From positions 6,891-70,890 of the forward strand of contig DAIDHW010000003.1 of NCBI GenBank assembly GCA_027451865.1: a DNA stretch of 64,000 nucleotides, given 5' to 3'. This stretch comes from Leptolyngbyaceae cyanobacterium clean351 (GTDB taxonomy: Bacteria > Cyanobacteriota > Cyanobacteriia > DAIDHW01). The notes below the pieces were generated by a model. The model made no database searches and had not been told where the DNA came from. It saw only the letters and a program-made list of their open reading frames with translations. Position numbers and translations under genes: made by a program. Shown one piece after another: positions 1 through 64,000 of this stretch. The number at the start of each line of letters is the position of its first letter. The stretch's first letter is position 1.

Positions 1-987
1 CTAGGGGGGGTGGACCTGCAGATCAATGGGGCTTTGGGGTTAGCCTTTCCAGAACTGGACTGGGACCAGGCAGACCAGCTTACCCGGGTGGCCACCTTTC
101 TCTACCAGCAGGGGGTAGACGCCTTCCTCCCCACCCTGGTCACCGCCCCCGTGCCCAAGATCCATCGGGCCCTAGAGGTCCTCAGTCACCACCGCGGTGG
201 TCCTGGTCAGGCCCAAGTTTTGGGAGCCCACCTAGAGGGTCCGTTTCTCAACCCCGCCAAACGGGGGGCCCACCCCCAGGCCTACCTCTTACCCTTCAAC
301 CAAGACCAGGTGGATTGGCTGCTGGGGAGTTTCGCTGCCCAGGTGCGCCTGATTACCCTAGCTCCAGAGTTGGATTCCACCCAGACCCTGATTCCCTACC
401 TGCGGCAGCGGGGGATTCTCGTCAGCCTAGGCCACTCCCAGGCCACTGCCCCCCAAGCCACCGCCGCCTTTGACCAGGGGGCGACCCTGGTGACCCATGC
501 CTTTAATGCCATGCCGGGGCTGCACCACCGGGACCCCGGGCTATTGGCAGCGGCAATCCTGGACCCGCGGGTAAGCTGTGGCCTGATCGCCGACGGGCAG
601 CACGTAGACCCCCTGATGGTTAAGCTCCTGCTGCGGGCTAGTACCGGTGACCAGGGGGTGTTTTTAGTCAGTGATGCCCTAGCGCCCCTAGGGTTAGGGG
701 AGGGAGACTACCCCTGGGACCAGCGAGTGGTCCAAGTCCGCCAGGGTACAGCCCGGCTGGGGGATGGGATCCTGGCCGGCACGGTCCTGCCCCTGCTAGC
801 GGGGGTAGAAAACCTCGTGCGCTGGGGGGCCTGTGACGTGGGCACCGCCATTGCCCTGGCCACCGAGGCTCCCCGACGAGCCCTAGGCCTAGGGGGCTTG
901 AGGGTCGGTCAACCGGTAGAGAGGCTGCTGCGCTGGCGGTGGCAACCAGCCCCCCAGACCCTCACCTGGGAGCCCCTCCCCTGGTAA
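1..987 (+). CDS. nagA: N-acetylglucosamine-6-phosphate deacetylase, 5'-truncated by window edge
   Basis: The ORF is open from nt 1 with no upstream stop. It has the HLEGPF(L/I)N motif and the DxQxNG region typical of NagA/amidohydrolases. About 55 N-terminal residues are missing. Confidence 0.75.
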   Translation, partial: LGGVDLQINGALGLAFPELDWDQADQLTRVATFLYQQGVDAFLPTLVTAPVPKIHRALEVLSHHRGGPGQAQVLGAHLEGPFLNPAKRGAHPQAYLLPFNQDQVDWLLGSFAAQVRLITLAPELDSTQTLIPYLRQRGILVSLGHSQATAPQATAAFDQGATLVTHAFNAMPGLHHRDPGLLAAAILDPRVSCGLIADGQHVDPLMVKLLLRASTGDQGVFLVSDALAPLGLGEGDYPWDQRVVQVRQGTARLGDGILAGTVLPLLAGVENLVRWGACDVGTAIALATEAPRRALGLGGLRVGQPVERLLRWRWQPAPQTLTWEPLPW

Positions 988-1039
988 TCTAGCCGCCGAC
1001 CAGCCTATACTCGAAAAAAATTCTCTGTGCAGCGGGCTT

Positions 1040-1459
1040 GTGACCCCACCCCTAGCACCCCTTGAGGGAGCGAACTATTACCAGATCCTCGGCTTGGCCC
1101 CCAGTGCTGCCCCAGGGGAGATTCGGGCCGCCTACTGGCGCCTGTGCAAGGTCTACCATCCGGACATCACCGATCTACCGGCGGCGGTAGCCGTGACCAG
1201 GTTCCAGCAGGTGCGCGAGGCCTACACCACCCTAATCGACCCCCGGGCCCGGCAGGCCTATGACTGCCTCCTTAAATCTGGGCAGCCTCCGGGGCCGCCG
1301 GTAGCCCCCGTCTCGGTGGCCCTGGACCCCCTGGACCCCAAGGACCGCCCCCTCTCAGCTGGGGAGGTGTTTGCCCTGTTAATCCTCGGATTAACCTTTT
1401 TGGCTTGCCTGGCCCTGGCGGTGATTCTGGGGTTTCTGGAAAGCCCCGTCACCGCCTAG
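1040..1459 (+). CDS. J-domain (DnaJ-like) protein with C-terminal transmembrane helix
   Basis: It has a YYQILGL...YHPD J-domain signature followed by a hydrophobic C-terminal segment. It uses a GTG start. Confidence 0.6.
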   Translation: MTPPLAPLEGANYYQILGLAPSAAPGEIRAAYWRLCKVYHPDITDLPAAVAVTRFQQVREAYTTLIDPRARQAYDCLLKSGQPPGPPVAPVSVALDPLDPKDRPLSAGEVFALLILGLTFLACLALAVILGFLESPVTA

Positions 1460-2029
1460 CTGGGCCCACCGCCATAGCTGGCGCACCTGGGGGGGGGATA
1501 GCTCTTGCCACTCCCCCAGCTCGAGGGGCTTGAGGGTGAAGGGCCCTAGGGCCACCCGGATTAGGCGCAGGGTAGGATGGCCTACCGCGGCCGTCATCCG
1601 TCGGACCTGGCGGTTGCGTCCCTCCGTCAGCCCCAAGGCTAGCCAGGTGGTGGGGATGTGGAGGCGGTGACGGACCGGCGGGTGGCGGGGCCCCACGGGT
1701 GGGGACGGCTCTAGCACCTGGACCTGGGCTGGGCGGGTGCGGTAGTCCCGGACCACTACTCCCCGGCGCAACTGCTCTAGGGCTTGGTATCCGGGCTCCC
1801 CCTCCACCTGCACCCAGTAGGTACGCTGGTGACCAAACTTGGGGTCTGTCAACCGGTGCTGCAGGGGGCCATCGTCAGTTAAAAGTACCAGGCCTTCGCT
1901 ATCTCGGTCCAGGCGGCCGACCGGGTAGACTCCCCCTAGGGGAATGTAGTCCCCCAGGGTGGGAGTACCGGGGCTCGGGGAGAACTGACACAGGACATCG
2001 TAGGGTTTATGGAAAAGCAGGTAGCGCAC
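1391..2029 (-). CDS. RsuA/RluE-family pseudouridine synthase
   Basis: It has the GRLDRDSEGLVLLTDDG catalytic motif. The start is moved to an internal GTG at 2029-2027, which overlaps the mrdA stop as TAGTG. The longer ORF upstream would overlap mrdA. Confidence 0.7.
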   Translation of the reverse strand: MRYLLFHKPYDVLCQFSPSPGTPTLGDYIPLGGVYPVGRLDRDSEGLVLLTDDGPLQHRLTDPKFGHQRTYWVQVEGEPGYQALEQLRRGVVVRDYRTRPAQVQVLEPSPPVGPRHPPVRHRLHIPTTWLALGLTEGRNRQVRRMTAAVGHPTLRLIRVALGPFTLKPLELGEWQELSPPQVRQLWRWAQLGGDGAFQKPQNHRQGQASQKG

Positions 2030-3822
2030 TAGGGGTGGACAGGAGGGGCCGGGGGATGGTGAGCCGGGGGATGGAAGTAGGCAGAGTAGATCTTGTGGGC
2101 GATGGGCACCGCCGACACATCCCCGAAGCCGCCTCCCTGAACGATAATAGCCATGGCGATTTGGGGGTCGCTGACGGGGCCAAAACCCACCCACAGGGCG
2201 TTATCTGGTTCCCCCTGGACTTGGGCGGTGCCGGTTTTGCCCGCGGTTAGAGGAATAGAGCCGTCGTTGAGGCTACTGCCCGTGCCCACCTTGACTACCT
2301 CAATCAGGCCCCCCTCAATGGTGCTGAGGGTACTAGGCTTCAGGTGGAGGGGAGTAGGCTGCATGGAGGGGGCGTTATCCTGGTCAAGAAACAGATGGGG
2401 TACTAGGCGCTGGCCCTTGGTGGCGATGACAGCGACCATCTCCGTTAGTTCCAGGGGTGTAGCTAATACTAACCCTTGGCCAATGGACATAGTCACTGTA
2501 TCCCCAATGTACCAGGGCTGATGAAACAAGCGTTCTTTACTGGCGGGGGTGGGAACGTAGCCGTGGCTGGCGTCGTCCAGGTCCATGTTCCAGGTAGTGC
2601 CAATTCCCAGTTTCTTAGCCCAGTAGGCGATGTTCTCCGGTCCGGTCCGCATGCCTACCTGGTAGAAAAATGAGTTACTGCTGTAGGCGATGGCTTCCCG
2701 AAAGCCGACCAGCCCCAGGTTACCGGCCAGGTCATGGAAGCTGATGCCCCCGATGGTCAGGTAGGGGTGGGTCTCAAGGAGCGAGTCCGGCTGCATGCGC
2801 CCAGACTGGAGGGCGGCGGTGGTGACGGCGATCTTAAAGGTGCTGCCGGGGGGGTAGGGCTGGACGGCACGGTTGAGGAAGGGTTTGTCGCGTCCCTGCA
2901 GCTGCGCCCACTCCCGGTCAGTGATCCGGCGGGTGAACAGGTTGGGGTCGAAGGAGGGGCCGCTAGTCATGGCCAGAATGCCACCGGTCTTGACGTCCAT
3001 GACCACCACCGCTCCCCGCCGTTGGTCTAGGGCCCGCTCCGCCACCTGCTGGATATCCAAGTCCAAGGTCAACTGAACCGTACGACCTGGCTGGGGGGGC
3101 TTGTCTTCAAGGAGTTTTACAGGCTGACCCGCAGCGTCCACTTCTACCAGGTGACTACCCCAGACCCCCTCTAGGGCCTGGTTAGCGATCCGCTCCACCC
3201 CCATACGGCCAATGATAATTCCTATCGGGTAGTTGGGGTGGGCCTTGAGGTCAGCGGCGGTAGCTTCGCTGATGTAGCCAAGGACGTGGGAAGCGAGGTT
3301 GCCGTAGGGGTAGTAACGGCTAAACTCCTGCCGCACATCCAGGCCGGGAATTTCGCTGGTGTACTCCTCAAGGGCCACAAAGGCTGCCGGTTCTAGGGTA
3401 CCGCTAACCCGCACCGGCACGGCCGAGTTGTAGCCGGCCTCCTGGAGTTTGGCAAGAATATCGGCACTGGATACCCCAATCACCGGGGCTAGTTGGGCAG
3501 CGGTAGACCGCCACTGGGCTGGGGTCTGCTGCCGGGGCCACAGGTAGAGGGAATGGGTCAGGCGGTTCCCCGCTAGCAGCCGGCCATAGCGGTCAACAAT
3601 CTTACCGCGCTCCGAGGGGATAGGCACCGGCCGAATGCTATTGTCCTCGGCGAGGTGCCGATTATGCACCCCCTCCACCAGCTGCAGTTGAGCTAGACGG
3701 ACTACACAGGCTAGAAGCAGAAGCGTGACAATTGCCATCAAAACCACCGCCCGGTAGGTTTGGGCGGGGCGATGGAGGGCATCTCCATCCTTCACCGGGG
3801 AGGAAATCAGCCGCTGGGCCAT
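2029..3822 (-). CDS. mrdA: penicillin-binding protein 2 (peptidoglycan D,D-transpeptidase)
   Basis: It has an N-terminal TM helix, the STFK active-site motif (PPGSTFKIAV), and the SSN motif (AYSSNSFF). The start is placed at the internal MAQRLIS methionine, which is uncertain. Confidence 0.8.
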   Translation of the reverse strand: MAQRLISSPVKDGDALHRPAQTYRAVVLMAIVTLLLLACVVRLAQLQLVEGVHNRHLAEDNSIRPVPIPSERGKIVDRYGRLLAGNRLTHSLYLWPRQQTPAQWRSTAAQLAPVIGVSSADILAKLQEAGYNSAVPVRVSGTLEPAAFVALEEYTSEIPGLDVRQEFSRYYPYGNLASHVLGYISEATAADLKAHPNYPIGIIIGRMGVERIANQALEGVWGSHLVEVDAAGQPVKLLEDKPPQPGRTVQLTLDLDIQQVAERALDQRRGAVVVMDVKTGGILAMTSGPSFDPNLFTRRITDREWAQLQGRDKPFLNRAVQPYPPGSTFKIAVTTAALQSGRMQPDSLLETHPYLTIGGISFHDLAGNLGLVGFREAIAYSSNSFFYQVGMRTGPENIAYWAKKLGIGTTWNMDLDDASHGYVPTPASKERLFHQPWYIGDTVTMSIGQGLVLATPLELTEMVAVIATKGQRLVPHLFLDQDNAPSMQPTPLHLKPSTLSTIEGGLIEVVKVGTGSSLNDGSIPLTAGKTGTAQVQGEPDNALWVGFGPVSDPQIAMAIIVQGGGFGDVSAVPIAHKIYSAYFHPPAHHPPAPPVHP

Positions 3823-3931
3823 GGGAATTCCTAACGAGAGACCTAGCCATTCCAGTTTAGGATGGGCGTCGGTTTTGTGGGAATATAAAAACACCCTGGC
3901 CAGTGACTGCCTTTCCCCTTGCTACCTTGAT

Positions 3932-4165
3932 ATGGATGAATTATTTCCTGTGCACACCCGCGTCCGGGTGAAAAAGTCTGTTTTGGTCTACCATCATCCA
4001 GACCATCGCAACCAGCCTTTTGAGCTCCTAGGGCAGGTGGGGGAAGTGGAGGCAGTGATCCGGGATTGGCACGGGCGGCCAGTGAGCGCCAATCTCCCCT
4101 ACTTAGTAAAATTTGGGCCCAAGTTTAAGGCCCACCTGGAGGCCAGTGAGCTAGAGCGAGCCTAG
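3932..4165 (+). CDS. ftrV: ferredoxin-thioredoxin reductase variable (alpha) subunit
   Basis: It is about 77 aa and has the ...VRVKKSVLVYHHPDHRNQPFEL...SANLPYLVKF... pattern matching cyanobacterial FtrV (VYHHPEH motif). It uses an internal Met start. Confidence 0.7.
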   Translation: MDELFPVHTRVRVKKSVLVYHHPDHRNQPFELLGQVGEVEAVIRDWHGRPVSANLPYLVKFGPKFKAHLEASELERA

Positions 4166-5319
4166 GCCAGCTGGGGGGCAAATAGGTCCGCCCCAAATAG
4201 CTCCGTTAACACCGTGTTGGAAAACAGAAACCCCTCCGGGTCCCGCAGGCGAATGCGGTCAGGGGGCAAGAGTTCTAGCCACTGGGGATAGCGCTGGCGC
4301 ACCCGGTGCAGATGCTCAAGGACCGGGGCCGGCAGTTGGCCGAGGGTGAGGCCTTCCCTGAGACGCAGCCCCAGCATCAAGGTGTCCATCACCTGCTCGA
4401 GGGGCTCAGTGACTGGGGCCGTCTGGGGGGCTCCTGCCAGCACCCAGTCCCGGTAGCCGTTGACCGTGCGGGGTCGGGCTTGGCGGCGGCCTTGGAGGTA
4501 ACTGGTAGCCCCCATGCCAAAACCGTAGAAGGGGCGGTTTTCCCAGTAGACGCGATTATGGCGGCACTGGTAACCGGGGCGGGCGTAGTTGGAGACCTCG
4601 TAGTGTTCAAACCCCACTGCCCGGATTGTCTCACTGGCCAGACGATACATGTCCGCGGCGGTTTGGTCAGGGGGCAATGGGGCTACCCCAGCCTGGTAAC
4701 GGCGGCTGAAGGCGGTGCCGGGCTCTAGGCTCAGGTCGTAGGTGGAAAGGTGGGCGGGGGCCAGGGCGAGAGCTGCCCGGAGGGTACGGCGCCACTGGGG
4801 GAGGGTCTGGTGAGGCAGGCCCGACATTAGGTCTAGGTTGACGTTAGGGCAGCCTCCCCGCTCTAGGAGCTCCCGGGCGGTGTAGATATCTGCCACCGTG
4901 TGGGTGCGCCCTAGCAGCTGCAGCAGTTGCGGCTCGAAGGACTGGGCTCCCAAGCTGACCCGATTTACCCCTAGGGCCACTAGAGCCCGCACCTGGGCGG
5001 CACTGAAGGTACCCGGGTCCATCTCGAGGGAAATCTCTGCCCCCTTAGCCAAACCGCAGCGCCGGTCTAGGGCGGCAAGGATCTGCCCTACCTGCTCCGG
5101 GGTCAGCAGGGAGGGAGTGCCGCCGCCGAAAAACACCGTTTCCAGGGGAGGGCCACTAGTGAGGTTGATTTCCTGCTCTAGGAGGGTCACGTACAAGGCC
5201 ACGGTGCCGGAGTTTTCCCCCCGCAGGTAGTCCCCGAGCACTGAGACCGGGAAGTCACAGTAGTAGCAGCGGCGCCGGCAGAAGGGGATGTGGACGTAGG
5301 CTGACCGGGGTAGTTCCAT
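4162..5319 (-). CDS. hemW: radical SAM HemN-family protein (HemW-like heme chaperone / coproporphyrinogen dehydrogenase-like)
   Basis: It has the CxxxCxYC radical-SAM motif (CRRRCYYCDF) and a HemN C-terminal domain. It is about 385 aa. Confidence 0.8.
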   Translation of the reverse strand: MELPRSAYVHIPFCRRRCYYCDFPVSVLGDYLRGENSGTVALYVTLLEQEINLTSGPPLETVFFGGGTPSLLTPEQVGQILAALDRRCGLAKGAEISLEMDPGTFSAAQVRALVALGVNRVSLGAQSFEPQLLQLLGRTHTVADIYTARELLERGGCPNVNLDLMSGLPHQTLPQWRRTLRAALALAPAHLSTYDLSLEPGTAFSRRYQAGVAPLPPDQTAADMYRLASETIRAVGFEHYEVSNYARPGYQCRHNRVYWENRPFYGFGMGATSYLQGRRQARPRTVNGYRDWVLAGAPQTAPVTEPLEQVMDTLMLGLRLREGLTLGQLPAPVLEHLHRVRQRYPQWLELLPPDRIRLRDPEGFLFSNTVLTELFGADLFAPQLA

Positions 5320-5411
5320 GGCGGCTCCCCCAACCGTTGATGTAGTAGGATCTGGAGATATATCTATGTTCCCGGACCGGGCACCAAAGTAACCCTGGGA
5401 GGTGTACCCCG

Positions 5412-6491
5412 ATGCTAGATGCCATTATCATCATTTCCTTTATCCTAGCGACAGGGGGAATAAGCTACCACGGCGTCGAACTGCTACCGCCGGCCATGAC
5501 CGACCAAGTGACCAATCTCCAAGCCCTGCGCTGGGTGATGGCCGGGTTCGGCAGCCTCGTAGGTATGGCCATCGGTCTGAGCGCCCAGGGGGCCTACCGA
5601 CGGGTGGAGGCGCAAATCAAGAAAATGCCCGCCGACATGCTCCTGAGTCGGGCCGTGGGGCTAGTGATCGGGCTGCTAGTGGCAAACCTCATGCTAGCGC
5701 CCTTGTTTTTGGTGCCGGTCCCCCCGGAATTCGGGTTTGTCAAACCCCTGACGGCGGTTCTGGGTAGTCTCCTATTTGCCTTTTCCGGGGTGACCCTAGC
5801 CGACAGCCAGGGCCGGGCGCTGCTGCGTCTCATTAGTCCCCAGAGTGTAGAGGCTCTCCTGGTGGCCGAAGGGACTCTGCAGCCGAGTGCTACTAAGGTC
5901 CTGGACACCAGTGCCATTATTGATGGCCGCATCCAGGCCCTGTTAGATACGGGGTTTTTAGAGGGGCAAATCCTCGTCCCCCAGTTTGTCCTTACCGAGC
6001 TGCAGCAGGTGGCCGACGCCGCCAACGACCAGAAGCGAGCCCGCGGCCGGCGGGGGCTTGACGTCCTCAAGCGCATCCAGAACGCCTACCCCGACCGGAT
6101 CTTGATCCATCCAGCCGACTACGACGACATCAACACTGTAGACGGGAAGTTAGTCCGTCTGGCCCAGGAGATCAACGGCACTCTATTTACCAACGACTAC
6201 AACCTCAACAAGGTAGCTAGTCTCCAGAAGGTGCGGGTCCTCAATGTCAACGACCTAGCCCAATCCATGCGGCCGGTTTATCTGCCTGGGGATAGTTTAG
6301 ACCTGAGGATTCTCCGGGAAGGCAAGGAGCCGAGCCAAGGGGTAGGGTACCTAGAGGACGGCACCATGGTCGTAGTGGAGGAGGGACGCAGCCACATCGG
6401 CGGCGAGCTGCAGGTGGTGGTGACTAGCTCGCTGCAAACCGCCGCCGGGCGGATGATCTTTGCCCGGCCCAAGTCTACCCTGGTGGCCTAG
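5412..6491 (+). CDS. PIN/TRAM-domain membrane protein (YacL-like)
   Basis: It has N-terminal TM segments, a PIN-like core, and a C-terminal TRAM-like beta domain ([15 protein letters not shown]). Confidence 0.6.
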
Positions 6492-6493
6492 CT

Positions 6494-7498
6494 ATGGCCC
6501 GGGTGCTGGTGACAGGGGCGGCCGGGTTTATCGGCTTCCACTTGGCTCGCCGCCTTTTGGGCCGGGGGGACCAGGTGGGGGGCCTTGACAACCTCAACCC
6601 CTACTACGACCCGGCTCTGAAGCGCTCCCGGCTAGAGCAGCTGTTGGCCCAGCCCGGGTTCACCTTCTACCCCCTGGACCTGGCGGACCGGGCTGCTCTG
6701 GCGGACCTGTTTGCCCAGGGGAGCTGGGAAGTGGTAGTTAATCTAGCTGCTCAGGCGGGGGTACGCCACTCCCTCACCAATCCCTACGCCTACGTAGACA
6801 GCAATCTTGTCGGCTTTACCCACATCCTGGAGGGCTGCCGCCACGGCGGAGTTAAGCACTTGGTGTTTGCCTCCTCAAGTTCAGTGTACGGGGCTAACAC
6901 CCAGTTTCCCTTCTCGGTGCGGCAGAACGTCGACCATCCCTTGAGTCTCTACGCCGCCACCAAGAAGGCTAACGAGCTGATGGCCCACACTTACGCCCAC
7001 CTGTACGGTCTGCCCACCACCGGGCTGCGGTTTTTCACCGTTTATGGTCCCTGGGGCCGGCCGGACATGGCCCTATTTCTTTTTACCCGTTCAATCCTGC
7101 AGGGGCAGCCGATTCAGGTATTCAACTACGGCCAGATGAAGCGGGATTTCACTTACATTGACGACATTATCGAAGGAGTAGTGCGGGTCATAGACCACAT
7201 TCCCCAGGGCCTAGGCCCCGCTGCCCCCCTAGAGCCCGGCACCAGCCATGCCCCGTACCGAATCTACAACATTGGCAATAACCAACCGGTAGAACTCCTG
7301 GAATTTATCCAGGTCCTAGAGCACGCCCTAGGCCAGGTGGCCCTTAAGGAGTTCCTGCCCATGCAGCCGGGGGATGTGCCCGCCACCTATGCCGATGTGA
7401 CAGACCTAGAGCAGGCGGTGGGTTTCAGACCGAGTACCCCCATCACTGTGGGTATCCCCCGGTTCGTGGATTGGTACCGGTCCTACTACGGGGTCTAA
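6494..7498 (+). CDS. NAD-dependent nucleotide-sugar epimerase (UDP-glucuronate 4-epimerase-like, SDR family)
   Basis: It has the GAAGFIG Rossmann motif and a YxxxK catalytic dyad (YAATKKANE). Confidence 0.8.
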
Positions 7499-7660
7499 GT
7501 GTAATCACGTGTTTAGCGGTGGGGGTATTCCCTGGGCTAGGAATGGGGAGCGCCCCCAGGGAGGGGAGATAACTAGGGATACTTACGCATAATTACAGAT
7601 TGTCGCCCGGGTAAGTTGAGTGGGTAGGATGGGTACGAGGTTCCAATTGCAGGCAGGGCC

Positions 7661-8974
7661 TTGATGTTCACCCCACTTTTTCCTAGGGGCTTCCCGGCTA
7701 CCCAGCCCCGTCCCGCCCAGATCGCTGGCGGCTACGCCCTGCTAGCGCTGCTATGGCTTGGGTTTGTCAGTCAAAAATCCGGGGGCCAGGGGGGGATGGC
7801 CAACCACTGGTGGTTCTTCTACAGCCTTGGGCACATCATCCTGACCGCTGGCCTCATCTACTTTCTCACCGACCAGGCTCGCCGCCGCCTCAGCCAGCAG
7901 TACTGGTTATTGTTTGACTGCCATCCCCACCCCCTGTTTATCTTCAACCTGCAAACCCTGCGTTTCTTGGCGGTCAATCAGCGGGCCATCGATGCCTACG
8001 GCTACTCCCACAGGGAGTTTTCGCACCTAAGCGTTAAGGACATCGGGCCCCCGGAGGACATGGCCCCCCTGCTCGCCTCCCTCCAGGAGCATCCCGGTTC
8101 CCTCGGGGAAATCAGGCACGAGGGGGTCTGGCGCCATTGTCAAAAAGACGGCACCGTGATCATGGCGGAGACTTCGATCACCCGGATCACCTTTGGCGGC
8201 CGACCAGCCTGGCTGATGCTGGCTCAGGATGTGACGGAGATAAGTAGGCAGCTACAGCAGGCCCTCCAGGAGCGCACCGCCGAACTACAGGAGCGCAACA
8301 GCGACCTAGAGTTTTTTGCCTCCGCTGTCTCCCATAACCTGCGCGCCCCCCTGCGGCACATTTATCAGTTTGGACAACTCCTAGCTCAGCACCTCGGGAC
8401 AACTGACCCGACCGCCAATCACTACCTTCAGGTGATCCAAAAGGGGGCCGAGAAGATGGACAGCCTAACTACAGGATTGTTGGCCTTTTGTCAGCTGGCC
8501 CAGCAGTCCCTCAACTTAGTAGAAATTGACCTTGGTCCCCTAGTGGCCCACTGCATCAAAACTGTCACCGCTAACCTTCCACGACGGCCCATGGCCTTCA
8601 AGGTCGACGAACTACCTAGAGTACTCGCTGACCCGATGCTTCTGGAGGAGGTGTTTACTAACCTAATCTCCAATGGGATCAAGTTTCACCCCCCCGGGGA
8701 GTTAGTGCAGATTCGGATTGGGGTTGTGTCGGGGAAAACTATCTTTGTGGCCGACCGTGGAGTAGGATTCGACCAGGGGCAAGTTGAGCGCCTATTTCAG
8801 CCCTTCAGCCGCCTCCACCCCCAACAAGAATTCCCCGGGCTCGGGATTGGGTTAGCCCTCACCCAAAGGATTATCCAGCGGCATGGGGGCCGGATCTGGG
8901 CTGAGGGCGTGCCTGGCCAAGGGGCGACCTTCTACCTTGACTTACCTGGTCCTGTACCCCCTACCCCCGATTAA
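7661..8974 (+). CDS. PAS-domain sensor histidine kinase
   Basis: It has a TM N-terminus, a PAS region, an H-box (FASAVSHNLRAPL) and HATPase_c N/G boxes. The start codon is uncertain. Confidence 0.8.
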   Translation: MMFTPLFPRGFPATQPRPAQIAGGYALLALLWLGFVSQKSGGQGGMANHWWFFYSLGHIILTAGLIYFLTDQARRRLSQQYWLLFDCHPHPLFIFNLQTLRFLAVNQRAIDAYGYSHREFSHLSVKDIGPPEDMAPLLASLQEHPGSLGEIRHEGVWRHCQKDGTVIMAETSITRITFGGRPAWLMLAQDVTEISRQLQQALQERTAELQERNSDLEFFASAVSHNLRAPLRHIYQFGQLLAQHLGTTDPTANHYLQVIQKGAEKMDSLTTGLLAFCQLAQQSLNLVEIDLGPLVAHCIKTVTANLPRRPMAFKVDELPRVLADPMLLEEVFTNLISNGIKFHPPGELVQIRIGVVSGKTIFVADRGVGFDQGQVERLFQPFSRLHPQQEFPGLGIGLALTQRIIQRHGGRIWAEGVPGQGATFYLDLPGPVPPTPD

Positions 8975-8983
8975 AAAGCAATC

Positions 8984-11116
8984 ATGAATGAGCTGCCCAC
9001 CAAACCATTACTCCTGAGCGCTCCGGAATACTACATTAATCGGGAGACCAGTTGGCTTGAATTTAATAACCGGGTCCTGCAGGAGGCCTACGACCCCCGT
9101 ACCCCCCTCCTAGAGCGCCTGAAGTTCCTCGCCATCTTCAGTGCCAACCTAGATGAGTACTTCATGGTCCGGGTAGCTGCCCTCAAGGAGCAGGTGGAAG
9201 CCCTTTTCAACCAGCGTACTCCCGATGGTCTAACTCCCCAAGAACAGCTCCAGGCTATCTACACTCGCCTCCAGCCGGTGGTGGTGCGCCAGCACGAGTA
9301 CTTTGAGCAGGAGATGCGGCGGCGACTAGCGGACCAGGGGATTTACCTTCTAGACTACATTGACCTGGACCAAGAACAGCGCCTCTACCTGCGCCAGTAC
9401 TTTGAAGAGCACATTTTCCCGGTCCTCACCCCCCTCGCCGTAGACCCTAGTCATCCCTTCCCCTTTATTTCTAATTTGAGTCTCAACTTGGCCGTCATTG
9501 TCCAAGAGGAAACTAGCGGTAAGGAGTACTTTGCCCGCCTGAAGGTACCCAACCTCCTGCCCCGGTTTCTGGCCCTACCGGCGGGCCTATCCCACCCCCC
9601 CGCTGGTCAACCAGCCCTCTGGAGTGGTGTCCCCCTCGAGCAGGTGATTGCCCACAACCTGGAGCCCCTGTTTCCCGGGATGCATATCCTGGAGTACCAC
9701 GGCTTCCGGGTCACCCGGGGGGCAGAGGCGGAGGTCCAGCAGTCGGAGGCGGATGATCTGCTGCAGGCCATTGAGGAGGTGTTGCGTCAACGCCGGTTTG
9801 GCGGTTCAGTGGTCCGTCTCGAGGTCCAAGCTTCCATGCCCGTGACGGTGCGGGCCCGGCTGATGGAGGAGTTAACGATTGGTGAGCAGGATGTATACGA
9901 GGTGCGGGGTATGCTCGGGCAGCGGGACCTCATTGCCCTGTGGGAGTTGCCCCTGCCCCAGTTTAAGGACCACCCCTGGTCACCAGTAGTCCCTCGGGAG
10001 TTTCAGGAAGGGGAAGACCAAGACAATCTGTTTGCGGTCCTAGACCAACGGGACCTGTTGGTGCACCACCCCTACCAGTCCTTCGCCGGTACAGTCCAGC
10101 GCTTTCTTACCCAGGCCTCCCAGGACCCGGAAGTCCTGGCGATCAAAATGACCCTTTACCGCACCTCGGGGGACTCCCCCATCGTCGATGCCCTGATTCG
10201 AGCGGCAGAGAATGGTAAGCAGGTGGCGGTGCTGGTGGAACTCAAGGCTCGCTTTGATGAGGAGAATAATATTCTCTGGGCCCGGAAGCTAGAAAAAGTG
10301 GGCGTACACGTAGTCTATGGTCTGCTGGGCCTTAAGACTCACACCAAGATCGCCCTGGTGGTGCGGCGGGAGAAGAATCGCATCCGCCGCTACGTCCACA
10401 TCGGCACCGGCAACTATAACCCCAAGACCGCCCGCCTCTACACAGACCTGGGGCTGCTGAGCAGTCAAGAAGACCTAGGGGCGGATCTTTCAGACCTATT
10501 CAATTACCTAACCGGCTACTCCCGTCAGCAAGCCTACCGGAAACTCCTAGTCGCCCCTATGAACCTGCGGGAACGGATGCTGGGGCTGATCGACCGGGAG
10601 GCCACCCACTCTCAGGGGGGGAAGGCAGGCCGGATCATCGCCAAAATGAATTCCCTAGTCGACCCTGAGGTGATTACCCACCTTTACCGAGCCTCCCAAG
10701 CGGGGGTACAGATCGACTTGATAGTGAGGGGGATCTGTTGTCTACGACCCGGGTTGGCCGGGGTGAGTGAGAATATCCGGGTTGTCAGTGTGGTAGGCCG
10801 CTTCCTGGAGCACTCCCGAGTCTTTTACTTCTACAATCAAGGCCAGGAGGAGGTGTTCATCGGCAGCGCCGACTGGATGCCCCGCAACCTCGACCGGCGG
10901 GTGGAAGCGGTAGTGCCCGTAGAAGACCAACGCCTCAGCCGCGACCTGCAGGAGATCGTCGGGACAATGCTGGCGGACAACCGCCACGCCTGGGACCTAC
11001 AGCCGGACTGCACCTACACCCAACGCCAGCCCCAAGAGGGGGAGCGGGAGCGCAGTTGCCAAGACCAGTTAATGGCCACGGCCCGGGGAGGTGTCGGAGT
11101 TGGGGAGTGGAGCTAA
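8984..11116 (+). CDS. ppk: polyphosphate kinase 1
   Basis: It is 710 aa with a PPK1 N-terminus (EYYINRETSWLEFNNRVL) and PLD-like C-terminal domains. Confidence 0.9.
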   Translation: MNELPTKPLLLSAPEYYINRETSWLEFNNRVLQEAYDPRTPLLERLKFLAIFSANLDEYFMVRVAALKEQVEALFNQRTPDGLTPQEQLQAIYTRLQPVVVRQHEYFEQEMRRRLADQGIYLLDYIDLDQEQRLYLRQYFEEHIFPVLTPLAVDPSHPFPFISNLSLNLAVIVQEETSGKEYFARLKVPNLLPRFLALPAGLSHPPAGQPALWSGVPLEQVIAHNLEPLFPGMHILEYHGFRVTRGAEAEVQQSEADDLLQAIEEVLRQRRFGGSVVRLEVQASMPVTVRARLMEELTIGEQDVYEVRGMLGQRDLIALWELPLPQFKDHPWSPVVPREFQEGEDQDNLFAVLDQRDLLVHHPYQSFAGTVQRFLTQASQDPEVLAIKMTLYRTSGDSPIVDALIRAAENGKQVAVLVELKARFDEENNILWARKLEKVGVHVVYGLLGLKTHTKIALVVRREKNRIRRYVHIGTGNYNPKTARLYTDLGLLSSQEDLGADLSDLFNYLTGYSRQQAYRKLLVAPMNLRERMLGLIDREATHSQGGKAGRIIAKMNSLVDPEVITHLYRASQAGVQIDLIVRGICCLRPGLAGVSENIRVVSVVGRFLEHSRVFYFYNQGQEEVFIGSADWMPRNLDRRVEAVVPVEDQRLSRDLQEIVGTMLADNRHAWDLQPDCTYTQRQPQEGERERSCQDQLMATARGGVGVGEWS

Positions 11117-11180
11117 GCGGACTCGAACCGCTGACATCTACAATGCCATTGTAGCGCTCTACCAGCTGAGCTATAGCCCC
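11108..11180 (-). tRNA. tRNA-Ala (anticodon GGC)
   Basis: A hand-folded cloverleaf gives an acceptor stem GGGGCTA/TAGCTCC with the G3:U70 alanine identity pair. The anticodon loop is ATGGCAT and the T-loop is GGTTCGAGTCC. CCA is not encoded. Confidence 0.8.
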
Positions 11181-11677
11181 TCGCAATCGCCTTGACTATT
11201 TTCGCCCGGTTGCCCTGCCTTTGTCAAGGCAGGGGGATGGCGATGACCGTAAAAGTTAATCCGGTACTCGGTGATCTTTACCCCCGTCTGGACTTCTACC
11301 TGTCGCAGGAGGTCGGGGGGGAGCTGAATGTGAACGTCGAGAATTTGGTTAGTGTCCAGACAGTTGACGTGGCTGTGGGCATAGCTAACATTGCCGTACA
11401 GGCAGCCCTCAGAACGGTCGACCCGTTCGATGATCCCTGAGTCCGAAAGGGCTTCAAGGTTTTGGTACACGGAGGTGTGACCAATATTTTTACCCAGACG
11501 GTTCAGGTAGTCGTAGATTTCCCGGGCCGACAGGTGGATCTGCACTTGCCACAGCAGCTCCAGAATCGAGCGCCGCTGCCGACTCAGGCGCATCCCCAAA
11601 CTTTGACAGCGCTCTAGGGCCTCCTCAAGGGAGCGAATCGGCGGGGTGGGCGCACCTGGATGCGGCATGGCGGTCAA
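11171..11677 (-). CDS. fur: Fur-family metalloregulator (Fur/Zur-like)
   Basis: It has a winged-helix N-terminus and an HSHVNC metal-binding motif. Its 3' end overlaps the 5' end of tRNA-Ala by about 10 nt. Confidence 0.75.
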   Translation of the reverse strand: MTAMPHPGAPTPPIRSLEEALERCQSLGMRLSRQRRSILELLWQVQIHLSAREIYDYLNRLGKNIGHTSVYQNLEALSDSGIIERVDRSEGCLYGNVSYAHSHVNCLDTNQILDVHIQLPPDLLRQVEVQTGVKITEYRINFYGHRHPPALTKAGQPGENSQGDCEGL

Positions 11678-11886
11678 TACTCGTACCCTGTCTTGTAATT
11701 TGGATTAGTTTGGGCTAGATCCATCATAGATTACCGGACGGGGCTTTCCTGCCCCAGGACCGCCGGATTGTTAACCAACCCATAACATGGGATTAGAATC
11801 CCCGGGGGACTAGTTCGATGGGTTATAAACATTTGTAAACTGATAGACGAGATTCGACCTGCTTTTTTCCCTCGGGAGGAGTTTCC

Positions 11887-12801
11887 ATGCCGCTACTTCT
11901 GCTATTCGAGCGCCTGTGCCTGGGAGGCCACGTCCTGGCCATGGCCTTTGGCCTGGCGGGCTTGTTATTTGTCTTGCCCCACCCCGAGTTTATTCTGGCT
12001 TTACCCCTCCCCGGTCAACTGGCCTTTCAGTGGAGCATGGCGGGGGGAGGCGTGGTCTACATTACTCTGGGGGCGGTGGCGGTGGCCCTTTACGCCTACC
12101 GGACCTTGGGGTGGCGGGGGTGGCTAACCTTCATGGTGCCGGCACTGCTCATCTCCCTGACTAGCGAGCTCCTTGGTACTAGCACCGGCTTTCCCTTCGG
12201 ACACTACGCCTACCTCAGTGGTCTGGGCTACAAAATTGCCGGGCTAGTCCCCTTCACCATTCCTCTGTCCTGGTTCTACATGGGCTTTGTGTCCTACCTG
12301 TTTGCCTGGACGGGTTTACCCTGGGGAATCCCCCGGCCCCTGCGCCTTGTGCTGACGGTGGTGACGGGAGCCTTACTGCTGACCGCCTGGGACCTGGTCC
12401 TAGACCCAGCCATGAGCCAGACGGCCTTCCCTTTTTGGACCTTTCAGGAGCCGGGGTCCTTCTTTGGCATGCCCTACCGCAACCTGGGGGGATGGCTGGG
12501 AACCGGGATGGGGTTTATTTTAGTCGGGGCACTGCTAGGGAGCTCTAACCCAGTTCAGCTCAACCGCCAGCAGTTGCTAGTCCCCCTAGTAACCTACCTG
12601 GTGAACTTCGCCTTTGGGGCAGCTATTACCCTAACTGCCCTCGACAGTCGCTTCATGGTACCTGTGGGTATAGGGGTAGGCTTGGGAGTCCTGCCGGTGC
12701 TGCTACTATGGCAAGCCGCCGACCGGCAGAGCCTGCGACGCCAAGAAGAGTTAACCGTACGGGAGGCTTCCCCTAGCTCAGTGCATGTGACGGTGAAATG
12801 A
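11887..12801 (+). CDS. cruF: carotenoid 1',2'-hydratase-like membrane protein (CruF family)
   Basis: It is a polytopic membrane protein of about 300 aa. It overlaps the downstream GT2 gene by 4 nt (ATGA), matching the known cruF-cruG arrangement for myxol glycoside synthesis. Confidence 0.6.
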   Translation: MPLLLLFERLCLGGHVLAMAFGLAGLLFVLPHPEFILALPLPGQLAFQWSMAGGGVVYITLGAVAVALYAYRTLGWRGWLTFMVPALLISLTSELLGTSTGFPFGHYAYLSGLGYKIAGLVPFTIPLSWFYMGFVSYLFAWTGLPWGIPRPLRLVLTVVTGALLLTAWDLVLDPAMSQTAFPFWTFQEPGSFFGMPYRNLGGWLGTGMGFILVGALLGSSNPVQLNRQQLLVPLVTYLVNFAFGAAITLTALDSRFMVPVGIGVGLGVLPVLLLWQAADRQSLRRQEELTVREASPSSVHVTVK

Positions 12802-13958
12802 ATACCCTCAGCCTCATCCTGCTAGCTCTGCAGGTACCCATGGCCGTAGTGTTGGTAAGTCGCCTTGGGCGGCCCCGCCCCCGGCCCCTGGAGCGGCGCC
12901 CTTCCCAACCCGAACACCTAGGGGCAGTCAGCGTCTTGGTGCCTACCCTCAACGAGGCGCAGCGCCTCTCCCCCTGTCTCGGGGGCTTGACTCGCCAGGG
13001 TTACGAGGTCCGGGAGGTGATCGTTGTAGACAGCCACTCCCAGGATGGCACCGGCGCTCTAGTCCTCGCTGCTGCCCACCAAGACCCGCGGTTTCGCCTC
13101 TACCACGACCCCCCCCTCCCCCCTAACTGGGTAGGTCGCCCCTGGGCCCTCCACCACGGCTGGTCCGTTAGTAGCCCGGGTAGCGAGTGGATTTTAGGTA
13201 TTGACGCCGACACCCAACCCCAACCGGGCTTGGTCGCCACTCTCCTGCAGGCAGCCCAGGCGGGCAACTACGACCTGGTCTCCCTCGCTCCCCAGTTTCT
13301 CTTGCGCTACCCGGGGGAATTTCTCCTCCAGCCAGCCCTGCTGGTAACGCTGATCTATCGCTTCGGGCCCGGTGGCGAAGACTACAGTCAGCGGGTAATG
13401 GCCAATGGCCAGTGTTTCCTGTGCCGCAGAACTCTGCTGGAGGCCTTGGAGGGTTATACCCTAGCCCGCAGGTCCTTTTGTGATGATGTGACCTTGGCCC
13501 GGCAGGCGGCCGCCCGGGGAGCGCGGGTTGGTTTTCTCGATGGCAGGGGTCTGCTTAAAGTGCGCATGTACGAGGGCGCTGCCCAGACCTGGCGGGAGTG
13601 GGGCCGCTCCCTAGACCTGAAGGACGCCTGCTCCCCCCAGCAGGGGTGGGGAGACGGCCTGTTCTTGGTGGCGGTCCAAGGGCTGCCCCTAGTCCTCACC
13701 CTAGGGCTAATGCCGCTCCTGGGCACCGGTAGCCGACCGGTGTGGAGCCTGTGGGGCTTAAACCTAGGCCTGTTAGTCCTGCGCCTCGGGGTGCTTCAGG
13801 GAATCACTCCAGCCTACGACTGGGGGGGACGCCGGGGTTGGGCCGGGCTGTTTTGGCTCTCTCCCCTAGCAGACCCGGTGGCCGTGGCACGGATTATCCT
13901 TTCCCTGGGACGCCAACCCCGGCAGTGGCGAGGGCGGCAGTACGGGGACCAGGGCTAG
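12798..13958 (+). CDS. cruG: family 2 glycosyltransferase (myxol 2'-O-glycosyltransferase CruG-like)
   Basis: It has a GT2 N-terminus (VLVPTLNE...VIVVDSHSQDGT) and C-terminal TM segments, and is translationally coupled to the cruF-like gene. Confidence 0.6.
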   Translation: MNTLSLILLALQVPMAVVLVSRLGRPRPRPLERRPSQPEHLGAVSVLVPTLNEAQRLSPCLGGLTRQGYEVREVIVVDSHSQDGTGALVLAAAHQDPRFRLYHDPPLPPNWVGRPWALHHGWSVSSPGSEWILGIDADTQPQPGLVATLLQAAQAGNYDLVSLAPQFLLRYPGEFLLQPALLVTLIYRFGPGGEDYSQRVMANGQCFLCRRTLLEALEGYTLARRSFCDDVTLARQAAARGARVGFLDGRGLLKVRMYEGAAQTWREWGRSLDLKDACSPQQGWGDGLFLVAVQGLPLVLTLGLMPLLGTGSRPVWSLWGLNLGLLVLRLGVLQGITPAYDWGGRRGWAGLFWLSPLADPVAVARIILSLGRQPRQWRGRQYGDQG

Positions 13959-13993
13959 ATTTGCTACCTTAGACAAAACATCCTATTCGGATC

Positions 13994-14101
13994 ATGGTTA
14001 AAATTATTGGTCGGCGGCGACTGGGGGTCCGGCCAGTCTACGACATCGGCGTGGTTCAAGACCACAACTTCCTTCTGGCCAACGGGTTGGTAGCGGCTAA
14101 C
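13994..14101 (+). other. split intein C-terminal fragment (Int-C) of DnaE; +1 extein Cys at 14102
   Basis: It has the conserved HNF block and a terminal AAN before the CFN extein junction. Confidence 0.85.
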
Positions 14102-15334
14102 TGCTTTAACAAGTCTCACTCCACCGCCTACGGCTACGTCACTTACCAAACTGCCTACCTCAAGGCTAACTACCCCGTTGAGTACATGGCAGCCCTGTTG
14201 ACCGCCAACAGCAGTGACCAGGATAAGGTGCAAGCCTACATAGCCAGTTGTTTAAGCCTGGGAATTGGGGTTGAACCCCCGGATATTAATCGCTCCGGCG
14301 TAGACTTTACACCCTTGGCAGACCGGATCTTGTTTGGTTTGTCGGCGGTGCGTAACGTAGGTCAGGCAGCCATTGAGGCCATTTTGACTACCCGAGAGCA
14401 GCAGGGGCCCTTCAAATCCCTCGCCGACCTGTGCGACCGGGTAGATAGCCGCTCCCTGAACCGCCGAGTTTTAGAGTCCTTAATCCACTGCGGGGCCCTA
14501 GACCACCTAGAGCCGAATCGTAACCAACTAGTCCATGACCTTGACCCCCTGCTAGAGTGGGCCCAGTCCCGGGCCCGGGAGCGCTCCACCGGTCAGATGA
14601 ATTTATTTGACCTGAGCCTGGGGGGAGAAGCCAGTCCGGCCGCCCTAGAGGTAGCCCCTAAAGCCCCGCCGGTTCCAGACCTGTCCCCGGCCGACAAACT
14701 GCGCCTAGAAAAGGAACTCCTCGGCTTTTACGTCTCCGACCACCCCCTGAAGGTGCTCGAGCAGGCTGCCCGGGTGTTAGCCCCCGTCAGTCTGAGGGAG
14801 GTGGAGGGGAATCACCTAGCCTCAGACCAATTAGTGAGTGCCATCGTTATGGTCACCGGGGTGAAATTGGTCACCACCAAGAAAGGGGAACGGATGGCCA
14901 TCCTGCAGATCGAGGACTTGACAGGGCGGGCTGAGGCCGTAGCCTTTCCCAAGACCTACGAGCGCCTCGGGGAAGTCCTGCAGGCAGACCGGCGGTTGAT
15001 GGTGTGGGGCCGGGTCGACCAGCGGGATGACCAGTGCCAGTTGATCCTCGAGCGGGCCGAACCCGTTGAGGAGGTTAAGATCTTGTTTGTGGAGCTGCGG
15101 CCCCATCAGGCTCAGGATATTGAGTGCCAACACCAGTTACGCCAGGTGCTCCAGCAGAACCGGGGTGAGGAGGAACAGGCCCAGGTCCCAGTGGTGGCAA
15201 TCATTGATGACCATCAGCGTCGTTGTTTTGTGCGCTTTGGCCTCCAGCACCAGGTCAAGGACCCCCAAGCCGCGGTCAAGGCCCTCACCCAAGCCGGCTT
15301 TACTGCCCACTACAAGACCCTGACCACCGGCTGA
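13994..15334 (+). CDS. dnaE: DNA polymerase III alpha subunit, C-terminal half, preceded by split-intein C fragment (DnaE-C)
   Basis: The N-terminal 36 aa ([36 protein letters not shown], then CFN) are a near-match to known DnaE Int-C sequences. The remainder matches the Pol III alpha C-terminal region (OB/tau-binding). Confidence 0.9.
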
Positions 15335-15385
15335 GGAGGAGGATCGTTTTGTAATACCCTGGAAGATATTTGGAGTGCCCCAACC

Positions 15386-15985
15386 GTGGACGCGGACACC
15401 TACCAGCAGAAAATGCAACGGCGCAAACAGGTACAACAGGAGCGCCTAGCCACTAAAACCCACTCTAAGGGATTAGTAATCGTCCATACGGGCAACGGTA
15501 AGGGCAAAACGACCGCCGCCCTCGGGATGGTGTTGCGCTCCTTGGGGCATGGTTATCGGGTAGCCATTGTCCAGTTCATCAAGGGGGCTTGGGAGCCGGC
15601 GGAGAAGAGGATTTTTGCCGCCTGGGGGTCCCAGCTAGAATTTCGCGCCCTAGGGGAGGGATTTACCTGGGAGACCCAGGACCGGGAGCGGGACCGGCAA
15701 GCAGCCGAGCGAGCCTGGGAGACGGGCTTGGAATTCCTGGGTAACCCCGAATTTCAATTGGTTTTGCTTGATGAAATCAACGTTGCCCTTAAACTAGATC
15801 TATTAACGGTCGAGCAAGTGTTAGCTGGAATTGACCGCAAACCCCCAGCCTCCCATCTCATCTGTACCGGCCGTGGTGCTCCGGGAAAGCTCATTGAGCG
15901 GGCTGACCTGGTGACGGAAATGACCCTGGTTAAACACCCCTTTCGGGAGCAAGGAGTGAAAGCCCAACCGGGCATCGAGTACTAG
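15386..15985 (+). CDS. cobO: cob(I)yrinic acid a,c-diamide adenosyltransferase
   Basis: It has the CobA/CobO/BtuR family P-loop (GNGKGKTTAA). Confidence 0.85.
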   Translation: MDADTYQQKMQRRKQVQQERLATKTHSKGLVIVHTGNGKGKTTAALGMVLRSLGHGYRVAIVQFIKGAWEPAEKRIFAAWGSQLEFRALGEGFTWETQDRERDRQAAERAWETGLEFLGNPEFQLVLLDEINVALKLDLLTVEQVLAGIDRKPPASHLICTGRGAPGKLIERADLVTEMTLVKHPFREQGVKAQPGIEY

Positions 15986-16010
15986 GCCATCCCTACCGGC
16001 CAAGGCACCT

Positions 16011-17756
16011 ATGGAATCTGAAGCCCTCTTGCCCATCGAACAGGAACGCCTAGTCACTAGGATCGCCTGGCGGATTCGCCAGTCCTTGGACTTGGGAAAT
16101 ATCTTGGATACTACAGTAGCCGAGGTGCGTGAACTTTTGGATACGGACCGGGTAGTGGTATACCGATTTAGCACTGATTGGACGGGTGTAGTCACTACGG
16201 AAGCCGTCCTGCCCGGGTGGCCGGCCCTAATCCACCAGCAGTTTGAGGATGTCTGCTTCACCAGTAACTATATTCACCCTTACCAAGAGGGACGGGTCGG
16301 CAACATCAGCAACATTGAAAGTGCGCCCATCCAACCCTGCCATCGGGAGATGCTCCAGCGGTTTGCCGTGCGGGCCAACCTGGTGGTGCCAATTCTCCAA
16401 GGGGTAACCCTGTGGGGGCTGTTGATCCTGCACCACTGCCGGGGTCCCCGGCCTTGGACAGACTTGGAAATCAACCTGCTGCAGGATTTGGCCCTCCAGG
16501 TGGGCATTGCCATTCAACAGTCGGAACTGTACGCCCAAGTCCAGCGCCTCAATAGCACCCTGGAAACCCAAGTGCAGGAGCGCACGCGGGAGCTGCGGCA
16601 GATCCTAGAATTCACCGACGTCCTTAGCCAAATTACCCACCGAGTCCGCGATAGTCTTGACGAACGCCACGTGCTGCAAACGGCGGTAGAGGAGTTGGGG
16701 CAGGTGCTGCGGGTAGACTACTGCGGTGCTGCCCTCTATAACCTAGAGCACACCAAGGCCGTGATGCACTATGAATACCTCCGTCCCCAGGTCCGGTCCC
16801 TACTCGGGGAAGCCCTCATACTGGAGGAGTGGGGGGGAACTTTGCCACAACCGGAACAGACCCGGCTGTTGATGCCCATTCAAGATGACCGGGGAGTGCT
16901 CGGCTATCTGCTCCTAGGGCACCATAGTAACCGGGCCTTCAGCCCCTCAGAACAGCAACTAGGGCGGCAGGTGGCTAACCAGTGCGGTATCGCCCTGCGG
17001 CAGGCGCGCCTCTACCAATCTGCCCAGACCCAGGTCCAGGAGCTATCACACCTCAACCAGATGAAAGATGAGTTCCTCAGCGCTGTCTCCCACGAACTAC
17101 GCACCCCCATGACCAATATGAAATTGGCGATCCGGCTGCTGAAGTTGAACCTCGGGGAGAGGGAACTAGAAGCCCAAACTAAAGGGGAGCAGTACCTGAA
17201 AATCCTCCAGGACGAGTGTGACCGGGAAATCCACCTAATCAATAATTTGTTGGATCTGCAGCGCCTAGATTCAGGGCAGTTCACACCCCAGTGGGACCAG
17301 ATCCGGATACAAGAGTGGCTGCCAGCGGTCCTCACTCCCTTTCAGGAGCGCATCCGGGAGCGTGAACAGGGGTTTCATCTGGATTTGAGTGCTGACCTGC
17401 CCCCCTTTGTGGGGGATGTCTCTTCCCTGGAGCGGGTGATAGTAGAACTGGTGAACAACGCTTGCAAGTACACACCCAGCCAGGGCAGAATATCCGCATC
17501 TCTCTCCTGCCGAGAAGGCCAATTTCAGCTGCGTGTCTGCAACACCGGCGTGGAGATTCCCCAGGGAGAACTAGAGAAGGTTTTTGAGAAGTTTTACCGG
17601 GTTCCCAGTGCTGACCCCTGGAAACAAGGGGGGACAGGCTTGGGGTTAGCCTTGGTCCAGAAATTAGTACAGTACATGGGAGGGGAAATTTCAGTCACCA
17701 GTTCCGGCAACCAAACCTGCTTTCACGTGCACGTACCCAACCATAATCCCGGTTAG
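16011..17756 (+). CDS. GAF-domain sensor histidine kinase
   Basis: It has two GAF-like regions, an H-box (LSAVSHELRTPM) and an HATPase_c domain. Confidence 0.85.
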   Translation: MESEALLPIEQERLVTRIAWRIRQSLDLGNILDTTVAEVRELLDTDRVVVYRFSTDWTGVVTTEAVLPGWPALIHQQFEDVCFTSNYIHPYQEGRVGNISNIESAPIQPCHREMLQRFAVRANLVVPILQGVTLWGLLILHHCRGPRPWTDLEINLLQDLALQVGIAIQQSELYAQVQRLNSTLETQVQERTRELRQILEFTDVLSQITHRVRDSLDERHVLQTAVEELGQVLRVDYCGAALYNLEHTKAVMHYEYLRPQVRSLLGEALILEEWGGTLPQPEQTRLLMPIQDDRGVLGYLLLGHHSNRAFSPSEQQLGRQVANQCGIALRQARLYQSAQTQVQELSHLNQMKDEFLSAVSHELRTPMTNMKLAIRLLKLNLGERELEAQTKGEQYLKILQDECDREIHLINNLLDLQRLDSGQFTPQWDQIRIQEWLPAVLTPFQERIREREQGFHLDLSADLPPFVGDVSSLERVIVELVNNACKYTPSQGRISASLSCREGQFQLRVCNTGVEIPQGELEKVFEKFYRVPSADPWKQGGTGLGLALVQKLVQYMGGEISVTSSGNQTCFHVHVPNHNPG

Positions 17757-17806
17757 AATTACCCCATAAACTCACTACCGCCCTAGGTCTTTGCTGAGAT
17801 CCCTCC

Positions 17807-19507
17807 ATGCTAATTTGCCCTCAGTGCCAAACTGAAACTAACGAGCTGAACAAATTTTGTCTACAGTGTGGTGGGTCCTTGACCAGCAAGCGCTGCCCGG
17901 CCTGCGGCACAACCGTTAGTTTCACGGACCAGGAGTGCCCCAACTGTACAGCTTTCGTGGGCACCACCTACCAGGTCCTCCTGGAGGGAGACCCTCTCGC
18001 GGAGTCTTCATCTACCCACCTTGACCCCCAGGAGCGCTATAGAATCCTGGACCTGCGTCTTGCCGAGGGGACCCTAGTCCGGGGGCTAGTTCTCGACTCC
18101 CAGCCCTTCCAAACCCCCCTAGGCCAACCCCCTCGCCCCCAACTGGCCCAGACCTACCAGGACCTGCAGGGGCAGCTGTACTCAGCGGTACCCAAGGTTG
18201 GGGATAGTTGGCTGGAACCCCAGCGACAAATAGTGCTCCTCGAAGACCGCTCTCGCTGGACCCCCCTGGGGGAACGTTGGCAAAAGGGCCCTGTGCCCGC
18301 CCTCCAACTTTTGCATTGGCTCCACGATCTGGCCCAATTCTGGCAAGTCCTAGAGCCCCATGGGTTCCGACAGACGGTTCTAGAACTAGATAACCTGCGT
18401 CTAGATGAGGATGAATCTCTAGGTTTTCAGTACCTGTACCCTGACCCAGGCCCCCTGACCTTAGCTGATCTGGGACACTCTTGGCAGAAACTCCTGGAAA
18501 ACTCCCCGGATCCCTTGAGTGAAGCCCTAGTCCATCTGTTATCGAGCCTGATTGAAGGTAAACTTCAAAGTACCGCGGAGCTGTCAGCCCTGCTAGAGCA
18601 GATTGTCGAGGCCATGAACTTGCCGGATGACTCGGCCGATGAGGTAGGGGATGATACCCCCACGGTAGTCCTGCCCATGCAACTGTACAGCGTTGAGGAT
18701 GCGGCCCTAACTGATAATGGCAGCCAACGCAGCCACAACGAGGACAGCTTCGGGGTCAGCGTCAGTATGCACAAGGAGGAGGGGCCGGCGGGGCGCAGCC
18801 TGAAGTTTCGGGGACTGTATATCCTGTGCGATGGCATGGGAGGCCACGCGGGGGGAGAAGTCGCCAGTGCCCTGGCGGTCAAGACTCTCCAGGCTTACTT
18901 CCAGGCCCACTGGGGGGAAACTCTCCCCACCCAAGCGGAAGTTTTGGCGGGGGTGCAGGAGGCCAACCAAGCTATCTATGACATTAACCAAGAGCAAGAC
19001 AGCTCCGGCAGTGGCCGCATGGGTACTACCCTGGTTCTAGTCCTAGTCCAGGATACGGACTTGGTGGTAGCCCACGTGGGGGATAGTCGTCTCTACCGCC
19101 TGCGCCGCAAGGAGGGCTTAGAACAACTGACCGTGGACCACGAGGTGGGACAGCGGGAGATTCAGTGGGGAGTAGATGCGGCCATCGCCTACGCCCGTCC
19201 CGACGCCTACCAACTCACCCAAGCCCTTGGCCCCCGCGGCGACGACTTTATTAATCCCGACATTCAATACTTTTGTGTGCGAGAGGATAGCCTGTTTCTC
19301 CTGTGCTCCGACGGCCTCAGTGACAACGACTTCCTCGAGGAGCACTGGCAGGAGCACCTGAAACCCTTGCTCAGCTCCCAAACCAATCTCGAGCAGGGGG
19401 TAGCCCGCCTAGTTGAACTAGGTAATAATTACAACGGCCACGACAACATCACTGCCCTAGCGGTACGGATTAAGGTGAGGCCGAATATGGCCTTGATGCG
19501 CTCCTAG
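17807..19507 (+). CDS. PP2C-family Ser/Thr phosphatase with N-terminal double zinc ribbon
   Basis: It has N-terminal CxxC x4 motifs and a C-terminal PP2C domain (LCDGMGGHAGGEVAS, DNITALAV). Confidence 0.8.
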   Translation: MLICPQCQTETNELNKFCLQCGGSLTSKRCPACGTTVSFTDQECPNCTAFVGTTYQVLLEGDPLAESSSTHLDPQERYRILDLRLAEGTLVRGLVLDSQPFQTPLGQPPRPQLAQTYQDLQGQLYSAVPKVGDSWLEPQRQIVLLEDRSRWTPLGERWQKGPVPALQLLHWLHDLAQFWQVLEPHGFRQTVLELDNLRLDEDESLGFQYLYPDPGPLTLADLGHSWQKLLENSPDPLSEALVHLLSSLIEGKLQSTAELSALLEQIVEAMNLPDDSADEVGDDTPTVVLPMQLYSVEDAALTDNGSQRSHNEDSFGVSVSMHKEEGPAGRSLKFRGLYILCDGMGGHAGGEVASALAVKTLQAYFQAHWGETLPTQAEVLAGVQEANQAIYDINQEQDSSGSGRMGTTLVLVLVQDTDLVVAHVGDSRLYRLRRKEGLEQLTVDHEVGQREIQWGVDAAIAYARPDAYQLTQALGPRGDDFINPDIQYFCVREDSLFLLCSDGLSDNDFLEEHWQEHLKPLLSSQTNLEQGVARLVELGNNYNGHDNITALAVRIKVRPNMALMRS

Positions 19508-20046
19508 GAATGGAATACCGGCCACACTCCCAGAATAACCCACAGGTCTGCCCCGAGTAAGCCTAAACTACACCCCAGGAGGGCCAGGTACATCCAGGGT
19601 TGGGCCAGGGGCCGGATAGTACTAGTGTCGAGCTGACTGTGGGCCTGGAGGAGGCGCAGGAATTGGGCAAAGCCGCTAATGCGCATCGGCAGCAGGTAGG
19701 CCTGACCCTGGGTAGTAGTTAGGTAGTGGGCTCGGCCCCCCTGGCTGGTGGGGCGGTACTCTAGGGAGGCTACCTCGGTCCAGCTGACCGCCCAGCCCCG
19801 CACCAGCCACCCCGGTACCCAGGCAGGGTAGGAGACCCTCAGACCCTCGGCATCCACCTCCACCCGTTGACCGAGGAGGCCCTGAAGGGCCAGGAGCCCT
19901 AATAGCACTCCTGCTGACCCCCAGGCCAGGGACCCCCACTTCTGTTTGAGGACTAACAGGACCGGCAGGGGCAACAACAGGGCCCCTAGGAGGAGGTACA
20001 GAGATAGGCGAATTAGGGGGGAGATGCGGAAAACTGTAACCGTCAT
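19504..20046 (-). CDS. hypothetical membrane protein
   Basis: The hydrophobic N-terminus begins at the internal MTVTVF methionine. The longer ORF would overlap the upstream esterase gene. Confidence 0.4.
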   Translation of the reverse strand: MTVTVFRISPLIRLSLYLLLGALLLPLPVLLVLKQKWGSLAWGSAGVLLGLLALQGLLGQRVEVDAEGLRVSYPAWVPGWLVRGWAVSWTEVASLEYRPTSQGGRAHYLTTTQGQAYLLPMRISGFAQFLRLLQAHSQLDTSTIRPLAQPWMYLALLGCSLGLLGADLWVILGVWPVFHS

Positions 20047-20062
20047 GGGGGCTAGGTAGGGT

Positions 20063-21025
20063 TTAGGTGAGGGTGTGGCGGCGGAAAAAGTCCCAGACCA
20101 CCTGCGTAGCATTAATGGCATGACTGACCGGACCCACCAGGGCTGGCCGGTGCACATCAGTGCCGGGCCAGGAGTGACCAGCGCCCTCCAGGGTGTACAG
20201 CAGGACCTCAGCTGCCCGACTACAGTGGTTATAGTCGGTTTCCACTGCTCTGGTGCCATCGCCGCTGGGATTGGGGGGGCTAGTCTGGATGGCCTGACCG
20301 ACACAGTGGTCCTGGGAACGCCAAAAGTTAACCGTCTGGAGCACCGAGAGGATTTTCCCCCCAGCTCCCAACTGTACTGTCCCCCCGTTGTAGGGGACTA
20401 TCGGGTCGGCGGTGCCGTTGATCATTAGCAGGGATACCGGGCGGGTGGGGTGACAGTGGTCCACGAGAGCCTGGGGCATGGTGGCATTTAGGGAAGCAAA
20501 GGCGGCAAAGCGCTCCGACAGTTCGCAGGCTAGGCGCTGAACCATAAATCCTCCGTTGGAGGTGCCTACGGCGTAGATACGCCGCTGGTCTATGGTGCGG
20601 ACCGTAGATAGCTCAGTAATCAGGTCGCGCACAAAACCCACATCATCGACGTGGGGGAGGCCGGAGGTATCTCGGCCATCATTCCAGTGGTGGTCAACGC
20701 CGTTGGGATACGCCACCAAGAACCCATCCCGTTCCGCTAGGTCATTGAAGCGGGTGTTTGCTGCTAGGCGGTCGCCTTGGCCGTGACCACCGTGGAAAGC
20801 CACAACCAAAGGTAAGGCCTGACTTGGCCGGTAGGAGGAGGGGGTGTACAGGTAAAAGCTGCGCTCCGGACCGCTCCTAGTGGCCAGTTGCCCAGAGACC
20901 ATAGCTCCGATCTCCCCGGCGGGAACCGAGGTCGTAGCCCGGGAGTTGCAGGCGGGCAGCAAACTTAAGGCAATCGCCATCCCCAAACCAACTAAAAACC
21001 AGCTCAAGGGGTTAGAACGGAACAT
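20063..21025 (-). CDS. secreted esterase, PHB-depolymerase family (possible lipoprotein)
   Basis: It has a signal peptide with Cys (LLPAC), an AFHGGHG oxyanion region and a GTSNGG nucleophile elbow. Confidence 0.7.
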   Translation of the reverse strand: MFRSNPLSWFLVGLGMAIALSLLPACNSRATTSVPAGEIGAMVSGQLATRSGPERSFYLYTPSSYRPSQALPLVVAFHGGHGQGDRLAANTRFNDLAERDGFLVAYPNGVDHHWNDGRDTSGLPHVDDVGFVRDLITELSTVRTIDQRRIYAVGTSNGGFMVQRLACELSERFAAFASLNATMPQALVDHCHPTRPVSLLMINGTADPIVPYNGGTVQLGAGGKILSVLQTVNFWRSQDHCVGQAIQTSPPNPSGDGTRAVETDYNHCSRAAEVLLYTLEGAGHSWPGTDVHRPALVGPVSHAINATQVVWDFFRRHTLT

Positions 21026-21080
21026 CCTAGGGCACCTAATAAATCCTACAAATCTTGTTACAAATCTTGGGCGAGTTTTC

Positions 21081-22583
21081 CTAAGGGGCTGATTTTAGCC
21101 CCTGCCAGACCTCCAAACCACCCCGGGGGTTATCCTGGTAAACCCACTCTGAACCCTGCTTGACTGCTAGGCGTGGCCCAAAGGGATTGGTGGTGCCGAT
21201 AAACAGACCGTGGGGAGTTGAAACCATAGTCCGCAAACCGATATTGTAACGGTTGCCCAACCCCCCCCGGTCCACCGGCAGCCAATTTTCCCCGTCGGCA
21301 GACCGCCACAGCTCAAAGCCTCCCGGTTGGCGGAGGATGGTGTCTATGCCCACCTGGGTAATTAACCGCCGTTGCCGCGCCGGCAAACCGCCGAGACGCC
21401 GCCAAGTCAACATTAAGCCCGCCATGTTAAAGGTCCCCAGGTACAGCCACCCTTCGTGGACTGCCATGGTCCAGAAATAGCCGTTGAGCAGGTTGCCAAA
21501 CCCCGGTGGGTAGGTACTCAGGGGCTCCCCCTGACTAGAACGGCGGCGATTCCCGACCACCACTTGCCAGGTGTGGTCACAGTTGAGCCGCACCAGCTCC
21601 GCCCCCCCGGGGCCGATCCGATTGACCACATCGTAACCGGCTTGCTGGATACCTGAGCCAATGTACAAAGCATCCCCAAAGGGCATCATGGCTAGGGCAA
21701 TCTGGTTGAGGGGGCCCCGGCCCGCCCCGGCCTTGACCACCTGCCGCCATTGCCCATCGCCGGTTGTGTCCCAAACCTGATAGCCCTGGTTATTCAAGGT
21801 GCCGGCGTAGAGGCGCCCCTGAAATTCCGCGAGGGTAAACACCCCTTCATTGGTTTCATCGCCAAACCCCGGCTCACTGACCTGCTGCCAACTGCCCCGG
21901 GCTGGGTCAGCGCTGGCGTAGATAATCGGAGCTCCGGAGATGTTACTGCGCCCCGGGCGACTGGCCGAGGGGGAGGCTTGACGGGTAGCTGTCGGGGAAG
22001 TGTACAGACGGCCCTTGTAGGCAACCAACAGCCGGGAACTGACGATGGCAAGCCCCAGGTCGCGGTAGTCAAGGACCGGGGTGAAGGTTTCTCCATCCTG
22101 GGAGCGCAGGATCATCGCTCCGGGGGCCCGGCCAGGGGAGGTGGTGGCCACGTAGAGGGCCGGGGCTACATCCGACTCCCCCTGAAACACCGTCATAGCT
22201 CGGTAACCGTACTCCCGAGCCACCTGGGAGCCATCGGTACCCTCCACAAGGGGCGCTTGGAGGACCTGGCGCCAGGTCCTAGTCTCAGGGGTATAGCACC
22301 AGATCTGGGCCCGCCGGTCTAGGGCGTAGATGCCCTCCAAATCATCGGGGCACTCTACCGGCCAGACCTCTAAGTCCCAGGCCTGGCAAATTCCCTGGTG
22401 TAGTTTTACTAAACAAAAGTTAGCCCGGGTAGTGCCCACGTAGAGACGGCCCTGGAACCAGGCCATGGAGTGGGCATAGCTATTGTAGCCATCCCCAAAC
22501 CCCTGGGTAGCAATGGGCCGAAAGTCCTTAGCACTCAACCCCCGGGCAGCTCCGGTAAGGCGTTCTTTAGTTAAAATAGTCAT
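21081..22583 (-). CDS. beta-propeller repeat protein of unknown function
   Basis: It has about 6-7 repeats of an FxGRLYxGTxN...W motif. No signal peptide is present. Confidence 0.5.
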   Translation of the reverse strand: MTILTKERLTGAARGLSAKDFRPIATQGFGDGYNSYAHSMAWFQGRLYVGTTRANFCLVKLHQGICQAWDLEVWPVECPDDLEGIYALDRRAQIWCYTPETRTWRQVLQAPLVEGTDGSQVAREYGYRAMTVFQGESDVAPALYVATTSPGRAPGAMILRSQDGETFTPVLDYRDLGLAIVSSRLLVAYKGRLYTSPTATRQASPSASRPGRSNISGAPIIYASADPARGSWQQVSEPGFGDETNEGVFTLAEFQGRLYAGTLNNQGYQVWDTTGDGQWRQVVKAGAGRGPLNQIALAMMPFGDALYIGSGIQQAGYDVVNRIGPGGAELVRLNCDHTWQVVVGNRRRSSQGEPLSTYPPGFGNLLNGYFWTMAVHEGWLYLGTFNMAGLMLTWRRLGGLPARQRRLITQVGIDTILRQPGGFELWRSADGENWLPVDRGGLGNRYNIGLRTMVSTPHGLFIGTTNPFGPRLAVKQGSEWVYQDNPRGGLEVWQGLKSAP

Positions 22584-22618
22584 CGGGTTTTTGGTGAGGT
22601 TCTCGTTAGCAGACGTTC

Positions 22619-23575
22619 ATGACAGATATCCCCCAGCCTATCTTCATTTTGGCTTCTCCCCGGTCCTACACCTCCTTGGTTTGCGGCATGCTCGGGCAGC
22701 ACCCCCAAGCCTACGGGGTGCCGGAGCTGAATTTGTTTCTTGGCGACACCCTCGAGGGTTTCCTCCAGGAGATCCGTAAACAGCCCCGGAAGTTACACGG
22801 TCTGCTGCGGGTAGTAGCCCAACTCTACGCTGGGGAACAGACCCTGAGTGCCGTAGAGATGGCCAAGCGCTGGATAATATCACGCCTCTCCTGTAGCAGT
22901 GCGGAAATCTACTGCCAATTGGGGGCCAAGGTGGCTCCCTGCCGGATTGTCGATAAAAGCCCAGCCTATTCCCTCGACATCACCCATCTCTACCGGATTG
23001 GCCGGGCCTTCCCCCAGGCTCATTTTGTCCACCTAGTGCGTCATCCCCGGGCCCAGGGAGAGTCCTTGATGCGCCTGATGCCCCAGGTTTATCGGGCTAA
23101 GCAAAACTTACACCCCGAGGCCCGGGGAGGGGTGCGGGTCACCACTACCCTGGTCAACATGGTTGACATCCACACCGACCCACCCACCATTGATTTCCAA
23201 TACCTGTGGTACCGGATGCAGTACCGGATTCGGGAATTTTTCCAGACCCTACCCCCTGACCGGAAACTGGTGTTGCGGGGGGAGGACCTCCTGGGGGACC
23301 CCCACCGGCAGTTTCAGGCCCTGTGCACGTGGCTGGGGTTATCCTGGAGCGAAACGGACTACCAGGCCATGGTCCATCCAGAGGAATCTCCCTACGCCAG
23401 TTTCGGGCCCCTAGGAGCCAACCTGGGTAATGACCCCAACTTCCTGCGCAATCCCCACTACCAGCAGCGCCCGATCAAGCCGAGTTCCCTTGAAGGCCCC
23501 CTCCCCTGGCGCCGGGACCAGGCCGGCTTCCTACCGGCAGTGGTTCAGATGGCCCAAGAGTACGGGTATCAGTAG
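22619..23575 (+). CDS. sulfotransferase-family protein
   Basis: It has a 5'-PSB-like motif (ILASPRSYTS) and a 3'-PB-like motif (HLVRHPRAQ). Confidence 0.6.
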   Translation: MTDIPQPIFILASPRSYTSLVCGMLGQHPQAYGVPELNLFLGDTLEGFLQEIRKQPRKLHGLLRVVAQLYAGEQTLSAVEMAKRWIISRLSCSSAEIYCQLGAKVAPCRIVDKSPAYSLDITHLYRIGRAFPQAHFVHLVRHPRAQGESLMRLMPQVYRAKQNLHPEARGGVRVTTTLVNMVDIHTDPPTIDFQYLWYRMQYRIREFFQTLPPDRKLVLRGEDLLGDPHRQFQALCTWLGLSWSETDYQAMVHPEESPYASFGPLGANLGNDPNFLRNPHYQQRPIKPSSLEGPLPWRRDQAGFLPAVVQMAQEYGYQ

Positions 23576-23581
23576 GGGGGA

Positions 23582-24217
23582 TTACTTATCGTGCTGGTTC
23601 TGCCAGATCTGCCGATACAAAAGCTCTAGTTCATTGCCGGAGCGGCGGAATACTCGCACCTGCTTGAACATAAACATCTGAAACAGCCGGTAGAAAGCCA
23701 GGCTCACAATTGCCACCACTAGGCCACTAGCAGTACTCACCAGGGACTCACCAATGCCGGTGGTCACCTGCGCGGTAGAAGCGGTTCCTAGGTCCCCTAG
23801 GCGAATCGACTCCAGGGAGTCAATCAGCCCGAGGACCGTCCCCAGTAGCCCCAGGAGGGGAGCCAGGGCAATCACGGACTCGAGCATTTTGTCTCCTTGA
23901 CGCATGGCTGCTAGCTCCTCCGCCGCCGCTGCCTCTAGGGCTAATCGAAAAGCCTCCGGGTCCGGGTCCTTCAAGCGCAAGGGGGCGTAGAGAAACCGGC
24001 CGATCGGCTGAGCCGCACACTGGCGGGCAATCTCGGTGGCTGCTTCCCAATCCTCGTAGGCTCGCTCCAGAATCGAATCTGCTAAAACCGCCTCCCGGGC
24101 CAGCATACGCCACCAAAACCACAGGCGCTCGAGAATCGTGGCCAAGGACAAAACCGATAGGCCCAGGAGGGGGACAAGAGCTACACCGCCCCGGGCAAAG
24201 ATCTCATGGAAGTTCAC
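23582..24217 (-). CDS. MotA/TolQ/ExbB-family proton channel protein (no adjacent ExbD/TolR)
   Basis: It has three TM helices and ExbB-like N- and C-terminal regions. Confidence 0.7.
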
Positions 24218-24308
24218 TCTTGTCGTCCCCTCAGGCGTTGCGGTGGTGTCTTAAGTTATCTTAAGAAGGCCCGGCTCAAATTATACCAAGAAAACCCCTC
24301 CCGCCCCC

Positions 24309-25394
24309 ATGACCCGCCGTACACCCCTCCACGACCTGATGCTCCACCTGGGGGCCCGCATGACTAAGTTTGCCGGCTGGGAGCTGCCCCTATCCTTTCA
24401 CGGAATTCTCCAGGAGCACCAGGCGGTCCGCACGGGGGGCGGGCTGTTTGACATTTCCCATATGGGCCGGTTCGAGCTAGTCGGGGTGGGTTTGATCGAT
24501 AAGCTTCAACCCCTAGTGCCCACGGACCTGAGCCGGCTCCAGCCAGGACAGGCTCAGTATACGGTCTTGCTGAACCCCGAGGGGGGCATCCTCGATGACT
24601 TGATTTTCTACTACCAGGGGGGAGAAGACCCCGCTCGGGGTCTGATGATCGTCAACGCTGGCCGGACGGCAGCCGATGAGGCCTGGCTCCAAACAAACCT
24701 GCCGCCGGGGGTGCGCCTGGAAAACACTACCTCGAAGCAGGCCCTGATCGCTTTCCAGGGTCCCCGGGCGGCCCTCTGGTTACAACCGCTAGTGGATCTG
24801 GACTTGGAAAAATTGCCTGGGTTTAGCCACAGCCCGGTCAGGGTCCTTGGTCAACCGGGTTGGCTAGCCCGGACTGGCTATACCGGGGAGGATGGGTTTG
24901 AGCTGCTGGTGTCGCCCCAAACGGGGGAGCACTTGTGGCGGGCCCTCCAGGGGGCGGGAGCAGCCGCCTGCGGCCTGGGGGCAAGAGACACCCTCAGACT
25001 AGAGGCGGCCTTGGGTTTGTACGGCCTAGATTTGGACGAGAGTACCACCCCCCTGGAGGCAGGCCTCAGCTGGCTGGTGGATTGGTCTAAGGGGGAATTC
25101 ATCGGCCGGGAGGCCTTGAGCGCCCAGAAGCACTCCGGCCTGCACCGGCGTCTAGTTGGTTTAACCACCCCTGGCCGCCACATCCCCCGCCATGGCTATC
25201 CCCTGGTGTACCAGGGGCAAAAGGTGGGGGAGGTCACCAGCGGCACCCTCGCCCCTTCCCTGGGACACCCTATCGCCCTGGGCTATGTCCCAAGAGCCCT
25301 GAGCTCCCCCGGCCAAACCCTGGGGGTGGAAATCCGTGGTCAGACCTGGGAGGTGACCGTAGCTAAGCGGCCCTTTTACCGGCGCAGCCAGTAG
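24309..25394 (+). CDS. gcvT: glycine cleavage system T protein (aminomethyltransferase)
   Basis: It has the GcvT N-terminal and folate-binding regions (GGLFDISHMGRF). Confidence 0.9.
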   Translation: MTRRTPLHDLMLHLGARMTKFAGWELPLSFHGILQEHQAVRTGGGLFDISHMGRFELVGVGLIDKLQPLVPTDLSRLQPGQAQYTVLLNPEGGILDDLIFYYQGGEDPARGLMIVNAGRTAADEAWLQTNLPPGVRLENTTSKQALIAFQGPRAALWLQPLVDLDLEKLPGFSHSPVRVLGQPGWLARTGYTGEDGFELLVSPQTGEHLWRALQGAGAAACGLGARDTLRLEAALGLYGLDLDESTTPLEAGLSWLVDWSKGEFIGREALSAQKHSGLHRRLVGLTTPGRHIPRHGYPLVYQGQKVGEVTSGTLAPSLGHPIALGYVPRALSSPGQTLGVEIRGQTWEVTVAKRPFYRRSQ

Positions 25395-25461
25395 GGCGGT
25401 CTGATCATCCAGGCCCCAAGAGTCATGGGAACCAGGGTCAAGATCCAGGCCGCCCTCACCC

Positions 25462-27528
25462 CTAGGGAGTGGTAGTGCTCACCGGAGTGGTGCTGGGGTC
25501 TGTGGAGGGCCGGGGGTTGAAGTTGGCCGGAATGTGGTTAACAATCCCGAGCTGCTGGTCCACCGGGACAATGCCAATCGCCGCGCAGGAAGCACCGTTT
25601 TGAGCTGGTAGGCTGGTTAGCCAGCTGGTGGGGACTTCTGCGTAGCTAGCCGGCAGGGGAGCGGCATTGCCGTTCAGGCGGGCGTTGTCGAAGGCCCCGA
25701 GCAGGTCTGTGACGTCGGGGGTGAGGGCATCCTGGGGACCAAGACCACTCATGTGGAACTCGATCCTGCCCCGGCGGCGGCCCTCTAGTTCGTCGGGCAA
25801 CTTGGCTAGGGGCGGCAGGTTAAACAGGGCGTCCACGAACTTCACCACCGAGGCTTGGCTACCGGCGGAGCTGACGACGGCGTGGACTTGGGAGTAGGGG
25901 GAGATGAGGATCAGGGGGACCCGGGGGCCATCACTGACTACTGAACCATCGGGGCCGTGGCTCAGGACCGGCGGCGGTACGTGGTCGTAATCCCCCTCCG
26001 AGTCGTCAAAGGTGATGATGATCACCGAGTGCTTCCAGTAGGGGCTCTGGGCGATGGCGTTGACGGCCCGGGCTAGGAGCACGTCACTGATCTGGGCATC
26101 GGAGTAGGCCGGGTGGTCATCATCCCCGAGAAAGTTCTTCTGGACGTTGGGGTCTGGGTTGGTGGGGGTCAGGCCAAAGATGTTTTCAAAGCCCCCCTTG
26201 ACGTAGAACACCCCACCCGCCGGGGGGAGAGAGCGCTGCTGCAGAGCAGTGAAGAAGTCGTTGAGGCCGTGGAGGTGAGCGCGCAGGCTAGGGTTGTTGG
26301 CAATGTAGCCAAAGTACTGGGGGCCGTTGTGGTGGGTGACGTAGGAGGCGTGGGTGCCCTGGACCGCTGGCCCTAGATCCGTCGGTTCTCGGTCGAAGCC
26401 CTCTTCATACCAGCCCCATTGGACGGTCCTGCCGCCCCGGGCGGTGATAGCCTTGACGTCTTGGCCCACATCGGCCAGGTCGGTGCTGGGCATGGTGTCC
26501 TGCTGGGCAACCGAACCGAGGCTACCCCCCTGGAGGGTCAGGGGGAGGGAAGCGTAGGTTTGATTGTACTGGGTGGTGAAGGGACCACTGCCAGTAAAGT
26601 CACCCGGGTTGACCGGCAGGCGTTGGCTGGGGGGGTTGGGGTCGTTGGGGGAGCCCCATAGGGGGTCGGTGTCGTTCACCACCGGCTCCCCTGGGCCACT
26701 ATTGCCGTTGCCGGTGAAGGCGAGGTTAGGGTGTAAAACCCACTGGGTTAGACCAGTCTGGGCGGCGATAATCGAGAGGTTACCGGGAGTCGAGGGGCCG
26801 GCAATATCCTCAAAGATGTGGTCAAACAGGGTGAAGCGGGCCGCGTAGTTCCACAGGATGGGTACGGTGTTACAGTCCTCGTGGGCCATGGCTAGCTCGC
26901 CGTACTGCAGGGCCTTCAGGGAGGGGTTACCGCTGGGGCTGTACTTAAGCTCCTCGGTAATGGAGAAGCGGTCCATGCGGGGATGGGTACCTACAACGTC
27001 CATTTTCTGGACCGTCAGGGCGTGGGAGTGGTCGATGTCGTCGGTGTCGGCGGCGTACTGGGCCGGACCAATGAGGAAGGGCTGAATGGTGGTCGTCGTC
27101 CCGTTCAGAAGCACGATCTGTTGGTTAAACCCCAGGGTCCGAGAGGGGGGCTGGGAGTAGAGACCGTCAGCCCCTGGGTAGGTGCCCAACAGGGAGTCGA
27201 AGCTGCGGTTTTCTTGGTAGAGCACAAACACATACCGGATGTGGCGCCGCAGCAGGGCCAATTTCTGGGCGGGGGTCAGAAGGGGCTCATCCCGGCTGGG
27301 TACCACGTAGGGCACCACGGAGGCCGGGGGCTGGATGTTGACTAGGCCAGGTTGACCGCTGCCCTTCCAATCCACAACGGTCCGGGGCTGGAGGGCGAGG
27401 GCGGCCAGGGGCTGGGCCAGCTCCAGGGAGCATAGAACAGCTGTGAGGGCCAGGGAACTGATACTTATCTGAGGGAGTCGCATACTTAGCAGTTTCCTTG
27501 TCCTAAATTGAGGATGGGCTGCCAGCAT
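25462..27528 (-). CDS. secreted phosphoesterase-family protein (phospholipase C / acid phosphatase AcpA-like)
   Basis: It has a signal peptide and the phosphoesterase-family motif IRYVFVLYQENRSFD. The start may be the internal MRLPQIS methionine. Confidence 0.7.
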   Translation of the reverse strand: MLAAHPQFRTRKLLSMRLPQISISSLALTAVLCSLELAQPLAALALQPRTVVDWKGSGQPGLVNIQPPASVVPYVVPSRDEPLLTPAQKLALLRRHIRYVFVLYQENRSFDSLLGTYPGADGLYSQPPSRTLGFNQQIVLLNGTTTTIQPFLIGPAQYAADTDDIDHSHALTVQKMDVVGTHPRMDRFSITEELKYSPSGNPSLKALQYGELAMAHEDCNTVPILWNYAARFTLFDHIFEDIAGPSTPGNLSIIAAQTGLTQWVLHPNLAFTGNGNSGPGEPVVNDTDPLWGSPNDPNPPSQRLPVNPGDFTGSGPFTTQYNQTYASLPLTLQGGSLGSVAQQDTMPSTDLADVGQDVKAITARGGRTVQWGWYEEGFDREPTDLGPAVQGTHASYVTHHNGPQYFGYIANNPSLRAHLHGLNDFFTALQQRSLPPAGGVFYVKGGFENIFGLTPTNPDPNVQKNFLGDDDHPAYSDAQISDVLLARAVNAIAQSPYWKHSVIIITFDDSEGDYDHVPPPVLSHGPDGSVVSDGPRVPLILISPYSQVHAVVSSAGSQASVVKFVDALFNLPPLAKLPDELEGRRRGRIEFHMSGLGPQDALTPDVTDLLGAFDNARLNGNAAPLPASYAEVPTSWLTSLPAQNGASCAAIGIVPVDQQLGIVNHIPANFNPRPSTDPSTTPVSTTTP

Positions 27529-27613
27529 GATACCGCCACCCCTGAACTAGGGCATGTCAGGCAGCAAACATCAACCCGGAATTTTTCCGACCAAACGTGA
27601 CCCTGGCAACCCC

Positions 27614-28336
27614 CTAGGGGGAGCTCATCAGGAGACCCTGGTAAACCTGAAAAAACTCCGCCGGGTCACTGTGCTCTCCCACGTGATGGCCCAAGACTAC
27701 CCCCTGTACCACTAGGGCTGCGAGCCACTCCAGGGATAGACCAGCGGCTAGGGAACCCCGGTCAGGGGGTAAGAAGGAGCGCAGGTTAATGCCCATAGCC
27801 GGTACCGGATTTTCCCAATTCACCCCCACCCCCACTACTGCCCATTGCTGGGGGCCCCAGGTATAGGTTTCTGTCAAGATGCCCCCAAGTTTTTGACCCC
27901 CTAGGATTAGGTCGTTGGGCCACTTGAGCTGGAGGGGAATCCCTTGGCGCTGGAGGACGGTGGCAATACCCCAGGCACTCCACAGGGTCAGCCACGCCCC
28001 TTGGTCCGGGGACAGGGCTAAACCCAAGGACAGGTAGAGGCCCCCGGGCAGAGACTCCCAGACCCGGCCCCGTTGGCCGCGACCGGCCGACTGTTCCCCA
28101 GCGATCACCACGGTACCCGAGGGTGCCCCCTGCCGCAGGAGCTGGGCAAGGGTAGTGTTAGTGGAGGGGAGGCTGGGGAAAAAATGGCAGTGAAACTCCT
28201 GGGCGTGGGGGGTAGGACACTGCCTGAGGTAGGCATAAAACTTTTCCTGGTCAAACTCTGGCGACGACATAAACCCCCTTAGCTGGCCCCGTCCCGGGCC
28301 GTGATGTTTTGGCATGGGATGAAGCTCAATCAACAT
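27614..28336 (-). CDS. birA: biotin--[acetyl-CoA-carboxylase] ligase (no HTH domain)
   Basis: It has a GRGRxGRxW motif and a KWPND lysine region. Confidence 0.8.
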   Translation of the reverse strand: MLIELHPMPKHHGPGRGQLRGFMSSPEFDQEKFYAYLRQCPTPHAQEFHCHFFPSLPSTNTTLAQLLRQGAPSGTVVIAGEQSAGRGQRGRVWESLPGGLYLSLGLALSPDQGAWLTLWSAWGIATVLQRQGIPLQLKWPNDLILGGQKLGGILTETYTWGPQQWAVVGVGVNWENPVPAMGINLRSFLPPDRGSLAAGLSLEWLAALVVQGVVLGHHVGEHSDPAEFFQVYQGLLMSSP

Positions 28337-28423
28337 ACCCCCCTCCCTCCCTAAGGATGGGCCAGCCGGCCCTTAAGTTCCAGGGGCTATACTGGGCATG
28401 GATGGACCCGACCGACTTAACCT

Positions 28424-29929
28424 GTGACTGACCTGCGCACCTTTTTGAATCACCTTGAGCACCAGGGGCAGTTGCACCGGGTGAAGGTGCCCGTAAACCC
28501 CCACCTAGAGCTAGCGGAAATTGCTAACCGGCTACTGCAACAGGGGGGGCCAGCCCTCCTGTTCGAGCAGGTCCAGGGGTCCAACTACCCAGTGGCAATT
28601 AACGTCCTTGGCACCCTGGAACGGGTTTGCTGGGCCCTAGAGTGCCAGGGCTTAGGGGATCTAGAAACCCTAGGACGCAAGCTAGCACTTCTATACCAAA
28701 TGCGCCCCCCCCGCCAGCCCTCCCAGGCCCTAGAGTTGGGCCGGGCCCTGTGGGATGTGGTGCGGGCCAAACCGAGTCGCGATCTGTTCCCCCCCTGTCA
28801 GCAGGTGGTCTGCCAGGGGAAAGAAGTAGATCTAGACCAGCTACCCCTGCTGCGGGTTTATCCTGGGGATGCCGCGGCGGTGCTGACCCTCGGCCTGATG
28901 GTGACCCGTGACCCGGAAACCGGGGTACCAAACGTGGGGGTTTATCGGCTCCAGCGGCAATCGCCCCAGACCATGAGTGTCCAGTGGCTCTCGGTGCGCG
29001 GTCCTACCCGTCACCTGCGCAAGGCTGCTGAGCGGGGCCAGAGCCTGCCGGTGGCGGTGGCGGTGGGGGTCCATCCCCTGCTGATCATGGCAGCAGCCAC
29101 CCCCTTGCCTGTGGACTTGTCTGAGTGGCTGTTTGCTGGCCTGTACGCTGGAGTCGGGGTATCCTTAGCCCGGTGTAAGACCCTGGACCTGGAGGTACCT
29201 GCTAGTGCTGAGTTTGTCCTCGAGGGTACGATCACCCCAGGAGAAGTGGCCGAGGACGGCCCGGCGGGTGACCATATGGGCTTCTACGGGGGGGTTAATC
29301 CCCAGGCTCCCCTAATTCGCTTCCACTGCCTGACCCGTCGCCGGCAGCCTATTTACCTAACTACCTTCAGTGGCCGCCCTCCCAAGGAGGACGCCATGAT
29401 GGCCATTGCCCTTAACGCTATCTACACCCCTATCCTACGGCAGCAGATCCCGGAAATTGTCGACTTCTTCCTACCCATGGAGACCCTCAGCTACAAGGCA
29501 GCTATTATCTCCATTGACAAGACCTACCCAGGCCAAGCCCGGCGGGTAGCCCTGGCCTTCTGGTCTGCCCTGCCCCAGTTTACCTACACCAAGTTTGTGG
29601 TGGTCGTTGATAAATCCATCAATGTCCGAGACCCCCGCCAGGTAGTGTGGGCGATCGCTGCCCAGGTTGACCCAGCCCGGGATGTGTTTATTCTGCCTGA
29701 GACCCCCCTGGACCGGCTGGACTTCGCCACCGCTAAGGTGGGCTTGGGGGGACGCCTGGGGGTAGACGCTACCCGGAAAATCCCCCCGGAAACTGACCGG
29801 GACTGGGGAGTACCCCTAGAATCGGACCCGGAGACCGCTGCCCTAGTGGAGCGGCGCTGGCAGGAGTACGGCTTTGGGCCGTCTGGGGCCGTGACCCCAG
29901 ACCCACGCCTATTTGGCTATGACCTATAG
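28424..29929 (+). CDS. ubiD: UbiD-family decarboxylase (4-hydroxy-3-polyprenylbenzoate decarboxylase-like)
   Basis: It is about 500 aa and matches the UbiD family along its whole length. Confidence 0.85.
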   Translation: MTDLRTFLNHLEHQGQLHRVKVPVNPHLELAEIANRLLQQGGPALLFEQVQGSNYPVAINVLGTLERVCWALECQGLGDLETLGRKLALLYQMRPPRQPSQALELGRALWDVVRAKPSRDLFPPCQQVVCQGKEVDLDQLPLLRVYPGDAAAVLTLGLMVTRDPETGVPNVGVYRLQRQSPQTMSVQWLSVRGPTRHLRKAAERGQSLPVAVAVGVHPLLIMAAATPLPVDLSEWLFAGLYAGVGVSLARCKTLDLEVPASAEFVLEGTITPGEVAEDGPAGDHMGFYGGVNPQAPLIRFHCLTRRRQPIYLTTFSGRPPKEDAMMAIALNAIYTPILRQQIPEIVDFFLPMETLSYKAAIISIDKTYPGQARRVALAFWSALPQFTYTKFVVVVDKSINVRDPRQVVWAIAAQVDPARDVFILPETPLDRLDFATAKVGLGGRLGVDATRKIPPETDRDWGVPLESDPETAALVERRWQEYGFGPSGAVTPDPRLFGYDL

Positions 29930-30034
29930 GGGCAGCGCCTTCAAGATTTTTAATAAAATTTCTCATCTGGTCAGCTTAGGCTAGTCTTTCAGGGCTATTT
30001 CAGCGCCCCGGTATGCCCCTAGAGGACTTTTAAG

Positions 30035-30748
30035 ATGAGCAATTTAGCTACCCAACTGCGGGAGGGGACCAAAAAGTCCCACACCATGGCCGAAAATGTC
30101 GGTTTTGTGAAGTGCTTTTTGAAGGGGGTAGTAGAGAAGGATTCCTACCGCAAGCTGGTAGCTAATCTGTACTTCGTCTACAGCGCCATGGAGGAGGAGC
30201 TGGAGCGGCACCGCACCCACCCAGTCATCGGCCCGGTCTACTTCCCGGAACTCAACCGCAAAGCCAGCCTTGAGCAGGACTTGCTCTACTACTACGGGCC
30301 GGGCTGGCGCACCCAGGTTAACCCTTCGGCCGCCACCCAAACCTACGTCAAGCGGATTCGGGAGGTGAGCAACAGCGCCCCTGAGCTGCTGCTCGCCCAC
30401 ACCTACACCCGTTATCTCGGAGACCTCTCTGGAGGACAGATCCTCAAGGGCATTGCCCAGCGAGGGATGAACCTAACCGATGGTCAAGGGACCAACTTCT
30501 ACGAGTTCAGCGCGATCCCAGACGAGAAGGCCTTTAAGGCCACCTACCGCCAGACCCTAGACCAACTCCCCCTAGACGAGCCGGCCATCGCCAAGATCGT
30601 CGCCGAGGCTAACGCCGCCTTTGGCTTGAACATGGAGATGTTCAAAGAACTAGAGGGGAATTTGATTAAGGCGATTGGGGTAATGCTCTACAACAGTCTG
30701 GTCCGGCGGCGCACCCGCGGCAGCACCGAATTGGCCACGGCGGAATAA
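30035..30748 (+). CDS. ho1: heme oxygenase 1
   Basis: It has the proximal His region (LREGTKKSHTMAEN) of cyanobacterial HO1 (PbsA1) and the matching length. Confidence 0.9.
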   Translation: MSNLATQLREGTKKSHTMAENVGFVKCFLKGVVEKDSYRKLVANLYFVYSAMEEELERHRTHPVIGPVYFPELNRKASLEQDLLYYYGPGWRTQVNPSAATQTYVKRIREVSNSAPELLLAHTYTRYLGDLSGGQILKGIAQRGMNLTDGQGTNFYEFSAIPDEKAFKATYRQTLDQLPLDEPAIAKIVAEANAAFGLNMEMFKELEGNLIKAIGVMLYNSLVRRRTRGSTELATAE

Positions 30749-30779
30749 GTTTGAGGCCGGCCACGGATGGGCGGGGTTC

Positions 30780-32723
30780 TTGTTACAATACTTAAAGTCA
30801 GTGTTGACAGCAAGGACCAGCCCAGTGTACCAACTCCCGCCGGCTTCTTCTCTTCCCCCCGCCACCAGCCCCGGGCCTGAGGCAAGTACCGCCGCCGCCC
30901 ACTACGACCCGGAAGCAATTACCGCCTTCTACCGCCGCCGCCCCGGCGAAGTGGTGCGCCGGGCCCTGCAAATCTGCTGGCCGGTGCTCGTGTTTCTCAC
31001 TTCCCTGTGGTGGGATGGCCGGACCGGCAGGCAGTGCCAAGCCCAGCGAGCCCGGGAACTTAAAGACCTGATTACCCGGCTCGGGCCAGCCTATATCAAG
31101 ATCGGCCAGGCCCTTTCCACCCGCCCGGATCTAGTACCGGGGGCTTACTTGGAAGAGCTTTCCCACCTGCAGGACCAGCTACCAGCCTTCCCCGATGAGC
31201 TGGCCTATCAGTTTGTCCGTGAGGAGCTCGGGGCAGAACCCCTGGAGCTTTATGCTGAACTTACCCCCAGTCCCATTGCTGCCGCCTCCCTGGGGCAAGT
31301 GTATAAGGGACGCCTCAAGAGCGGCGAAGCGGTAGCAGTGAAGGTGCAGCGCCCAGACCTGGCGCGCAAGATTGCCATCGATATCTACCTGCTGCGGACC
31401 CTGGCCGCCTGGGTCCAGGGTTGGTTCAAGCGCATCCGCAGTGACCTGGTAGGCATCATCGATGAATTTGCCCAGCGGATGTTTGAGGAGATGGACTACA
31501 ACCACGAGGGTCGTAACGCCGAGCGCTTTGCTGACCTGTACGGGCATATGAAGGATGTGTACGTACCCAAGATCTACTGGCAGTACACCCGCCGGCGGGT
31601 CCTGACCATGGAGTGGGTCGACGGGGTGAAGCTGACTAATCCCCAGAAAGTGCGCGACCTGGGGATCAACGCCAGCTACCTGATCGAGGTGGGGGTCCAG
31701 TGCACCCTGCGCCAGCTCCTCGAGTACGGCTTTTTCCATGCGGACCCCCACCCGGGGAACCTGCTTGCCACCCCGGACGGGAAGCTAGCCTACCTCGACT
31801 TTGGCATGATGAGCGAGATCGACCGCCGCCAGCGCTACGGCCTGATCGAAGCCATCGTCCACCTGGTGAACCGGGACTTCCCTGGGCTAGCCCAGGACTA
31901 CGTGCACCTAGAATTTCTCTCCCCCACCACAGACCTAACCCCGATTATTCCGGCCCTAGCCAAGGTATTTCATAACGCCCTGGGGGCGAGTGTGGCGGAA
32001 TTAAATATCAAAAGCATCACCGACCAGCTGTCGGATTTGATGTACGAGTACCCCTTCCGGGTCCCCGCCTTCTACGCCTTGATCATCCGCTCCCTGGTCA
32101 CCCTAGAGGGGATTGCCATCCACATCGACCCTCAATTTAAGGTCCTCAGCAAAGCCTACCCCTACGTGGCCAAGCGACTCCTAACGGACCCAGCCCCGGA
32201 ACTGCGCAGCTCCCTGCAGGACCTGCTGTTTCAAAACGGTAACTTTCGCTGGAACCGTCTGGAAAATCTCCTGCGCAATGCCCCCCACAGCGGAGAATTT
32301 GACTTTGACCAGGTCCTTGACCAAAGTGTGGAGTTCTTACTGTCTCCCCGGGGCAGCAGCATTCGGGAAAGCCTAGTGCGGGAAGTGGTCAAGAGTATTG
32401 ACCTGTGGTCCTGCAACCTAGTGGAGACCTCCCTGTGGTTAGTGCAGGAGCGTCTGGGACTGGCGGTTCACTATACCCCCATCCCAGTGCCGGAGCAGGA
32501 GGTCACTGAGAACTTACGGCGGCTCTGGGCAATTCTCAAGCAAATGCCGGGTTTTGAACCGATGCACCTAGTCAGCCTCCTAGCACAGGTCTTGGCCCGC
32601 TCAGAGGTGCACCAGATGGGCCGGGAGTTAGCCAGTGCCCTGGGCCAACGGGCCCTCTCACGCCTGATCCGGGGCCTGGTCCTCTCCAATGACCCGGACC
32701 TAGTCACCAAGACTGCCACCTAA
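30780..32723 (+). CDS. ABC1/UbiB-family atypical kinase
   Basis: It has an ABC1 domain (AAASLGQVYKGRL...AVKVQRPD), a kinase-like core and C-terminal extensions. Confidence 0.85.
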   Translation: MLQYLKSVLTARTSPVYQLPPASSLPPATSPGPEASTAAAHYDPEAITAFYRRRPGEVVRRALQICWPVLVFLTSLWWDGRTGRQCQAQRARELKDLITRLGPAYIKIGQALSTRPDLVPGAYLEELSHLQDQLPAFPDELAYQFVREELGAEPLELYAELTPSPIAAASLGQVYKGRLKSGEAVAVKVQRPDLARKIAIDIYLLRTLAAWVQGWFKRIRSDLVGIIDEFAQRMFEEMDYNHEGRNAERFADLYGHMKDVYVPKIYWQYTRRRVLTMEWVDGVKLTNPQKVRDLGINASYLIEVGVQCTLRQLLEYGFFHADPHPGNLLATPDGKLAYLDFGMMSEIDRRQRYGLIEAIVHLVNRDFPGLAQDYVHLEFLSPTTDLTPIIPALAKVFHNALGASVAELNIKSITDQLSDLMYEYPFRVPAFYALIIRSLVTLEGIAIHIDPQFKVLSKAYPYVAKRLLTDPAPELRSSLQDLLFQNGNFRWNRLENLLRNAPHSGEFDFDQVLDQSVEFLLSPRGSSIRESLVREVVKSIDLWSCNLVETSLWLVQERLGLAVHYTPIPVPEQEVTENLRRLWAILKQMPGFEPMHLVSLLAQVLARSEVHQMGRELASALGQRALSRLIRGLVLSNDPDLVTKTAT

Positions 32724-32727
32724 GGTA

Positions 32728-33504
32728 GTGACTAGGCGGCTGTGGCTGGTGGGGGGTACCACGGAGAGCGCCCAGTTGGCTCGCCAACTGGAGCAGGCCC
32801 AGACTCCCTGCACGATCACCGTCACCACTCCGACTGCTCTAGGTCTCTACCCCCCCTCACCTCACCTGCGTTGCCGAGTAGGGGCCCTTGACCCCCAGAC
32901 CATCGACCAGTTTATTCACCAGGAGGCCATCGCTGCTATCCTGGACCTTTCCCACCCCTTTGCCACCGCCATTTCCCAGCTGGCCCTGGACACCGCCGGG
33001 CGCTACGGGCTTCCCTACCTGCGCTACGAACGCCCGGGCCTAGCCCAAGACCAAGTTTTCCCCAGCTTTCGGGAGCTGCTTACTCTTAACCGGGCCCCTA
33101 CGGACCGGGTACTGCTGACCGTGGGCTACCGGCCTCTAGAGTTATTTGCCCCCTGGCAAGGGTGCTGCCTGCTGTTTGCCCGGATCCTTCCCTCTCCTAC
33201 CGCCCTAGCCGCGGCCCTAGCAGCCGGTTTTCCCCCCGAGCGCCTGATCGCCCTGCGTCCCCCCGTGGGCGCTCCCCTAGAGCGCTCTCTGGTACAGCAA
33301 TGGCAGATCACCCACTGGGTCACCAAGGCCTCCGGCGCCCCAGGGGGAGAGGCTACTAAGCGGCAGGTGGCCCAGGAGCTAGGGATACCCCTGCTGGTGG
33401 TGGCACGGCCCCCAGCTCTAGTAAATTATAGTACAGATAATCTGAATACAGCCTGGGAGTTTTGCCGCCAGCACCTCGGCTGGTATGATGGCCAGGGGGC
33501 GTGA
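32728..33504 (+). CDS. cobK: precorrin-6A / cobalt-precorrin-6A reductase
   Basis: It matches the CbiJ/CobK family. It overlaps lysC by 4 nt. Confidence 0.75.
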   Translation: MTRRLWLVGGTTESAQLARQLEQAQTPCTITVTTPTALGLYPPSPHLRCRVGALDPQTIDQFIHQEAIAAILDLSHPFATAISQLALDTAGRYGLPYLRYERPGLAQDQVFPSFRELLTLNRAPTDRVLLTVGYRPLELFAPWQGCCLLFARILPSPTALAAALAAGFPPERLIALRPPVGAPLERSLVQQWQITHWVTKASGAPGGEATKRQVAQELGIPLLVVARPPALVNYSTDNLNTAWEFCRQHLGWYDGQGA

Positions 33505-35246
33505 CTAGAAGTGCCATGGTGCGAATTATCCAAAAGTACGGCGGCACCTCCGTAGGTTCCGTAGAACGGATCCAGGCGGTGGCCCAGCGGGTATGCCAGC
33601 AGGCCCGGCGGGGCGATGAGGTGGTGGTAGTGGTCTCGGCCATGGGTCATACCACAGATGAACTATTAGCTCTGGCGGAAGCGGTTACCCCTTGTCCTGG
33701 GGGACGGGAACTAGATATGCTCTTGGCCACCGGTGAACAGGTGTCCATGGCCCTGTTAGCCATGGCCCTCCAGGCCCTCGGGCAGTCGGCTATCTCTCTC
33801 ACCGGTGCCCAGGCGGGCATTATCACCCAGGCCGAGCACACCCGGGCCCGGATCCTACGGATTAATCCCCGGCGGGTGGAGCGGCACCTCCGCCAGGGCC
33901 AAGTGGTGGTTGTGGCGGGCTTCCAGGGGGTGACAGGAGTCGAGGAGCAGGAAATTATTACCCTGGGGCGGGGGGGGTCAGACACCTCAGCGGTGGCCCT
34001 GGCCGCAGCCCTCGGGGCAGAGCGCTGTGAAATTTACACCGATGTGGCCGGTATTTTCACCACAGACCCCCGTCTGGTACCCCAAGCTCGCTTGATTCCC
34101 GAGATTACCAGCGATGAGATGCTGGAGTTAGCCAGTCTCGGGGCCCAGGTACTCCACCCCCGAGCAGTAGAGATTGCCCGCAACTACGGCATTACCCTGG
34201 TGGTGCGTTCTAGCTGGACCGATGAACCGGGGACCCTGGTTTTGTCGGCCCCCGCCCTGGGCCGCTCCCTGGAGGGCCTAGAGACTGCCCAACCCGTAGA
34301 TGCAGTGGCGGTAGACCCGGACCAGGCTAAGGTCGCCCTGCTAGGGGTACCGGACCGGCCGGGGGTAGCAGCCCGCCTTTTCCACGGCATTGCTGACCAC
34401 GGTTTAGATGTGGACCTGATTATTCAGTCCGCCCACACCGGCAGCACCAATGATATTGCCTTTACGGTCCACCGCCGGGACCTCCCCCAGGTAAAAGCCC
34501 TTACCAGTCAGACCGGGATTGAGGTGGCAGTGGTGCCGGAGGTGGCCAAGGTGAGTATTTCTGGGGCCGGGATGATCGGCAGACCGGGGGTAGCCGCCCA
34601 GATGTTTGCCCTCCTGGCCGCGGCGGGGGTGAACATTGAGATGATCTCTACTTCGGAGGTGGAGATCAGCTGCGTAGTGAGTGCCGCCGACCTACAGCGG
34701 GCCTGGGAGAGCCTCGGTCAGGGTTTCGCCGTGCCTAAGGTGGGCTTAGGGCAGCGGTTACCTAGTAGTGCAGTAGTGCGGGGAGTAGCCCTAGACCAGC
34801 AGCAAACACGCCTGTCGATCCTAGAGGTGCCAGACCGGCCGGGGATGGCGGCCCAGATCTGCCAGTGTCTGGCGGGGGCGGGGATTAGCGTCGATATGAT
34901 TATCCAGTCCCAGGCGCGGCCGGGGCCGGGGGGGGTGATGCAGCAGGATATTGCCCTGACGGTCCAGCGGCGGGACGGGGCGGCGGCGGCAGCTCACCTA
35001 GAGCAGGCCTGCCTCGGCTGGGGCCCGGTGGTGATGGACTCCCAGATCGCCAAAGTGAGTATTGTGGGGGCGGGGATGGTGGGTCATCCGGGGACGGCGG
35101 CGCGGCTGTTTAGTGCCTTGGCTCAGGAACAAATCAACATCCAGATGATCGCCACCTCGGAAATCAAGATTAGCTGTGTGGTGCCGGAGGACCTGGGAGT
35201 GAAAGCTCTGCGGGCTGTTCATCGGGCCTTTGGTCTAGGTGGCTAG
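33501..35246 (+). CDS. lysC: aspartate kinase (cyanobacterial long form with duplicated ACT domains)
   Basis: It has the KYGGTS N-terminus and is about 580 aa with four ACT repeats. Confidence 0.9.
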
Positions 35247-36214
35247 CTAGGGGGTAAGCCCATGAGGTATAGCAGGGCCATCCGCACGGCCACCCCATTG
35301 GTGACCTGCTGCGACATCAGGCTGGTCTGGGGGTCGTCGAGGAGGTCAGAGCTCACCTCCACCCCCCGGTTAGCCGGACCCGGATGAAGCAGACGTACAC
35401 CCGGCCGGCAGACCCCCAGGCGCTCCCGGGTCAGACCGAAGTTCAGGTGATACTCCCGCAGGCTGGGGAAGAGGTTAGCATCCATGCGCTCCTGTTGCAG
35501 ACGCAGGGCCATGACAAAGTCAGCCCCCACTAGGGCCGGTTCTAGCTGCCAATGGACCTGGGGTCCTAGGTTCCTAAACAGAGCCGGCACCAGGGTAGGA
35601 GGGCCGGCTAGGTGCACCTCGGCCCCGCAGGCAGTCAGGCTCCAGAGGTTGGATCGGGCTACTCGGGAGTGGAGAATATCCCCGACAATAGCCACCTTCT
35701 TACCTCGGAGGAACTCTGCGGTTGGCCCCTCCGGGTCCGTCAGACTACAGATGGTAAATAGATCTAGGAGGGCTTGGGAGGGGTGTTCGTGGGCCCCGTC
35801 CCCAGCGTTGAGCACCCCTACCCCGGCCCCGAGGTGGTCAAGGGCAGTGGCGATGGCCTGGGGGACCCCTGCCTGGCGGTGGCGGATTACCATCAGGTTA
35901 GTGCCCATGGCTAGATAGGTTTTGGCGGTGTCTAGGATTGTTTCCCCCTTGGCGAGGGAGGAGCTAGCGGGGGCAAAGTTGAGAACGTCGGCGGATAGGC
36001 GCTTAGCAGCAAGCTCAAAGCTGCTGCGGGTGCGGGTAGAAGACTCAAAGAAGAGATTGGTCACCACCTGACCCTGGAGGGAGGGGACCCGCTTGGTACC
36101 CCGGGAGAGGACCTGCCGAAAGCTAGCGGCAGTTTGCAAGACGGTGTTGTACTCCGGGAGAGTGAAGTCTTGGAGGGAGAGAATGTGTCGACGATGCCAA
36201 GCAGATGTTACCAA
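35243..36214 (-). CDS. pyrB: aspartate carbamoyltransferase catalytic subunit
   Basis: It has the STRTR carbamoyl-phosphate motif ([10 protein letters not shown]) and an HPxQ region. Confidence 0.9.
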
Positions 36215-36551
36215 GGACAGCTCCCCAAAAAGTACCCGGCCCGTCGAGGTGGTTCCTCATTGACATCTTCCCTGACCTGAAGGCCGGAGATTCCTACAGC
36301 GCTCACCGCAGGCACGGCTGCGATAAGTCGCTTCGGTGGGTTCCTCGGCCGAGGGCGCCCTATCTCCAAGGGCGTTACTTGCGGCATGCCCTGCCGTAGG
36401 CCGGCGTGGTTGTTGCCGCCAGATCGGTTATAGCACGCAACAACGAAGCCCGCGCTATTCTTCCCTGCCCTGAACAGCGGGGCTTGGCGTGCACCGGGGT
36501 TAAGTACCCGTTGAATATTAGGTCCTAGGCAAACCTTCCAGGTTCAACATA

Positions 36552-36929
36552 ATGGATCGAGGCTTTGCGAGCTGGGGATTTCTCGATGAACTAAGTGCCA
36601 CTCAAACTCCCTTTGTCATACGGATTAAAAACAACACGAGAACCGAGCTCGGCCATGAGCGCTATCGGGTCGCGTGGTTTTGTGACTTAGAACGTCGCCC
36701 AACCTTCAATCCTGGGCAAGTCATGACTATTAAGGTAGATGATACCCAGGTATACAGCTATCCCTTCCCCCGAATTGGCCAGTTTCAAACCATCAGGTTA
36801 CCCCTAGCTGCCCAGCCCGGCCCCCATCAGAAGATTGAACTTGCCTACCGTCACTCGGCTGCCTCTCCCCCTGACCCCCGCTCCTTGGCGGTCCTATTTG
36901 AGAAATTGAAAGTGACTGCTAGTCATTGA
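36552..36929 (+). CDS. hypothetical protein; N-terminus resembles the DDE-transposase (IS4-like) 'DRGFxS...FVIRxKxN' region, so possibly a transposase remnant
   Basis: The only support is the MDRGFASWGFLDEL...FVIRIKNN motif. The rest of the protein is not transposase-like. Confidence 0.3.
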   Translation: MDRGFASWGFLDELSATQTPFVIRIKNNTRTELGHERYRVAWFCDLERRPTFNPGQVMTIKVDDTQVYSYPFPRIGQFQTIRLPLAAQPGPHQKIELAYRHSAASPPDPRSLAVLFEKLKVTASH

Positions 36930-37017
36930 CCAGGGGATGTTCATCTGGGGAGACTATTCAGGAGCAGACCGAGGAGCCTGGTAGCCTATTGGTTTCTAGG
37001 GCGTGCCGACAGGATTC

Positions 37018-39141
37018 TTACCGGGTAGAAACGTGGTGGCGGGGAATTTCCGAGAGGAACCGAACGGCTATATCCTCGCTAAAATCCATGAAGTGTTGGG
37101 AGTGTTTAGCAGGGATAAGTTTGATCGCGCTTATTCTCTGTAGTCCAGAGGTGTCGCCGACAAAAAGCCTACCTAGGCTGATTGCTGATCCCAGGTAATA
37201 CCTAGTAAACAGGCCATCATTCCCAGTGGGATAAATGAATCTAAAAGGTCCCCTAACGGATCCATCAGCAAGCTTGAACAAGATATATACGTGGTCTGGT
37301 TTGTATAGGATATCCATAAGACCGCCCACCAATGTGGTTCGAATCCCTAGGTCCGTATAGGTGGCATTGCTTGGGACCTTTAACCACTGATGAAAACGGG
37401 TTTTTGTCCTGGCTGTGAGCACTAGTCCTGGTCTGGCGCAGGCAACGCGGCTAAGTACGGTGAGGGGTCCCTTGGCATACCTAGTTCTATAACAGTTTAG
37501 GATTGCCCTAAAGGTTGCGGGCTCATCAAATATCGGATATCTCCAATCAATAGTTTGAAACTTGTATATAATGTCATCGGCACTTGCCCCATCCCATATC
37601 TGCTCGGCATTTAAGTGATCCAGATAGGGTGTGTAGACAGAATAGGATTGTATAACCGGGCTAGCGAGCAATCTCAGATGGAATCCCTGGACTGCCATGA
37701 GGTCCCAAGGAATAATATTTACCGACTTGTGACCGACGGTGCCTTGTATACTGGCATAACTACTGATCTCTTGCCTGAGGGCATTCTGTTGTTTGTGGGC
37801 AAGGACAGACCTTTGTCTTTTTGATGTCAGTAGGGAAACAAAGTTCCTATAATTCATCACCTCATTTACTGAAGAACTCGATGGCCATCCAAGTAAATGA
37901 ATTGACGGCCATAAACTCTTGTGACTCACCACATAATTCGATGGCAGTGTCCCCAGCATGGGGAATATTAACGCCAGCAAATACATTGCCGAGAGGTTGA
38001 TAAGGGCGATTACATAGGATTTCCTGAGGAGTAGCGCTAGGATTACCACTGATATGAGGAGAGCGGTGCTAAAGAAGGTTAAGGCATGGCCACCAAAAAA
38101 TGCTAGATCGTGCCGTGTAAAGCCCTCCTTCCATGCCCAAAACATCATGACCGCTAGAACTATACTTTGCGCTAGTCGTGGCTTGTCTCCTTTTATCGCC
38201 ACTACGATGACAGTGGCGATAAAAAACAAGAGAATAGCCACTGCAACGATGGTTTGCGGAAGATACCCACTAAGGGACATGGCAGGTGTATAGCCGCGGG
38301 CAATTGCCCATGTTCCGCGTAAATACCCAGGTATATCTCCCATGGTCTGTCCCGCAGCAATCCATAGGCCGAGAAAGGCGATGACAAAAGACAGCAGCGG
38401 AATTAGGGATATCCTTCTCCATATCTTAGTGCCGATATACCACCATAGAAGTGGGTATAGGCAAACAACTGCAAGGGCGATCATCAAAGATGTGGACTTG
38501 ATGAGAGAGCCTAAAGCCAGGAGGAATCCAGAGAAAAATAAGGACAAAAAAACTGCCCCGCGCTCGGTAAGGGAGAGCACGAGCAGTAATAATCCCACAA
38601 AGGCCAATCGAGATGCCAGATCAAGCAGAGAGGCGCCTACTACCCACGCCATTATCGCGGGGATGACTATGTAACTAAACCCCCTGCTCGTCGGTAAAAG
38701 CCTAGGAAGTATGAGGAAAAAGGCTAAACCACAGGCTATCCAACTCACCAATTGAGCCAGGGCAGCCATACCCCATAGGAGGTGATCTGAGTAGAAATAC
38801 GGGTTTTCTAGAAAGCCTAGGGGACCATAGGTGAAGAGAATTGACTTTCCCCACTGTAAATGGTGCTCGAAGCCGTAGCCCAACATCCAAGCCCAGGAGG
38901 TATCTAAGATGTCATTAGTTGGAGCAAAAAAATCAACTAGCCGGGGCGTAGTCAATAGGAGTAACACGAACAGTAGGGAAAAAACCACAAGGTTAAATAG
39001 AATACCTGAAGGCTTTCTACTCCTAGGCTCGCGCTCTTGTAACTGAGGTTTTTCCGACATCTGGTGATCCGTTGACGGTGATGGGTGTTTCCCTGACCCT
39101 GAGGATAGCTGCGGTCGTGGGGGCCGCAAATGAGTATACAC
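37018..39141 (-). CDS. large polytopic membrane protein, putative GT-C-type glycosyltransferase / YfhO-like
   Basis: It has about 12 or more TM helices followed by a soluble domain of about 250 aa, and is AT-rich. The start may be the internal MSEKPQ methionine. Confidence 0.45.
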   Translation of the reverse strand: MYTHLRPPRPQLSSGSGKHPSPSTDHQMSEKPQLQEREPRSRKPSGILFNLVVFSLLFVLLLLTTPRLVDFFAPTNDILDTSWAWMLGYGFEHHLQWGKSILFTYGPLGFLENPYFYSDHLLWGMAALAQLVSWIACGLAFFLILPRLLPTSRGFSYIVIPAIMAWVVGASLLDLASRLAFVGLLLLVLSLTERGAVFLSLFFSGFLLALGSLIKSTSLMIALAVVCLYPLLWWYIGTKIWRRISLIPLLSFVIAFLGLWIAAGQTMGDIPGYLRGTWAIARGYTPAMSLSGYLPQTIVAVAILLFFIATVIVVAIKGDKPRLAQSIVLAVMMFWAWKEGFTRHDLAFFGGHALTFFSTALLISVVILALLLRKSYVIALINLSAMYLLALIFPMLGTLPSNYVVSHKSLWPSIHLLGWPSSSSVNEVMNYRNFVSLLTSKRQRSVLAHKQQNALRQEISSYASIQGTVGHKSVNIIPWDLMAVQGFHLRLLASPVIQSYSVYTPYLDHLNAEQIWDGASADDIIYKFQTIDWRYPIFDEPATFRAILNCYRTRYAKGPLTVLSRVACARPGLVLTARTKTRFHQWLKVPSNATYTDLGIRTTLVGGLMDILYKPDHVYILFKLADGSVRGPFRFIYPTGNDGLFTRYYLGSAISLGRLFVGDTSGLQRISAIKLIPAKHSQHFMDFSEDIAVRFLSEIPRHHVSTR

Positions 39142-39226
39142 CAGAGCAGTTGACCTGGTTCCCCCCCGCTAAGTTCAAGCAAAGCCGTCCTCGAAGGATG
39201 GGGTTTCAACCCAATTTCTCGATGAG

Positions 39227-39643
39227 CTACTGGTGGCTAGGGCTTGAGGGGGGTAGGGGGTTCTGGCTAGCTTGTCTGGCCCGCATTGCCGACTTTACCA
39301 GTTTTACTTGGTAGGGGTCAGCATCTTGGCGCCAGACGACTCGATGCCCTTGCAATTGGGCACAGTGGGCTCCTAGACACTTTTCCCAACCCCGGCGGTC
39401 ACTGATTCTACTTAGGTTATCTAACAGTCCCCAATTCTCTTCTTGGCGAGTCAGGTGGGTAAACCTTTCGTAGAGAGGATAGTCAGGCCTTACTAGCGAG
39501 TCCTTGCGGTGCAGCAGCGGGGGATTATCCTCACGGTCGTAGTCTTGGTAATGGACGTGGAGGTCCCGGAGATCAACCTGCATCCTGGTCTGGAGAGCCG
39601 GATGAGGGTCAGAATCAAATTCAGGGTAGAACATCCCGAACAT
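39227..39643 (-). CDS. hypothetical protein (138 aa), divergent from the HTH gene
   Basis: It is an intact ORF with no recognisable motifs. Confidence 0.35.
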   Translation of the reverse strand: MFGMFYPEFDSDPHPALQTRMQVDLRDLHVHYQDYDREDNPPLLHRKDSLVRPDYPLYERFTHLTRQEENWGLLDNLSRISDRRGWEKCLGAHCAQLQGHRVVWRQDADPYQVKLVKSAMRARQASQNPLPPSSPSHQ

Positions 39644-39699
39644 ACCAGTCCTGGGGGTTTGTGGCCTGGAGGATGACTGCCGTTATGTTGGATGAAACC

Positions 39700-39713
39700 A
39701 TAACAGATGTTAT
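39700..39713. promoter_or_regulatory. perfect inverted repeat ATAACA-GA-TGTTAT in the divergent intergenic region; candidate operator for the adjacent XRE-HTH protein
   Basis: It is a 6-2-6 palindrome lying between the divergent genes at 39643 and about 39763. Confidence 0.35.
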
Positions 39714-39762
39714 ACTTGCCAGCAAAAAGCAACTACTATTTTTGATCAGCAACTTTACAACA

Positions 39763-40557
39763 ATGAGTAAGGCCAACGACGCGCTTAGACAAACTATTGA
39801 GAAACATAATATTAGCCAGAGCCAACTCGCAGAGATCATGGGGATAGAAGGCGCAATAGTTTCAAATTGGTATCACAGTCAGGTTGATCCGAGAGCTGAA
39901 ACCGTAGCAGAGATCGTCAGAGCACTCAAGAGGATAGGCACAAAAGTAGCTGAAGACTTTATCAGGTTCTACTTGGATCTTCCTACTCAGCCCGGGCAAG
40001 ATTATCTGGTTTGTATGGCTGGATCTGAACTACCAGCTTCAGAAGTAGTAGATGTATCCACACTATCCGGCCTGTTTACTCAAACCACCAATTCCTATAA
40101 GTATTTATTTTTCATTTCACTATTAGATATTTTGAAGAGACAGAAATTTAACGTGTTATCACCCATTGGCTTTGGGAAAATAGCCATTGAAATACTTGCT
40201 AATACTTGGTATCCAAGCACCTACTGTAAGCTATCCTTTGGAATTTCAGATAGGCTTCCTAAAATGCTTAGCTCTCTAAAGTTAGACATTGGTAAACCGA
40301 TTTTAAAGTTTACTGATACAGATAAGAATTTGCTACGTAAAACTATTGGAAGTCAGAATTTGAGTTCTATAGTCTTTGAACTACTCAGATATGTCCCTTT
40401 CCGGCTCATCATGCCATTTGTTGAAGCAGAGTTAGAAAATATTGAGCGGGGAATTAGGGGAAAAGGTATGAAAGCTGATTATACAGTCCCTAGAATCGCT
40501 ACAGAGTATTTTGATCTCCGCAGCCCCTATATAAATTTAACTCCTCAGTTTATCTAG
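39763..40557 (+). CDS. XRE-family HTH protein with uncharacterised C-terminal domain
   Basis: It has an HTH (ISQSQLAEIMGIEGAIVSNWYH) followed by a domain of about 200 aa with no recognised motifs. The start is placed at the internal MSKAND methionine; the ORF is open from 39661. Confidence 0.5.
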   Translation: MSKANDALRQTIEKHNISQSQLAEIMGIEGAIVSNWYHSQVDPRAETVAEIVRALKRIGTKVAEDFIRFYLDLPTQPGQDYLVCMAGSELPASEVVDVSTLSGLFTQTTNSYKYLFFISLLDILKRQKFNVLSPIGFGKIAIEILANTWYPSTYCKLSFGISDRLPKMLSSLKLDIGKPILKFTDTDKNLLRKTIGSQNLSSIVFELLRYVPFRLIMPFVEAELENIERGIRGKGMKADYTVPRIATEYFDLRSPYINLTPQFI

Positions 40558-40616
40558 AATGTAATGCAATCAGCGTTCATCCAGCCTGGGCCGACTACCT
40601 ACAAAGAAGCTACGGC

Positions 40617-41006
40617 ATGATTCGTGGCTGGGCATCTTGGGAATGGCTTGAGTATATGCAGAAGTGTAACCCCAATACTCCAGCCATTATCAATAAGTTA
40701 TTCCCACCAAATCACCGAGATTCTCTAATAAAACAAACTGAATACTGGAAATATATACTACAACGTTCTGAGTTTTGCTGTATCTATACAAATGAACTGC
40801 TTAATTATGATCAAATTTCACTTGATCACTATTTGCCTTGGTCCCTTGTAGCTCATGACCAATTATGGAACCTTATTTCTACCTCTCCAAGAATTAATTC
40901 ATCGAAGTCAAATAAGCTTCCCCCAGATGGCTCATTTAATAAGTTCGTTGACTTTCAATACTCTGGCTTACAAGTTTCCTACCAGCACATGTCTAAACCA
41001 AAATAG
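40617..41006 (+). CDS. His-Me finger (HNH/DUF1524-like) nuclease, ending at an in-frame TAG followed by 51 further open codons
   Basis: It has the SLDHYLPWS...HDQLWNLIS...NSSKSNK motif (H-N-H-like with a terminal NKxF). The same frame stays open at 41007-41159 and also upstream from 40515. Confidence 0.5.
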   Translation: MIRGWASWEWLEYMQKCNPNTPAIINKLFPPNHRDSLIKQTEYWKYILQRSEFCCIYTNELLNYDQISLDHYLPWSLVAHDQLWNLISTSPRINSSKSNKLPPDGSFNKFVDFQYSGLQVSYQHMSKPK

Positions 41007-41284
41007 GAAAATTATGTCGAGTCTTTTAAGCTAGATTTAGGCATAAGCAGTACGGTAGAGTTATTAAACCCAGACAGTCTCCGAGGCGCCTACCAGAGAG
41101 TTATCCCTCCCTTACGGTCTCTGGCAAGTGGTCAAGGGTTTCGAGTCTGGCAAAAAATCTAAATTTAGACGAAATCAAAGGGCGCTATCAGGTTTCTACA
41201 AGCACCCCAAACCATTCTCTGGCCACATGTAGATATGTATACAAGCCATTAAGCCTACAAGTTTTTATTACTACACGTAAGTAA

Positions 41285-42202
41285 TCATGTTGCCTCCCCC
41301 AACCACCGCCGCAGGAGGGGATTGACCAACTCCGGCGCCTCATCGTGGGGACAGTGGCCCACCCCCGCCAGAGCCACAAACTCCTTAACCGTGGGAACCT
41401 CAGCCAAAACCCGCCCCATCACCACCGGCTCCCAGGGGTCCTGCTCCCCCCAGATCATCCAGGCCGGACAGCGCAACTGGGGCAGCAACTGTTCCGCCAC
41501 CGGCCCCCCTGAGTAGCGCACAAAGGAGAGGAACACATCCACTGCCCCCGGGTCCCGGGCCGGTGCCAACAACAATTCCACTAACTCCTCAGTCACCGCC
41601 TCCGAACGACCGTAGCAGGTATTCAGGATCCGCCGCACCACCTGGGGGCGAGCCAGGCGAGCAAAAAATAATCCCCCCACCGGCCGGAAACCCAAGACCT
41701 GCTGAAATAGGGCTGTAGACCAACGCCGGTACCAGGGCAGACGGGCTCGCTTACTCTCGTGCAACTGGCGCAGGGAGGGATTTAGCAGCACTACTCCCCG
41801 GACCCAAGCCGAACCACTAACCGCCGCCTGCAGGGCCACAATCGCCCCAATCGAATTACCCACTAGGTAGGCCGGCTCACCGATTACCTCCTGACAAAAG
41901 GCAAGTACCTGCTCTCCCCAGGTGCCAAAGTCGTAGGAGACCCTCACCCCTGGCTCGCGGGGTCCGGGTTGGGGCTTAGCCGAACCCCCAAAGCCCAGCA
42001 GGTCCACCGCATAGACCCGGTAGTCCGCCGCCAGGACCGGCAAGTTCTTGCGCCAGTGACCCCGGGAAGCACCGAAACCGTGGATTAGCACCACCGGCAC
42101 TCCCTGGGTACCCCCCTGGTGATAACAAACCGGGAAACCTTGCCAATACCAATGCTGGTCTACAGGGGCAGTCAAGGGGAAATTCAAGGTTAGATACTCC
42201 AT
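41285..42202 (-). CDS. alpha/beta-fold hydrolase
   Basis: It has an HGFGAS oxyanion region and a GNSIG nucleophile elbow. Confidence 0.75.
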   Translation of the reverse strand: MEYLTLNFPLTAPVDQHWYWQGFPVCYHQGGTQGVPVVLIHGFGASRGHWRKNLPVLAADYRVYAVDLLGFGGSAKPQPGPREPGVRVSYDFGTWGEQVLAFCQEVIGEPAYLVGNSIGAIVALQAAVSGSAWVRGVVLLNPSLRQLHESKRARLPWYRRWSTALFQQVLGFRPVGGLFFARLARPQVVRRILNTCYGRSEAVTEELVELLLAPARDPGAVDVFLSFVRYSGGPVAEQLLPQLRCPAWMIWGEQDPWEPVVMGRVLAEVPTVKEFVALAGVGHCPHDEAPELVNPLLRRWLGEAT

Positions 42203-42213
42203 CGCTAGAATTA

Positions 42214-43545
42214 ATGCTTAAACCCTATTCTCCGTCATTGTCTATGGAACCTGCCCTGACCGAATTTGGTAACCAGATGTCCCACTTGACCGGGGTGCGG
42301 GCGATCATGAAGGACATTGTCGAGACCCTCCAGGCCGCTCAGGGACAGGAATTCATCAACCTCAGTGCCGGCAATCCGGTAATCATCCCGGAAGTGGAAT
42401 CCCTGTGGCGGGAGTGTACCGCCGAACTTTTAGCCGGGCCTGAATACGGGGAGGTAGTGTGCCGCTACGGGTCAAGTCAAGGTTACCAACCCCTAATCGA
42501 GGCGGTGCAACAGGACTTCCAACGGCGCTACGGCCTCCAGCTCACCCCCCGCCACATCCTGATCACCCCCGGCAGCCAGGCCCTCTACTTCTTTGCCGCC
42601 AACGCCTTTGGAGGTTGTACCAGCAGCGGCGCCCGGCGCCGGATTGTCTTACCCTTAAGCCCCGACTACACCGGCTACGGAGGAGTCTGCCTAGTACCGG
42701 GGACCCTACTGGCCTACCAACCATTCCTCGACCTAGACGAAACCCGTCACCGCTTCAAGTACCGTCCCGACTTCAGCCAACTGCAGTTCGACGAGCACAC
42801 CGGCTGCGTGTTGTTTTCCCGGCCCTGTAATCCCACCGGCAACGTGCTGACGGATGAGGAAGTAACCAAGATTGCCGCCCTCGCCTCTCCCCTCCAGGTG
42901 CCAGTATTCATCGATTCTGCCTACGGCCCCCCCTTTCCAGCCCTCAACTTCACCCCCATGACACCCCAGTTTGGTGGCAACCTCATCCACTGCCTGAGTC
43001 TTTCAAAGGCGGGCCTGCCGGGGGAGCGTATCGGCATTGCCATCGGTGACCCCCAAATCATCCAGGTCCTAGAGTCCTTTCAAACTAACCTGTGTATCCA
43101 CTCCTCCCGCTACGGGCAGGCCATCGCCGCCCGGGCCATCACCTCCGGGGCCCTCGCGGACCTTTCAGTACAGGTAATTCGTCCCCACTACCAACGCAAG
43201 ATGGCTGTGGTGGAGGCCACTCTCGACCGCTGCATGCCCCAAGACCTGCCCTGGTTTCTCCACCGGGGCGAAGGAGCGATCTTCGCCTGGCTGTGGTTAC
43301 AAGACCTCCCCGGCGGGGACTGGAACCTGTATCAACACCTGAAACAGGTGGGGGTAATCGTGGTCCCGGGTCACTCCTTTTTCCCGGGGCTAGAACAGGA
43401 GTGGTCCCATACCCAAGAATGCATCCGCATCAGCCTCACCGCCACGGATGAGGAGTTAGAAACGGCCCTGACTCGCCTAGCCCAGGTAGTAGTCCAGGTC
43501 TACAAGCAGGGGGCAGCGGCTAATTCGGCGGGGCACGGAGGCTGA
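42214..43545 (+). CDS. avtA: valine--pyruvate aminotransferase-like class I aminotransferase
   Basis: The full-length alignment pattern matches AvtA (NLSAGNP...ITPGSQ). The start may be 42244. Confidence 0.7.
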   Translation: MLKPYSPSLSMEPALTEFGNQMSHLTGVRAIMKDIVETLQAAQGQEFINLSAGNPVIIPEVESLWRECTAELLAGPEYGEVVCRYGSSQGYQPLIEAVQQDFQRRYGLQLTPRHILITPGSQALYFFAANAFGGCTSSGARRRIVLPLSPDYTGYGGVCLVPGTLLAYQPFLDLDETRHRFKYRPDFSQLQFDEHTGCVLFSRPCNPTGNVLTDEEVTKIAALASPLQVPVFIDSAYGPPFPALNFTPMTPQFGGNLIHCLSLSKAGLPGERIGIAIGDPQIIQVLESFQTNLCIHSSRYGQAIAARAITSGALADLSVQVIRPHYQRKMAVVEATLDRCMPQDLPWFLHRGEGAIFAWLWLQDLPGGDWNLYQHLKQVGVIVVPGHSFFPGLEQEWSHTQECIRISLTATDEELETALTRLAQVVVQVYKQGAAANSAGHGG

Positions 43546-43576
43546 GGCACGATCAACTTAACTAAAGATGTACTGA

Positions 43577-46036
43577 ATGATTGGCCAAATTGTGGGCGGG
43601 CGCTATCGGATCCTCTCCTCCCTAGGCGGGGGAAGCTTTGGGCAGACCTATCTCGCCGAGGATATCCATCGTCCGGAATTCCCCCAGTGTGTAGTCAAGC
43701 TCCTCAAGCCGGTAGTTACTAACCCCAGCTTTCTCCCCTTGGCGCGCAACCTATTTCACAAGGAAGCCCAGACCCTAGAGAGATTGGGAACCCACAGTCA
43801 GATCCCCCAGCTACTGGCCTACTTTGAGCAGGAGGAGAACTTCTACCTAGTCCAGGAGTTTGTTGCCGGCCACACCCTGCGCCACGAGCTCCCGCCCGGC
43901 CAGCCCTGGAGCGAAGCCCAAGTGGTCAAACTTCTCAGAGAAGTCCTCGGGGTCTTGGTATTCGTCCACGAGTGCCGTGTGATCCATCGAGACATTAAAC
44001 CTGATAACCTGATCCGTCGCCAAGCAGACCAACGCCTAGTCTTAATTGACTTTGGCGCGGTGAAGGTAATCCAAGGGGGCCCCGGGGCTAACCCCGGCAC
44101 CATTGCCATCGGTACCCCAGGGTACATGCCCCCGGAACAATCCCAAGGCCGCCCCCGCCCCAGCAGCGACCTATACGCCCTAGGGATGGTCGCCCTCCAG
44201 GCCCTCACCGGGGAGGGTCCTAGTCAGTTGCGCTTTGATGAGGCCGGGGAGGTCCTGTGGCCTCCTACCCCGGGGTTCAGTCCCGAGTTGGTGGCCCTGG
44301 TTAAACGGTTGGTGCGCTACCAGCCCCAGGACCGCTATCAAAGTGCCGCCGAGGCCCTAGGGGCTCTAGGGCACCTGAGGCGGCCTCAACTCCTGACCCG
44401 TCTGGGACGACTGCTCCAAACCCCGGTGGGGGAACTGCTCGGGGGACACCGGCCTACCCCTAGCTTCCCGGTTGCTCCCACGATGCCCCGCTCACCTAGG
44501 ACCCGGGTGTTTATCAGTCATCAGCCCCTCGAACTCGAAGTGGGAGTAGCTCAGGAGTTTTATCGGACCCTGGAGGCGGCGGGTTATCAACCCTTCATTA
44601 GTAGTATGTTTGCTACCCTGGCTAAGGACCAGTGGATCGCGGCCCTAGAGCAGTGCGACCACCTGATCCTCTTACTGTCGGCTCCCTCCGCCAATAGTGA
44701 GCTATTGCTCGAGGAGTTGCGCACGGTCCGAGGGGTGCAGGAGCGCCTGCAGCGCCCGCGGATCCTCCCTATCCGCCTGAATTTTCCCCCGGGCTTACCC
44801 CTCAACTACGAGATCCGCAGCTACCTGCAGGGAGTCCAGCAGCGGTTCTGGCGTCATTCAGAGGACACCAAGGGACTCCTAGAAGAAATCCTAGAGGTGT
44901 TAGCAAGTCCTCTTCTTGCTCCGGAGACCCCCACCACCGGTGGCACCCTCTCCACGGTGGTGCCCTGGGAAACTAAGGGGGCAGCCATCCCCCTGCCAGT
45001 GGCGGAACCGGAGATCCCCCAGGGCTACGTGAACTTGGCCTCGGCCTTCTACATCGAGCGCCCCCCCATCGAGAACCAGTGCTACGAGGCCATCCTGCAA
45101 CCCGGAGCCCTGATCCGGATCAAGGCCCCCCGCCAGATGGGCAAAACCTCCCTGATGGCTCGGATCCTCCACCAGGCTACCCAGGCCGGCTGTCGGAGTG
45201 TTTCCCTGAGCCTGCAGCTAGCGGACGGGAAGGTATTTACGGACTTAGATTGGTTTTTGCGCTGGTTGTGTGCCAGCCTGGGGCGGCGGCTGCAGCTAAC
45301 CAACCAGATTGACCAGTACTGGGATGGGGTGTTCGGTAGTAAGTACAATTGCACCGCCTACTTTGAGGAGTACATCCTGCCCCAGCTGCAGGTCCCCCTG
45401 GCCCTGGGGCTTGATGAGGTGGACCGAGTGTTTGCCTACCCAGAGATCGCTAGTGACTTTTTTGGTCTCCTGCGGGCCTGGCATGAGGAGGCCAAGAACC
45501 AGGAACTCTGGCAACGCCTGCGCCTAGTGGTGGTCCACGCCACGGAGGTATATATTCCCCTAGATACTAACCAGTCCCCCTTCAACGTCGGCTTACCCCT
45601 AGACCTACCCGAGTTTAACGCCGCCCAGGTCCAGGAGTTAGCCAAGCTCCACGGCCTAGTGTGGAGCTTGGACCAGGTGCAAGCCCTGATGGACCTGGTG
45701 GGGGGTCACCCTTACCTGGTCCGTCTAGCCCTGTACCACCTGGCCCAGCAGAATACCACCCTGCAGCGTCTGCTACAGGAGTCCCCCACAGAGGCCGGCA
45801 TGTACAGGGACCACCTGCACGGTCACCTCTGGAACCTCCAACAGCATCCCGAGCTCTTGCGGGCCTTTCAGCGGGTGGTCATGGACCCAGCACCGGTTAT
45901 CCTCGACGCCCTACCTCTATTCAAGCTACACAGCCTAGGACTAGTGCACTTACAGGGCAACCGGGTCAAACCCCGCTGCCATCTGTACCGTCAGTACTTT
46001 CAGCAGATTTTCAAGGCCACAGAGGCCGGGGAGTGA
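43577..46036 (+). CDS. Ser/Thr protein kinase - TIR-like - AAA-like/STAND NTPase fusion protein
   Basis: The kinase part has GGGSFG, a VKLL lysine, HRDIKPDN, DFG and GTPGYMPPE. The TIR-like block is RVFISHQ...LILLLSAPSANSELLLEEL. The NTPase part has a Walker A motif (APRQMGKTSL) in a C-terminal AAA-like domain. Confidence 0.75.
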   Translation: MIGQIVGGRYRILSSLGGGSFGQTYLAEDIHRPEFPQCVVKLLKPVVTNPSFLPLARNLFHKEAQTLERLGTHSQIPQLLAYFEQEENFYLVQEFVAGHTLRHELPPGQPWSEAQVVKLLREVLGVLVFVHECRVIHRDIKPDNLIRRQADQRLVLIDFGAVKVIQGGPGANPGTIAIGTPGYMPPEQSQGRPRPSSDLYALGMVALQALTGEGPSQLRFDEAGEVLWPPTPGFSPELVALVKRLVRYQPQDRYQSAAEALGALGHLRRPQLLTRLGRLLQTPVGELLGGHRPTPSFPVAPTMPRSPRTRVFISHQPLELEVGVAQEFYRTLEAAGYQPFISSMFATLAKDQWIAALEQCDHLILLLSAPSANSELLLEELRTVRGVQERLQRPRILPIRLNFPPGLPLNYEIRSYLQGVQQRFWRHSEDTKGLLEEILEVLASPLLAPETPTTGGTLSTVVPWETKGAAIPLPVAEPEIPQGYVNLASAFYIERPPIENQCYEAILQPGALIRIKAPRQMGKTSLMARILHQATQAGCRSVSLSLQLADGKVFTDLDWFLRWLCASLGRRLQLTNQIDQYWDGVFGSKYNCTAYFEEYILPQLQVPLALGLDEVDRVFAYPEIASDFFGLLRAWHEEAKNQELWQRLRLVVVHATEVYIPLDTNQSPFNVGLPLDLPEFNAAQVQELAKLHGLVWSLDQVQALMDLVGGHPYLVRLALYHLAQQNTTLQRLLQESPTEAGMYRDHLHGHLWNLQQHPELLRAFQRVVMDPAPVILDALPLFKLHSLGLVHLQGNRVKPRCHLYRQYFQQIFKATEAGE

Positions 46037-46075
46037 CCAAACCTGCTATGGTGGTTGGGCGTCTAGGTAAGCATT

Positions 46076-46894
46076 GTGATGGGTATTCCAGTAGTAGTCA
46101 ACGGAGCCACGGGCAAAATGGGTCGGGAAGTCCTGCGGGCTATCGCCAGCGCCCCAGACCTGACCTTGGTGGGGGCCCTCAGTCGTCGCCCGGACTACCT
46201 GGGTCGGGATGCGGGGGAGGTGGTGGGAATCGGCCCCTTAGAGGTACCCATCACCGATAACCTAGAGGCGGCACTCCTAATGGCTGCCCAGGAACGCGAG
46301 GTAGGGGTGATGGTAGATTTCACCCATCCCAGTGCCGTCTACAACAATGTCCGGGCTGCCATTGCCTACGGCCTCCGCCCCGTGGTAGGGACTACGGGAT
46401 TAGACCCAGGACAGCTGCAGGACCTAGCGGAATTTGCCGACAAGGCCAGCACCGGCTGCCTGGTGGTACCAAACTTTTCCATTGGCATAGTACTGCTGCA
46501 GCAGGCCGCCCAGCGGGCCGCCCAGTATTTCGACCACGTGGAAATCCTGGAGCTGCACCACAATCAAAAAGCTGACGCCCCCAGTGGCACGGCACTGCAA
46601 ACCGCCCAGCTCCTAGCGGGCCTAGGCAAAACCTACAACCCCCCCCAGGTAGAAGAAACCGAGACTCTCCCCGGGGCCCGGGGGGGCTTGGGGCCCGAAA
46701 ACATCCCCATCCACAGCCTGCGCCTGCCGGGCCTGATCGCCCACCAAGCGGTGATCTTTGGTGCCCCCGGCCAGGTGTATACCCTCCGACACGACACCAC
46801 CGACCGGGTCTGCTACATGCCGGGGGTGCTGCTAGCCATCCGCCGGGTCCGGGAGCTCAAAACCCTCATCTATGGTCTAGAGAAAATCCTCTAG
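46076..46894 (+). CDS. dapB: 4-hydroxy-tetrahydrodipicolinate reductase
   Basis: It has a GxxGxxG NAD motif (GATGKMG) and a DapB C-terminal domain. Confidence 0.9.
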
Positions 46895-47075
46895 GTCTTG
46901 GGTCCATCCCCTAATTCAGTATTTCTATACTACTAAACTAACCCGTCCACCGCATCCTTGGGAATTTCGGAGCATCTGCGGGTCGGGCCCAGGAGACTGG
47001 GCAGCTAGCCCCCATGGCAACCACAAAATTAACCCTGGGACATCAGCAGAAATTATTAAGGCTATTGATTCCTAA

Positions 47076-47131
47076 TTATGAATTGTGGCCAGGGTGGGTA
47101 TTCTTATGAATTGTGGCCAGGGTGGGTATTC
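47076..47131. repeat. perfect 28-bp tandem duplication (TTATGAATTGTGGCCAGGGTGGGTATTC x2)
   Basis: The two copies, 47076-47103 and 47104-47131, are identical. The repeat lies at the 5' end of the GT28-C gene. Confidence 0.9.
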
Positions 47132-47184
47132 TAAGGTTATATCTGTGCTTAATTAGACTTAACTTTTCCTATGGGATCCCCCTT

Positions 47185-47625
47185 GTGATTTTCATCACCC
47201 TCAGTGGCAACAAGTTACCTTTTAACCGGGTAGGTGCCTGGATTATTGCCCTGATCCGCCAGGGGTTTCTTAACCCTGAAGAGGAGGAAATAGCCTTCTG
47301 CGCTCCCCCTCCCACTATCCCCCCAGAGGGAGTTTTAGTGTATCAAAGCTTCGACGAGGGCCAACAGGAAAAGATGATCACTAAAGCCCGGATCGTTATC
47401 ACCGATTGTCACCCGCCCCTGATGACTCTAGCTACAAGACTAGCAAAGACAGTAATTTTCATCCCCCGGGCCGAGCAACTCCAGGAGAACCACGACCAGC
47501 ACCAGGTGATGACTGCCCTGGAACTAATGAAACAAAATGCCAAGGTGGCCTGGTCCCCAGGGGATCTCGTCCGCATCCTGGCCATCCAGGGAGAAACCCC
47601 CATCAGCAAAGTTATCTACCTATAG
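47185..47625 (+). CDS. glycosyltransferase family 28 C-terminal-domain protein (PssE/Alg13-like)
   Basis: It has an IFITLSG N-terminus (compare VFVTVGT of Alg13) and a GT28_C-like sequence. A GTG start is proposed; the track ORF begins at 47113 inside the repeat. Confidence 0.5.
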   Translation: MIFITLSGNKLPFNRVGAWIIALIRQGFLNPEEEEIAFCAPPPTIPPEGVLVYQSFDEGQQEKMITKARIVITDCHPPLMTLATRLAKTVIFIPRAEQLQENHDQHQVMTALELMKQNAKVAWSPGDLVRILAIQGETPISKVIYL

Positions 47626-47685
47626 AAAGTCCCAGCTGCGCGCTTTTCGCCACCCTTACCCATACTGCTTAACCTTGGCGGGCTC

Positions 47686-49784
<2,099 letters not shown>

Positions 49785-49792
49785 CTAGGAGC

Positions 49793-50038
49793 TTAGCGCT
49801 TTTTCTTGGGAGCAGTTTCGGTTTGTTCGTCGGCCAACATCCCGTACTTGCGCATAAAGCGCTCCACCCGCCCCTCGGTGTCGATGATCTTTTGGGTACC
49901 GGTGTAGAAGGGGTGATTACCAGACCACACGTCCACGTGCAGTTCTGGTTTGGTAGAGCCGACGGTCATCACAACTTCCCCGTTACAGTACACCTTGGCT
50001 TCGGGGTACCACTTGGGATGGATATTAGGCTTTGGCAT
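49793..50038 (-). CDS. rpmE: 50S ribosomal protein L31
   Basis: It has an MPKPNIHP N-terminus and a Zn-ribbon remnant. Confidence 0.9.
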   Translation of the reverse strand: MPKPNIHPKWYPEAKVYCNGEVVMTVGSTKPELHVDVWSGNHPFYTGTQKIIDTEGRVERFMRKYGMLADEQTETAPKKKR

Positions 50039-50048
50039 GACAGATCCC

Positions 50049-50486
50049 TTAGGTAGAAATGGGTTGGTAGAGGGCCTGCAGTTCTAACAGCAGGTTCAGA
50101 CACTGGTGGTCACTCATCAGTTGGGGGCTGAAGGCAAAACTGGGAGAGTGCTTGGTGAGCACCCGCTGCACCGGCCCTGAGAGGTTGGTATTCAGGTCCA
50201 CCACTTTCATTCCCCAGTCAGTGAAGTGGCGATGGGTAACCTCAGCACAGTAGATCAACTCAGGGCTGTGGTGCCGGGGGTCTTGGGCGATCCGGTGGTA
50301 GGTAGTACTCAGGCTAGGGCGGTTCCCCTCCAGCAGTTGGAGAAACATCCCGTTGCCGTAGCAGAGCATACCAGTAATACTTGCCGAGGCATTGTTGCGC
50401 TCTGATCTGGTCAAGATGTCCGCCAAGTCAGCGTAGCCCAGGTTGGGGATGGCCTGGCTAGCGTACACAAGCCGATAAAGGGTCAT
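50049..50486 (-). CDS. pixD: BLUF-domain blue-light photoreceptor (PixD-like)
   Basis: It follows PixD closely: MTLYRLVYASQ...ITGMLCYGNGMFLQLLEG...YHRIAQDPRHHSPELI...CLNLLLEL. The start is set at the internal MTLYRL methionine, just after the rpsI stop. Confidence 0.8.
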   Translation of the reverse strand: MTLYRLVYASQAIPNLGYADLADILTRSERNNASASITGMLCYGNGMFLQLLEGNRPSLSTTYHRIAQDPRHHSPELIYCAEVTHRHFTDWGMKVVDLNTNLSGPVQRVLTKHSPSFAFSPQLMSDHQCLNLLLELQALYQPIST

Positions 50487-50535
50487 GGCCGGGATTTGAG
50501 GTGCTCCTTGTATTGTAAGGGCCCGAGGCTCTAAC

Positions 50536-50952
50536 CTAGCGCTTGGAGTACTGGGGAGCCTTACGGGCTTTGCGCAATCCGTACTTGCGCCGTTCCTTGG
50601 CCCGGGGGTCACGGGTAAGGTAGCCTTCTGCCTTCAGGGGACGACGGTTATCGGGACTAAGCTCGCATAGGGCCCGGGCTACTCCGAGACGGATGGCATC
50701 CGCCTGACCAGTGAGGCCGCCGCCCCGGGCGTTCACTAGGATATCGTACTCAGCCTCCATGCCCAGAACTTCCAGGGGGGCCTTAGCAAGGGACAGGTAG
50801 GCAGGGTTGAACTGTAGGTAAAGATCCCCAGGGTGACCGTTGACCACGAGTTTACCAGTACCAGGGACGAGACGCACCCGGGCCACGGCTGCCTTGCGTC
50901 GACCGGTCCCCCAGTAGACGACCCGGTCTGACTTAGTTACAACGGTGGTCAT
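50536..50952 (-). CDS. rpsI: 30S ribosomal protein S9
   Basis: It has a C-terminal [14 protein letters not shown] motif. Confidence 0.9.
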
Positions 50953-51407
50953 GACTGATCTCCAGGGATGGTTTGTAGTTTGAGCACGGCGGGCTGCTGG
51001 GCAGCGTGGGGATGGTTAGGCCCGGCGTAGACCTTGAGCTTAGTGAATAGCTGCCGACCGAGGCTATTTTTGGGGAGCATACCCTGAATAGCGTGCTCAA
51101 CAATCCGCTCCGGCAGGCGGGCTTGCAGTTTGGCAAAAGTCTCTGTCTTCATCCCGCCCGGGCGGCCGGAGTGGCGGCGGTAGATCTTCTGGGTGCGCTT
51201 TTTACCGGTGACAGCAATCTTTTCAGCATTGATGATGACTACGAAGTCCCCAGTATCTAGGTGGGGAGTGTAGGTGGGCTTGTGCTTGCCCCGTAGGATC
51301 ATAGCCACCGCAGTGGCCAGGCGGCCGAGGCGCTGGTCTGTGGCGTCAACCACGTACCACTCCTGCTTCAAGTCCCCCTGGGGGGGGAGATAGGTTTTTT
51401 GAGTCAT
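50949..51407 (-). CDS. rplM: 50S ribosomal protein L13
   Basis: It matches the L13 family and is coupled to rpsI by a 4-nt overlap. Confidence 0.9.
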
Positions 51408-51416
51408 AGTTGGGGG

Positions 51417-52262
51417 TTAGGACAGAGAAATTAAGGTATCGGACTGAGAGAGGGACAACCGGGGCAGAGCATCAAACCAAACGGACAAGGGAAACAGGGG
51501 TTCGGGATAGCCAACCCGCAGCAGGCACAGACCATGGGCGGGGGCGGCGTACTTTACCTCTGAGCGGCACTCTTGAGCCCACAGGGTGGTAAATTCCTCG
51601 GGGGTGCGCAGACCGCGGCCCACCTGAACTAACAGACCCACTAAGAGGCGCATCATCCCGTACAGAAAGCCACTGGCCTGGACCTCAATGTCTACAAAAC
51701 AGCCCCGGCGCTGGCACACCACCTCCTGAACCTCTACCCAGGAATGGGGCCGGGCTGACCCGGCGCGCCGGAAGGCACTCAGGTGGCGCCGGCCCACTAG
51801 GGGCTGGAGTGCTGAGTACATCAGTTCGGTCTCCAGGGGGACGTAGTAGTGCCAAGCTAAGGGGCCGACAAACAGGTTAGGCACCGGATCGGTGTAGAGG
51901 GTGTACCGATAACGGCGCCACAGGGCCGAGAAGCGGGCATGCCAGGTGGCAGGTACGGCCGCTGAACCCCGCACCAAGATATCACCAGGTAAGTGGTTGT
52001 TGAGCACATCCCCCCAGCGATGGGCCGGAATCGGGCTGACGGCATCAAAGTGCACCACCTGAGCCGCCGCATGGACTCCCGAGTCTGTCCGCCCGGCGGC
52101 GTGAACCGTAACTGGCTGCCCTAGGACCTTTGCCAAGGCCTGCTCTAGCTCCGCCTGCACGGTCCGCTGCCGGGGCTGACGCTGCCAGCCGTGAAAGGCG
52201 GTGCCCAGGTATTGCACAACTAGGGCAATCCGTTGACGGGGGGCTAGGGAAGACATGGACAT
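51417..52262 (-). CDS. truA: tRNA pseudouridine(38-40) synthase
   Basis: It has the TruA motif (GRTDSGVHA). Confidence 0.85.
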   Translation of the reverse strand: MSMSSLAPRQRIALVVQYLGTAFHGWQRQPRQRTVQAELEQALAKVLGQPVTVHAAGRTDSGVHAAAQVVHFDAVSPIPAHRWGDVLNNHLPGDILVRGSAAVPATWHARFSALWRRYRYTLYTDPVPNLFVGPLAWHYYVPLETELMYSALQPLVGRRHLSAFRRAGSARPHSWVEVQEVVCQRRGCFVDIEVQASGFLYGMMRLLVGLLVQVGRGLRTPEEFTTLWAQECRSEVKYAAPAHGLCLLRVGYPEPLFPLSVWFDALPRLSLSQSDTLISLS

Positions 52263-52268
52263 GCGGCC

Positions 52269-52619
52269 TCAGGTTAATTCCAGGATAGCCATGACGGCGT
52301 TATCGCCCCGTCGACTGACCGTGTGGAGGATCCGGGTGTATCCCCCCTTGCGGTCCCCGTAGCGGGGAGCGGCATCTTTAAACAAAGACTGGACTAGGTC
52401 GGGGTCGTAGAGGTAGCCAAGGGCTTGACGGCGGGCCGCTAGGGTCCCTTCCTTGGCCAGGGTAATCATCCGTTCTGCCTCACAGCGGACGGCTTTGGCC
52501 CGGGGTAGGGTAGTGGTAATGCGGCCGTGGCGGATTAGTTCAGTGGTTAAGGCTCGCAGCAGGGCGCGGCGCTGGTCAGCAGGTTTACTTAATTGGGGGA
52601 CGCGACAACGATGACGCAT
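52269..52619 (-). CDS. rplQ: 50S ribosomal protein L17
   Basis: It matches the L17 family. Confidence 0.9.
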
Positions 52620-52641
52620 GGGAGGAGGTTAGGTGAGGGGA

Positions 52642-53592
52642 CTAGGGGGCAGGACTGGTGGGGCGCTCCTGGGAGAGGGTAATCCCCAGGTGCTTGTGCA
52701 GAGCCTCCACGACTTCTTCGGCCGACTTAAGGCCAAAGTTCTTGATCTCGAGGAGGTCCTCCTGGGTGTACTCCAGGAGATCGGCAACCGAGTTGATCTG
52801 CGCTCGCTTGAGACAGTTGTAGGCGCGGACAGACAACTGTAACTCTTCAATGGGAATTTGGCTGGTGGGGTCGCTGGTGTAGTCTAGGTCTTCCCGCAGG
52901 GTCTCAAAGGTGACGTTGCGCAGCGGAGTAAACAGATCAACTAGGATATTGGCCGCCTCGCTGAGGGCTTCCTGGGGGGAAAGGCTACCGTTAGTCCATA
53001 TCTCTAAGGTCAGCCGGTCCATCTCCCCTTCTGGGCTGCTGTGGAGACTTTCAACGCTATAGTTAACCTTGCGCACCGGCATGAACACAGCGTCAATTTC
53101 CAAAAAGTCTAGACCCATGGCCTCTTCGCGGGTCCGGTCTATGCTCCGATAGCCCCGACCGGTTTCTACCCGAAACTCCATCTCTAGCACTGCGTTGGGG
53201 CTAAGGGTAGCAATGTAGTGGTCACCATTGACAAGCTCGACTTCCGAGGGCAGGTCAAAGTCAGCGGCGGTGACTGTAGCTGGTCCCTGGACTCGGAGGC
53301 GACCAATTTGGGGTTGGTTGCCGTAGGAACGTAAGACTGTCTCCTTCAGGTTCAGGAGGATATCGAGCACATCCTCTCGGACCCCCGGTACCGTAGAGAA
53401 TTCGTGGTTAACTCCGGCAATCCGTACCGCGGTGATAGCAGACCCCTCGAGGTTGGCCAGTAAAACCCGCCGCAGGGCATTGCCTACGGTCGTACCCTGA
53501 CCCCGCTCAAGGGGTTCGAGCACGAACCTACCGTACTGTCCCTGGTCTTGGTCTGTTTTTGATTCAATGCACTGGACTTGAAATGACGCCAC
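52642..53592 (-). CDS. rpoA: DNA-directed RNA polymerase alpha subunit
   Basis: It has the RpoA N-terminal domain and the alpha C-terminal domain. Confidence 0.9.
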   Translation of the reverse strand: MASFQVQCIESKTDQDQGQYGRFVLEPLERGQGTTVGNALRRVLLANLEGSAITAVRIAGVNHEFSTVPGVREDVLDILLNLKETVLRSYGNQPQIGRLRVQGPATVTAADFDLPSEVELVNGDHYIATLSPNAVLEMEFRVETGRGYRSIDRTREEAMGLDFLEIDAVFMPVRKVNYSVESLHSSPEGEMDRLTLEIWTNGSLSPQEALSEAANILVDLFTPLRNVTFETLREDLDYTSDPTSQIPIEELQLSVRAYNCLKRAQINSVADLLEYTQEDLLEIKNFGLKSAEEVVEALHKHLGITLSQERPTSPAP

Positions 53593-53654
53593 CGACTAAC
53601 CTCCCTGGGCTCAAATGGTCAAGAATCTCCCCTAAATGCTGGCTACCGGGCAGA

Positions 53655-54050
53655 CTAGACCCGCCGGCGCTTGGGAGGCCGACAGCCATTGTGGGGAACT
53701 GGGGTGACATCTCGGATCAGGGTGATTTCTAAACCAGCCCCCTGAAGGGCCCGGATAGCTGTCTCTCGCCCGGATCCGGGGCCACTTACCATCACTTCAA
53801 CCTGTTTCATTCCCTGGTCGATGGCCCGGCGAGCAGCATTCTCCGAGGCAGTCTGGGCGGCGTAGGGAGTGCCCTTCTTTGCCCCCTTGAAACCACTCGA
53901 CCCGGCAGAGGCCCAGGAAATCACCTCGCCAGTCGTATCGGTGATGGTGACAATGGTGTTATTGAAGGTGGACTGGATAAAGGCGGTACCACTAGGAACG
54001 TTGCGCTTTTGTTTGCGGGGTCCGGTTTTACGGACAGGTTGTCGGGCCAT
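53655..54050 (-). CDS. rpsK: 30S ribosomal protein S11
   Basis: It matches the S11 family. Confidence 0.9.
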
Positions 54051-54083
54051 GGTGTTTGTCTAGGGGTAAAGAACAGGGGGGGA

Positions 54084-54467
54084 CTACTTCTTACTGGGAG
54101 CTTTCTTCTTCCCGGCTACGGTCCGCCGACCACCCCGGCGGGTGCGGGCATTGGTACGGGTCCGCTGACCGCGCACCGGCAGCCCAAGCCGGTGACGGCG
54201 ACCGCGGTAGGTGCCTATATCCATGAGCCGCTTGATGGACATAGCCTCTAATCGCCGTAGGTCCCCCTCTACCTGGTAGTTGCTCTCAATTGCCTGGCGC
54301 AAGAGGGCCACTTCTGGGTCGGTTAGGTCCTTGATGCGGGTGTCGGGATTCACCCCTGTTTCCTGTAGAATCTCCTTGGACCGGGTCAGGCCAATCCCGT
54401 AAATGTAGGTCAGACCAATTTCCACCCGCTTGCTACGGGGTAGGTCCACTCCGGCAATCCGTGCCAC
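54084..54467 (-). CDS. rpsM: 30S ribosomal protein S13
   Basis: It has an [11 protein letters not shown]-terminus. Confidence 0.9.
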
Positions 54468-54502
54468 GCTTGTTTCTCCCTAAGTTCAATATTGCTTTTC
54501 GT

Positions 54503-54616
54503 TTAGCCTTGGCGTTGCTTATGTTTGGGGTTAGCGCAGATCACTACTACCCGGCCCCGCCGTCGCACCAAGCGACACTTTTCGCAGATTTTTCGCACTG
54601 AAGCTCGGACTTTCAT
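54503..54616 (-). CDS. rpmJ: 50S ribosomal protein L36 (below ORF-track size cutoff)
   Basis: The minus strand translates by hand to [37 protein letters not shown]. It lies between infA and rpsM, as expected. Confidence 0.85.
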
Positions 54617-54676
54617 GGGGCCTACTTAATTCACTACAAACCTGATATTATACCAAAGTACAAAGAGTAAATCAAA

Positions 54677-54910
54677 TCACTTACCGCTTTTGTTACGCAG
54701 CCGATAGGTGATTCGCCCCTTGGACAGGTCGTAGGGGGTCAGCTCCACCTTTACCCGGTCACCCGGGAGGATCTTGATGTAATTGCGACGGATCTTGCCA
54801 GAAATGTGGGCCAGGACGTTGAACCCGTTGTCAAGATCAACGCGAAACATGGCATTAGGCAGGGACTCAGTAACCGTCCCTTCCATTTCTATCAGGTCTT
54901 GTTTGGACAA
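54677..54910 (-). CDS. infA: translation initiation factor IF-1
   Basis: It has the S1-like fold sequence of IF-1. Confidence 0.9.
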
Positions 54911-54919
54911 AGATACTCC

Positions 54920-55501
54920 TTAGGGGGTAGAGGGGACGCTCAGGCCGGCGGCACTCAGGGCCGTAAGCAGAGACTGGGTGACTAGGTCGAGCTCTTGGTC
55001 ACCATTTACTTCCAGCAGATGGTGCCGCTGCTGATAGAAGTCGATCAACGGCGCGGTTTGGTCACGATAAACCTGCAATCGATGGCGAATTACTGGTTCA
55101 GTGTCATCACGCCGACCCCGACTGAGCAGCCGCCCCACCAAGGTTTCATCCCCTACTTCTAGGTTTAAGGCCCGGTCGTAGGGCTGACCAAGCAGGGACA
55201 ACAGGGTATCCAGGTAGACCGCCTGGGGCAGGGTACGGGGGTAGCCATCTAGAAGCCAGCCGGACTGGGTGTCGGGCTGCCGCAGTCGCTCTTCAATCAT
55301 GGCTTCTAGGAGTTGGTCTGGCACCAAAGCACCCCGGTCCATGTAATCCTGGGCCTGGACGCCAAGGGCAGTTTTTTGCGCGACAGCGTGGCGGAGAATA
55401 TCCCCCGTGGAAATGTGGGGAATCCCCAGGCGAGCGGCAACAATTTGGGCTTGGGTGCCCTTGCCCGCCCCGGGGGGACCAAGAAAAATTAGCCGAGCCA
55501 C
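54920..55501 (-). CDS. adk: adenylate kinase
   Basis: It has a P-loop (GPPGAGKGTQ). Confidence 0.9.
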   Translation of the reverse strand: MARLIFLGPPGAGKGTQAQIVAARLGIPHISTGDILRHAVAQKTALGVQAQDYMDRGALVPDQLLEAMIEERLRQPDTQSGWLLDGYPRTLPQAVYLDTLLSLLGQPYDRALNLEVGDETLVGRLLSRGRRDDTEPVIRHRLQVYRDQTAPLIDFYQQRHHLLEVNGDQELDLVTQSLLTALSAAGLSVPSTP

Positions 55502-56820
55502 TATTGTTTCACCATGCCTTCGTAGCGCTGGGATATGACGTAGGTCTGAATCTGGCGGGCGGTATCGATGGCCACCCCCACCAGGATCAGCAGGGAAGTA
55601 GCCCCAATCCCCTGGAAGGTGCGTATCTGGGTGGCACTCTCTACCGCCGTGGGAATGACCGCCACTAGTCCTAGGAACACTGCCCCGAGGAGAGTAAGGC
55701 GGTTGATCACCTTCTCGACGTACTCACTAGTAGCCCGGCCCGGCCGGATGCCGGGAATACTAGAGCCCATCTTTTTCAGGTTCTGCGCTAGATCCACTGG
55801 GTTAACGATCAAGGTGGCGTAGAAGTAGCTGAAAAACAGGATCAAGAACAAGTAGAAGCACACGTAGACCGCTGGGGCCGGGCCATCAGGGCTGAGGTAC
55901 TGGGCAATCTGGATGAGAAAAGGGTTATTGGTAAACTGAGCCATGGAGGCGGGCAGGACTAAAACCGCCGAGGCAAAAATGATTGGCATAACCCCTCCCT
56001 GGTTCAGGCGCAGGGGCAGGTAATTGCTCTTCTCCAGGTAGACCCGGCGGCCCACCTGCCGGCGAGCGGTGACAATGGGGATCCGCCGAGTCCCTTCCTG
56101 GACAAACACAATCCCCACGATCATGGCCAGAAATACCACCAGCAGCAGGATTACTCCCCCCACAAAAGTGCGACTGTCGGAGGACTGGGCTTGCTGAATG
56201 GTTTGGCCTAGGGACTGGGGCAGACGAGAAACCACGTTCACAAAGATCAGCAGCGAGGCCCCGTTCCCTAGGCCCCGCTCGGTGATCAGCTCGGAAATCC
56301 ACATGACAAACATGGACCCGGCGGTAATAGCGATCACGGTTTCGAGGATGAAGGGAATACTCGCCGGCTGAGGGATGGCGTAGGGGCGGATCCAGAACAA
56401 AGTTATAAAAGTCCCCTGGATGACTGACCAACCGAGGGCCACGTAGCGAGTGATCTGGGCAATCTTACGTCGGCCAGCCTCCCCTTCATTTTTCTGGAGG
56501 TTTTCCAGGGCCGGGATGGCACTGGTGAGTAACTGCAGAATAATCGAGGCGTTGATATAGGGTAAAATCCCCAGGGCGAACACTCCCAAGTACAGCAGCC
56601 CTCCCCCGGAGAAGATATCCAAGAAGCCGATCACGGGGCTGTTTTGGAAGTCTTGCGCAAAGCGAGCCCGGTCAATGTTGGGGATAGGGATAAAAATTCC
56701 CATCCGCACGAGAATCAGCATGCCCACCGTCAGCAGCAGTCGGCCGCGCAGGCCAGCCGCTTGGGCCATCTGGGCGAAGGTTTCTTGGGCGGTGGGGGTC
56801 TTACTGCGACTGTCGACCAT
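55501..56820 (-). CDS. secY: preprotein translocase subunit SecY
   Basis: It has ten TM helices and matches the SecY family. Confidence 0.9.
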   Translation of the reverse strand: MVDSRSKTPTAQETFAQMAQAAGLRGRLLLTVGMLILVRMGIFIPIPNIDRARFAQDFQNSPVIGFLDIFSGGGLLYLGVFALGILPYINASIILQLLTSAIPALENLQKNEGEAGRRKIAQITRYVALGWSVIQGTFITLFWIRPYAIPQPASIPFILETVIAITAGSMFVMWISELITERGLGNGASLLIFVNVVSRLPQSLGQTIQQAQSSDSRTFVGGVILLLVVFLAMIVGIVFVQEGTRRIPIVTARRQVGRRVYLEKSNYLPLRLNQGGVMPIIFASAVLVLPASMAQFTNNPFLIQIAQYLSPDGPAPAVYVCFYLFLILFFSYFYATLIVNPVDLAQNLKKMGSSIPGIRPGRATSEYVEKVINRLTLLGAVFLGLVAVIPTAVESATQIRTFQGIGATSLLILVGVAIDTARQIQTYVISQRYEGMVKQ

Positions 56821-56829
56821 GGGGGTTCC

Positions 56830-57285
56830 TCAGCTCTTGGGGTTAATATCCTCGCACTGGCCACCAGCCCCAGTAATTTTGGCGCGGGCGGAGGCGGTAA
56901 AAGCTGCAGCTTTGACTCGCAAAGACACGGTCAAATCCCCATCCCCGAGGACCTTCAGGGGACCCCGAGTACCAGTGATCACTCGGTCGGCCACTAGTTG
57001 CTCTAGGGTGACCTCAGTGCCTGGGGCCAGGTTAGCCAGTTGCCGGACGTTAATGGTAGTGTAACTCTGGCGATTGACTAAGGGGAAGTGTTTTAGTTTG
57101 GGCAGCCGGCGGTAGAGGGGATTTTGTCCCCCTTCAAAGCCAGGCCGGGGGCCGCTGCCAGCCCGGGCCTTTTGGCCCCGCATACCCAGGCCACCGCTAG
57201 CCCCTTGACCGGCGGAGATCCCCCGGCCCAGACGGCGGCGGCGATGTTTGGAACCCGCTTGGGGTCTAGCATCCTTCAGTCGCAT
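56830..57285 (-). CDS. rplO: 50S ribosomal protein L15
   Basis: It matches the L15 family. Confidence 0.9.
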
Positions 57286-57293
57286 GGTGGTAC

Positions 57294-57815
57294 TCAGATG
57301 TATAGGTTTTCAACCGGGATGCCCCGTTCAGCGGCCACATCCACGAAGGTGCGCAGAGAGGCTAGGGCGGTGACAGCCGCTCGGGCGTTATTGAGGGGAT
57401 TACCGGAACCTAGCTGTTTGGCGAGGATGTTGCGCACCCCAGCTAGCTCAAGGACAGTGCGGACCGCCCCCCCTGCAATTACCCCCGTACCGGGAGCGGC
57501 AGGCCGCATCATAACGGCTGCTCCGCCGCCCCGCCCCTGAACTGGATGGGGGATCGAGTTGGCGCGGGTGAGGGGAATATCAATCAGGTGCTTGCGACCA
57601 TCGGCGACCCCCTTTTGGACCGCGCCGATCACGTCGTTGGCCTTGCCAACCCCAACCCCCACTTGGCCCCGTTCGTTGCCGACCACGACAATGGCCCGGA
57701 AGCTCAGCTTCTTACCCCCCTTCACCACCTTGGTGACCCGGCGGATTTGGACTACCCGCTCTTGCCAGTCAGACTCTTTTTCCTTAGTGCGGTTACTCTT
57801 ACGTGCTTTGGCCAT
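57294..57815 (-). CDS. rpsE: 30S ribosomal protein S5
   Basis: It matches the S5 family. Confidence 0.9.
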
Positions 57816-57845
57816 AGATTTAGCTCCAGATAGGGAAAAAAAAAC

Positions 57846-58202
57846 CTAAAACTCCAGGCCGGCGGCCCGAGCAGCTTCTGCCAGGGCTTTGATGCGGCCA
57901 TGGTAGAGGTTGCCGCCCCGGTCAAAGACTACCCGGCTAATTCCCTGGGCCAAAGCCCGCTCAGCCACCAACTTCCCCACTTGGCTAGAGGCGTCACAGG
58001 TAGAGCCGCCCTGGACCCGTAGCTCCTTGTCGAGGCTGGAGGCAGCCACTAGGGTGTGTTGTTGGGTATCGTCGATCACCTGGGCATAGATGTGGGCATG
58101 GGAGCGGAACACCGCTAGACGCGGCCGCTCCGGCGTACCAGACACCCGCAGGCGGATCCGCTGATGGCGCCGTTGAATCGATTCCTGTCGCGTTAGTTTC
58201 AC
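57846..58202 (-). CDS. rplR: 50S ribosomal protein L18
   Basis: It matches the L18 family. Confidence 0.9.
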
Positions 58203-58759
58203 TTCTTACCTCCCTTGCCACCCTTACCACCGGCCTTACCCACCTTGCGGCGGACCACTTCCCCTTGGTAACGAATGCCTTTGCCTTTATACACTTCCGG
58301 AGGACGCACCGCCCGGATCTGGGCCGCTACGTTTCCGACTACTTCTTTATCAATGCCTGAAACAATCACGTTTGTGTTACCTTCGACCTTAAGTTCAATC
58401 CCCTGGGGAGGATCGATCGGTACAGGAATGCTATAACCCACGTTGAGAATCAGCTTGCGGCCCTGGACCTGGGCCCGGTAGCCGACCCCCTGAATCTCCA
58501 AGCGGCGCTGAAAGCCCTGGGAGACTCCCTCCACCATGTTGGCCACCAGGGTCCGGCACAGACCATGGCGTTGACGGGCTGCCCGGGATTCATCCCGACG
58601 GGTTACATTCAAGACCGACTCGTGCTGCTCTACGAGTACCTCCGGGGGGAGGACCCGCTGCAGTTCCCCGTGGGGCCCCTTGACCTTGACCTCCTGGCCA
58701 GCGATGGCTACGGTCACCCGGGGGGGGATGGGGATGGGACGCTTTCCAATCCGAGACAT
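58199..58759 (-). CDS. rplF: 50S ribosomal protein L6
   Basis: It matches the L6 family. Confidence 0.9.
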
Positions 58760-58796
58760 AGTGTTGCCTTCCTAGATGCTGAAGATGGGGCGGGGG

Positions 58797-59198
58797 TTAC
58801 CAGATGAAGCAGAGGACTTCCCCGCCTAGGCCCTGCTTGCGGGCTTCCCGGTCCGTCATTATCCCCCCGGAGGTGGAAATAATGGCAATCCCAATCCCCC
58901 CGAGGACCCGCGGGAGGTCCTTGTGGTTGGAGTACACTCGCAGGCCAGGCCGGCTGACCCGCTTTAGACTTTGGATCAAGGGCCGTCGTTGCTTGCCAGT
59001 GTACTTGAGAGCTACTACTATCCGGCGCTTAACTCCTTCACCGGTCTCAGTCACCTCACCGATAAAGCCTTCCCGCTGCAGGACTTGGGCAATGCTGCGG
59101 GTCATGCGGGTGGAGGGGATCTCCGTGGTCTGCTGCCGCGCCATGGCCGCATTGCGGATGCGGGTGAGCATATCTGCTATCGTGTCGTTCGCCGCCAT
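58797..59198 (-). CDS. rpsH: 30S ribosomal protein S8
   Basis: It matches the S8 family. The start is at the internal [17 protein letters not shown] methionine. Confidence 0.85.
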
Positions 59199-59221
59199 TG
59201 TTTCCTCTTTACGCAACTGCC

Positions 59222-59767
59222 TCAGTTTTCCCGGAAGGGCATGCCCATTTCTTTGAGCAGGGCTCGGCCTTCCTCATCCGTCAGGGCGGTGGTGATGATG
59301 GAAATGTCCATCCCCCGTACCTTATCGATGGTGTCGTACTCAATTTCTGGGAAGATAATCTGTTCTCTGACCCCTAGGGTGTAATTACCCCGACCGTCAA
59401 AGCTTTTGGGGCTGACACCGCGAAAGTCCCGGATTCGGGGCAGGGCCAGACTAATCAGGCGGTCAAGAAAGTTATACATGCCGTAGGAGCGTAGGGTAAC
59501 CATCATGCCGACAGGCATGCCCTCGCGGATCTTAAAGCTAGCGATCGCCTTCTTGGCCCTGGTAACTACGGGCTTCTGACCGGTAATCAAGGACAGTTCG
59601 TTGAGGGATGCTTCGAGGGCCTTAGCATTTTGAGCAGCCTCTCCTAACCCCCGGTTCACGGTCACCTTGACCAGCTTGGGCACCTGGTGGATGTTAGTGT
59701 ATTTGAACTGATCCATCAGGCGGGGGATAATTTTTTCTTGGTAGAGGTTTTTGAGTCGGTTTGTCAT
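59222..59767 (-). CDS. rplE: 50S ribosomal protein L5
   Basis: It matches the L5 family. Confidence 0.9.
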
Positions 59768-59819
59768 GGCAGTGGGCGGTTGGAGTCCCCTGGTCTGGGT
59801 CAGGGCGTGGGTAGGTTAG

Positions 59820-60158
59820 CTAATCGATTATCTCGCCGGTCTTTTTGAGGATACGGACCTTACGGCCTTGGTCGTTGATGGTGTAACCCACCCGGCTGGC
59901 GACCTTTTGCTTGGTAGAGTAGAGCATGACGTTGGAGCTGTGTACCGGGGCTTCAAAGGTGACAATCCGGCCAGACTCCCCCTCCTGTTGGGGCTTGACG
60001 TGCTTGGTGCGTACATTAACCCCCTTAACCACTACCTGGCTATCCTGGGGGATTACCCGCAGCACTTCCCCGACTTTCCCCTTATCAGTACCGGTGATCA
60101 CCTGTACGGTATCACCTTTTTTTACATGCACTGGGCGGGGCCGTTTAACAATCGCCAT
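59820..60158 (-). CDS. rplX: 50S ribosomal protein L24
   Basis: It has a KOW motif. Confidence 0.9.
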
Positions 60159-60527
60159 CTAGAGCACCTCCGGGGCCAAGGAAACAATCTTCGTGAAGTT
60201 GCGGTCCCGCAGTTCCCGAGCCACTGGGCCGAATACCCGTGTCCCTCGGGGATTACCGTCGGCATTGATGATCACGGCAGCATTATCGCTAAAGCGGATA
60301 CTCATACCACTGTCCCGGCGCAGGGTCTTGCGGGTGCGTACGATCACGGCCCGCACTACATCAGAACGTTTGACCGCCATATTGGGAATGGCGTCCTTGA
60401 CCACCGCGATGATCACATCCCCGACCCCACCGTAGCGGCGGTTGCCTCCCCCGAGGACTCGGATGCACATCAGCTTGCGGGCACCGCTGTTGTCGGCGAC
60501 GTTTAGGTAGGTCTGCTGCTGGATCAT
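60159..60527 (-). CDS. rplN: 50S ribosomal protein L14
   Basis: It matches the L14 family. Confidence 0.9.
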
Positions 60528-60784
60528 GACTGACCTCCAGGGGTATGGACGTCAAGGACAGCCACCACTTCCCAGCGCTTGGTGCGGCTGAGGGGGCGGG
60601 TCTCCCGGATCCGGACCCGGTCGCCGGTTTTACAGGCGTTGGTTTCGTCGTGGGCCTTATAGCGGTTGGTGCGGACCATGATCTTGTCGTACTTGGGGTG
60701 GGGGGCACGGTTCTCCACTGCCACCACCACGGTTTTGTTCATCTTGTCACTGACCACGAGGCCAATGCGTTCCTTTATGGCCAT
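60524..60784 (-). CDS. rpsQ: 30S ribosomal protein S17
   Basis: It matches the S17 family. Confidence 0.9.
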
Positions 60785-60788
60785 GGAT

Positions 60789-61013
60789 CTACTCCTGGGT
60801 TAGGGGGGGGGTAAGCTGCCGCTCCCGCAGGACAGTCAGCAACTGGGCTAGGCGGTGCCGGGCGTGGCGAAACTGGTGGGATTTTTCTAGGCGCCGGGTA
60901 GCCTTCTCCATACGCAGCTGGAACAACTCACGCTTGACCGCTTGAATTTGGCTGGTGAGCTCTTCATCGCTGAGGTTACGGGCCTCACTGATCTGGGGTA
61001 GAGCCATGGTCAC
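60789..61013 (-). CDS. rpmC: 50S ribosomal protein L29
   Basis: It matches the L29 family. Confidence 0.85.
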
Positions 61014-61447
61014 TCCTGCTCCTGGGGGGTGGGCAACTCGGGGGTAGCGGCGACAAACCGGGTTTTGATCGGCAACTTAAAGGAAGCCAACCGCATAGCC
61101 TCCCGGGCGATTTCTTCGCTAACACCACTGATCTCGAACAGGATCCGGCCTGGCTTGACTACGGCTACCCAGTACTCAGGGGAACCCTTACCAGAACCCA
61201 TCCGGGTTTCGGCTGGTCTCATGGTCACCGGTTTGTCGGGGAAAATCCGGATCCAGATTTTTCCCCCCCGGCGGATGTAGCGGGTCATGGCACGGCGGCT
61301 AGCCTCAATTTGGCGAGCAGTGATCCAGGAGGGTTCGAGGGCCTGCAGGCCAAAATCTCCCTCGTTGAGGACGTTGCCCCGGGTGGCCATGCCGGTCATG
61401 CGGCCCCGCTGTTGCTTGCGAAATTTAGTGCGCTTGGGACTGAGCAT
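61010..61447 (-). CDS. rplP: 50S ribosomal protein L16
   Basis: It matches the L16 family. Confidence 0.9.
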
Positions 61448-61456
61448 AGAACAGAC

Positions 61457-62182
61457 CTACTCTTCTTTGGAACGGTCTTCAAACTGTTGCCGCCGCCGTT
61501 GCTGCCGCCGGGGGGGGGTGGCGTTAGCGGCGGGAATCTCCTCCTGACCGGGGATAATTTCCCCCTTGAATACCCATACCTTGACCCCGAGGATGCCATA
61601 GATAGTCTGGGCGGTCTTGCAGGCGTAGTCGATGTCCGCCCGCAGGGTGTGCAGGGGTACCCGACCATCCCGAGTCCACTCGGTGCGGGCAATTTCCGCT
61701 CCGTTGAGGCGGCCACCTACTTGGATCTTGATTCCCTGCACACCTGCCCGCTGAGCTCGCTGAATGGTCTGGCGGACCACCCGTCGGAAGGAGACCCGCC
61801 GCTCGAGCTGCTGGGCAATGTTCTCAGCAATCAGGGGGGCATCGGCGTCCACCCGCTCTACTTCCTTGACGTTGACTCGAATTTGCCGATTACCCCCAAG
61901 GACCTTTTGAATCCCCTCTCGGAGAGCCTCAATGCCTGCTCCCCCTCGACCTACCACTACCCCAGGCCGGGCAGTGTAGACCTCAAGGTCAATCTGGTCA
62001 GCTTTGCGCTCGATGCGCACCTGGGAAATGCCAGCATTACTGAGGGTTTTCTGCACAAAGGCACGGATCTTACGGTCTTCTTGGAGCAGGATTGGATAGC
62101 GCTTGGTATCAGCAAACCAGCGGGAGCGGTGCTCTTGGGTGATGCCTAAGCGAAAGCCAACTGGATGGATTTTCTGTCCCAC
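61457..62182 (-). CDS. rpsC: 30S ribosomal protein S3
   Basis: It has a KH domain followed by the S3 C-terminal domain. Confidence 0.9.
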
Positions 62183-62208
62183 GGGGGTTTCCTTAGTGTT
62201 GCGTAGGG

Positions 62209-62559
62209 TTAGGCGGCGGGACCGACTACCACGGTAATGTGGCAGGTCGGCTTACGGATTTGGTAGGCGCGTCCCTGGGCCCGGGGTCGGAATCGCTTCA
62301 GGGTCGGTCCCTGGTCAGCGAAGGCGGCCCGCACCACCAGACTGGCCGGGTCCAAGCCCTGGTTGTGCTTAGCATTGGCGACGGCGGAGCGCAGGACCTT
62401 CAGTACCGGCTCACAGGCGCGGTAGGGCATAAACTCAAGGACGATCAGGGCGTCGCGGTAGGTACGCCCCCGAATCTGGTCGAGGACTCGCCGGACCTTG
62501 ATTGGGGAAGTGCGGATAAAGCGGGCGACAGCTTTTGCCTCGGAGGCTTCAGAAGCCAT
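62209..62559 (-). CDS. rplV: 50S ribosomal protein L22
   Basis: It matches the L22 family. Confidence 0.9.
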
Positions 62560-62561
62560 GG

Positions 62562-62840
62562 TTAACGACCTCCTTTCTTGTCACTCTTGGCGTGGCCACG
62601 GAAGGTACGGGTAGGGGCAAATTCCCCTAATTTATGGCCGACCATCTGCTCAGTGATATATACGGGCACGTGTTGGCGGCCGTTGTGGACGGCGATGGTA
62701 TGACCAATCATCTGGGGCAGAATCGTCGACGCCCGCGACCAGGTTTTGATCATCTGTTTTTCCCCCCGAGCATTGAGGGCTTCCACCTTCCGCAGTAGGT
62801 GGTCGGCCACAAAGGGGCCCTTTTTTAAGGAACGGGACAT
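62562..62840 (-). CDS. rpsS: 30S ribosomal protein S19
   Basis: It matches the S19 family. Confidence 0.9.
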
Positions 62841-62887
62841 GGTGGCAATCTCCTAGAAGTGCTCAACTGACCTGAATTGTGGTGACC

Positions 62888-63751
62888 TTAGGACTCCCGG
62901 CCGCCCCGACCGCGCTTGGAGGACTTGCGCCGTCGCCGGACGATCAGGCTGTCACTGGCCTTGCCCTTCTTCCGGGTTTTGTAGCCGAGGGCCGGTTTAC
63001 CCCAAGGGGTCATGGGGGCTGGATGCCCAATGGGAGAGCACCCTTCACCACCACCGTGGGGGTGGTCGACGGGGTTCATGGCGCTACCGCGCACCTCCGG
63101 ACGCCGACCTAGCCAGCGCTTACGGCCAGCCTTACCGAGGCTGATGTTACGGCTCTCCAGGTTACCCACTTGTCCGAGGGTGGCGTAGCACTCGCGGCGG
63201 ATCTTGCGCACTTCCCCCGAGGGGAGCTGCACCGACACGTAGTCTCCTTCCTTAGCCTTAACCTGGGCAGTGGCCCCAGCTGAGCGGACGATCTGGCCCC
63301 CCCGCCCGGCAATCAGCTCCAGGTTATGGACATTAGTACCCAGGGGGATATTGCCGAGGGGGAGGGCATTGCCTACCTCAAGGGGAGCCTCGGGTCCCGA
63401 GACGATGGTTTGACCTACCTGGAGACCGATGGGGTGGAGGATATAGCGCTTCTCCCCATCGGTGTACTGCACCAGGGCAATCCGGGCATTGCGGTTAGGG
63501 TCGTACTCGATCTCGAGCACCTGGGCTGGGATGGAGTGCTTGTCCCGCCGGAAGTCAATGATCCGGTACAGCTTCTTATGACCGCCGCCCCGGTGGCGAC
63601 AGGTGATCACCCCTTGGTTATTACGGCCCTTGGGCCGGTGCCGCCGTTCCGTGAGGGACTTTTCGGGGTGGTCGCGGGTGATTTCAGCAAAGTCAGCCAC
63701 CGTGTGGGCACGGGTGCTAGAGGTGTAGGGACGGTAGGAGCGAATACCCAT
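62888..63751 (-). CDS. rplB: 50S ribosomal protein L2
   Basis: It matches the L2 family. The start is at the internal [10 protein letters not shown] methionine; the track ORF is extended at its 5' end. Confidence 0.9.
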
Positions 63752-63788
63752 AGGGGAGAAAAGGACGGTGAGGGGACAAGGGGGGAGC

Positions 63789-64000
63789 TTAGACGTCTGG
63801 GAACAAGGAAATCTTGTCACCCGGAGCAAGGGTAACCACCACTTTCTTATAGCGAGGCCGCCAACCGAGAAACTTGCCCATACGGCGCTTTTTGGGGGGC
63901 AGGTTACAGCTGTTAACCTGGGTGACGCGCACGTCAAAGAGGGCTTCGATGGCTGCCTTGACCTGAGGTTTTGTAGCCTGGGGGACTACCTCAAAGGTGT
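63789..64000 (-). CDS. rplW: 50S ribosomal protein L23, 5'-truncated by window edge
   Basis: Translating the minus strand by hand gives an L23 C-terminal sequence (...[16 protein letters not shown]...[16 protein letters not shown]). Confidence 0.8.

What the first reader, a model, noticed from the sequence alone, without database searches (positions are those of the whole stretch)
36552..41284. Compositionally foreign (AT-rich) island inserted between pyrB and an alpha/beta-hydrolase gene
Flanking chromosome is roughly 60-65% GC with strong GC3 bias. This ~4.7-kb stretch drops to about 40-47% GC by eye and uses AT-rich codons throughout. It encodes only non-core functions: a transposase-like remnant, a GT-C-like membrane protein, a small orphan protein, and an HTH protein plus HNH nuclease. 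No integrase or tRNA target was found. I could not find flanking direct repeats by eye. The profile fits an older horizontally acquired island carrying cell-surface and defence cargo, and it is the best place in the window for an undescribed system.
Basis: seen in the sequence. Interest (0 to 1): 0.7.

Follow-up and report, generated by a model that had tools for sequence, protein, structure and literature searches.

The report
Decayed foreign gene islet beside pyrB
The AT-rich 4.7-kb stretch is real foreign DNA, but it is mostly a graveyard of broken genes (a transposase stump, a methyltransferase stump and a dead nuclease gene from DNA-sulfur-modification defence islands) plus one intact orphan membrane glycosyltransferase, not a working new system.

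Summary
The compositional observation is confirmed. GC falls from about 0.60 to 0.35-0.55 between about 36.5 and 41.3 kb. GC3 of every island ORF lies 3-9 SD below 37 flanking ORFs.

The stretch is a mosaic of at least three compositional blocks, and four of its five coding pieces are broken:
- An IS4 transposase stump fused in frame to a beta-sandwich fragment.
- An intact 680-aa GT-C-fold glycosyltransferase. Its named relatives are all proteobacterial (best 54% identity). There it sits in a conserved UbiA/DprE1/DprE2/GtrA (lipid-linked pentofuranose) operon that is absent from this window.
- The last ~100 codons of a "DNA phosphorothioation-associated methyltransferase" (TIGR04096).
It belongs to a ~465-aa XRE-HTH / SBD-like / HNH family. 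It is killed by a 1-nt deletion and a TGG-to-TAG nonsense mutation.

That family usually lies next to Ssp/Dnd/BREX-4 phosphorothioation genes in cyanobacteria (6 of 8 contexts). On Synechocystis plasmid pSYSM it lies near the same methyltransferase family. No PT genes are in the window.

No relative is close enough for a synteny test. This is an ordinary decayed islet of low-to-moderate interest.

The parts
36500..41284 (.). Whole low-GC mosaic islet between the pyrB start (36214) and the hydrolase stop (41285)
   Evidence: GC profiles. GC3 z-scores of -3 to -9 against 37 flanking ORFs.
36549..36707 (+). Internal stump of an IS4-family DDE transposase, about 53 of about 322 codons. It forms the first ~50 codons of the 125-aa ORF 36552-36929.
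   Evidence: NCBIfam NF033592 positions 182-229 of 332, E 6e-5. Pfam DDE_Tnp_1 E 0.008. tblastn of the 322-aa transposase P0251, residues 164-216, 45% identity. No second IS fragment in the islet.
36705..36929 (+). Fragment of about 72 codons fused in frame to the IS stump. It resembles a C-terminal beta-sandwich (Ig-like) repeat of larger proteins.
   Evidence: An exhaustive phmmer search matched query residues 50-122 to the C-terminal parts of P0252 (813 aa, 614-677), P0259 and P0262. P0252 carries weak PMT_2 and Big_3_5 Pfam hits and two copies of the repeat. This assignment is weak.
37018..39060 (-). Intact gene for a 680-aa GT-C-fold membrane glycosyltransferase (identical to database protein P0001). 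It is an orphan here.
39227..39643 (-). 3' stump of a 'DNA phosphorothioation-associated putative methyltransferase' (TIGR04096). Homology spans 39275-39634. The 5' ~375 codons are missing.
   Evidence: TIGR04096 positions 377-478 of 478, E 5e-35, 121 bits against a cutoff of 150. Cyanobacterial homologues (up to 72% identity) continue N-terminally with conserved sequence that the window lacks. tblastn finds nothing upstream in any frame. 49% identical to the C-terminus of the pSYSM methyltransferase.
39763..41159 (+). Pseudogene of a ~465-aa XRE-HTH / SBD-like winged-helix / HNH_4 nuclease. Frame 1 runs 39763-40527 and frame 3 runs 40521-41156, with the stop at 41157-41159.
   Evidence: Three-frame translation. 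tblastn of intact homologues P0085, P0086 and P0101 splits at residue ~254 between two frames and reads through the stop. The 466-aa reconstruction covers 99-100% of 465-aa homologues, best 64% identity. Pfam HNH_4 E 1e-10 and HTH_3/HTH_26.
40519..40527 (+). Frameshift site. cgc-ag-ccc is inferred to come from cgc-aag-ccc (loss of one A in the Lys254 codon).
   Evidence: Sequence. Family consensus ...K-P-L-Y-x-F..., with K254 nearly invariant and P255, Y257 and F259 invariant. The frame switch was located by tblastn.
41004..41006 (+). In-frame TAG at the position of the family's invariant Trp415 (TGG to TAG).
   Evidence: Sequence. Window reads K-P-K-*-E-N-Y-V-E against family W-x-x-x-V-E with W415 invariant. 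tblastn aligns through the stop.

Best explanation
The stretch is a small, largely decayed patch of horizontally acquired DNA lodged in the pyrB-hydrolase intergenic space. It was assembled or eroded in several steps and is not one functional island.

Shown:
- It has at least three compositional blocks.
- It holds an IS4 transposase stump fused to an unrelated fragment.
- It holds one intact GT-C-fold glycosyltransferase gene. Its nearest named relatives are proteobacterial. There the gene is part of a conserved lipid-linked pentofuranose (DprE1/DprE2-type, probably arabinofuranose) glycosylation operon.
- It holds the last fifth of a phosphorothioation-associated methyltransferase gene.
- It holds a single HTH/HNH nuclease gene inactivated by a 1-nt deletion and a nonsense codon.

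Inferred:
- The methyltransferase stump and the nuclease pseudogene are relics of the kind of Ssp/Dnd-type phosphorothioation defence neighbourhood seen intact on Synechocystis plasmid pSYSM and in other cyanobacteria.
- The arrival of the very AT-rich nuclease block, or a deletion next to it, cut off the 5' four-fifths of the methyltransferase gene.
- Without its modification partner the nuclease was useless or harmful and was lost by mutation.
- When intact, the nuclease probably used its middle SBD-like winged-helix domain to read the phosphorothioate status of DNA, its Cas9-type HNH domain to cut, and its C-protein-like XRE domain for sequence binding or autoregulation.
- The GT-C enzyme, if expressed, would transfer a sugar from a polyprenyl-phosphate donor to a periplasmic acceptor, using the conserved Asp50/Asp53 after the first transmembrane helix. 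Its usual donor-synthesis genes are not nearby, so its activity in this host is doubtful.
For: - Composition.
- IS4 stump and chimeric ORF.
- GT-C context: the operon is conserved in 3 of 3 independent proteobacterial contexts (L081 Acidithiobacillus ferrivorans, L146, L148). It matches the three-component pentofuranose pathway of PMC11127046.
- Methyltransferase stump.
- Pseudogene.
- PT-locus context of the HNH family: PAPS reductase/DndC, DUF4007 (SspB), BrxC-like (SspC), cysteine desulfurase, DndD or BrxL in L083, L084, L086, L150, L152 and L153. Component names follow PMC12839542.
- pSYSM carries the HNH family gene, DUF4007, cysteine desulfurase and a TIGR04096-type methyltransferase within 12 kb. 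The window's stump is 49% identical to that methyltransferase.
- Absence of dnd/ssp and UbiA/DprE genes from the window.
Against: - No close relative is available, so insertion relative to an empty site is not demonstrated.
- No integrase, tRNA target or flanking repeats mark how the DNA arrived.
- Only 64 kb of the genome was searched. PT-modification genes or the pentofuranose donor pathway could exist elsewhere, which would change the 'orphan' and 'relic' readings.
- The methyltransferase stump (GC3 0.59) and the nuclease block (GC3 0.37) differ so much in composition that they probably did not arrive together. Their joint origin from one PT island is therefore an inference from co-occurrence elsewhere.
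- Two of eight HNH-family contexts showed no PT genes (L155, pCENA543b; L154, only partly visible).
- The frameshift alone could be a sequencing error, although the independent nonsense codon argues against that.
Confidence: 0.8

Rival explanations
1. This is a working, previously undescribed defence or cell-surface island. The HTH protein, HNH nuclease, small protein and membrane protein would act together.
For: The genes are adjacent, non-core and compositionally foreign. The HNH catalytic motif D-H...N...N is still intact in the sequence. The source annotation calls separate ORFs of 290, 138, 125 and 680 aa.
Against: The 'HTH' and 'HNH' ORFs are two frames of one gene. Its intact homologues are single 465-aa proteins, and the window copy also has a stop at an invariant Trp. 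The 138-aa ORF is the last fifth of a 478-position methyltransferase model. The pieces have three different compositions. Their homologues never co-occur with the GT-C family in the contexts inspected. There are no PADLOC hits beyond generic HTH/HNH.
Confidence: 0.04
2. This is an assembly artefact: a chimeric contig in which foreign reads from another community member were joined between two host segments.
For: GC steps are very sharp at both edges. The four island proteins are singletons seen on one NCBI contig of 163,968 bp only. No related genome is available to confirm the arrangement.
Against: It would need two chimeric joins within 4.8 kb plus internal joins between three compositional blocks. 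The internal junctions show biological signatures: an in-frame IS stump and a gene truncated exactly where homology stops. Both flanks continue as normal host genes.
Confidence: 0.05
3. The GT-C gene is the selected cargo and is functional. The islet persists because this enzyme decorates a cell-surface glycan or protein, using a polyprenyl-phosphate sugar made by genes elsewhere in the genome. The rest is hitch-hiking debris. This refines the best explanation rather than excluding it.
For: It is the only long intact ORF in the islet. All family-invariant residues are retained and the model is confident. GT-C enzymes of glucosylation or pentofuranose systems can be encoded apart from their donor genes (general knowledge; PMC11127046). 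A sugar-transferase gene (STAS + Bac_transf) lies 8.6 kb away.
Against: In 3 of 3 homologue contexts the gene is tightly operonic with UbiA/DprE1/DprE2/GtrA. None of these is in the window. Its GC3 of 0.50 is unameliorated. A private 21-aa low-confidence insert lies in the protein. There are no expression data.
Confidence: 0.35
4. This is a native, vertically inherited AT-rich region and not horizontal transfer.
For: No mobility gene is intact and no integration signature exists.
Against: GC3 is 3-9 SD below the flanking genes. The GT-C's named relatives are proteobacterial. The HNH family sits on cyanobacterial plasmids and beside integrases. An IS stump is present.
Confidence: 0.03

Closest known systems
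SBD-HNH phosphorothioate-dependent type IV restriction endonucleases (ScoMcrA, SprMcrA, Hga; PDB 5ZMO, 5ZMM, 8H0L)
   Different: There is no sequence-level match to any solved SBD and no SRA/SAD domain. There is an extra N-terminal XRE/C-protein-like HTH. The HNH is of the Cas9-like HNH_4 type. There is an additional C-terminal helical domain. The window's copy is a pseudogene.
SspE / SspFGH / DndFGH restriction partners of phosphorothioation systems
   Same: These are nuclease-containing genes that sit beside SspABCD- or DndACD-type modification genes.
   Different: No DUF262/DUF1524, no DndFGH-type domains and no PADLOC hit to these families. Functional coupling to PT is untested.
TIGR04096 'DNA phosphorothioation-associated putative methyltransferase'
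   Same: The 138-aa ORF matches the C-terminal 102 positions at E 5e-35. It is 49% identical to the pSYSM member.
   Different: Only about 21% of the protein remains. The score is below the family cutoff (121 against 150 bits). No methyltransferase catalytic region is present.
GT-C pentofuranosyltransferases of three-component systems (GT136 ORF12 of Citrobacter youngae; mycobacterial AftA/Emb; Pseudomonas TfpW)
   Same: GT-C fold. A conserved acidic motif follows the first transmembrane helix. There is a beta-rich periplasmic C-terminal domain. Homologues are operonic with a UbiA-family synthase (+HAD), DprE1/DprE2-like epimerase pair and a small GtrA flippase-like protein. This is the logic described in PMC11127046.
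   Different: There is no detectable sequence similarity to any Pfam GT-C family or solved GT-C. The associated flippase candidate is GtrA, not MATE. Extra epimerase and amine-oxidase-like genes are present. In this window the gene stands alone without any partner.
IS4-family insertion sequences
   Same: The DDE_Tnp_1 / NF033592 match includes the D-R-G-F motif region.
   Different: Only about 50 of about 320 codons survive, with no terminal inverted repeats. The fragment is fused in frame to unrelated sequence.

Membership tests
Classical genomic island | Atypical base composition and codon usage relative to the flanks | tested here: met
   GC 0.35-0.55 against 0.60. GC3 z-scores of -3.2 to -9.4.
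Classical genomic island | Integrase, tRNA or other defined target, and flanking direct repeats | tested here: not met
   No tRNA within 25 kb. No integrase domain. Only one 16-nt two-copy repeat, inside the islet, judged to be chance.
Classical genomic island | Absent from the syntenic site in close relatives | not testable with these tools
   The closest pyrB is 76-79% identical and the closest hydrolase 58%. Gene order is not conserved at that distance.
GT-C fold glycosyltransferase | Polytopic N-terminal membrane domain (7-13 TM helices) with structural similarity to solved GT-C enzymes | tested here: met
GT-C fold glycosyltransferase | Conserved acidic residue(s) in the first extracytoplasmic loop | tested here: met
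   D50 and D53 are invariant in the 8-sequence alignment, and D53 is at least 90% conserved in 50 sequences. They lie between helix 18-36 and helix 51-65. The periplasmic location is inferred from GT-C topology.
GT-C fold glycosyltransferase | Uses a polyprenyl-phosphate-linked sugar donor | not testable with these tools
   This is suggested only by the operon context of homologues.
Three-component pentofuranose glycosylation system (PMC11127046) | Polyprenyl-phosphoribose synthase, flippase and GT-C encoded together (with DprE1/E2 for arabinofuranose) | tested here: not met
   Met in the homologue loci L081, L146 and L148. tblastn of those UbiA, DprE1-like, DprE2-like, epimerase, amine-oxidase and GtrA proteins finds nothing in the window.
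SBD-HNH PT-dependent type IV restriction endonuclease | HNH nuclease domain with catalytic residues | tested here: met
   PF13395 HNH_4 E 1e-10. The D-H...W-N-L...N motif is retained.
SBD-HNH PT-dependent type IV restriction endonuclease | Sulfur-binding domain with a P165/H116/R117(K)-type cavity | tested here: inconclusive
SBD-HNH PT-dependent type IV restriction endonuclease | Intact open reading frame | tested here: not met
   One frameshift at ~40522 and a TAG at 41004-41006.
Ssp / Dnd / BREX type 4 phosphorothioation system | Modification genes present (SspABCD, DndACDE, or PAPS reductase + DUF4007 + BrxC) | tested here: not met
   tblastn with DndC, DndD, DndA-like, DUF4007, BrxC-like and PAPS-reductase proteins from L083, L084 and L086 finds nothing in the 64-kb window. 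The rest of the genome was not available.
TIGR04096 dnd-associated methyltransferase | Full-length match above the curated cutoff (150 bits) | tested here: not met
   121 bits, model positions 377-478 of 478 only. The N-terminal conserved sequence of homologues is absent.
IS4 family insertion sequence | Complete DDE transposase and terminal inverted repeats | tested here: not met
   Only positions 182-229 of 332 of NF033592 match. No inverted repeats. No further fragment.

The most novel reading that the evidence does not exclude
The dead nuclease may be a relic of an uncharacterised effector class. This is a ~465-aa XRE-HTH / SBD-like winged-helix / Cas9-type HNH protein with at least 793 database homologues at E <= 1e-3, mostly cyanobacterial and often plasmid-borne. 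It recurrently sits inside Ssp, Dnd and BREX-4 phosphorothioation neighbourhoods. It could be the missing PT-sensing restriction partner of cyanobacterial PT systems, and Synechocystis PCC 6803 pSYSM carries a testable copy. Separately, the orphan GT-C may belong to a sequence-novel family of lipid-linked pentofuranosyl transferases not yet in Pfam.
Probability: 0.35. Interest if true: 0.45.

Novelty: new member of a known kind. Interest (0 to 1): 0.22.

Why it matters
For this window, the result mainly removes a false lead. The AT-rich islet is debris plus one orphan enzyme, not a new system.

Two by-products have some value. First, the pseudogene points to a large, unnamed cyanobacterial nuclease family tied to phosphorothioation loci. 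An intact copy lies beside the matching methyltransferase on a plasmid of the model strain Synechocystis PCC 6803, where its role could be tested directly. Second, the membrane protein identifies a GT-C family that Pfam and NCBIfam do not detect. Its proteobacterial operons look like arabinofuranose-type surface glycosylation outside the Actinobacteria. The cyanobacterial copy documents cross-phylum transfer of the transferase without its donor pathway.

Tried and rejected
- Synteny with relatives. The search for related loci with pyrB in genome contigs and with the hydrolase in metagenome contigs gave only distant relatives. tblastn of the window's neighbours showed no conserved order, so there was no result either way.
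- Exact look-ups of pyrB, the hydrolase, the aminotransferase and P0001 found no contig on record. The source genome could not be retrieved. Cluster look-up gave only 'NCBI, contig 163,968 bp', with no name.
- An Rfam scan of 35-43 kb at E <= 1 found nothing.
- Promoter and terminator scans were not above shuffled expectation in any informative way.
- The composite-transposon idea was rejected. A 16-nt direct repeat brackets the GT-C gene at 36578 and 39214. Translation and tblastn with full IS4 transposases show no second IS fragment at 39.2 kb.
- PADLOC gave only generic HTH and Cas9-HNH/PtuB-level hits.
- DNA and protein searches of phage genomes found nothing for the islet DNA. For the GT-C they found only a 24%-identity partial hit in a Leptospira phage. 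A phage origin is not supported.
- I considered that the 138-aa ORF might be a stand-alone small protein, because many database homologues are short. Alignment shows that those are partial or truncated entries sharing N-terminal conserved sequence the window lacks.

Full report
**1. Observation**

The compositional shift is real and its coordinates are accurate.
- Flanking 400-bp windows run at GC 0.58-0.66. Inside 36.4-41.3 kb, GC is 0.35-0.56.
- No other 1-kb bin of the 64-kb window falls below 0.508.
- In 100-bp steps the edges are abrupt: 0.65 to 0.46 at 36,500, and 0.41 to 0.66 at 41,300.
- Thirty-seven long ORFs outside the stretch have GC3 of 0.706 +/- 0.036, with a minimum of 0.622.

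| Island piece | GC3 | z |
|---|---|---|
| Membrane gene | 0.499 | -5.8 |
| Nuclease, two frames | 0.37-0.385 | about -9 |
| 138-aa ORF | 0.59 | -3.2 |
| 125-aa ORF | 0.53 | -4.9 |

The stretch is not uniform. It contains at least three blocks of different composition: about 0.47 GC, about 0.55 GC and about 0.38 GC.

The window is cyanobacterial, judged from the relatives of pyrB.

**2. Anatomy, left to right**

(a) 36552-36929 (+), 125 aa: a chimera.
- Residues 1-55 are an internal piece of an IS4 DDE transposase. They match NF033592 positions 182-229 of 332. They are 45% identical to residues 164-216 of the 322-aa transposase P0251.
- Residues about 50-122 match the C-terminal beta-sandwich repeats of unrelated larger proteins. 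One of these, P0252, has weak PMT_2 and Big_3_5 hits.
- This is an accidental in-frame fusion of two stumps.

(b) 37018-39060 (-), 680 aa: the only intact gene.
- It is identical to database protein P0001. The ORF listing GTG start at 39141 is an upstream extension.
- It has no Pfam, NCBIfam or PDB sequence match.
- It belongs to a small family of 84 hits. The next best is 54% identical. All named members are proteobacterial: Acidithiobacillus, Steroidobacteraceae.
- It spans the whole conserved core of the family, with a private 21-residue insert.
- The AlphaFold model is confident (pLDDT 90.2, pTM 0.91). It has about 13 long helices followed by a beta-rich domain.
- Asp50 and Asp53, just after the first helix, are conserved. 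This is where GT-C enzymes carry their catalytic acid.
- In three independent proteobacterial contexts the gene is operonic with a UbiA-family enzyme (with a weak or faint HAD Pfam hit in two of the three), a FAD_binding_4 protein, a short-chain dehydrogenase, an epimerase, an amine-oxidase-like flavoprotein and GtrA.
- UbiA/HAD, FAD_binding_4 and the SDR correspond to the phosphoribose synthase/phosphatase and the DprE1/DprE2 pair that make lipid-linked arabinofuranose. The arrangement matches the 'three-component' pentofuranose pathway of Kelly et al. (PMC11127046).
- None of these partners is in the window.

(c) 39227-39643 (-), 138 aa: a methyltransferase stump.
- It matches the last 102 positions (377-478 of 478) of TIGR04096, 'DNA phosphorothioation-associated putative methyltransferase'. 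The E-value is 5e-35. The score is below the full-length cutoff.
- Cyanobacterial homologues (up to 72% identity in Trichocoleus, Leptolyngbya, Nodosilinea) continue upstream with conserved sequence that is missing here.
- No frame upstream of 39634 carries it.
- The break coincides with the start of the most AT-rich block.

(d) 39763-41159 (+): one pseudogene.
- Intact homologues are single ~465-aa proteins. tblastn maps residues 1-255 to frame 1 (39763-40527) and residues 254-465 to frame 3 (40521-41156), through a stop codon.
- Lesion 1 is the loss of one A in the codon for the nearly invariant Lys254 (cgc-ag-ccc at 40519-40527).
- Lesion 2 is TGG to TAG at the invariant Trp415 (41004-41006).
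- Two independent lesions make a sequencing error unlikely.
- The HNH motif itself is still intact, so the decay is probably recent.

**3. What the nuclease family is**

- At least 793 homologues were found, most of the named ones cyanobacterial.
- Domains by Pfam: XRE HTH and HNH_4, the Cas9-type HNH.
- The AlphaFold model of P0085 has pLDDT 81.6.
- The family has an invariant Y112-K113 motif and a nearly invariant Y150-P151 motif. These recall the H116-R117(K) and Y164-P165 cavity residues of ScoMcrA (PMC6224610).
- A sequence profile search finds no SBD. Generic winged-helix proteins score almost as well. The SBD assignment is therefore suggestive only.

Genomic context supports a link with phosphorothioation.

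| Locus | Source | PT-related neighbours |
|---|---|---|
| L083 | metagenome contig | PAPS reductase, DUF4007, BrxL |
| L084 | Nodosilinea | DUF4007, BrxC-like, cysteine desulfurase |
| L086 | Euhalothece | DndC and DndD above NCBIfam cutoffs |
| L150 | Tolypothrix | DUF4007, BrxC-like, cysteine desulfurase |
| L152 | metagenome chromosome | cysteine desulfurase |
| L153 | Synechocystis 6803 plasmid pSYSM | DUF4007, cysteine desulfurase, TIGR04096-type methyltransferase within 12 kb |

- The window's methyltransferase stump is 49% identical to the pSYSM methyltransferase.
- DUF4007 = SspB, BrxC = SspC and PAPS reductase = SspD, according to PMC12839542.
- Two plasmid contexts (pCAL6303.03, pCENA543b) show integrases, toxin-antitoxin and other defence genes but no visible PT genes. 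The link is frequent, not obligatory.
- Nucleases of the wHTH+SAD+HNH type in Dnd loci are already described (PMC10853773). This XRE/SBD-like/HNH_4 architecture was not mentioned in the passages retrieved from that paper.

**4. Most likely history and mechanism**

Shown: a mosaic composition, three truncated or fused stumps, one pseudogene, one intact orphan gene, and no partner genes within 64 kb.

Inferred:
- The pyrB-hydrolase intergenic space has accepted foreign DNA more than once.
- A PT-island-type methyltransferase gene was present. The arrival of the AT-rich nuclease block, or a deletion next to it, removed its 5' four-fifths.
- The nuclease lacked a cognate modification system and was then inactivated.
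- IS4 activity truncated other genes on the left side and was itself deleted down to a stump.
- The GT-C gene was transferred from a proteobacterial-type pentofuranose operon without its donor pathway.
- If the nuclease family works like SBD-HNH enzymes, the intact protein would read the PT status of DNA through the middle domain and nick or cut with the HNH domain. The C-protein-like HTH would provide sequence binding or autoregulation.

How the DNA entered is unknown. There is no integrase, tRNA or repeat.

**5. Limits**

- No genome or metagenome contig is close enough to test for an empty site.
- The source genome could not be retrieved.
- PT or DprE-type genes might exist elsewhere in the genome.
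- Assembly chimerism cannot be excluded without reads, but would need several coincident joins.

**6. Verdict**

The stretch is not a coherent or functional island and not a new system.

Novelty: a new member of a known kind, namely a decayed genomic islet whose genes belong to recognisable classes.

Interest is low to moderate. It rests mainly on the pointer to an unstudied PT-associated nuclease family, with a tractable copy in Synechocystis 6803, and on a GT-C family that domain databases do not detect.

Noticed in passing
window 43577-46036 (+): An 819-aa protein fuses a Ser/Thr protein kinase, a TIR_2 domain and an AAA_35 ATPase domain (Pfam E 7e-34, 1e-8 and 2e-153). It has host-like composition and lies 2.3 kb right of the islet. 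It may be a STAND-like immune or signalling protein.
   Followed up: partly
window ~46900-47650: A second, smaller low-GC patch (0.47-0.51). It contains a 170-aa ORF (47113-47625) with no Pfam hit, just upstream of a STAS + Bac_transf sugar transferase (47686-48672).
   Followed up: partly
L153 (Synechocystis PCC 6803 plasmid pSYSM, NC_005229.1 17.9-30.2 kb): An intact member of the HTH/SBD-like/HNH family lies within 12 kb of several related genes. These are DUF4007 (SspB-like), a cysteine desulfurase, an AAA + DUF4276 pair and a 690-aa 'DNA phosphorothioation-associated putative methyltransferase'. The methyltransferase's C-terminal domain appears twice. This is a tractable model locus for the family.
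   Followed up: partly
L150 13978-15804 and L152 11774-13567: A ~600-aa HATPase_c_3 protein recurs close to the HNH family gene in two unrelated cyanobacterial chromosomes. It may be another conserved partner.
   Followed up: no
L148 16445-18064 and L149 8858-10477: A second, distant paralogue of the GT-C family (26-32% identity in patches) lies at the other end of the same UbiA/DprE-type operon. This suggests two transferases share one donor pathway.
   Followed up: no
L146 1354-4373 and L148 4916-7947: In two proteobacterial loci the GT-C/pentofuranose operon directly follows a PilS-like sensor kinase (6TM_PilS) and a sigma-54 response regulator (PilR-like). This recalls pilin arabinosylation by TfpW in Pseudomonas.
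   Followed up: no
window 36578-36593 and 39214-39229: A 16-nt direct repeat, ATTTCTCGATGA(A/G)CTA, brackets the GT-C gene. The left copy lies inside the IS4 stump. No second IS fragment was found at the right copy, so it was judged to be chance.
   Followed up: yes
H13/H14 (Leptospira noguchii plasmid NZ_CP091950.1 and Leptospira phage vB_LnoZ_CZ214-LE1, KF114877.1): The periplasmic C-terminal domain of the GT-C protein (residues 440-663) has a distant match (24% identity) in a Leptospira phage/plasmid hypothetical protein.
   Followed up: no

What the first reader, a model, noticed from the sequence alone, without database searches (positions are those of the whole stretch)
39227..41162. Candidate novel two-gene nuclease module: XRE-HTH protein plus His-Me/HNH (DUF1524-like) nuclease, with a possible third small gene
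The module has several parts in order. First comes a 265-298-aa protein with an N-terminal XRE helix-turn-helix and an unrecognised domain of about 200 aa; it has no DGQHR/DGQQR, SRA, WYL or P-loop motifs. Sixty nucleotides downstream is a 129-aa protein with a His-Me finger signature (DHYLPWS...HDQLWNLIS...NSSKSNKxP), similar to GmrSD/SspE DUF1524 nuclease ends. Upstream and divergent is an orphan 138-aa protein. In known systems such nuclease domains are normally fused to a DUF262/NTPase sensor. Here the sensor slot is taken by an HTH protein of unknown domain, so this could be an undescribed restriction or abortive-infection-like system, or a split and decaying variant of one.
Basis: partly seen in the sequence, partly recalled or inferred. 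Interest (0 to 1): 0.65.

Follow-up and report, generated by a model that had tools for sequence, protein, structure and literature searches.

The report
Broken phosphorothioation-linked HNH nuclease gene relic
The supposed two- or three-gene nuclease module is one roughly 466-codon nuclease gene broken by a frameshift and a premature stop, next to a stump of a methyltransferase gene. It is a dead remnant of a DNA-phosphorothioation defence cluster in a cyanobacterium, not a new working system.

Summary
ORF 39661-40557 (XRE HTH plus an unknown domain), ORF 40617-41006 (HNH) and the tail to 41162 are pieces of one gene, 39763-41162. Restoring one C in the C-run at 40524-40527 and reading through TAG 41004-41006 (aligned with a nearly invariant Trp) gives a 466-aa protein. 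It is colinear over 99-100% of its length, at 48-64% identity and E down to 1e-197, with about 800 cyanobacterial ~465-aa "HNH endonuclease domain-containing" proteins.

The HNH is the Cas9-type HNH_4, not DUF1524, and its catalytic residues are kept. The "orphan" 138-aa ORF is the last ~17% of a TIGR04096 phosphorothioation-associated methyltransferase.

Intact homologues lie inside Ssp clusters (sspB-sspC-[sspD]-HNH-sspA). HTH-less relatives lie beside dndBCDE. The window holds no ssp or dnd genes. The copy also departs from conserved columns more than any homologue (23 of 172).

Verdict: this is a decayed relic of a phosphorothioation island, of low interest as a locus. The parent family, with a middle domain that has no detectable fold relative, is an uncharacterised candidate restriction partner of phosphorothioation systems. 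That is a moderate lead.

The parts
39763..41162 (+). Single disrupted gene (pseudogene) for a ~466-aa protein: XRE-HTH, middle domain, HNH_4 and a C-terminal helical region
   Evidence: Adding one C after 40527 and reading through TAG 41004-41006 gives 466 aa. This protein is colinear with ~465-aa homologues over 99-100% of its length, at up to 64% identity and E=1.7e-197.
39784..39930 (+). XRE/Cro-C1-type helix-turn-helix
   Evidence: Pfam HTH_26 E=1.7e-4 and HTH_3 E=2.6e-4. PF01381 is precomputed on most homologues. Foldseek matches to C.Esp1396I have probability 1.0. The recognition-helix region carries substitutions at conserved sites: R30G, F34S, R35N.
40036..40697 (+). Middle domain (aa ~92-312), mostly helical, fold unassigned; it is interrupted by the frameshift
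   Evidence: AF2 model of the domain alone has pTM 0.83. No match in PDB or BFVD by Foldseek and none by a PDB profile search. A profile of this domain finds 1400 cluster representatives, mostly ~375-aa proteins of this domain plus HNH_4.
40524..40527 (+). Frameshift site: C4 run where an intact gene needs one more base (AGC CCC CTA = S-P-L)
   Evidence: Three-frame translation. Homologues read K-P-L-Y-[RK]-F across this point. Inserting one C restores the frame.
40779..40922 (+). HNH_4 (Cas9-type) beta-beta-alpha-metal nuclease core with catalytic D355-H356, N370, N379
   Evidence: Pfam PF13395 E=1.1e-10. PADLOC, NCBIfam and PDB match only the Cas9 HNH. The catalytic residues lie in invariant columns.
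41004..41006 (+). Premature in-frame TAG stop
   Evidence: It aligns with a nearly invariant Trp (W415) in 34 homologues, which fits TGG>TAG. The same frame continues in homology to TAA 41160-41162.
41007..41162 (+).
   Evidence: It aligns to the homologues' C-terminus, including invariant E420, L434, A443, Y444, P450, A455, Q458-G459-F460.
39227..39643 (-). C-terminal stump (last ~17%) of a TIGR04096 phosphorothioation-associated putative methyltransferase
   Evidence: NCBIfam TIGR04096 E=5e-35, profile positions 377-478 of 478, 121 bits, below the 150-bit cutoff. It is 58% identical to aa 595-717 of the 728-aa L021 protein, and that protein scores 886 bits on TIGR04096.
36552..36929 (+). ORF whose first ~45-69 residues are an IS4-family transposase fragment, at the left edge of the low-GC island (context only)
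   Evidence: Over residues 1-44 to 1-69 only: Pfam DDE_Tnp_1 partial match E=0.008 and NCBIfam transpos_IS4_1 partial match E=6e-5. The rest of the ORF has no match. GC drops from ~0.62 to 0.38-0.55 between ~36.5 and 41.28 kb.

Best explanation
The locus is a decayed remnant of a DNA-phosphorothioation (PT) gene island, horizontally acquired by a ~60% GC cyanobacterium.

Shown:
- 39763-41162 is one gene for a ~466-aa XRE-HTH / middle-domain / HNH_4 nuclease. It is inactivated by a 1-nt loss in a C-run (40524-40527) and by a TGG>TAG nonsense codon (41004-41006).
- The divergent 138-aa ORF is the last ~17% of a TIGR04096 PT-associated methyltransferase gene.
- No sspA, B, C or D genes are found in the 64-kb window.

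Inferred:
- The ancestral arrangement was methyltransferase(-) ... HTH-HNH(+) sspA(+), with or without sspB/C/D between, as in living relatives.
- Deletions removed the modification genes and most of the methyltransferase, and the nuclease gene then decayed. Either it was neutral without its partners or it was harmful without the protective mark.

Most likely ancestral function of the intact family (inferred, about 50%): a PT-coupled restriction effector.
- The HNH_4 domain nicks or cuts DNA.
- The unassigned middle domain and C-terminal helices would couple cutting to the PT status of DNA, so that unmarked invader DNA is attacked.
- The cyanobacterial N-terminal XRE HTH would act like an R-M controller protein, autoregulating expression from its own, usually divergent, promoter.
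For: One gene, not two or three:
- Three-frame translation shows continuous homology across the 'gap' and beyond the TAG.
- The joined protein hits 793 proteins. The best are 464-466 aa, with 99-100% coverage and E down to 1.7e-197.
- The alignment is colinear, places the TAG on a nearly invariant Trp, and reads K-P-L-Y across the frameshift. One added C repairs the frame.

Decay:
- The window copy departs from columns that are >=90% conserved at 23 of 172 positions. The most for any homologue is 15, and most have <=11.
- Of 80 homologous loci, 78 have a single uninterrupted ORF.

Methyltransferase stump.

PT context of intact relatives:
- Pfam-annotated contigs show DUF4007, a BrxC-like ATPase, the HNH gene, Aminotran_5 and PAPS_reduct.
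- Clustering of 80 cyanobacterial loci gives the order sspB>sspC>[sspD]...HNH>...sspA. 65 of 80 loci carry at least one ssp-like gene; among loci with both flanks >=8 kb the count is 29 of 37.
- PADLOC names the neighbours SspB (1e-122), SspC (E=0), SspD (6e-114) and SspA (5e-135).
- HTH-less relatives sit beside dndBCDE or PAPS_reduct in 4 of 4 look-ups.
- The methyltransferase lies on the opposite strand upstream in 10 loci, directly next to the HNH unit in L010, L029 and L083.

Window context:
- tblastn with ssp representatives finds only the methyltransferase stump in the window.
- The low-GC island (gene GC 0.40 against flanks 0.61) lies between housekeeping genes.

Nuclease competence of the family: the Cas9-type catalytic residues are invariant.

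Literature:
- 84% of sspBCD modules lack sspE or sspFGH, and other restriction partners are expected (PMC8092258).
- Nucleases in Dnd neighbourhoods have been proposed as alternative restriction components (PMC10853773).
Against: - The frameshift lies in a homopolymer and could be a sequencing or assembly error. No reads were available to check.
- Only 64 kb of the genome was visible, so ssp or dnd genes could exist elsewhere. Eight intact homologues in other genomes also lack ssp genes within 8-10 kb.
- The restriction-effector role is inferred from synteny and domain content only. No experiment on any family member was found.
- The middle domain has no recognisable PT-binding fold.
- In cyanobacteria the gene sits between modification genes on the same strand, which would also fit a role in modification or its regulation.
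- The methyltransferase stump (GC 0.55) and the nuclease gene (GC 0.40) differ in composition, so they may not have arrived together.
Confidence: 0.85

Rival explanations
1. The gene is intact in the organism. On this view the frameshift, and perhaps the stop, are sequencing or assembly errors in a draft genome, so the locus encodes a functional solitary HTH-HNH nuclease.
For: The frameshift is a single-base length difference in a C homopolymer, a classic error type. Intact solitary copies without nearby ssp genes exist in 8 of 37 fully flanked loci. The catalytic residues are retained in this copy.
Against: A second, independent lesion is a base substitution (TAG at a nearly invariant Trp), which is not a typical homopolymer error. 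The copy also has the largest number of changes at conserved columns (23 of 172). The adjacent methyltransferase is reduced to its last 17%. No ssp genes are nearby.
Confidence: 0.08
2. This is the first reader's model: a functional split system in which a separate HTH/unknown-domain protein acts as sensor for a stand-alone 129-aa HNH nuclease, with a third small gene.
For: Both ORFs have start codons and are in the same orientation. Split versions occur in 2 of 80 related loci (L008, L027).
Against: The split is not conserved: 78 of 80 relatives are single ORFs. The break falls inside the middle domain, between helices predicted as one unit. The 129-aa ORF starts at a non-conserved internal Met. 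It also lacks the C-terminal ~51 residues, which contain nine invariant positions. The 60-nt 'spacer' is homologous coding sequence.
Confidence: 0.03
3. This rival concerns the ancestral function. The intact family would not be a restriction effector. It would be an accessory of PT modification, for example supplying a nick or target recognition, or a transcriptional regulator of the ssp/dnd operon.
For: In cyanobacteria the gene lies between sspC/sspD and sspA on the same strand. It carries a repressor-type HTH there and a LexA/CI-type S24 peptidase in some other lineages. DndB is a precedent for a regulator encoded in a dnd cluster (background knowledge).
Against: The same core (middle domain plus HNH_4) accompanies both Dnd and Ssp machineries. 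These use different DNA-handling proteins but make the same mark (against 11-17, 43). That fits a reader of the product better than a part of one machine. Next to dndBCDE it is on the opposite strand, convergent with dndE, like a separate module. Many ssp clusters in the literature work without such a gene (PMC8092258). A pure regulator would not need invariant nuclease catalytic residues.
Confidence: 0.3

Closest known systems
Uncharacterised cyanobacterial ~465-aa 'HNH endonuclease domain-containing protein' family (e.g. Nodosilinea nodulosa PCC 7104, Limnoraphis robusta, Tolypothrix)
   Same: Full-length colinear homology at 48-64% identity. The architecture is the same: XRE HTH, middle domain, HNH_4 and C-terminal helices.
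   Different: The window copy carries a frameshift and a nonsense codon, has excess changes at conserved sites, and lacks the Ssp neighbours that most relatives have.
SspE / DndI / GmrSD (DUF262 ParB-like NTPase + DUF1524 HNH), the PT-sensing or type IV restriction effectors
   Same: A His-Me-finger nuclease genetically coupled to PT modification genes. It is plausibly the restriction arm of a PT system (literature: PMC9646914, PMC11662687; contexts).
   Different: There is no DUF262/DGQHR NTPase domain. The nuclease is HNH_4 (Cas9-type), not DUF1524. The N-terminal parts are an XRE HTH and an unassigned helical domain.
ScoMcrA-type SBD(wHTH)-SRA-HNH nucleases found in Dnd neighbourhoods
   Same: A multidomain HNH nuclease encoded beside PT modification genes, with a non-catalytic N-terminal DNA-related module (PMC10853773).
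   Different: There is no SRA domain. The middle domain gave no Foldseek or profile match to any PDB entry, and that library should include the ScoMcrA/SprMcrA SBD structures. ScoMcrA cuts PT-DNA and is incompatible with dnd (background knowledge), whereas this family co-resides with modification genes.
TIGR04096 DNA phosphorothioation-associated putative methyltransferase
   Same: The 138-aa ORF matches the C-terminal 102 profile positions. It is 58% identical to the C-terminus of full-length cyanobacterial members.
   Different: Only the last ~17% remains. It scores below the family cutoff and no catalytic region is present.
R-M controller (C) proteins such as C.Esp1396I
   Same: The N-terminal ~70 residues adopt the same XRE HTH fold (Foldseek probability 1.0, TM ~0.67 on the target). 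The gene usually has its own, divergent promoter region.
   Different: Here the HTH is fused to the nuclease rather than being a separate small protein. Operator binding is untested.

Membership tests
Cyanobacterial HTH / middle-domain / HNH_4 family (~465 aa) | Colinear full-length sequence homology | tested here: met
   99-100% query coverage, 48-64% identity, E down to 1.7e-197 for the repaired translation.
Cyanobacterial HTH / middle-domain / HNH_4 family (~465 aa) | Single uninterrupted reading frame | tested here: not met
   A 1-nt loss at 40524-40527 and TAG at 41004-41006. 78 of 80 relatives are uninterrupted. The window copy is therefore a pseudogene member.
Cyanobacterial HTH / middle-domain / HNH_4 family (~465 aa) | HNH catalytic residues (D-H, N, N) | tested here: met
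   D355, H356, N370 and N379 are present and lie in invariant columns. They align to the Cas9 HNH D839/H840/N854/N863 region.
Ssp (SspABCD-linked) phosphorothioation system | sspA, sspB, sspC and sspD present at the locus | tested here: not met
   tblastn of representatives of all four against the 64-kb window gives no hit at E<=0.01. They are present around most homologues. The rest of the genome could not be searched.
SspE / DndI / GmrSD (DUF262 + DUF1524) | N-terminal DUF262 ParB-like NTPase with a DGQHR/DGQQR motif | tested here: not met
   No DUF262/GmrSD_N hit in Pfam, PADLOC or NCBIfam for the ORFs or the repaired protein.
SspE / DndI / GmrSD (DUF262 + DUF1524) | C-terminal DUF1524 (PF07510) nuclease | tested here: not met
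   Only PF13395 HNH_4 matches (E=1.1e-10). There is no DUF1524 hit at E<=0.1.
ScoMcrA-type SBD-SRA-HNH | Sulfur-binding wHTH domain (SBD) fold | tested here: inconclusive
ScoMcrA-type SBD-SRA-HNH | SRA/SAD domain | tested here: not met
   There is no SAD_SRA Pfam hit. The model is almost all-helical between the HTH and the HNH.
TIGR04096 PT-associated methyltransferase (for the 138-aa ORF) | Match to the whole profile above the curated cutoff (150 bits) | tested here: not met
   121 bits, covering profile positions 377-478 of 478 only. A full-length relative scores 886 bits. The ORF is a fragment, not a member gene.
XRE / Cro-C1 HTH | Helix-turn-helix fold and profile match | tested here: met
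   HTH_26 scores 22.2 bits against a cutoff of 22, and HTH_3 is just below its cutoff. PF01381 is on most homologues. Foldseek matches to XRE and C-protein structures have probability 1.0.

The most novel reading that the evidence does not exclude
The parent family would be an undescribed phosphorothioate-coupled restriction effector: an unassigned ~220-aa middle domain plus Cas9-type HNH_4 plus a C-terminal helical region, about 1400 clusters at 50% identity. Some members carry an XRE-HTH or an S24-peptidase add-on. It would serve both Ssp and Dnd modification systems. It could account for part of the large fraction of sspBCD/dndBCDE clusters that lack SspE, SspFGH, DndFGH or DndI. Its middle domain would then be a new PT-sensing or modification-complex-docking module. 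The window copy would be a casualty of losing the modification genes.
Probability: 0.4. Interest if true: 0.6.

Novelty: new member of a known kind. Interest (0 to 1): 0.27.

Why it matters
For this window it matters mainly as a correction. Three 'genes' of a putative new defence system collapse into one pseudogene plus a gene stump, so the locus should be annotated as a relic and not pursued as a working system.

The by-product is more useful. A widespread, unnamed HNH_4 nuclease family with a fold-unassigned domain is consistently encoded inside Ssp clusters in cyanobacteria and beside dndBCDE in other bacteria. Most known PT modification clusters have no identified restriction partner, so this family is a concrete, testable candidate for one of the missing partners. 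The relic also illustrates how such islands erode once the modification genes are lost.

Tried and rejected
- ScoMcrA-like sulfur-binding domain for the middle domain. I modelled the domain alone (pTM 0.83) and searched PDB by Foldseek, BFVD and PDB sequences with a profile. There were no matches. A conserved W-Y-P motif recalls the Y-P of sulfur-binding pockets, but that is memory only, not a test.
- DUF1524/GmrSD/SspE membership is rejected.
- PADLOC on the ORFs and on an intact homologue matched only Cas9 HNH models and weak HTH models. No named defence protein matched.
- Island boundaries: there is no tRNA. The only flanking 16-nt direct repeat (36578/39214) does not extend and is probably chance.
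PyrB places the host among cyanobacteria with no close relative; the best non-self hit is 76% identical.
- Literature searches for TIGR04096, HNH_4 with phosphorothioation, sspBCD with HNH, and SspABCD with HNH and cyanobacteria found no description of this family. The Dnd and BREX comparative papers mention HNH nucleases only generically or as wHTH-SRA-HNH.
- A programmed frameshift or read-through is rejected because relatives are uninterrupted.
Full report
**Observation**

They lie in a low-GC patch of about 36.5-41.28 kb. GC there is 0.38-0.55 against ~0.61 in the flanks. The patch sits between housekeeping genes: aspartokinase, cbiJ and pyrB on the left; an alpha/beta hydrolase, an aminotransferase and dapB on the right. 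Pfam gives a marginal XRE-type HTH on the first ORF (HTH_26 E=1.7e-4). It gives a clear HNH_4 match (PF13395, E=1.1e-10) on the second and nothing on the third.

**One gene, not two or three**

Three-frame translation shows that the 60-nt 'spacer' is coding sequence in the frame of the second ORF. That frame also continues past the TAG at 41004-41006 to a TAA at 41160-41162.

I joined frame 1 (from ATG 39763) to the other frame at the C-run 40524-40527 and read through the TAG. This gives a 466-aa protein that hits 793 proteins. The best are 464-466 aa, with 99-100% query coverage, 48-64% identity and E down to 1.7e-197. Where named, they are annotated 'HNH endonuclease domain-containing protein' or 'transcriptional regulator with XRE-family HTH domain', and the named ones are all cyanobacterial.

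A 35-sequence alignment is colinear throughout:
- Homologues read K-P-L-Y-[RK]-F across the frameshift, where the window reads S-P|L-Y-K-F.
- The TAG falls on a nearly invariant Trp, consistent with TGG>TAG.
- The 51 codons after the stop carry nine invariant residues.

Adding a single C after 40527 restores the frame. Among 80 related loci from GTDB species genomes, 78 have an uninterrupted ORF, so the interruption is not a conserved feature.

The window copy also departs from columns that are >=90% conserved at 23 of 172 positions. No homologue exceeds 15, and most have 11 or fewer. The departures include R30G, F34S and R35N in the HTH. This is a pseudogene. A sequencing error could explain the homopolymer frameshift, but it explains the substitution-type stop and the excess of changes less easily.

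**The nuclease domain**

The HNH is real, but it is the Cas9-type HNH_4 and not DUF1524. PADLOC, NCBIfam and PDB sequence searches match only Cas9 HNH domains. D355-H356, N370 and N379 are invariant.

**The 'orphan' 138-aa ORF**

This ORF matches NCBIfam TIGR04096, 'DNA phosphorothioation-associated putative methyltransferase'. The match covers only profile positions 377-478 of 478 (E=5e-35, 121 bits, cutoff 150). The ORF is 58% identical to residues 595-717 of a 728-aa cyanobacterial member, and that member scores 886 bits on the model. The ORF is therefore the last ~17% of a methyltransferase gene with no catalytic part.

**What the intact relatives are**

Pfam-annotated contigs around intact homologues show the following:
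- DUF4007 and a BrxC-like ATPase upstream.
- Aminotran_5 downstream.
- PAPS_reduct nearby in the loci, on either side of the gene.

I called ORFs in 80 cyanobacterial loci and clustered them. The conserved order is:
- [methyltransferase on the minus strand; 10 loci]
- sspB-like gene (33 loci)
- sspC-like gene (37 loci)
- [sspD-like gene; 10 loci]
- variable insertions
- HTH-HNH gene
- [helicase plus MzaB-like ATPase]
- sspA-like gene (58 loci)

Pfam and PADLOC name these neighbours SspB (1e-122), SspC (E=0), SspD (6e-114) and SspA (5e-135). Some loci add PglZ and BrxL. Overall, 65 of 80 loci have at least one ssp-like gene within 10 kb. Among loci with both flanks >=8 kb, 29 of 37 do, and 8 intact copies are solitary.

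The gene usually has a divergent upstream neighbour, either a MazG/PRA-PH-like gene (23 loci) or a LAGLIDADG gene (8 loci). This implies that it has its own promoter region.

A profile of the middle domain alone finds 1400 representatives at 50% clustering, 892 of them with E<1e-10. Most are ~375-aa proteins with this domain at the N-terminus followed by HNH_4 and no HTH. A few have a C-terminal S24 peptidase. The four such proteins whose contigs could be read all lie next to PT modification genes: three beside dndBCDE and one after PAPS_reduct plus a HIT gene. The core family is therefore linked to phosphorothioation whichever machinery writes the mark.

**The window in that light**

tblastn with SspA, B, C and D representatives finds nothing in the 64 kb except the methyltransferase stump. 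In relatives the methyltransferase lies on the opposite strand with its N-terminus pointing towards the ssp/HNH genes. Nearly full-length or truncated copies sit directly next to the HNH unit in L010, L029 and L083.

The window arrangement is a C-terminal stump abutting the HNH upstream region. This is what a deletion would leave after removing the 5' three-quarters of the methyltransferase gene and whatever lay between. Downstream, sspA is absent and a host hydrolase gene follows at normal GC.

The rest of the island holds two items. One is an ORF (36552-36929) whose first ~45-69 residues match IS4-family transposases. The other is an unrelated 707-aa membrane-protein gene whose best relatives are proteobacterial. 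The host is a cyanobacterium without close sequenced relatives; the best non-self PyrB hit is 76% identical.

**Mechanism**

For this locus, the gene does not work. The longest products are an HTH plus a truncated middle domain, and an HNH fragment lacking both its N-terminal partner domain and the conserved C-terminus.

For the intact family, I favour a PT-coupled restriction effector at about 50%. The reasons are:
- It is an evidently active nuclease, given the invariant catalytic residues.
- It travels with both Dnd and Ssp clusters. These share only their product, PT-DNA, which argues for a reader of the mark rather than a part of one machine.
- Next to dndBCDE it is a separate, convergent unit.
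- The literature expects undiscovered restriction partners: 84% of sspBCD lack sspE or sspFGH (PMC8092258). It also proposes nucleases in Dnd neighbourhoods as alternative restriction components (PMC10853773).

The XRE HTH folds like R-M controller proteins and may time or limit nuclease expression. Loss of the modification genes would make such a nuclease useless or harmful, which fits its inactivation here. All of this is inference; no experiment on the family was found.

The main alternative, at about 30%, is a role in modification or regulation. That is suggested by its same-strand position between sspC/D and sspA in cyanobacteria and by its repressor-type add-ons.

**The middle domain**

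**Comparison with known systems and novelty**

Functionally, the family resembles SspE, DndI and ScoMcrA-type proteins, which are His-Me nucleases tied to PT. It fails the membership tests for each: no DUF262, no DUF1524, no SRA and no detectable SBD.

The window copy is a decayed member of an annotated but uncharacterised family. It is not a new system and not a two-gene module.

**Verdict**

- Interest in the locus is low.
- The family-level lead is of moderate interest and is directly testable with intact homologues.

Noticed in passing
window 37018-39141 (-): A 707-aa multi-pass membrane protein gene (GC 0.48) lies in the same low-GC island, with no Pfam, NCBIfam or PADLOC match. Only 84 homologues were found. 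The best non-self ones (~50% identity) are hypothetical proteins of Acidithiobacillus ferrivorans and Steroidobacteraceae, which suggests a separate horizontal acquisition from Proteobacteria.
   Followed up: partly
window 36552-36929 (+): The first ~45-69 residues of this short ORF match an internal part of IS4-family DDE transposases (Pfam E=0.008; NCBIfam E=6e-5). It is an IS remnant at the left edge of the island. A 16-nt near-repeat (36578-36593 / 39214-39229) brackets the membrane-protein gene but does not extend, so it is probably chance.
   Followed up: partly
window 43577-46036 (+): An 819-aa protein with Pkinase + TIR_2 + AAA_35 domains (AAA_35 E=1.9e-153) lies 2.4 kb downstream of the relic. 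A Ser/Thr kinase-TIR-ATPase fusion could be a signalling or defence protein.
   Followed up: no
P0182, P0184; locus of P0184: Some non-cyanobacterial members of the middle-domain/HNH_4 family carry a C-terminal LexA/CI-type Peptidase_S24 domain instead of an N-terminal XRE HTH. The nuclease core has thus been fused to either half of a classical phage-repressor architecture, hinting at damage- or infection-triggered control.
   Followed up: partly
L086 9614-9997; P0184 contig 889-1269; cluster c4 in 24 cyanobacterial loci, e.g. L074 9043-9552 (-): A small nucleotide-hydrolase gene repeatedly sits immediately beside the HNH gene. It is a HIT-family protein next to Dnd-linked members and a MazG/PRA-PH-like protein (divergent) in cyanobacteria. 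This may be a conserved accessory of unknown role.
   Followed up: no
L006, L020, L021, L023, L024, L029, L032, L056, L060, L061, L071 (cluster c6): A LAGLIDADG_2 homing-endonuclease-like gene (~320-340 aa) is inserted on the opposite strand directly upstream of the HTH-HNH gene in 11 cyanobacterial loci. Uma2-family genes are also inserted between sspC and the HNH gene in several loci. This intergenic spot appears to be a hotspot for selfish-element insertion.
   Followed up: no
L006, L009, L019, L021, L065, L076 (clusters c19-c21, c27): In some cyanobacteria the HTH-HNH gene is followed by a ~150-aa gene, an ~1810-aa protein with no family match, PglZ and BrxL. This is an Ssp/BREX-type-4 hybrid island like the 'sspBCDB-brxCZL' arrangement noted in PMC12914056. 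The 1810-aa protein is unannotated in Pfam, NCBIfam and PADLOC.
   Followed up: partly
L029 6468-7559 (-), L083 6961-8001 (-): Two other genomes also have only the C-terminal half (346-363 aa) of the TIGR04096 methyltransferase next to the HTH-HNH unit, and no sspB/sspC. Truncation of this methyltransferase together with loss of sspBC may be a recurrent route of island erosion.
   Followed up: partly

Follow-up and report, generated by a model that had tools for sequence, protein, structure and literature searches.

One gene of the window (the whole 64-kb stretch of cyanobacterial DNA analysed here) encodes a Hanks-type Ser/Thr kinase, a TIR domain and an AAA_35 NTPase in a single polypeptide. 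This kinase-TIR-AAA_35 architecture defines a conserved, uncharacterised cyanobacterial family and is neither rare nor unique. Our preferred reading, held tentatively at a probability of roughly 45%, is that the cyanobacterial AAA_35 NTPase works as a STAND-like switch, driven by nucleotides to oligomerise, and that the gene product supplies its output half. By analogy with related proteins the kinase probably serves as output and not as input, because it occupies a slot that is filled interchangeably by protease, cyclase and HTH domains in the relatives.

Domain architecture and conserved motifs

Pfam placed Pkinase (residues 10-257), TIR_2 (311-421) and AAA_35 (481-810) on the 819-residue protein (Table 1), which confirms the initial annotation of a kinase, a TIR-like domain and a STAND/AAA-like NTPase in one reading frame. 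The start codon is ATG and the N-terminus, MIGQIVGGRY, lines up with the starts of the homologs in the alignment. The protein is the shortest of its family, whose other members reach about 850-890 residues. No C-terminal sensing repeat domain was found in the same polypeptide, which stops nine residues past the AAA_35 match. The three domains occur together in 55 other protein clusters, at about 50-60% identity, so that neither chance fusion nor a frameshift can account for the architecture. For the same reason the kinase-bearing architecture is not the unusual arrangement that it had been taken for. Structures were predicted in separate models of the TIR domain and of the NTPase module.

Table 1. 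Features of the kinase-TIR-AAA_35 gene, in window coordinates.
Feature	Coordinates	Strand	Evidence or remark
Kinase-TIR-AAA_35 protein, complete ORF	43577..46036	+	819 aa plus stop; GC 0.607, GC3 0.727
Hanks-type Ser/Thr kinase domain (residues 10-257)	43604..44347	+	Pfam Pkinase, E 7e-34
Conserved post-kinase segment (residues 270-290, PQLLTRLGRLLQTPVGELLGG)	44384..44446	+	Alignment consensus QRxGxxLRTPVxxL
TIR domain (residues 309-443)	44501..44905	+	Pfam TIR_2, AlphaFold2 model, Foldseek
BB-loop region (residues 338-356)	44588..44644	+	Alignments; 3 residues shorter than in relatives
E380 codon, candidate catalytic Glu of the TIR domain	44714..44716	+	Alignment with Roq1 and Cat1
Conserved C-terminal half of the TIR domain (residues 392-426)	44750..44854	+	Family-specific; alignments of 138 proteins
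Pro-rich linear motif IPLPVAEPEIPQGYV (residues 470-486), directly ahead of the NTPase	44984..45034	+	Alignment
AAA_35 NTPase module (residues 481-810)	45017..46006	+	Pfam AAA_35, E 1.9e-153, full model length
Walker A (IKAPRQMGKTSL; G522, K523, T524, S525)	45119..45154	+	Invariant in both NTPase paralog classes
Walker B (LGLDEVD; D613, E614, D616)	45395..45427	+	Invariant in both NTPase paralog classes
GxP-like motif VGGHPYLV (residues 708-715), helical lid	45692..45724	+	GG[HQ]P[YF]L invariant in both paralog classes
D745-H746 (YRDHLH)	45803..45820	+	Invariant in both paralog classes

The Pkinase match reaches 117.8 bits for a gathering cutoff of 31.7, and the nearest solved structures are those of PknB/StkP (E about 1e-24 to 1e-25). 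The Gly-rich loop GGGSFG, K41, E63, the HRDIKPDN motif (H137-R138-D139, N144), DFG at 158-160, an APE-like PPE at 185-187, D198 and R253 are all present, and this full set is invariant in an alignment of 32 homologs. Judged by these motifs the kinase is catalytically intact and looks active, in agreement with the initial annotation. It bears no ligand-binding or transmembrane extension. It also matches NCBIfam TIGR03903, a model of the TOMM kinase/cyclase fusions, the detected similarity being confined to the kinase domain. Its specific relationship is to the kinases of a TIR-less kinase-AAA_35 family, with which it shares 46-54% identity, suggesting that kinase and NTPase have a long common history. 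The conserved segment that follows the kinase leads into a variable Pro-rich linker.

The TIR_2 match is lower in the window protein (36.2 bits, gathering cutoff 28) than in its relatives (50-78 bits). The AlphaFold2 model of this region (pLDDT 88, pTM 0.82) displays alternating beta/alpha elements, and its best 49 Foldseek matches in the PDB were all TIR domains (query TM about 0.45-0.67). On the strength of this model the middle domain is a true TIR domain of flavodoxin-like fold. E380 aligned to the catalytic Glu of Roq1 (WCLEEL) and Cat1 (WCWDEL); across 138 family members the position holds Glu in 121, Gln in 14 and Ala in 2. The retention of this Glu and the near-invariance of S374/E375 in the same 138 proteins suggest an enzymatic constraint on the domain. 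The proposed pattern LLLSxxSxxSxWxxEEL was thus borne out for its Glu and failed for its Trp: the motif reads LLLSAPSANSELLLEEL, and position 376, four residues ahead of the Glu where the Trp of WxxxE is expected, is Leu here and Met (94), Leu (29) or Val (11) family-wide. The BB-loop, whose presence the initial annotation had wished to see checked together with the Glu on a structure model, reads ATLAK---DQW in the window protein vs RLGENW in relatives; Ala replaces the consensus Gly, which is kept in 95 of 138 relatives, and model confidence (pLDDT) is lower in this region. For TIR-TIR assembly a BB-loop of normal length that keeps this Gly is required. The TIR proposal as such withstands the analysis, since the fold was found and an acidic residue is kept at the catalytic position. 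Conservation is stronger in the C-terminal half of the domain than in the catalytic region, with P394, R400, L409, N410, R414, L417 and W425 invariant or almost so in the 138 proteins. Identity of the window TIR domain to its counterparts averages 45% vs 54% typical at matched NTPase divergence, and TIR domains still more diverged exist in other family members. The NADase competence of the window TIR domain appears uncertain, because its BB-loop is short and lacks the Gly, the Trp of WxxxE is Leu and the domain is more diverged.

In the Pro-rich motif that precedes the NTPase, P472, P474, A476, P478, P481 and G483 are invariant in the alignment, and the motif is modelled as disordered (pLDDT <50). 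The NTPase model (pLDDT 86, pTM 0.80) shows a P-loop core, a helical lid and a probable winged helix, and resembles archaeal ATPases, ORC/Cdc6 and NB-ARC/Avs modules. Two archaeal ATPases of MNS type, 2qen and 2fna, headed its Foldseek matches along with ORC2. Roq1, Avs3, RPP1, Dark, Sr35 and Avs4 followed at E 6e-7 to 6e-5, the NB-ARC modules of Roq1 and RPP1 lying at E 6e-7 to 3e-5 with a query TM of about 0.55. In predicted fold and in motifs, Walker A and B being intact, the NTPase is STAND-like, as had been supposed at the outset. The VGGHPYLV motif is presumably comparable to the GLPL/GxP motif of NB-ARC STAND domains, an equivalence by position only. Likewise by position, H746 may act as the nucleotide-sensing His, in analogy with the MHD motif of STAND proteins. 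A PDB search with the sequence profile of the NTPase returned RecA matches limited to the P-loop, which fused RecA repeats had inflated, and a weak match to ORC2 (E 0.025); neither was accepted as evidence of class.

Relatives and genomic setting

TIR-AAA_35 is a constant chassis in 79 related loci, and the slot N-terminal to it is variable. This slot is filled by Trypsin_2 (13), HTH (13), Guanylate_cyc (10), Pkinase (8), CHAT (5) or Peptidase_C14 (4), the HTH domains being of the sigma-70/LuxR type and the cyclases class III nucleotide cyclases. The activation of kinases, caspases, class III cyclases and HTH domains typically proceeds via dimerisation or induced proximity. The NTPase of the window protein is 67-68% identical to those of trypsin-TIR-AAA_35 and bare TIR-AAA_35 proteins and 63-68% identical to those of kinase-bearing orthologs; being equally close to all three, it points to shuffling of the N-terminal domain. 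Two relatives (P0053 and P0054) carry an additional C-terminal cyclase. STAND proteins carry their effector at the N-terminus (PMC10907252), and S/T kinases are among the effector-position domains of related conflict systems (PMC7159879, PMC8195603). The kinase might nonetheless regulate the NTPase or the TIR domain in cis, a positional analogy being no proof of an output role. The literature search returned no biochemistry for any AAA_35 protein and, by way of family description, one sentence in the available text of PMC8195603.

A downstream partner made of AAA_35 and a sensor is encoded in 56 of the 79 loci and is directly adjacent in 36. Its NTPase is a paralog of the upstream AAA_35 and it is the partner protein that carries the sensor: WD40 in 31 of 60 partners, with GAF/PAS, histidine kinase and other sensors also represented. 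The TIR-less kinase-AAA_35 loci follow the same division between output and sensor. Some sister loci are plasmid-borne and lie among Trypco1, toxin-antitoxin and transposase genes, so that trypsin and caspase effectors, Trypco1, WD40 sensors and plasmid/toxin-antitoxin surroundings give these sister architectures the hallmarks of conflict systems. One relative locus has FHA-GAF-cyclase and sigma-factor genes on its flanks.

The window gene is flanked by an aminotransferase gene and by dapB. The gaps measure 31 and 39 nt, dapB lying 39 nt downstream. No AAA_35-like partner ORF was found elsewhere within the 64-kb window, a search for promoters and terminators in its surroundings produced no signal exceeding shuffled background, and none of the ortholog loci showed synteny with its flanking genes. 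Its GC (0.607) and GC3 (0.727) are native and equal those of its neighbours, and a recent horizontal acquisition was rejected on the strength of the GC3. In Thermosynechococcus the orthologs are syntenic core genes, 91-94% identical, on par with their housekeeping neighbours, and in Synechococcus PCC 6312 the ortholog is located among ferrochelatase and bilin reductase genes; solitary orthologs are thus conserved through both. With PADLOC-DB 2.0.0, residues 300-819 (the TIR-NTPase part) matched zero defence families at E ≤ 1, and membership of Thoeris or Avs was rejected on this ground. Neither ThsA-like nor other defence genes were found among the neighbours of the window gene, and the module was absent from phages, where it was also looked for. 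In the lineage of the window, the solitary gene seems to resemble a domesticated chromosomal resident and not a mobile defence gene.

Proposed mechanism and competing readings

In the output-switch model that we prefer, a trigger would make the NTPase exchange its nucleotide and oligomerise. In the two-gene relatives this trigger would be delivered by the sensor-bearing paralog; for the solitary version of the window the partner is possibly encoded elsewhere. Oligomerisation would cluster the TIR domains and the N-terminal kinases, and the latter would be switched on by induced proximity through trans-autophosphorylation of the activation loop, at T175/T180, and would then phosphorylate cellular targets. 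The TIR domain may cleave NAD+ or produce a nucleotide signal via E380, or else serve mainly as an assembly scaffold. Most likely the cell would then stop growing or mount a different response to stress or infection. A more elaborate proposal, which we regard as speculative and unlikely, is that of a 'split NLR', in which the protein bearing AAA_35 and a sensor (WD40, GAF or other) would recruit its paralogous output-TIR-AAA_35 helper into a hetero-oligomer. The fusion of a TIR domain to an active-looking Hanks kinase could then be a single-chain prokaryotic counterpart of the TIR-to-kinase logic of MyD88-IRAK, and unicellular thermophilic lineages, including the organism of the window, would have retained a domesticated helper as a core regulator without an adjacent sensor.

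The output-switch model has to be weighed against a non-lethal regulatory signalling function, an alternative that we find somewhat unlikely, in which AAA_35 would be a general STAND switch, in the manner of MalT, AfsR and PknK, with phosphorylation as output and the TIR domain as a non-catalytic scaffold. The protein would then steer a physiological response, for example to stress or in light/metabolic adaptation, instead of immunity or suicide. Much of the genomic setting is consistent with this alternative: the position next to the aminotransferase gene and dapB, the short gaps on either side, which lack promoter or terminator signals beyond background, the native GC3, the syntenic and highly similar Thermosynechococcus orthologs, the ferrochelatase/bilin reductase surroundings in PCC 6312 and the silence of PADLOC on the TIR-NTPase part. 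So are the HTH and cyclase domains of the output slot, the GAF/PAS or histidine-kinase partners, the locus flanked by FHA-GAF-cyclase and sigma-factor genes, the Gln that replaces Glu at position 380 in 14 of 138 proteins and the degraded BB-loop of the window protein. Against it stand the enzymatic constraint on the TIR domain suggested by the catalytic-position Glu and S374/E375, and the sister proteases with Trypco1 and the plasmids with toxin-antitoxin and transposase genes, which are typical of conflict systems. These same sister architectures sustain the initial annotation in its suggestion of a conflict or suicide system, which weakens when applied to the window gene itself because the latter has no partner, housekeeping neighbours, native GC3 and no PADLOC match. 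The stable synteny of the Thermosynechococcus orthologs and the shortened BB-loop also count against a suicide function of the window gene.

The initial annotation further held the kinase to be an input module that senses or relays a signal and thereby controls an NAD+-depleting TIR-STAND suicide effector in cis. The solitary protein indeed offers no other candidate sensor domain, its kinase motifs are intact, its TIR Glu is kept, its NTPase is STAND-like and its kinase is specifically related to those of the TIR-less family. We nevertheless consider this arrangement improbable: the kinase has no extension that could bind a ligand or span a membrane, the relatives place proteases, cyclases and HTH domains in the same slot while their sensors ride on the separate, paralogous partner NTPase, and the N-terminus of STAND proteins is the effector position (PMC10907252). 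Less credible still is a decaying orphan, i.e. a helper bereft of its sensor partner, non-functional and drifting. The missing partner within the window, the shortest length in the family, the BB-loop deletion and a TIR divergence above average would all fit such a decay, but the 2.46-kb reading frame is intact, every catalytic motif is retained in all three domains, the pattern of conservation is the one usually left by purifying selection, solitary orthologs are kept across Thermosynechococcus and Synechococcus PCC 6312, and even more diverged TIR domains occur in other family members.

Were the output-switch model right, the family would provide a compact, genetically tractable system in which a TIR domain and a eukaryote-like kinase are co-activated by a STAND-type switch, and would show a division of effector and sensor functions between two paralogous NOD proteins. 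Such a split is otherwise best known from the paired NLRs of plants and animals. The thermophilic Thermosynechococcus orthologs would be good material for structural work, and the comparison of plasmid-borne protease versions with chromosomally fixed solitary kinase versions could reveal by what route ordinary signalling arises from a domesticated conflict system. If the protein is merely an ordinary regulatory kinase, its smaller value would be that of a functional lead for the large, unannotated cyanobacterial AAA_35 family.

Comparison with known systems

The plant TIR-NB-ARC-LRR resistosomes Roq1 and RPP1 share with the window protein a TIR domain N-terminal to a STAND-type oligomerisation module. 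The catalytic Glu aligns, the NB-ARC modules match the NTPase model, and the GxP-like motif and invariant His of the window NTPase are candidate equivalents of GLPL and MHD. Unlike them, the window protein has no LRR or other sensor, places a Hanks kinase ahead of the TIR domain, has a TIR domain with a short BB-loop and without the Trp of WxxxE, and has an NTPase nearer to 2qen and 2fna than to NB-ARC. Avs3, Avs4 and bacterial NACHT proteins similarly combine an N-terminal effector with a STAND-like NTPase, and Avs3 and Avs4 are among the Foldseek matches; in contrast to these two, the window protein lacks a C-terminal TPR-like sensor of phage proteins, lies in a housekeeping context and has no PADLOC match. 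The paired NLRs NAIP-NLRC4 and, in plants, RRS1-RPS4 consist of a sensor and a helper NOD protein. The AAA_35 relatives likewise encode sensor-bearing and effector-bearing paralogous NOD proteins side by side, although the window gene has no partner and a hetero-oligomer of AAA_35 paralogs is hypothetical. In PknK of Mycobacterium tuberculosis and in the TOMM kinase/cyclase fusions, a Hanks kinase is N-terminal to a large regulatory NTPase of STAND/AAA type. The window protein shows the same fusion of an N-terminal kinase to an NTPase, and some AAA_35 relatives carry a C-terminal cyclase as well, but those proteins have no TIR domain and their NTPase is MalT-like with TPR repeats.

The AAA_35 loci share their effector repertoire (trypsin/Trypco1, caspase/CHAT, TIR, cyclase, S/T kinase), WD40 sensors and an enrichment in filamentous cyanobacteria with the NTP-dependent conflict systems of multicellular bacteria described by Kaur et al. 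(Kaur et al. 2020, 2021; PMC7159879, PMC8195603). The focus of those papers is on vWA-MoxR ternary systems, iSTAND/nSTAND and EAD adaptors, and the kinases they report are mostly actinobacterial and mostly inactive. The AAA_35 family differs in having an active-looking kinase, a constant TIR domain and two paralogous NTPases that split the effector and sensor roles. Npun2340/2341 is a cyanobacterial STAND family of the MNS clade (Leipe et al. 2004, as cited in the available text of PMC8195603); on the one-sentence description given there, the two consecutively numbered Nostoc punctiforme genes that lend it their name resemble an AAA_35/AAA_35 pair, and 2qen and 2fna, the best structural matches of the NTPase model, are of MNS type as well. 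The PADLOC models of PD-T4-6 match residues 4-268 of the window protein (E 1e-91), i.e. the kinase domain only, being generic for Hanks kinases, and PD-T4-6 has neither TIR domain nor NTPase. According to a citation in the available text of PMC13581612, staphylococcal Stk2 is an earlier case in which a kinase serves as the effector of abortive infection.

An intact kinase-TIR-AAA_35 protein

The gene at the centre of this analysis has an ATG start, and its product begins with MIGQIVGGRY, which lines up with the N-termini of homologs. Pfam recognizes three domains on the single polypeptide (see the table of features), as the initial annotation had observed for a kinase, a TIR-like region and an NTPase. 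Its statement that all catalytic motifs of the kinase are present is likewise borne out: GGGSFG, K41, E63, HRDIKPDN, DFG, PPE, D198 and R253 form a complete Hanks set that is invariant across the full-length homologs (n=32).

Features of the window (domain positions are residues of the kinase-TIR-AAA_35 protein)
Feature	Position	Strand	Remarks
tRNA gene, single	11108-11180	-	no other Rfam match in the 64 kb passes the gathering threshold
Multi-pass membrane protein, 707 aa	37018-39141	-	GC 0.48, intermediate; adjoins low-GC island
Low-GC island	39227-41200		GC 0.37-0.40 and GC3 ~0.36, surroundings ~0.60 and ~0.72
138-aa ORF	39227-39643	-	low-GC island, opposite strand
Cro/C1-type HTH protein, 298 aa	39661-40557	+	low-GC island
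HNH_4 endonuclease, 129 aa	40617-41006	+	low-GC island, after HTH gene
kinase-TIR-AAA_35 gene	43577-46036	+	single unbroken ORF, 819 aa
Pkinase domain	residues 10-257	+	Pfam, E 7e-34
TIR_2 domain	residues 311-421	+	Pfam, 36.2 bits vs gathering cutoff 28
AAA_35 domain	residues 481-810	+	Pfam, E 1.9e-153, full model length
STAS (N-terminal) fused to bacterial sugar transferase (Bac_transf)	47686-48672	+	
BLUF blue-light sensor protein	50049-50612	-	BLUF domain at its residues 44-135

An AlphaFold2 model of the TIR region (residues 302-458, alignment of 22 sequences) gave alternating β/α elements with a pLDDT of 88 and a pTM of 0.82. The top 49 Foldseek matches of this model in the PDB are TIR domains, every one, including those of SPARTA TIR-APAZ, RPS4/RRS1, SARM1, TIR-STING, RUN1, RPP1, L6, TcpB and PdTIR, and a profile of 58 family TIRs aligned E380 with the catalytic Glu of Roq1 (WCLEEL) and Cat1 (WCWDEL). 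The fold and the acidic residue on which the initial annotation made its reading depend are therefore both present, and the TIR assignment stands. Across the family (n=138), position 380 is Glu in 121 members, Gln in 14 and Ala in 2; residue 374 is Ser in every one and residue 375 always Glu or Asp. The TIR pattern described in the initial annotation was found except for its Trp: the stretch reads LLLSAPSANSELLLEEL, with Leu376 at that place, and this position, four residues before the candidate catalytic Glu and usually Trp, is Met, Leu or Val in the 138 members. The BB-loop of the window protein is three residues shorter than the consensus RLGENW and its Gly is replaced in the alignments. 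This TIR is also somewhat more diverged than usual: its mean identity is 45%, where other pairs with a matching degree of NTPase divergence average 54%. The best-conserved stretch of the domain is its family-specific C-terminal half (P394, R400, N410, R414, W425).

The NTPase was modelled over residues 467-819 (pLDDT 86, pTM 0.80) as a P-loop α/β core, a helical lid and a C-terminal unit whose β-hairpin makes it look like a winged helix. Its best full-length Foldseek matches are the archaeal ATPases 2qen and 2fna (TM 0.60-0.63), followed by archaeal ORC2 and then by the NB-ARC/STAND domains of Roq1, Avs3, RPP1, Dark, Sr35 and Avs4, which places the modelled fold between ORC/Cdc6 and STAND. No significant match to the PDB was obtained with the sequence profile. 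Invariant features of the family NTPases are Walker A (RQMGK[TS]S), Walker B (DE[VI]D), R633, the motif GG[HQ]P[YF]L, which recalls the GLPL motif of NB-ARC, and H746 after the helical lid. The model, the structural matches and the invariant motifs justify the label 'STAND-like', in agreement with the NTPase type first proposed. A cyanobacterial STAND 'MNS clade (Npun2340/2341 family)' is mentioned, after Leipe et al. 2004, in a passage of Kaur et al. 2021 (PMC8195603); that family is probably the AAA_35 family. The window protein has no sensor repeats because the polypeptide stops directly past its AAA_35 module.

A variable N-terminal slot and a paralogous partner

Among the matches listed, a further 55 protein clusters share the kinase-TIR-AAA_35 architecture at about 50-60% identity; they come from Cyanothece PCC 7425, Synechococcus PCC 6312, Thermosynechococcus, Acaryochloris, Lyngbya confervoides and Oscillatoria; kinase and AAA_35 without TIR account for 64 more among the matches listed. 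A scan of species-representative genomes provided 80 loci, with a clean TIR-AAA_35 ORF in 79 and a frame disruption splitting the other. A kinase is present in only 9 of the 80. The N-terminal side of the TIR is occupied by Trypsin_2 (13 loci), a sigma-70 r4 or LuxR HTH (13), a class III nucleotide cyclase (10), Pkinase (8), CHAT (5) or Peptidase_C14 (4, possibly overlapping with CHAT). Eleven loci encode a bare TIR-AAA_35, with fewer than 70 residues ahead of the TIR, and the N-terminal regions of the remaining loci have no Pfam match. The window NTPase is 67-68% identical to those of trypsin-TIR-AAA_35 and bare TIR-AAA_35 proteins and 63-68% to those of kinase-bearing orthologs, and lower, 53-57%, to the TIR-less kinase-AAA_35 family, whose kinases are 46-54% identical to that of the window. 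These identities indicate shuffling of N-terminal modules on a conserved TIR-AAA_35 chassis.

A second gene lies downstream on the same strand in 56 of the 79 loci, 36 of them with a gap of at most 300 nt or an overlap, and a convergent copy is found in 4 further loci; in about 9-12 of the remaining loci the downstream contig is too short to judge. This partner is a distant AAA_35 paralog (~20% identical) that shares the motifs, has no N-terminal domain and ends in a variable C-terminal region; 31 of 60 partners have WD40 propellers there, and others trypsin, HisKA with HATPase_c or a lectin-like domain. As the partner bears the C-terminal sensor, the canonical effector-NOD-sensor layout is divided over two paralogous NOD proteins. 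The TIR-less kinase-AAA_35 proteins obey the same rule: one locus places an AAA_35-WD40 partner among toxin-antitoxin genes, and another has the AAA_35-GAF-GAF-PAS partner described next.

In Leptolyngbya sp. 'hensonii' (locus L087, 5277-13421), FHA-GAF-Guanylate_cyc, kinase-AAA_35, AAA_35-GAF-GAF-PAS and sigma-70 factor genes follow each other on one strand, the start of the third overlapping the second; this order suggests a phospho-Thr, cyclic-nucleotide and transcription cascade around the AAA_35 pair. At L085/L086 (274-12704), at least four clustered AAA_35 genes, including an AAA_35-NACHT double-NTPase of ~1100 aa, alternate with ParDE-, YafQ- and HepT/MNT-type toxin-antitoxin pairs. Giant proteins of 1400-2330 aa (clusters P0144, P0159, P0178, P0189, P0198, P0203, P0234 and similar) contain 5-7 tandem matches to the first half only (profile ~4-90) of the TIR subfamily. 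The only apparent non-cyanobacterial TIR-AAA_35 proteins are that of L043, on a contig labelled as an Actinomycetota MAG (52% identical), which may be a mis-binned cyanobacterial contig, and that of the Abditibacteriota plasmid AP024153.1 (H9, 36% identical), which may be a genuine distant homolog.

STAND-type NTPases with swappable effectors, TIR and kinases included, are already known and enriched in cyanobacteria, and databases already hold domain-level annotation of kinase-TIR-AAA_35 proteins. No experimental or detailed comparative account was found in the literature of the constant chassis, of the two-paralog effector/sensor split, or of the conserved subfamily whose kinase looks active and which, in unicellular thermophiles, is solitary and fixed on the chromosome.

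Conflict versus routine signalling

Several observations point to a conflict system. Forty-two cyanobacterial plasmids carry TIR-AAA_35 (none was found on phages), and the Nostoc plasmid pNsp_e encodes, in order, Trypco1, Trypsin-TIR-AAA_35 and AAA_35-WD40×12-Amidase_3, surrounded by ParDE, recombinase and Tn3 genes. The NTP-dependent conflict systems of multicellular bacteria (PMC7159879; PMC10907252) likewise draw on Trypco1, trypsin, caspase, TIR and WD40. Conversely, HTH and cyclase outputs, as well as GAF, PAS and histidine-kinase sensors, look like plain signal transduction. The window gene itself points away from conflict: it is flanked by an aminotransferase gene and dapB (gaps of 31 and 39 nt), and its GC3 of 0.727 equals that of its neighbours, against ~0.36 for the nearby foreign HTH/HNH pair. 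No PADLOC model matched residues 300-819 even at E ≤ 1; the many matches to the full protein are all confined to the kinase domain. The flanks of the gene gave no promoter or terminator signal that exceeded background, and no partner-type gene was found within the 64-kb window. The orthologs of Synechococcus PCC 6312 and Thermosynechococcus are likewise solitary with housekeeping neighbours, and four Thermosynechococcus species share full synteny at this locus, with a protein identity of 91-94% that matches most neighbours.

The best-supported reading, to which we give a probability of roughly 0.45, makes the window protein the output half of a switch worked by oligomerisation. AAA_35 modules would assemble in a nucleotide-dependent manner, possibly by hetero-pairing, and so bring the TIR and kinase domains together; the kinase would then become active through induced proximity and the TIR might do so via E380, any physiological outcome following from these presumed steps. 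Dimerisation or induced proximity is the typical way in which kinases, caspases, class III cyclases and HTH domains become active, so that such a switch coherently explains why they can replace one another. A non-lethal regulatory kinase with the TIR as a scaffold is a rather unlikely alternative, favoured by the housekeeping setting and disfavoured by the retention of Glu at position 380 in most members. The domains and the TIR-STAND logic of the initial annotation hold, but its model of the kinase as the input of a suicide effector is improbable: trypsin, HTH, cyclase and CHAT domains fill the same slot in relatives and sensors sit on the partner, and the neighbourhood, native GC3 and PADLOC result argue against a confident suicide reading. 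A decaying orphan is very improbable: the lack of a partner-type gene in the window and the more diverged TIR would fit it, but the ORF and kinase motifs are intact.

In Thermosynechococcus, a small HATPase_c_2 gene (L082, 10774-11187; syntenic copies in L004, L035 and L039), 94-96% conserved between species, invariably comes after the kinase-TIR-AAA_35 gene. The 137-aa product is an RsbW-like anti-sigma factor/Ser kinase, and a functional link to kinase-TIR-AAA_35 is possible.

Other features of the window

The low-GC island is clearly foreign DNA. PADLOC gave only weak matches there, of the HNH protein to Cas9 HNH regions and of the HTH protein to RmrA at E 0.003, and the adjoining membrane protein has no match in Pfam or PADLOC. 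The STAS-Bac_transf fusion joins a regulatory domain to an enzyme in an unusual pairing. The BLUF ORF as listed, with a GTG start, overlaps the 3' end of rpsI (50536-50952); because of the extent of the BLUF domain, the true start probably lies further in, near residue 43 ('MTLYRLVY').
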